Assembly: GCF_001194135.2 (NCBI RefSeq)
Contig: NC_068983.1
Location: 14,305,701 to 14,369,700 of the forward strand
Reading direction: 5' to 3'
Length of the DNA: 64,000 nt
Origin: Octopus bimaculoides
Taxonomy: Eukaryota
Of the stretch, positions 1-64,000 are shown piece after piece (positions within the stretch are counted from its first letter, which is position 1; each line of letters begins with the position of its first letter). The notes beneath the pieces were generated by a model. The model was given only the letters and a program-made list of their open reading frames with translations. It made no database searches and was not told the origin of the DNA. The position numbers and the translations under genes are program-made.

Positions 1-52
<52 letters not shown>
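1..52. repeat. (AC)n microsatellite (one of dozens of AC/TA/AAT/ATCT tracts in the window)
   Basis: Direct reading. Confidence 0.95.
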
Positions 53-59
<7 letters not shown>

Positions 60-504
60 CACGAGTCCGCAAACGTACGTGTATGAACAGAACTACATAT
101 GTCTGCGCGCTCTCGCATGTATACATAAATATATGTGTGCTTATGTAAAGCACTTGTAGGTTCCGCAACATAGCGGTGCAATAAATAGCATGAGATAGAA
201 TAAGAGCTAGACGGAACTAAGTAGTGAGTATCAATACAGTCGGAGAAAATTCCCGAATGCTGTACCCTAATATTGGTGCAGTTCAATAACCGGAACAACT
301 GAAAGAGGGTGATTAAAATAAAATAAAACTGAGTTTTCTCATAATGTCCTTATTACTCATTGGCGCAGTACAAGCTTTTTATCTGAAAGAAGCAGTTATT
401 GAAAAAAAAAATTTTTTTTCGTTGAAAATCACTAATAAAATAAAGTGTCGAATTTTATCCCGTATTTCCAACAGTAAAATTAATTAGAAAAGGAATAGAT
501 TTTT

Positions 505-797
505 CATTTGCGTTAATTATAATCCATACCCAGGGTGACATGATACCAAAACATCCGGTTAAATCTATTTGTCAATAAGCATCTCAACGACTTGTTTAAT
601 ATGGAATTAATTATAATACCTGAGATTATGAAATGGATTTAAATTACAACTTCCACGTAGCCATCCAATTTGTTAGATATAACAGTCAAATCTCCCTCAC
701 ATCAATCTCAAATGTCTTCAAAACCATAGGATTTTGATGGCCAGATGCTTACGATGTTGGGATTCTTCTATTAAGGTTGACCTGGGGTTAAACTACA
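505..797 (+). mobile_element. Interspersed repeat family C (unclassified, probably a retroelement 3' tail)
   Basis: 'cagtcaaatctccctcacatc...ggttgacctggggttaaactacaa' resembles segments at 14.7, 21.0, 28.8 and 47.5 kb. Confidence 0.45.
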
Positions 798-809
798 AAT
801 ATCTTTTTC

Positions 810-1231
810 CTTCTTTTACTTGTTTCAGCTGTTGGATTGCGGCCACACTGTAGCACTTCCTTGAAGGGTTTAGTCCAACAAATCGACCATAGTACTTATC
901 TGTAAGTCTGGTACTTACTCTATCATTTCTTTTGCTGAACTGCTAGGTTACGGGCAGGTAAACTCCCCAACGCCGGTTGTCAGGCTGTAGTGGGCAACAA
1001 CCCCCCACACAACACTCACTCTGTCCTCTTTCAGTCTCTCCTCTCCCTCTCTATTTCTTTCTCCTCTTTCCTTCTCTCTCTCCTCTTTCCCTCTCTCTGT
1101 CTCCTCTTTCCCTCTCACTCTCATCTTTCCTTCTCTCTCTCTCTCCTCTTTCTCTCTCCTCTTTCTCTCTCCTCTTTCTCTCTCCTCTTTCTCTCTCCTC
1201 TTTCTCTCTCCTCTTTCTCTCTCCTCTTTCC

Positions 1232-1262
<31 letters not shown>

Positions 1263-1392
1263 CTCTCTCCTCTTTCTCGCTCCTCTTTCTCTCCTCTTTC
1301 TCTCTCCTCTTTCCCTCTCTCTCTCCTCTTTTCCTCTCTCTCTCCTCTTTTCCTCTCTCTCTCCTCTTTCCCTCTCTCACTCCTCTTTCCCT

Positions 1393-1424
<32 letters not shown>

Positions 1425-1613
1425 CTCTTTCTCTCTCCTCTTTCNNNNNNNNNNNNNNNNNNNNNCTCTCTCTCTCTCTCTCTCTCCTCTTTCTCTCTCC
1501 TCTTTCTCTCTCCTCTTTCTCTCTCCTCTTTCTCTCTCTCTCTCCTCTTTTCCTCTCTCTCTCCTCTTTTCCTCTCTCTCTCTCCTCTTTCCCTCTCTCA
1601 CTCCTCTTTCCCT

Positions 1614-1645
<32 letters not shown>

Positions 1646-1970
1646 CTCTTTCTCTCTCCTCTTTCTCTCTCCTCTTTCTCTCCTCTTTCTCTCTCCTCTT
1701 TTCCTCTCTCTCTCCTCTTTTCCTCTCTCTCCTCTTTTCCTCTCTCTCTCCTCTTTTCCTCTCTCTCTCCTCTTTCCCTCTCTCTCTCTACATTCTCCCT
1801 CTTTCTCCTCGCATATACGCACGCGCGCACACATTTAGATACGACGATTTTTTTTCAGTTCCCGTCCACAAGGCTTTGGTTGGCTCGGGGCTATAGCAGG
1901 ACACCCAAAGTGGGGTCGAACCCAAGCCCACATAGTTGGGAAACAAGCATCTTAACCATACTGCCATTCC
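810..1970 (-). mobile_element. tRNA-derived SINE family A with a hugely expanded internal simple-repeat linker
   Basis: Head (1845-1970) and 3' half (810-1005) match the family-A copies at 33774 and 61223. Confidence 0.7.
1015..1810. repeat. CT-rich complex repeat (~14-mer ctctcctctttct-type units mixed with (CT)n)
   Basis: Direct reading; produces the spurious S/L/F-rich and E/R/K-rich ORFs. Confidence 0.9.
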
Positions 1971-3055
1971 ATTTACAGACCCATTCATCATACTCTATTT
2001 CTCAATTCTTCACCATTGCATTTATACAAGGACGCATGTCTTTCTCTATATGTCTCTATCTCTTCACATGCATATATACTCACAAACCCGTCCACACACG
2101 TGTACTCAAACGTATTAACTAAAGGAATCAAAACGTGCTATATACTCAAGTTACTGGTATTTCTTCATGCGGGTGATTATAATAACGAATGTAAACAATT
2201 CCTAGCTAGTCATAAAAAATTATTATTGATTATTAGTAATTATGTTTCATAACTTGGTGTTATTTTTTATAATTATGTGGTTCTATACAATTATGATTAT
2301 TATTAAAGCGGCTGCAGAAGTTTTAAATGACGTCTTGAAAGATCAATGATAATGTAATTTTTTTCTTTTATTTCTTCTACAATATGACTCTTCACATCTG
2401 TCAAAGTCACTTATAAACTTTAGGCCATATCATATAAACATTTGTTATTGTTTTTATGCTGAAGTTAACCTACGTAATGCTACAAATCGCGGTCTAAAAT
2501 ATATAGACATTGCATTCGTGTATAAATACAATACATCTTCATTAGATAGAGATACGTAACTTCATACTTATACACACACGCGCATATTTATATATATGTA
2601 TATGTGTGTGAGTGTGTATATACAAACATATATCCATATATACATAGATGTATAATACATAAACCACTATGAAATCGTCAAGATGAGGGACGTATCTGCC
2701 AATACTATATCATAAATGACGCAAAAGAGATGGGAGATATTTATTAAAAAGAAAAATAAGAATTTATTAATAAACATATACTCTCAGAGATATTTTTCTA
2801 CTGAATCTGTAAACTCATAAACGAAAAATTTTATATTATATATTATGAAAAATGTAAATATTCTCGTGCTGAATAAATATTATTACAACTTCTTAATACA
2901 TATGGTGTTTTTAAAGGTAAAACAAATTTGCTTCACTTTTAATTCTTTTCAGTTAACTGGAGAAACTGATTATTCCTTCAATATATTTTTACCATTTTAC
3001 TCGAGTTAGTTTCCCACCTCGCGATGGGAAAACACAAACACAAAGGTACACCTAC

Positions 3056-3103
<48 letters not shown>

Positions 3104-3169
3104 TTATATATATACATATACATAACACGTATAAATATATGTATATTTGATCTCTAGCAGACGAGGGGT

Positions 3170-3219
3170 CCAGTACAGAAGAGAGGCAGAAATAGCCCGA
3201 AACCAAGCTAGTCGGCTGG
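3170..3219 (+). ncRNA. Type-I hammerhead-like motif, left arm (core mutated to CAGAAGA)
   Basis: ccagta-CAGAAGA-g-aggc-agaaata-gccc-GAA-AC-caagcta-GU-C-ggctgg. Confidence 0.6.
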
Positions 3220-3539
3220 TCCCATCGCTAGAATGTAGTAGGGGTTCACTTCCCTGCTTGCAATATCTCGGATGCAGCTGTGCATTGTTCATCAGATAGA
3301 GATGTCATCTTGGGGTTAAAAAACATGTCGAAGTGGCTACGAACATTACTCGTCAGTGCAACTACTGCGTTTATCTCAGAGATAGATTTTAAAACAAACA
3401 TGGATGTCCATTCGAACGGATTTTACTGCTGTTTTTTTAAACCCAAGACAATATCTCTTCTACCTGGTTAACAATGCACAGCTGCGTCCGAGATTTGGCA
3501 AACAGGGGAGCGAACCCCTACCACATTCTAGCGACGGGA

Positions 3540-3589
3540 CCAGTAAACTAATCTCGCTTTAGGCTATTTCCGCCTCTCTTCAGTACTGG
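3540..3589 (-). ncRNA. Type-I hammerhead-like motif, right arm (GAAAC decayed to AAAGC)
   Basis: Minus strand: ccagta-CUGAAGA-g-aggc-ggaaata-gcct-aaagc-gagatta-GU-U-tactgg; perfect 6-bp stem I and 4-bp stem II. Confidence 0.6.
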
Positions 3590-3817
3590 ACACCTCGTCT
3601 GCTAGAGATCATATATACGTATATTTATACGTGTTTGTGTGTATATATATGAATATATATNNNNNNNNNNNNNNNNNNNNNNNNNNNNNNNNNNNNNNNN
3701 NNNNNNNNNNNNNNNNNNNNNNNNNNNNNNNNNNNNNNNNNNNNNNNNNNNNNNNNNNNNNNNNATATATATATATATATATATATACTTTATTTAAAAG
3801 CAACAGAAATATAACAG

Positions 3818-3863
3818 AAAACTGTTACTCGGAGTTTCACGTTCCCGTTCATCGGACAGTTTT
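3818..3863 (-). ncRNA. Minimal type-I hammerhead, CCGAUGA core variant
   Basis: Minus strand: aaaactgt-CCGAUGA-acg-ggaa-cgt-GAA-AC-tccga-GU-A-acagtttt. Confidence 0.75.
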
Positions 3864-3868
3864 GTTAG

Positions 3869-3912
3869 AAACTGTCCGATGAACGGGAACGTGAAACCCC
3901 GAGTAACAGTTT
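3869..3912 (+). ncRNA. Minimal type-I hammerhead, CCGAUGA core variant
   Basis: aaactgt-CCGAUGA-acg-ggaa-cgt-GAA-AC-cccga-GU-A-acagttt. Confidence 0.75.
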
Positions 3913-4305
3913 TTGTTATATATCTGCTACTTTTAAATAACTCATATTACTCTACCTCTGGTATTTGAATACTCTCTTTTCCACCTTGTTGCACAATTAT
4001 GTGCTTACTCCGGTATATACATATATATGCATATATATATTATACACAAGTATTGAGGATGTAATTTCCTCTAAAGGGATTATTTTTAATAATCCGGAGA
4101 CCAACTGGTGCTATCAAATATATTAAAAGACAGTTCCACAATATATATGCATGAACAGTCCAATAATGTGTAAAGTTAATAAAGGAAAATGGAGAAGAAA
4201 AAATATAGAGGATGCTTGGGTAAATCTAATTGTATCAATGAAAAAGTAATACATATAAGATTCAGGATATAAAGGGACCGGATCAACAAAAGAAATAACT
4301 AAAAA

Positions 4306-4408
4306 TATCCTACATATGTTTCAATCCAGCTTTAGGTTTGAATTATCAGCATTCAAGCTATTTTAGATGTAAAAAATCCCCACATTTAGTCGGGTGTCTT
4401 CAGGGATA
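4306..4408 (-). ncRNA. Hammerhead-like motif with long stem-II insertion
   Basis: Minus strand: tatcc-CUGAAGA-[~80 nt]-GAA-AC-atat-GU-A-ggata; perfect 5-bp stem I, palindromic stem III acatatgt. Confidence 0.55.
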
Positions 4409-5289
4409 GATGTGTACTTTCAAGTGTTGAACAACGAAACAAAGTAAGGTGAGGACCGTGTTTTCAAATATTCGAACGTAAACAATATTCTATTAGGATG
4501 CCGAGTTCATGTGAAGAGATACACATTGAAAATTTGCCAAAATACTATAATGTATTAGAAAAATATACATATAAGAGATTAATGGAAATAAAGAAGTCCT
4601 TAATTATAATATGGGATATTATGGGCTTTTAGGGGTATTAAAGACAGAATGAGAGATGAAATAGATTTTTGAGGGGAAAAAACATTAATGATTTTGGGAA
4701 ATAAAAGAGAAAAATAGCTCTGTATATATTATAAGTATTAATTATTTAACATTTCTATGTACTAACATATACATTCCAATATTTAGAGATAAGTTATTGT
4801 ATACACACTACGGAGATGAATATGAATATTTATGTGAAAAAAATACTTGTGTATAGAGAAAAGTAGATTTTATGAGGGGGAAAATAACGAAAAGAGATGA
4901 AAGGGGAGGAAAGTGGGATAGGAACACAAATGATTTATCATGTGTAGTATAAGATAAAAAAAAGAAAAGAAATGGATTAAGAAATAAAAGAGAAGGGAAA
5001 ACAATTCGTTTATATTATACTACTATATTGTTTTTAGAATGTCATTTGGAGAAAAGTTATTATTTGGGATTTCAATGGAGTAAGAAATATTTTCCGTTGT
5101 TCTAAGAAAAAGTATTAAGTATATAAAATGACTATATTGCACTTACTTCTGAGCGGAATGAATATTTTTATGTCAATTTTTTTTTAATGTGATGTAGTTT
5201 ATAATAGTAATGACTAGTAATCTCCCTTTGTATATACGTATATTCCATTTAACAATGAAATAAGCATTCTTTTCTACTGTGAGCACAAT

Positions 5290-5463
5290 GTCAGAAATTT
5301 TGGTGGAGGGTGGCAGTCCATCACGCAACTGGTACTTAATTTATCGACTCCGAAAGGATGAAAAGCAAAGTCGACCTCGGCGGAATTTGAACTCAGAACG
5401 TAAAGACAGACAAAATACCGCTAATCATTTCACCTGGCGGGCTAACGTTTCCACCAGCTCGCC
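5290..5463 (-). mobile_element. tRNA-derived SINE family B inserted into the PLE endonuclease region
   Basis: Reverse complement begins ggcgagctgg... and contains the family core 'cttttcatcctttcggagtcgataaattaagtaccag'. Confidence 0.85.
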
Positions 5464-5479
5464 TATATGTTGTATTACT

Positions 5480-5700
5480 ATCTTTACGTTTCCAGATAAA
5501 TTTACTAAGACCTGTGCTATTTCTTTTATTAATATTTCTAAAAGAGGCTTCATGGTTAGCGATACGAAATTTCACGTAACACGCTGTGGCTCCACCATAG
5601 TAGAAATATTTACCTTCGGCTTCAATGTAGCTTGGTATACTAGGATTCTCCGTTTAGAGTAATTGTTAAATTTACAATTTTCCTTTACTCTACAGTCACA
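5480..5700 (-). pseudogene. PLE Cys-linker plus GIY-YIG endonuclease N-half (frameshifted)
   Basis: CDCRVKENCKFNNYS-KRRILVYQAT/..EGKYFYYGGATACYVKFRIANHEASFRNINKRNSTGLSKFIWK. Confidence 0.75.
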
Positions 5701-5986
5701 TAAGTACATTTAGATCATTATTACTTGCGTTGGATGTGTTTGTATTACTGCTCCTCTTTAGTCTGTTAATTTCAAGTCATTTTTGGTATTATTTGTGTTC
5801 CTAGTTGGAGCGGGTGCTATTTCTATTTGTGTAATACTCATCAAGTTTAATATTATTCTTTTCTACTCTAGGCACAAAGCCCCAAATCTTGGTGGAGGGG
5901 GTGGCATATCGATTATATCTAGTATTTACTAGATGGGAAATGTTTATCTATTATGGAAAGGATTACACTGATAAGGTTTGTCTTTA

Positions 5987-6020
<34 letters not shown>

Positions 6021-6046
6021 GCTACTACTACTACTACTACTACTAC

Positions 6047-6084
<38 letters not shown>

Positions 6085-6229
6085 TATGCCTGTTGAGGCT
6101 TTTATGGTTGCTATTTGCTTTATGTTTTATATATGGAATATATTTCTTACGTTTTAAGTATTTATTAGTTTTTTTTATTAATTCTGTAGTTAGATTCATG
6201 TTGATTGAGATTCATATTATTATTATTAC

Positions 6230-6290
<61 letters not shown>

Positions 6291-6407
6291 GGATTGATTA
6301 TTTATATTTTTATTGTTATGCTTATTAATTCTAATTATAGATTCATTTTTATTCATAGACAATTTATCATTTATCTGGTTGCCTGTCTGCGGGTTATCAT
6401 TATTTGT

Positions 6408-6725
6408 TTACCCTGCCTTAGCTAATGGTGAGTTATAATAATCATATTTATATTTAAAATTTCTTGACTAGATGAGAGGTAATTAATTCTGCGTTGAATA
6501 TTTTTAACTAAGTGTTTAGTTATTGTTTTGGGATGATTACTTTCATAATTAATATATGTTAACTTTGAATTAGGCTTGTGATATGGTGCATGGTTACCTG
6601 TGAGTAAATTAAAATTGACATCTTCAAAGTTTACGGAACTATGCTCGTTTTCTACGGAAATTTTTAGGTCAAATATATTAAAGAATTTGTGAATTTTTTT
6701 CTTGTAATTTTCTATTACTTTTAGT
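6408..6725 (-). pseudogene. PLE reverse transcriptase C-terminus/thumb remnant
   Basis: ...DLKISVENEHSSVNFEDVNFNLLTGNHAPYHKPNSKLTYINYESNHPKTITKHLVKNI/RINYLSSSQEI..., matching the PLE VNFLD..PY.KP....YI...SNHP pattern. Confidence 0.75.
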
Positions 6726-6727
6726 TC

Positions 6728-7106
6728 TGTAAACGTAGAAACTTAGTATACCAAGATACAGTTGAAGCCGAAGGTAAATATTTATATTATGGTGGAGCCA
6801 CAGCGTGTTACGTGAAATCTCGTATAGCTAACCATGAAGCCTCTTTTAGAAATATTAATAAAAGAAATAACACAGGCCTTAGCAAATTTATCAGGAAACT
6901 TAAAGATAGTAATACAACTTATGAAATTCGATGGAAAATTCTAAATAATCCTCTACCCTAAAGATCACCAGCCAGGATATGCACGCTCTGCCTAGATGAA
7001 ACGCATCACATCCTATTCTCGAAGCAGAATCTCGTAAATGATAAATCCGAAAAAAAATTACCAATGTTTACATGCACATTAATATGATCTTTCTAAATTT
7101 ATATAA
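6728..7106 (+). pseudogene. GIY-YIG endonuclease of PLE (in-frame TAA at 6959-6961, frameshift in the A-run near 7050)
   Basis: CKRRNLVYQDTVEAEGKYLYYGGATACYVKSRIANHEASF...YEIRWKIL...ICTLCLDETHHIL...LVNDKSE/NYQCLH. Confidence 0.8.
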
Positions 7107-8806
7107 TCATATAATTGTTTTCCAATACATATCATTTCACTAACTTATAATAATAACATATAATGCATTGGATATAAAATTACACTACTATGTTTATATA
7201 TAAACATTACCTATTCCGATGGTGCATACACTTCATCCTGATCACATCTTTAATAAAAAATCTTACTGTTTAATTATTAGTATTTATAATACCATCTACA
7301 TATTATTCAAAAACATCTTTTCTTATTGGACGCATAATTACAACCCCCATTTTATATACCCACAATCCTTAATTAACCCTTAATATTAATATTTTTTAAA
7401 TTATGAACTTAATATTTAATCTCAAACTTATCATAATACAATAATATAATATCCCCTCCATTGCTAATCCCAAAACTATAGCTCCTATTTTTATTTCCGT
7501 TGATTTAACTCACCTATATTCAATTTTTATTTAAACTCTAAAACTTAATCCCAAACTCTATTATCAATTTATTCTCAATTCTATACATAATATCCTCTTC
7601 TTGGTCAATTCCAATATTTTTTCATCCATATCAATATATGTACAAACATTGAAATTATAAATTGTATATTAGTTCTCAGCAGCATATTCAATATTCCATA
7701 ACTTAAAATGTTCCATATTAACCGATATAACCCATATTTTCCATATTAACCCATATAACCCACATTTTAAACCTATGATATTAGCACGCTTGTTTATTAA
7801 AACAATGATCACATAAACCATAATTAATACCATAATATCAATATAAATTTAATCCATTGATCTCTCATATTTGAAATTATAACATTCAAAAGCTCTAATA
7901 TCAAACTTATCCCGATTTTATAAAATAATCTGTAATACTTATTTCATTGTTAGATAGAATATACATATATACAAAGGGAGATTACTAGTTATTACTATTA
8001 TAAATTACATCACATTTAAAAAATTTTTGACATAAAATTATACATTCTTCTCACAAGTAAGTGCTATATAGTCTTTTTACATACTTAATACTTTTTCTTA
8101 GAACAACGGAAAATATATCTTAGTCCGTTGAAATCCCAAATAATAACAATTATTATAACTTTTCTCCGAATAACATTCTAAAAACAATATCGTAGTATAA
8201 TAGAAACAAATTGTTTTTCCCTTCTCTTTTATTTCTTAATCTATTTTTTGTATCTTATCCCCCACATAAAAAATTATGTGTTTTTATCCCACTTTTCTCC
8301 CGTTTCATCTCTTTTCGTTATTTTCCCCCGTCATAAAATCTACTTTACTCTCTATACACTTAAGTATTTTTTCACATAAATATTTATATTCATCTCCGTA
8401 GTATGTAAACAATAACTTTTCTCTGAATATTGGAATGTATATATTAGTACATTAAAACTATAAATAATTAATAGTTATTATAATGTGTATAAAGTTATTT
8501 TTCTCTTTTATTTCCCCAAATCATTTATGATTTTCCCCTCAAAAATCTATATAATCTCTCATTCTGTCTTTAATACCCTTAACAGCCCAAAACATCCTAT
8601 ATTATAATTAAATGTCTTCTTTATGTCCCTCAATTCCTTATATGTATATTTTTCTAACACATTATAGTATTTTATCAAATTTTCAATGTATAATATCTCC
8701 TCACATGAACTCGGCATCCTAATAAATTATTGTTTACGTTTGAATATTTGAAAACACGGTCCTCACCTCACTTTATTTAGTTGTTCAACACCTGAAAGTA
8801 CACATC

Positions 8807-8911
8807 TATCCCTGAAGATACCCGACTAAATGTGAGTTTTTTTTTTACGTCTAAAATAGCTTGAATGCTGATAATTCAAACCTAAAGGTGGATTGAAACA
8901 TATGTAGGATT
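8807..8911 (+). ncRNA. Hammerhead-like motif with long stem-II insertion (second copy)
   Basis: tatcc-CUGAAGA-[~76 nt]-GAA-AC-atat-GU-A-ggatt. Confidence 0.5.
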
Positions 8912-8980
8912 TTTTAGTTATTATTTGTTTTGTTGATCCGGTCCCTTTATATCTTGAATCTTATATGTATTACTTTTTGC

Positions 8981-9186
8981 CTTTGTGTTAATCCGCCACA
9001 ACCGCTTGGCAGTCGGTGTTGGTTTGTTTAAAGCCCTTAGCATAGTTGTTCGGCAAAACACCGATAGGATAATTATAACTCATACAAAATAAATACTGGA
9101 GTCGATTTGTTCGACTGAACCTTTGAAGGTGGTGCTCCAGCACGGTCGCATTCCAGCGAGTGAAACAAGCGAAGAGAGGGTAAGAG
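8981..9186 (+). mobile_element. SINE family A, 3' half
   Basis: ...gtcgatttgttcgact...ggtgctccagcacggtcgca...gaaacaagcgaagag matches the family-A tail. Confidence 0.75.
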
Positions 9187-10037
9187 ATGTTCATTCTCAA
9201 GCAACGTTTTTCAGCACTTCTTATCGAAATCTTTAATCGCTCTATCAGTATATATTTCAATGTATGGTTACTCGTGGAGTAGATCACCCTAATAGCTGCT
9301 CTGTTGTTATACTTTAAGCATCTTTAGTGTACTTTCATTAACTTTCATTCACTGTCATAGTTCTCACAAAGCCAGGTTTACTGAAAACATCCTTCTACAT
9401 CAATCACACATGTCTGCGTAATCTTTTATTCTTGATAACCAGAGGCAGAACAGTTAACTATATGAACATCAGCAATTATCTGATACTTTCTTTAATTATC
9501 GACCCCAGAGTAATAAAAATTAAAGTTGCGTCCAGTCGGATTAGAACTCATAATATTAAATTTTTGCATCAAAAATCTCAAGGCATTTTCCCGTTGCTCA
9601 AACGATTCTGACATCCCGACGTAACTGCAACAATAAGCGTCGTACATTGGTTACATCCTATATAAAGCGTTCAATATTAATCTATTTTCATCAAATGTTT
9701 ATTCAAGAAAACGGGAAAACATTTAATTTGACATGGAAACGCACGTTTATATTAAAAATGAAATAAACTTTCCGTACACATGCCAAAGAGTAAATATATT
9801 ACAAGAAATAAGAACATAAATATTTTGCAGTATATATATGTAAACAGTGTAATATTTATATAAACACACACATGTGTGCATGCATGCGTTTCTTTGTATG
9901 TATGAATGTATGTATGTACGTACGTGTGTGTTTATGTATGTATGCATGTTAGAAAGTATGTAGGTATGTATGTATATGTGTATATATAGGAGTGTATCTA
10001 TGTGGGTGTTATATATATATATATNNNNNNNNNNGTG

Positions 10038-10074
<37 letters not shown>

Positions 10075-10535
10075 CACACGTGACCAGCGGCTATCTTTCT
10101 TTCCTCTCCTTGCGCTACAAGAGACGACACACATCTTTGCCTGTCTCCTGTCAAAGCTTGTTTTTCTCTTTTTCTCCAGCGTTCACCACTTCACCTCGTT
10201 ATGGCTTAACAACCCTAAGCGTTTGTTTTTACTGTTTTGTTCTTACTGTCCTGTTTTTGTTACCACTTTACCCATCCGCAAATCCTAAATTTTATTTAAT
10301 TTGCTTTTCGGGAACGACTGTTTTAACGAAGTCGCGTCTCTTCCCAAGCGTTTGAAACGCAGAGTAGATAAAACAGGGCACAACTGATGACGGGATTATT
10401 CTTTATGTTGCCTGTTTCGTCTCTCTATTTGTTTCTTTCGTTGTTCGAAAGAAGTTCGTTTTCTAAATTTTTGTTTTTTCATGTTCTCGTTTTTCATGTT
10501 GTCCACGTTTTTTGACGCCCTGTACCCATATATGC
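10075..10535. mobile_element. (TA)n-flanked repeat, probable PLE pLTR-type fragment
   Basis: Homologous to 49050-49490; contains GAAAC-gcaga-GUA and CUGAUGA motifs. Confidence 0.55.
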
Positions 10536-10586
10536 ATGTGTATTTACGTATATATGTAGGCATGTACATATATGTATATATATATA

Positions 10587-10635
<49 letters not shown>

Positions 10636-11199
10636 GAGTAAATGAAGGGGACGTTCCTACTACTTTCGCAACTCCTTCAAGATTTGTGAGATCGAAGTAT
10701 TTGAATACGAATGTTATAGATAAAGATGTATCTACGGAGGATATTCTGGAGAGCGGACTTTTCTGCAGCCTGGGATAAATCGATTATTACGGTGTGGAGA
10801 GGTTACGTGTGCAGCAACGGATGATGGTGGTGGAGAGGAATATTAGTGATTCAGGTGAACCTGAGCGGAGGTAGCACAGTCTAAGTGAGTAGGATCAGAG
10901 AGGTTTTAGATTAAGTAAGGCGGCATCACCTATGGATATATAGTAGAAATACTGTTACAGATGTTGAGCAGTATTCAATTTCGGTATTCATGTAAGCTTT
11001 TTATAAGTGATTGAGTATTTTCTGTCAGCGTTTGTCATGCAGTATAAGTATTAGATAATGTTAACATATTAAAAGTAAATCTGAGTAATGTAAATGATTG
11101 GTAATATCCGAACCACAACAAAAGGAAACAACTCATATATTTGCAAACGCTGTTATGAAATTTAACATATTTGAGAAAGAACAAGTAGTTACAGGATTC

Positions 11200-39440: not shown

Positions 39441-39848
39441 ACTCTTTTACTCTTTTACTTGTTTCAGTCTTTTGACTGTGGCCATGCTGGAGCACCGCCT
39501 TTTAGTCAAGCAAATCGACCCCAGGACTTATTCTTTAGAAGCCTAGTACTTATTCTATCGATATCTTTTGCCGAACCGCTAAGTTACGGGGACATAAACA
39601 CACCAGCATCGGTTGTCAAGCGATGTTGGGGGACAAACACACACATACAAACATACACACACACATACATACATATACATATATACGACAGGCTTCTTTC
39701 AGTTTCCGTCTACCAAATCCACTCACAAGGCTTTGGTCGGCCCGAGGCTATAGTAGAAGACACTTGCCCAAGATGCCGCGCAGTGGGACTGAACCCGGGA
39801 CCATGTGGTTGGTAAGCTAGCTACTTACCACACAGCCACTCCTACGCC
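39441..39848 (-). mobile_element. SINE family A, full length
   Basis: Reverse complement of the 33774 copy with a short linker. Confidence 0.9.
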
Positions 39849-42239
39849 TATGTGTATATTCTCAATATTTGCGACGTGCACCTTCTTCCCATTATAGAAT
39901 GAGCGAACGGTTCCCACCACTGGCAGATATCCAGCATCTAGGATGATAGCCAATTCTTTGCATATGAGGGAATAGTTCTTTTTTTGCTGGTTTATTTCTT
40001 TTACTTGTGTAATTCTGTTTTCTTTCGTACTCTCACTCTCTCTCTCACTCCATCACTCACTCACTCACCCACTCACTTTCTTTATCTAGCTATGTTTCAA
40101 ACATATTCTTAGAGTTGCATATAGTTCATGACTGAGTTAAACGGATTTATAAATGCTTACATATTCATACACATGTGTCACACACAGATAAACTTACATC
40201 CATGTATGCACGTATGAGCGTGTTATGTATATGTTTGTACGTATGTATGGATGTGTGTGGATGCGTGTATTTGTGTGATTATGTGTTTGTGTGCTTATGT
40301 GTTTGTGTGTGTTTCTGTGTATCAAGTCATAACATCTTAGTGTTAGTAGTAGTAGTAGTAGTGGTAGAAACAGTAGCAGCAGCAGCAATCGTAGCAGATT
40401 TTGTTGCTTCGCCAGCTTTTACTAAAGGTTGAAGAGCCAATTAATCAAACTGATAAAGAATCACAAAGCAGTTGATTTAGTTCGGCAAACTTCGGGATTC
40501 AGACGAGTTATTCTGTTATCAGGAGCTAGAATATTTCCTTCACAACATCAGCTACAGTTATCGTCATTCGATTAATAAGGCAATTAAAGTGCTGTTCCCA
40601 CACTAATGAATGTTGGTTCTCTAGTATTAGACTCGGTTCCTCAGTGTCGCAAAGAAAACTATCATCTCAATATGGTACTCAACAGACAACATTCTCTTTA
40701 CAGAAAAATGTTTCAGGCTCCTCTGCATTGGGCGCCATCTGTAGCTTTGTAATTCTCTTCCTCTACTAGACACCCCTCATCTTCCAGAATATAGTCTGTA
40801 GTATTTTATTTGCTTTATTGTTCTTCATTCGTCAATCATTTACACATTCGATATGTACAGAGCAGAGTTTGATTAGCAGTGAATTCACCAATGAATTGCT
40901 CGTTTGAACCCGTGTCTATGCTTTTTATTAAAACATTTGTGTCCGCCGAAGCCTGAATATATTTTTTTTTATCTCGTGAGTAGATGCAATGACATAGTGG
41001 GTACTGCAAAGATCTGCGAGGAATTCTTTCATCCTTTCTTTGAGGATATCATACCTTTAACCTTCTGCTTGGTTCGTAATTGTGTTTAGAGAAGGTCAAC
41101 CATGTGTAAGCATTCGTGTCAGGGATCCGGTTTGACGATAATTTTTTCCATTCCGCCAGTTTGAGGAAAACCTCATGGGCGATGTCCTTCATTACATGAA
41201 TAAAAGAATATACATGTGCATCTGTATGTATGTATGTATGTATATAGATATTCATCAACCCCTCCCCCCTCTCTCTAGCTATCCATCCATCAATACATGT
41301 ATGCATATATGTATACATATGCACACATATTTTTGTATATCATATTTAACGCAGGTATTGTGTTGAAAGCCTGGAAACTGCAGCATTCATCTAGGAAAAG
41401 CATGTCGTAAAGACATGTAGTGCTGAAAACACAGTTACAGACGAAATACATCGAGAAGCGTTGGTAGAATTAGTAATATAAATACGTATTACTACTTCTT
41501 TGAATGTCATTAGTTACAAGAGTCCATTAACAAACATCTACAAGCAGCTGCATGCTAAAACAAGTTTAGTGTCTATTGATACAGAAAAAAAAAAAACAGT
41601 GATTAACAAATCACTGGTGACGCAATTAGCTTAATTGTAACCGCCTGCTTATGATTACATTAAAAGGGTGTATAATTTTCGACGGGGTTAATTACCTTTT
41701 CAAATCTTACTGATCCTCTTCTATCTATTTTAATATTTTTCTTCTTAAATTTTGCTAAATTGTAACTGCCTTAAAGGCGTGAGTATGATTGTCGGGGTGA
41801 TTGAAATATCACTCAACTTATTGCTTTTGGTGGCTTTTGGAAGCGTTTGTTTCGGGAAGGGGATATCACAGAAGAGGTAAATTAGTAGGTGTTGACGTGG
41901 TAATGGCATGGTGAAAGTTTGGTTTAAAGAATAAAGTTAGATAATTCCTTTCTTACACACACACATACACACGTATATGTGTATAGGCGAAACTAGTCTA
42001 GTCTACTGATCCTAGAGTCGCTCATGGGGCGGTTATATGCCCTGATACTTCTATATTGTGCGCTTCTTACAGCATTGAGTTTTTTTACTTCTTGCCATAT
42101 AGGTGCTTTGGCACCGTCAGCCACAATCAGTTACGATAAAATTTATATGTATGTGTGTGTGTGCGTGCGCGCGTGTATAGATGTATATATAATATCACAG
42201 TCCCGCTATCACAGTACCGACCAGACCATCAGATGCTAT

Positions 42240-42750
42240 AGTACTCCGCTAGTCATGGTGCACTTCCAGTTCCGTTCTGATTGCACCACTCTCTTCCCTC
42301 TCCACCAAAGTTGCTTATCTAAATCATCATCTTTCAATCGCCGCAGAAGCCTTCCAAGTAGCCTTTTCCGACAATGTCTTGGCAACTGAGCGGATCCACC
42401 AATTCTCTGCGGGTCTTGTAACATTTTCAACCAAGCGGAAATTGTACTTTTTAGTATTCTTCTATCACATCGTTCGCTCCGCACCATTCTCAAATTATCA
42501 CATCTCGAATATGCTCTCCAAATAATATTCTTAGCATGGACCATCCCTTGTTTATTTGCAATCACAGCCAATCGATTTTCTACCCTGTTCGTAGTACATT
42601 ACATTTCGCTTGTGTATAAGAGCGCAGCTTGAACTGTGCTACTGAAGAGTGGGGGACGTATAGAATGGTTTTGATTTGAGCACATCTTCATAGAAATAAA
42701 CTTCTTCCATCTTGACTTTGCTCTGTTTGCGATTGCAGTAGCATATCTCG
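42240..42750 (-). mobile_element. RTE-type LINE 3' fragment
   Basis: IGGSAQLPRHCRKRLLGRLLRRLKDDDLDKQLWWRGKRVVQSERNWKC resembles the RTE ..KR..GRP..RW.D C-terminus. Confidence 0.6.
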
Positions 42751-42850
42751 GTGCACATTCAATGTGTACTCTAATTAGACATATTCCTTTACTTCCTTCT
42801 CTTTGTCTTTTATTTTTTGTGAATTCTCCCTACACACACACACACACACA

Positions 42851-42935
42851 CTTTATTTAAAAGCAGCAGAAATATAACCAAAAACTGTTACTTGGATTTT
42901 CACGTTTCCGTTCATCGGACAGTTTTGTTAGAAAT
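42851..42935 (-). mobile_element. Partial copy of the 3790 palindromic HHR unit; HHR at 42881-42926
   Basis: Minus strand: aaaactgt-CCGAUGA-acg-gaaa-cgt-GAA-Aa-tccaa-GU-A-acagtttt; between (CA)n and (TA)n. Confidence 0.75.
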
Positions 42936-43511
42936 ATATATATATATATATATATATANNNNNNNNNNNNNNNNNNNNNNNNNNNNNNNNNNNNNNNNNN
43001 NNNNNNNNNNNNNNNNNNNNNNNNNNNNNNNNNNNNNNNNNNNNNNNNNNNNNNNNNNNNNNNNNNNNNNNNNNNNNNNNNNNNNNNNNNNNNNNNNNNN
43101 NNNNNNNNNNNNNNNNNNNNNNNNNNNNNNNNNNNNNNNNNNNNNNNNNNNNNNNNNNNNNNNNNNNNNNNNNNNNNNNNNNNNNNNNNNNNNNNNNNNN
43201 NNNNNNNNNNNNNNNNNNNNNNNNNNNNNNNNNNNNNNNNNNNNNNNNNNNNNNNNNNNNNNNNNNNNNNNNNNNNNNNNNNNNNNNNNNNNNNNNNNNN
43301 NNNNNNNNNNNNNNNNNNNNNNNNNNNNNNNNNNNNNNNNNNNNNNNNNNNNNNNNNNNNNNNNNNNNNNNNNNNNNNNNNNNNNNNNNNNNNNNNNNNN
43401 NNNNNNNNNNNNNNNNNNNNNNNNNNNNNNNTCTTCTTCTTCTTCTTCTTCTTCTTCTTCTTCTTCTTCTTCTTCTTGCCGCTCCCACTTTACTCCTTGT
43501 ACCAGTGTTGC

Positions 43512-43581
<70 letters not shown>

Positions 43582-43713
43582 GTCTGTCTATTTATTACTA
43601 GGGCTTCTTTTTATTCCTCGCTAATCCATGCAGATTTATAAATTGTAAATAAATGTGGGCACCCATATACATACCCTGCATATATAAACACGCATACATG
43701 TAGGGGTGATTAT

Positions 43714-43755
<42 letters not shown>

Positions 43756-43811
43756 ACACACACGGATATATACATATACATACATAGTCATCAACATCAT
43801 CGTCGTCAGTA

Positions 43812-43848
<37 letters not shown>

Positions 43849-44499
43849 CTACTACGAAACACCTATCTGACATCCTATAATGAACTTGATAGTAGTAGTA
43901 GTAGCAATAATAGTTGTAGCAGCAGCAGCAGTAGTAGTAGTAGTTGTAGTAGTAGTATATAAGTTCTGCTGCTGTAGCGGCTTTTGCTAAAGGTTGAATA
44001 GCAAATTAATCAAGCTAATTAAGAAGCAGAAAGCAGTTGGTTTATATATTTATTTAATTAGACAATATTTATCTAAGAACTCGGTTAAAATATTTATAAA
44101 CATTCTTTATCCCGTTCACTAATTACTAATGCTAACTCATTACAGATCTAGAAATTAGAGAAGAAATACTGGGAAAACAAGCTCTAGGCGTGGCTTGTTC
44201 GTTAAAGAGATTTCTCTGCAACGATATTGATCCGCGTTCAATCCTAGTGCACTGAACCATGAATTTGATAGGTGAAATAATTATCAGAGACGCTTTGTAG
44301 TTTAAAATTAGAATATATATGAGATTCTACACTTGTATTCTCTCAACGTTGGTTGCTTTTATACGTACAAATGACCACTTTTTAACCTTTTCGTTTCTCA
44401 ATATACGTATATCATCCTCATGATCCGGTCGCATTGCTTGCAAGGATTTCTTGAATCTCTATCACTGTCTAATTCTATTGTTTATCATATTCAAGAGGT

Positions 44500-44800
44500 G
44501 AGCGGTATTGCGGTCCATGTCGTCATAATTCTGCTTGAGATTAGTTCTGTCTTGTCGTCCTCTATTAGTTCTTACCTGTCTAGGCTCTCAGAAAGGAACT
44601 CCACTTACTGCTCTACGTATACACTCTTTGATGATATCTGATACTAGATAAAGTTTTACATCTCACCATAAAATGCTGTTTGGGCTGCTCTAAGGAATCG
44701 AGACATTCGCAAGAGGTGCACTGTGTCAGTGAGAAATAGCATTAGCTGTCTCCTTCAAATGTCCAATGATGCAACACCGAACATATACGAGGCTTTCATT
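44500..44800 (-). mobile_element. Decayed RTE-type LINE 3' end
   Basis: Weak peptide resemblance to the RTE C-terminal region. Confidence 0.3.
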
Positions 44801-44949
44801 ATAGCAGAAAAGTAGCTGCAGAAGAACATATTCTAATGAAACCTAAAACAAGAAAATATGTTCAATGGGAAAACCAAGATTAAGACAAAAGAGACAAACA
44901 CTCCAAGTTGCTGCAGAATTAAAGAATAAAGTGCTTACAAGAAGTAATA

Positions 44950-45370
44950 GAAGACGTTATGTAGAAGATGTATTTGATACATATCTCGCGGTTCAAAAAG
45001 AATTTATTTACCAAAAATCACACTAGTTAACTCCTCAATTGAAAATAAAAGTCCTACAACAACCTGTCAGACCATTAATGAAATAAGTGGAAAGAAAGAA
45101 TGCATCCGAGTCAAAACTCAAAAGGAAACGCTACAAATGTGGAAAAATCACATCCAAAAACTCCAGACATGGTCGATACGTCTATATTACAAATATCAGA
45201 ACAACTCATTATCAAATGCTGGATTGGAAATAGTTCTAAAAATATCGAACTCGAACAGAGCACCTGGCCTTGATGTAATACCACATGAACTGTGGACAAC
45301 CAAGCAATTTAATGTTATTCTTTTGAAGTTCTGCAAAGGTGTATATAACCAAACAGCATATAAACAGGGG
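44950..45370 (+). mobile_element. Decayed RTE-type LINE, pre-RT/RT start
   Basis: INEISGKK...MWKNHIQKL...SNRAPGLDVIPHELWTTKQFNVILLKFCKGVYNQ (KA.G.D.IP.E motif). Confidence 0.6.
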
Positions 45371-46348
45371 CTTATAGAAGGTGATAGAAGAATTGAGAAA
45401 TTCTGTTGTGTAATTTGCTACCTCTTCTGTATATGGGATTGTATGAACTGACTTATAGATGTGATGACTTCCAGGAAGGTACTGCAGCAGCTGCTCATTA
45501 AATATATTTACAGTGCTATTGTTTGGAGCCAGTATTGCTCTTTCACACAGCCAATTGAAAATGTGATAATATTTCGACCAATGGAGGATCTCCTTTTTGG
45601 AGACATGATGTCAAGCAATATGATGTAATAAAATGAGATGACAATTGTACGATAATAATGAAATGACAATAAAAAAAGGTGAATAATATCAACAACGTAG
45701 CAAATCTTAAGAGATACATATAATGAATTGAGGTGACACTGTTATGTTAATAATTAACTATCAATAGAAAATATTAATTAATATCAATATTTTAAAAAGA
45801 TGAAAAACGTTCAGCGGATTAATCGCGCTGGATATGAGGGGGACAATCAGTTTCTGAAAGTTAGTTCGCAAAGAGTTACCTCCCTTTTCACCATAACCAA
45901 GGAACGGGTATTTTCTACTTGCAGAGGGCCCGTTCCTCATCATGTGAAAACATCTAAATCTTAGAACATAAGAAATGTATGTTCCCAGTTTGGTAAAAAT
46001 AAGTTGTGAACTTCAGAAGTAATGCAGATTTACACACACACACAACCTCACATTTATATATATATATATATAGATATAATCTGTGTATATTTAAATTAGG
46101 CACATCATTGAAAGACTAATTAACTGCGGTATACATCCTGGCCTAGAATTACTAATAGACGTACAGTGTTAAAGGACACAAAGATATATCAGTATCTGAG
46201 GAAAATCTCTCAACAGCGGTGGTGGCATTACTAAATGGCCATGTCTGACTCCTTGGTATTCATCAGCGGCGAGTATCCACTGGAAACTGCAGGCTACATA
46301 CAAATATAAACACATACACACATATGCATACAATGACGTATATAAGAA

Positions 46349-46548
46349 AGGCGGAGAGCTGGCAGAAGCGTTAGCACGCCGGGCGAAATGCTTAGCGGTA
46401 TTTCGTCTGTCTTTACCTTCTGAGTTCAAATTCCGTCGAACTCGAATTTGCCTCTCATCCTTCCGGGGTCGATAAATTAAGTACTAGATCGAATCGACTG
46501 GCCTCATCCCCCAAAATTTCGGACTTCGTGCTTAGATTTGAAAAGAAT
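46349..46548 (+). mobile_element. SINE family B
   Basis: ggcggagagctggcagaagcgttagcacgccgggcg...gagttcaaattcc...ggggtcgataaattaagtac. Confidence 0.9.
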
Positions 46549-47009
46549 GCGTGTGTACGCATAAAAGTTTTGGCCAGAGATAGAAAAAAAAAAACCTGCT
46601 ACCACGAACGACAATTCTTTGTTACAATTTGTTCCGGTTGCCCTTAGTCCCCTTCCCACAGGTCATTAAACTTATTATCAGTGCAATTCATGAACTCGAT
46701 ATAATGTACTAAAAATTCTTGCAAGTCAGTGCTCTTAGTGCGGTTTAAGTCCAATTACTGAGACCAATCAATATATTTTCTCATGAGACGTATGTTTTCA
46801 TCCGGCCCTATTAATCAGGAGTTTATGATGCTTCTAAGAATCCTAATTACTTCAAGTTCAAATGATCTCATATATAACGTATATGAAATATATGTGTAAC
46901 GTATATGAAATATATGTGTAACGTATATGAAAGTAAAGACAGCAATTTCTATATAAAAAATACTCTTTTATCTTTCGGAACTTTACTTTTAATATCTTCG
47001 CAAATGATA

Positions 47010-47194
47010 GGCGGCGAGCTGGCAAAATAGTTATCACGCCGGTCAAAACGCTTAGTGTCATCTATTCCGGCTCTTTACATTCATCGCTCAAATTCCGCCG
47101 TGGTCAATTTAGCCTTTCATTCCGTCCGAGTTGATAAAATAAGTACCATTTGAGCATTGGGGTCGATGTAATCGATTAAATATCAACCCCCACC
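47010..47194 (+). mobile_element. SINE family B
   Basis: ggcggcgagctggc head and core. Confidence 0.8.
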
Positions 47195-47499
47195 AGGAAA
47201 AGAGAAAAACAAACAAAAAAAAAGTAAATTTGGGCCTTTTATAAAAGAATGAAAGGGATATAAAGAAGGAACGTGAAGAAAATATGGCTACAGAAGTGTA
47301 ACTTTGTTGTTATTCTTGTTGCCGTTGTTGTACCCCTTGATCATATAGATTAATGTCAGAAAGAAGCGCGAGTCGTAACTATCAAAAATAATCTAAAATA
47401 TATAATCTGTATGAGTTAATGTTTTGTGGTGTTTTGAAAAAGGAAGATTTTGATTTGAAGATTTGACTGCTATTTAAGACAGATCAATCTACGGAAGGG

Positions 47500-47705
47500 C
47501 TATTTGTTTTTGGTTGTTTATTGCAAGGTCAGACCCTTATCAAGCAGACATATGATAAATGATGTTTCTGCTTGGGGCATCCCGTATTTTAATCAGACAT
47601 AGGTAACTTGAATTGGATAATATACCTGTATTTTCCAAACAGTTGAGAGTGATTTAAATGGGATTTAGGTGCTATTTTTAGCTAGGCGAACAACATGTAA
47701 AGATT
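47500..47705 (-). mobile_element. Repeat family C
   Basis: Reverse complement of the family core (gatttaggtgctatttttagc). Confidence 0.45.
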
Positions 47706-47787
47706 CCAGAGGAAATACAGCCGATGTTGTATTTGGAAATATTAACAACTGAAAATTATGACATATATATATATATATATCGAGTGG

Positions 47788-47840
47788 TCTTAACTGACGA
47801 GGCAACGGAAATTGCCGAAACTGACGTGTCAGTATTAAGA
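47788..47840 (+). ncRNA. Complete canonical type-I hammerhead ribozyme
   Basis: tcttaa-CUGACGA-ggcaa-cggaaa-ttgcc-GAA-actga-cgtg-tcagt-A-ttaaga; all core bases and three perfect stems. Confidence 0.9.
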
Positions 47841-47997
47841 ACTCTCGATCGGCACTTTTCGGACTATTATGGTCCCTGTTAGTGTCTATGTTTTCATTCA
47901 TGTGCGTTAACTACAACATTAGAGCGGTTTAGCTCTTATTTCTAACAATGTAGGTGTTTCATAACATCCTAGTCACATTTAGTGACATTTATATATA

Positions 47998-48845
47998 TAT
48001 GAAGTAGCATCAAAACTTTGCCGGACTAGTTGTGTAGTTGTGTAGCGCACCAACAGATAGCAGCACACGGTTGAATGTGCAGTGACAGCTAATAGTACCC
48101 TTCACCAGACAGTGGGCCGAGTGACATCACTATGTTTACTTCGCAAGTTCGGGAATTTGTGTTTCTTGTGGTCACGTGTATACTTTATTCTGCGATTTTT
48201 GTCATGGACAAGAAGTTGGAACGAACAGTCAAAGTGAAATTTTGCGCTAAACTTGGAAAGTCTACTACAGAGACATTGAGCATGCTTCTGCAAGCTTACA
48301 GTGACGAGGCGATGAGTCGTACGTAATTTTTCGAGTGGTACGAGGGCTTCAAAAGCGGAAAAAACGTCCCTGGAATACGATGAACGATCTGGAAGACCTG
48401 TCATGAACGTCAACTCCGGGAATGTGACGAAAAGTCATCAGCCTGTGTATGAGGGTCGTGAGAGGACTATCAGCGATTCTTTCAAACGTTTGAGAAAAGA
48501 AATACGGCGAAAGCGACAGGATCATTGGAGTGCAAAGAAATGGATTCTTCTCGACAACAGGGCACCCTGTCACTGACTGTCTCCTTCGTGAACCTCTCGC
48601 CAAAAACAACCTGGTATCGCTTCTGCACCCACCCTATTCGGTATATTTAGCACCTTCGGCCTTCCATCTCTTCTCCAAGATGTATATGCAGCTCAAAAGC
48701 TTGCCGTGTTAGCACTGTTGGCGAGAGCCCCAGCGAATCATAGGACGTCTTCAACTCACGTATGGAAAACGACTTCCAGGCCGGACTCCAGAATTGGTAG
48801 GAATGCTAGGACCGGTGTATATCTGCGCAAGGTGACTAACATGTA
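47998..48845 (+). mobile_element. Internally deleted mariner
   Basis: ATG at 48204: MDKKLERTVKVKFCAKLGKSTTETLSMLLQAYSDEAMSRT*FFEW...DERSGRP; later DNRAP and HPPYSVYLAPSAFHLF. Confidence 0.85.
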
Positions 48846-49049
48846 TATATATATATATATATATATNNNNNNNNNNNNNNNNNNNNNNNNNNNNNNNNNN
48901 NNNNNNNNNNNNNNNNNNNNNNNNNNNNNNNNNNNNNNNNNNNNNNNNNNNNNNNNNNNNNNNATACTCGTTATGGCAACCTCCTACCTAACTCGGCATC
49001 AGAAAGTTGTGTCGCCGGTGACTGAAAATTTTAGGTTCAATAAGGCTTG

Positions 49050-49490
49050 CATATAACCTTACGGATCCTCACCATGCCAATGACCTGAACCAGAGAAGGC
49101 AGGGAAAGATATCCAGTGCAAACAACGAAAAAAAAAACAAAAAACAGAGAAACGAGACATGCAACATAAAGAATATTTCCCTTCTTCACTTGTCCCTGTT
49201 CCATCTACTCCGCGTTTCGAAGGCAAGGACAATACGCGACTTCGTTGGATCAGTCCTTCCTGCAAAGCAAATTAAATAGAATTTGGAATTTTTTGCGGAG
49301 GGTAAAAGTGTTAACAAGAACAGGACAGTGAGAACAAGACAGCAAAAACAGTTCGAAAAAAGTTCGNNNNNNNNNNTGAGAACAAGACAGCAAAAACAGT
49401 TCGAAAAAAGTTCGTTTTCTGTTTTCAATTTTATTCGTTTCTCATTGTGTTTAACGTTTTTTTATGTCCTGTACAAATATATGCACGTAT
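49050..49490. mobile_element. Second copy of the 10075 repeat with an internal inversion
   Basis: 49130-49345 is reverse-complementary to ~10225-10440; 49398-49490 is direct to 10443-10535. Confidence 0.6.
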
Positions 49491-50064
49491 CTATACATAT
49501 AGATGTAGGTGTGTACATATATGTATGGATATATGCATATATCTATATATTATTTATAATATTATATGATCGAACGCCACGCATCCTTTTCCAAGTAAGT
49601 TTTATTTTAATAATTACAATGCACACTCTTCTACTTTCTCTCTCCCTCTCAAAATTTTCTCCTTTTTTTTTTATTCTCTCATAGTTTTTTCTCTTCTTCC
49701 ATCCCTTGTATTCGCTCCCACTAGTTCTCTTTCTCGCTCGTTTTCTTTCATTCTAACTTTTACTTATTCACTCGATAAATCACTCTCCCTTTTTCTATCT
49801 CTTGCTTTCTATCACTCACTCTTTAATCCCTCTCATTCTCTACACTAATATCTCACTTAATAAATCCTACAGTCTTTTACACTTGCTCTATTAATCTCAT
49901 TCAATATCCTTATCCTTCGCTCTCTCTCCTACTCACTCCCTTCATCTCTGCCACTATTGCATCTACGATTCACCCGTTCTACCTCTCCTTAGCTCTCACT
50001 CTCTTTTACTTATACCCCATCTTAACTGTACATTTTGTCTCTATCACTGTCTAGCTTTCCTACT

Positions 50065-50124
<60 letters not shown>

Positions 50125-51605
50125 NNNNNNNNNNNNNNNNNNNNNNNNNNNNNNNNNNNNNNNNNNNNNNNNNNNNNNNNNNNNNNNNNNNNNNNNNNNN
50201 NNNNNNNNNNNNNNNNNNNNNNNNNNNNNNNNNNNNNNNNNNNNNNNNNNNNNNNNNNNNNNNNNNNNNNNNNNNNNNNNNNNNNNNNNNNNNNNNNNNN
50301 NNNNNNNNNNNNNNNNNNNNNNNNNNNNNNNNNNNNNNNNNNNNNNNNNNNNNNNNNNNNNNNNNNNNNNNNNNNNNNNNNNNNNNNNNNNNNNNNNNNN
50401 NNNNNNNNNNNNNNNNNNNNNNNNNNNNNNNNNNNNNNNNNNNNNNNNNNNNNNNNNNNNNNNNNNNNNNNNNNNNNNNNNNNNNNNNNNNNNNNNNNNN
50501 NNNNNNNNNNNNNNNNNNNNNNNNNNNNNNNNNNNNNNNNNNNNNNNNNNNNNNNNNNNNNNNNNNNNNNNNNNNNNNNNNNNNNNNNNNNNNNNNNNNN
50601 NNNNNNNNNNNNNNNNNNNATATATATATATATATCTGTGTGTGTGTGTGTGTGTATTGATATCAAGTGGCGACTTTTACAAACTAAGTTGAATGATGTC
50701 ATTTTCTGACAACTAAAAAATCTCGAATCGCATTCCAAAAGTCACGAGATAAAGAAAAGCTAAAAACCCACCAAAGACAGAAAGAAAGAAAAACAAATAA
50801 CAAAAGAAAATAGAAGAAATGTAGATAAGTAAAAAGTGGGTTTGTTTCAGATATTGAAGAATAAACCAAAAATGCAAAAAAATAATAAAAAATAAAATAA
50901 CAAAGGCATAAAAAAACAAAAAAGCATAAAAACAAAAGCAAAGAAGAGGACAGAGAAAAATCTGAATTGCAAGGCTGTCATAGACAATCAAACGAAGTTG
51001 TTTCGATGCATTAATCGATATGTTTCTGTCTACCTAGATACTATATTGATTTCTTTTTGCGATTCCTTTAGGAAATTCGGAAATTTCATGCAAAGTATGA
51101 AAATATGACACAAAGAACATTTGAATGTTATGAGACGCTTCTGACAGCGAGCGTTTTCTATTTCGAAAGAATTCACTGTAATCTATTTAAGTCGAGTCCC
51201 TTCGGCACGAAACTGTCAATGGCTATTACAATAGTATTTGATGATGATAATTCCATAATTGAAAACAGATTAAATATAGTAATTACCAAGTCTTTGCATC
51301 AACTTTTATTATTTCCGAATCCACACTTACTCAATTCACCTCCTCTGCGTGTATACGTCTCTGCATATGTGCGCGTGTATGAGTGTATGTATATATACGT
51401 ATATATGTAGGCGTGAGCCTGTATGTGTTAGTGCGCGCAGGTGTGCACATATATGTTTATAGATATATATATATATATGAATATGTACGTATTCTTTCAC
51501 AACTGACAAAATGTACGTACACACACTATCAAAACAGACACCCATCCACACTACACATACACACGTAATGATTTATATTTCCATACGCATATATGCCTAT
51601 ATATG

Positions 51606-51647
<42 letters not shown>

Positions 51648-64000: not shown

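What the first reader, a model, noticed from the sequence alone, without database searches (positions are those of the whole stretch)
47779..47849. Textbook, apparently intact type-I hammerhead ribozyme in a ~210-bp (TA)n-flanked unit
Seen: canonical CUGACGA and GAAA cores; perfect stems I (6 bp), II (5 bp, loop CGGAAA) and III (5 bp, loop CGUG); GUA site with predicted cleavage 3' of 47834. Stem I extends to ~15 bp through an internal loop (atcgag/ctcgat). Established: loop II-stem I bulge contacts give fast cleavage at physiological Mg2+. Unlike minimal PLE HHRs, it has a stable stem III and should work as a monomer. Inference: a young retrozyme-like element or a domesticated ribozyme; its parent element is not in the window.
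Basis: partly seen in the sequence, partly recalled or inferred. Interest (0 to 1): 0.85.

Follow-up and report, generated by a model that had tools for sequence, protein, structure and literature searches.

The report
Solo type-I hammerhead ribozyme unit
The window holds one complete, canonical-looking self-cleaving hammerhead ribozyme motif at the start of a roughly 200-bp structured insert in a (TA)n microsatellite; it is most likely a stranded single copy of a ribozyme-carrying mobile element, a kind already known in animal genomes.

Summary
Window 47788-47840 (+) encodes a complete type-I hammerhead (HHR). It has the CUGACGA and GAA cores, A15.1-U16.1, and a GUA site cut after 47834. Helices I, II and III have 6, 5 and 5 Watson-Crick pairs, and helix I extends to 47779/47849. 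It is the only HHR of any topology in the window. None of 1000 shuffles and none of 1e9 random bases gave a motif this good.

Rfam does not call it: the best scores are 15.9-17.4 bits against gathering scores of 48-56. A nearest-neighbour rod fold is 3.5 kcal/mol more stable than the active fold.

The HHR opens a 202-bp, 40.6% GC insert with an unusually structured tail. The insert sits between TGACAT(TA)n direct repeats in a TE-rich, (TA)n-rich draft eukaryotic assembly. There is no second copy, no tandem partner and no Penelope-like RT/GIY-YIG signature in the window. No relatives were found in any searchable collection.

Best reading (0.55): a solo, retrozyme-like or PLE-derived insertion that can cut a read-through transcript once but cannot make a circle. 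This is a new member of a known kind and of modest interest. Activity, copy number and host species remain untested.

The parts
47759..47780 (.). Left flanking direct repeat TGACAT(AT)8. It is a candidate target-site duplication, or terminal redundancy of a more-than-unit copy.
   Evidence: (families D1/D2). Only TGAC is non-microsatellite sequence, so the evidence is suggestive (p roughly 0.01).
47779..47787 (+). Distal helix I, 5' strand: atcgag pairs with 47844-49 and G47786 pairs with C47842. U47785 and G47787 face U47843 and A47841 as 1x1 mismatches.
47788..47793 (+). Proximal helix I, 5' strand (positions 2.6-2.1), tcttaa
47794..47800 (+). Catalytic core C3 U4 G5 A6 C7 G8 A9 (CUGACGA)
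   Evidence: aligned to the CUGAUGA core of Hammerhead_3 and RAGATH-1-hammerhead
47801..47816 (+). Helix II hairpin: ggcaa/ttgcc (5 bp, G10.1-C11.1) with 6-nt loop CGGAAA
47817..47819 (+). Core G12 A13 A14
47820..47833 (+). Helix III hairpin: A15.1-U16.1, C15.2-G16.2, U-A, G-C, A-U (5 bp) with loop CGUG. Its 3' arm can alternatively pair with core nucleotides 47793-99, because AACTGACG is repeated at 47792-99 and 47819-26.
   Evidence: D8
47834..47835 (+). A17 | U1.1: predicted self-cleavage site (GUA, cut 3' of 47834)
   Evidence: Position in the motif. Cleavage itself is not tested.
47835..47849 (+). Helix I 3' strand: ttaaga (1.1-1.6), then a-C-t, then ctcgat
47850..47982 (+). Non-ribozyme tail of the insert, predicted to form three hairpins (about 47851-86, 47888-967, 47972-86)
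   Evidence: z = -3.6 to -4.0, which is in the top 1-2% of 160 random 140-nt windows of the same sequence
47983..48000 (.). Right flanking direct repeat TGACAT-T-(TA)5T, 17/18 identical to the start of the left repeat

Best explanation
Window 47781-47982 is a single ('solo') copy of a small, non-coding retroelement that carries a hammerhead ribozyme. It resembles a metazoan non-LTR retrozyme monomer or a derivative of a Penelope-like element (PLE) terminal repeat, inserted into a (TA)n microsatellite.

How it would work, if a read-through transcript crosses it on the + strand:
- Helices II and III form first, while the RNA is being made.
- Helix I (6 bp, extended to 13 bp) then closes the three-way junction.
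- The core catalyses transesterification 3' of A47834, leaving a 2',3'-cyclic phosphate on the upstream fragment and a 5'-OH on the downstream fragment.

There is only one ribozyme, so no unit-length RNA and no circle can be released. This copy is therefore a dead-end product of transposition rather than an active source element.

What is shown: the motif, its rarity by chance, the insert boundaries and repeats, the structured tail, and the transposon-rich context. What is inferred: catalytic activity, retroelement origin, mobilisation by PLE machinery, and recent age.
For: The HHR is complete and is the only one in the window. A motif this good appeared in 0 of 1000 shuffles and 0 times in 1e9 random bases. 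All 16 proximal pairs are Watson-Crick and the G10.1-C11.1 and C15.2-G16.2 pairs are present. In growing-chain minimum-free-energy folds, helices II and III are kept until base 47838. The insert is 202 bp and 40.6% GC, inside the 170-400 nt, below-50% GC range of metazoan retrozymes (PMC7229834). Its tail is unusually self-paired, z -3.6 to -4.0, in the top 1-2% of local background. The 5' end of the extended HHR coincides exactly with the end of a (TA)9 run, and the insert is bracketed by TGACAT(TA)n direct repeats that are 17/18 identical. (TA)n is a documented preferred target of PLEs (PMC8557442). Solo retrozyme monomers dispersed through genomes are documented (bioRxiv 10.64898/2026.07.22.740005). 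The neighbourhood is a mosaic of transposable elements: SINE-like copies and a Mos1-type mariner remnant that starts directly after the right repeat.
Against: No second copy of the unit and no tandem partner occur in the 64 kb, whereas two SINE-like families have 5-7 copies each. No relative was found anywhere, so multi-copy status, which is the core of any mobile-element claim, is unproven. Only 4 nt (TGAC) of the flanking repeat are non-microsatellite sequence, and (TA)n runs occur about once per 1.1 kb (53 in 58.8 kb). No RT YxDD or GIY-YIG signature is in the window. Rfam models do not reach their gathering scores. The nearest-neighbour model prefers an inactive rod (-23.0 against -19.5 kcal/mol). 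Helix III (5 bp) is atypical for metazoan retrozyme HHRs, which usually have 1-2 bp.
Confidence: 0.55

Rival explanations
1. It is a heavily 5'-truncated remnant of an autonomous Penelope-like element. In that case only the ribozyme-bearing terminal repeat (pLTR) region survived insertion into the (TA)n run, and the unit is not a dedicated non-autonomous retrozyme.
For: [quoted passage not shown] Retrozyme consensus sequences are homologous to PLE termini (bioRxiv 10.64898/2026.07.22.740005). The insert has no poly(A) tail.
Against: Metazoan PLE HHRs are minimal, with helix III of 0-2 bp and a long helix II of 6-8 bp, and they act as dimers (PMC4209133). This motif has a 5-bp helix III and a 5-bp helix II. 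No RT or GIY-YIG signature is found anywhere in the window.
Confidence: 0.15
2. It is a host-retained ('domesticated') single-copy ribozyme that cleaves a host transcript in cis, like the intronic HH9/HH10 ribozymes of amniotes.
For: It is a single copy in the window, with intact core and stems and a helix III long enough for monomeric action. Isolated HHRs with host roles are known in amniotes (cited in PMC7229834).
Against: No gene, exon or conserved element was detected around it. The neighbourhood is SINEs, a dead mariner and microsatellites. The flanking direct repeats suggest a recent insertion. No orthologue could be examined.
Confidence: 0.1
3. It is a chance match: a hairpin-rich, AT-rich sequence that happens to satisfy the hammerhead descriptor and has no ribozyme history.
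For: Extrapolating one search gives about 4e-10 per base for a bare 6/5/5 motif with G-U allowed. That is about 1-2 per multi-Gb genome if the whole genome was screened. Rfam models score it far below their gathering scores. There is no homologue to show covariation.
Against: The window-level expectation is below 0.001. All 16 pairs are Watson-Crick. There are 7 further pairs extending helix I. The conserved G10.1-C11.1 and C15.2-G16.2 pairs are present. The motif sits exactly at the edge of a repeat-bracketed insert with a structured tail.
Confidence: 0.1
4. It is a tandem retrozyme array collapsed to one unit by the draft assembly.
For: The assembly is a draft with 5156 N, and gaps usually start at (TA)n runs. 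Short-read assemblies collapse tandem repeats (PMC8557442 notes this for PLEs).
Against: There is no gap within about 870 bp of the unit. Both junctions run into unique sequence, and the flanks differ: unique DNA on the left and a mariner remnant on the right.
Confidence: 0.05

Closest known systems
Canonical metazoan type-I hammerhead ribozymes (newt satellite 2, Schistosoma Sm-alpha, cave cricket; Rfam Hammerhead_1, clan CL00010)
   Same: Same topology, with helix I open. Same 15 core positions, a 6-bp proximal helix I followed by non-canonical positions, a short helix II with a 6-nt loop, G10.1-C11.1, C15.2-G16.2 and a NUH cleavage triplet (architecture as summarised in PMC4209133).
   Different: Helix III is 5 bp with a tetraloop, where most metazoan HHRs have 1-2 bp. 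Helix II is 5 bp rather than 4. C is at variable position 7. No Rfam model reaches its gathering score. The loop-loop contact nucleotides could not be verified.
Metazoan non-LTR retrozymes (Cervera and de la Pena 2020, PMC7229834) and their 'solo' monomers (bioRxiv 10.64898/2026.07.22.740005)
   Same: Type-I HHR inside a non-coding unit of about 200 bp with low GC and strongly self-paired RNA. Flanking repeats are longer than 4 bp. Dispersed monomers are a described category.
   Different: The defining tandem arrangement (two or more units) and high copy number are not seen here. circRNA production is impossible from one HHR. Family membership cannot be shown without other copies.
Minimal hammerheads in the pLTRs of Penelope-like elements (Cervera and de la Pena 2014, PMC4209133; Craig et al. 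2021, PMC8557442)
   Same: Type-I topology, retroelement context, and (TA)n microsatellite as insertion target.
   Different: PLE HHRs lack a stable helix III and cleave only as dimers. They have a 6-8 bp helix II with a bulged base, and they sit next to an RT/GIY-YIG ORF. None of these applies here.
Sm-alpha / Sj-alpha SINE-like retroposons of schistosomes carrying an active HHR (from my own knowledge: Ferbeyre et al. 1998; Laha et al. 2000)
   Same: Short, dispersed, non-coding retroposon copies with a monomer-competent type-I HHR.
   Different: Those elements are highly repeated and have pol III promoter boxes. I saw no A/B-box match in 47779-47982 by eye, and copy number is unknown.
Amniote intronic HH9/HH10 ribozymes (isolated, conserved host copies)
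   Same: An isolated single type-I motif, not in tandem.
   Different: Those are ultraconserved within introns of identified genes. Here no gene or conservation is demonstrable, and the flanks look like a fresh insertion.

Membership tests
Hammerhead ribozyme, type I | Conserved core: C3 U4 G5 A6 N7 G8 A9, G12 A13 A14, A15.1-U16.1, H17 | tested here: met
   CUGACGA 47794-800, GAA 47817-19, A47820-U47833, A47834
Hammerhead ribozyme, type I | Three helices around the core, with helix I open-ended and helices II and III closed by loops | tested here: met
   Helices of 6/5/5 Watson-Crick pairs. The only hit in the window of my descriptor; no type II or III motif.
Hammerhead ribozyme, type I | Score at or above the gathering threshold of an Rfam hammerhead covariance model | tested here: not met
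   No hit at gathering scores. Hammerhead_3 scores 17.4 bits against 48.5 and RAGATH-1-hammerhead 15.9 against 56.3. Any Hammerhead_1 score is hidden by clan competition and is therefore at most 17.4.
Hammerhead ribozyme, type I | Tertiary contact between loop II and the helix I internal loop | not testable with these tools
   The geometry is compatible: a 6-nt loop II, and G.A and U.U mismatches after 6 bp of helix I. No homologues or 3D modelling were available.
Hammerhead ribozyme, type I | Site-specific self-cleavage | not testable with these tools
   This needs in vitro transcription. The nearest-neighbour model puts the active fold at -19.5 against the rod at -23.0 kcal/mol, but helices II and III form first in growing-chain folds.
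Metazoan non-LTR retrozyme | Head-to-tail tandem of at least two HHR-containing units | tested here: not met
   One unit only, and no second HHR or unit copy in 64 kb
Metazoan non-LTR retrozyme | Unit of about 170-400 bp, GC below 50%, non-coding | tested here: met
   202 bp and 40.6% GC. ORFs over it have no homologues or Pfam hits.
Metazoan non-LTR retrozyme | Highly self-paired unit RNA | tested here: met
   Unit z -3.2, tail z -3.6 to -4.0, and circular form z -3.4, against a local background mean of -0.2
Metazoan non-LTR retrozyme | Multi-copy family in the genome, expressed as circRNA | not testable with these tools
   The source genome is not searchable. All collection scans were empty or unrelated.
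Penelope-like element (pLTR hammerhead) | Minimal HHR (helix III absent or 1-2 bp, long helix II) acting as a dimer | tested here: not met
   Helix III is 5 bp and helix II is 5 bp, compared with the description in PMC4209133
Penelope-like element (pLTR hammerhead) | Adjacent RT plus GIY-YIG endonuclease ORF | tested here: not met
   No GIY-YIG or DKG motif. The only YxDD match (54825-54839) sits in a stop-ridden frame. Pfam is empty for neighbouring ORFs. This was a crude scan only.
Penelope-like element (pLTR hammerhead) | Insertion into (TA)n microsatellite targets | tested here: met
   (TA)9 abuts the 5' end and T(TA)5T abuts the 3' end. However, (TA)n runs are frequent here: 53 in 58.8 kb.

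The most novel reading that the evidence does not exclude
The unit is a live member of a low-copy retrozyme family whose hammerhead works as a monomer, in what is probably a cephalopod or other mollusc genome; alternatively, it is a host-retained copy. In this reading the 8-nt duplication AACUGACG (47792-99 and 47819-26) acts as a built-in conformational switch. Helix III forms during transcription, giving the active ribozyme. Its 3' arm later re-pairs with the catalytic core, giving an inactive rod that protects the processed or ligated RNA. That would be a viroid-like cleavage/ligation switch in an animal element.
Probability: 0.1. Interest if true: 0.55.

Novelty: new member of a known kind. 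Interest (0 to 1): 0.3.

Why it matters
If it is active, this is one more animal hammerhead, with two useful peculiarities. First, it has a long helix III that should allow cleavage as a monomer, where most metazoan HHRs need a partner copy. Second, it has a cleanly bounded solo insertion in a (TA)n microsatellite. Both bear on how retrozymes are mobilised (by Penelope-like element machinery, with or without rolling-circle copies) and on what happens to their dead-end progeny. It does not open a new class of system. Type-I hammerheads and retrozyme monomers are well documented in animal genomes.

Tried and rejected
1. Rfam at gathering scores over the whole window gave nothing. E-value mode on 501 nt showed no hammerhead family. 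On 81 nt it gave only sub-threshold partial matches.

2. I looked for paralogues and for the host species through the protein collection, using the 78-aa ORF across the HHR, a mariner-like C-terminus and a helitron-like fragment. The organism therefore could not be identified with tools. My impression that the SINEs look like octopus SINEs comes from memory only, and a literal search of papers for a SINE 15-mer found nothing.

3. DNA pattern scans of metagenome contigs, viral contigs and prokaryotic genomes gave either nothing or 26 loci. The matches share only the fixed letters, show no similarity beyond them to this motif's loop II, helix I or helix III, and look like coding sequence. They were rejected as relatives.

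4. Pfam on nine neighbouring ORFs gave nothing at E<=0.01. Only a frame-joined mariner N-terminus hit HTH_48.

5. A regex scan for RT, GIY-YIG and DKG motifs found no PLE.

6. The supplement of PMC7229834 contains no octopus or cephalopod entry and no matching core string.

7. A DNA search pattern of mine had the wrong spacer length and returned zero. It should be disregarded.

8. My automated flank-sharing test did not register the pair of interest because of a run-edge offset. It only gave a background of a few non-microsatellite 6-mer coincidences among 4005 flank pairs.

9. The SNORD34-like hit in the tail (19 bits, E 0.64) was rejected as chance.

10. By eye, only AGTGG of the box A consensus is present, so a pol III A/B-box reading of the unit was rejected.

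Full report
**Observation.**
- Helix I is tcttaa (47788-93) paired with ttaaga (47835-40).
- The core C3-A9 is CUGACGA (47794-800).
- Helix II is ggcaa/ttgcc (47801-05 / 47812-16) with loop CGGAAA.
- G12 A13 A14 are at 47817-19.
- Helix III is A15.1-U16.1 plus CUGA/UCAG (47820-24 / 47829-33) with loop CGUG.
- A17 is at 47834, so cleavage is predicted between 47834 and 47835 (GUA triplet).
- Helix I continues through G47787.A47841, G47786-C47842 and U47785.U47843 into atcgag/ctcgat (47779-84 / 47844-49). That is 13 pairs over 15 positions.

A descriptor I wrote finds this as the only type-I hammerhead on either strand, even with stems relaxed to 3/3/2 pairs. There is no type II or type III motif in the window.

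**Chance.** In 1000 dinucleotide-preserving shuffles of the window, the relaxed motif occurred 87 times, the 4/4/3 motif 5 times and the observed 6/5/5 grade never. In 1e9 random bases with the window's composition there were 42 motifs at 4/4/3 and none at 6/5/5.

Extrapolating by about 0.39 per extra pair gives roughly 4e-10 per base. A bare 6/5/5 motif (G-U allowed) is therefore expected once or twice in a multi-Gb genome. So the bare motif alone would not exclude chance if this was the best hit of a whole-genome screen. Three things make chance unlikely all the same:
- all 16 pairs are Watson-Crick;
- seven more pairs extend helix I;
- the conserved G10.1-C11.1 and C15.2-G16.2 pairs are present.

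I put chance at about 0.1.

**Curated models.** Rfam gives no match at gathering scores anywhere in the window. On an 81-nt slice in E-value mode, the best are Hammerhead_3 and RAGATH-1-hammerhead. Hammerhead_3 scores 17.4 bits (core plus helix II only, gathering score 48.5). RAGATH-1-hammerhead scores 15.9 bits (aligned through helix I, core, helix II, GAAAC, helix III, the GU-H triplet and helix I; gathering score 56.3). Clan competition hides any lower Hammerhead_1 score. This membership criterion was tested and not met, and I record it as such. From my own knowledge of hammerhead surveys, HHR covariance models carry little information and descriptor searches are the field's usual tool.

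**Folding.** The nearest-neighbour model gives the hammerhead secondary structure -19.5 kcal/mol. A rod in which ACUGACG of the core pairs with the 3' arm of helix III scores -23.0. The rod is possible because AACTGACG occurs twice, at 47792-99 and 47819-26 (D8). In growing-chain folds, helices II and III are the minimum-energy structure up to base 47838, and the rod takes over only once the 3' strand of helix I is made. I infer that the active fold is kinetically accessible during transcription and that the rod is a competing inactive state. The energy model ignores the tertiary structure of the core. This remains an inference.

**The unit and its edges.** The 5' base of the extended helix I abuts a (TA)9 run (47763-80). 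A second run lies at 47990-48000. The flanks form a direct repeat, TGACAT(AT)8 (47759-80) and TGACAT-T-(TA)5T (47983-48000), which is 17/18 identical over the shorter copy. This delimits a 202-bp insert at 47781-47982 with 40.6% GC.

Only TGAC is non-microsatellite sequence, and (TA)n runs are frequent: 53 runs in 58.8 kb. I therefore rate the repeat as suggestive (p about 0.01; one search gives only a rough background). It could be a target-site duplication. It could equally be the terminal redundancy of a slightly more-than-unit copy of a circular template that itself contains TGACAT(TA)n.

The 140-nt tail after the ribozyme is unusually structured, z -3.6 to -4.0. Among 160 random 140-nt windows of the same sequence, 1.9% reach -3.5 and 0.6% reach -4. 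An upstream control has z -0.4.

**Context.** The window is a draft eukaryotic assembly: 5156 N, about 35% GC, and full of microsatellites and interspersed repeats.
- Two SINE-like families have 5-7 copies each, including 46340-46545 and 47006-47146 just upstream.
- Directly after the right repeat, 48001-48834 is a decayed Mos1-type mariner (HTH_48, E 3e-8 when two frames are joined). It is followed by another (TA)n run and a gap.
- The unit and both of its unique flanks have no other copy in the window.
- A motif scan finds no GIY-YIG or DKG signature, and the only YxDD match lies in a stop-ridden frame.

**Relatives.** I found none. The protein collection has nothing for the ORF across the ribozyme or for two transposon fragments. 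As a result the host species could not be identified with tools. Pattern scans of metagenomic, viral and prokaryotic collections gave nothing or only unrelated matches that look like coding sequence. Copy number, covariation and orthology therefore remain untested.

**Comparison with the literature.**
[quoted passage not shown] That short helix III forces them to act as dimers. PLE hammerheads are more minimal still (PMC4209133).
- Most canonical type-I HHRs of animals lie in 170-400 bp, low-GC, highly self-paired tandem units called non-LTR retrozymes. These are expressed as circRNAs, probably mobilised by PLEs, and have target-site duplications longer than 4 bp when such duplications are present (PMC7229834).
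- Solo monomers dispersed along chromosomes are described and are interpreted as non-transposing progeny (bioRxiv 10.64898/2026.07.22.740005).
- PLEs show an insertion bias for microsatellites, with (TA)n marked as a preferred target (PMC8557442).
- Hammerhead_1 hits number 235 in the giant squid genome (PMC6962438).

The present unit fits the size, composition, structure and target of this picture. It differs in having a single copy and a 5-bp helix III.

**Mechanism proposed.** A read-through + strand transcript folds helices II and III and then helix I, and cuts itself after A47834. With a single ribozyme it cannot release a unit-length RNA or form a circle, so this locus is a dead-end copy. 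The motif and the anatomy are shown. Catalysis, retroelement origin and PLE mobilisation are inferred.

**Rivals.**

| Reading | Confidence |
|---|---|
| Solo retrozyme-like or PLE-derived insertion (preferred) | 0.55 |
| 5'-truncated PLE terminus | 0.15 |
| Host-retained ribozyme | 0.1 |
| Chance | 0.1 |
| Collapsed tandem array | 0.05 |

**Verdict.** This is a new member of a known kind, with interest about 0.3. Its value lies in a monomer-type helix III, a possible core/helix III switch and a cleanly bounded (TA)n insertion. It is not a new class of system.

Noticed in passing
window 46340-46545 (+), with copies at 5269-5463 (-), 24657-24865 (-), 24968-25107 (-), 39064-39181 (-), 47006-47146 (+), 26903-26976 (-): A SINE-like interspersed repeat family with 7 copies at 72-82% identity. 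From memory it resembles cephalopod (octopus) SINEs, but this was not verifiable with the tools.
   Followed up: partly
window 39560-39815 (+), with copies at 33806-34286 (-), 61257-61709 (-), 54002-54129 (-), 32688-32784 (+): A second interspersed repeat family at 76-93% identity. Several copies are interrupted by an internal TA/CA microsatellite and an assembly gap.
   Followed up: partly
window 48001-48834 (+): A decayed Mos1-type mariner element (HTH_48, E 3e-8 after joining two frames; frameshifts and stops). It starts right after the (TA)n run that ends the hammerhead unit and ends at another (TA)n run plus a gap. The (TA)n tract therefore looks like a nest for at least two insertions.
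   Followed up: partly
window 44978-45610 and 55832-56349: By eye, a LINE-type RT N-terminal fragment (APGLDVIP, + strand), an overlapping helitron/PIF1-like helicase fragment (- strand) and a mariner-like transposase C-terminus (- strand). None reached Pfam E<=0.01 or found homologues.
   Followed up: partly
whole window: There are 53 (TA)n runs of at least 10 nt in 58.8 kb of called sequence. Many of the N gaps (5156 N in total) begin directly at a (TA)n or (CA)n run, so the assembly seems to break at microsatellites.
   Followed up: partly
window 47792-47799 and 47819-47826: An 8-nt direct repeat, AACTGACG, lies inside the ribozyme. It lets the 3' arm of helix III pair with the catalytic core, giving an alternative rod 3.5 kcal/mol more stable than the active fold.
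   Followed up: yes
window 47905-47977 (-): A weak SNORD34-like covariance-model match (19 bits against a gathering score of 38, E 0.64) inside the tail of the unit. I judged it chance.
   Followed up: no
window 46862-46930 (+): About three tandem copies of a 22-nt unit (aacgtatatgaaatatatgtgt) between the two upstream SINE-like copies.
   Followed up: no
window 977-2122: A long CT-rich low-complexity tract (Ser/Leu-rich in the + frames, Arg/Glu-rich in the - frame) that produces spurious ORFs of 260-380 codons.
   Followed up: no
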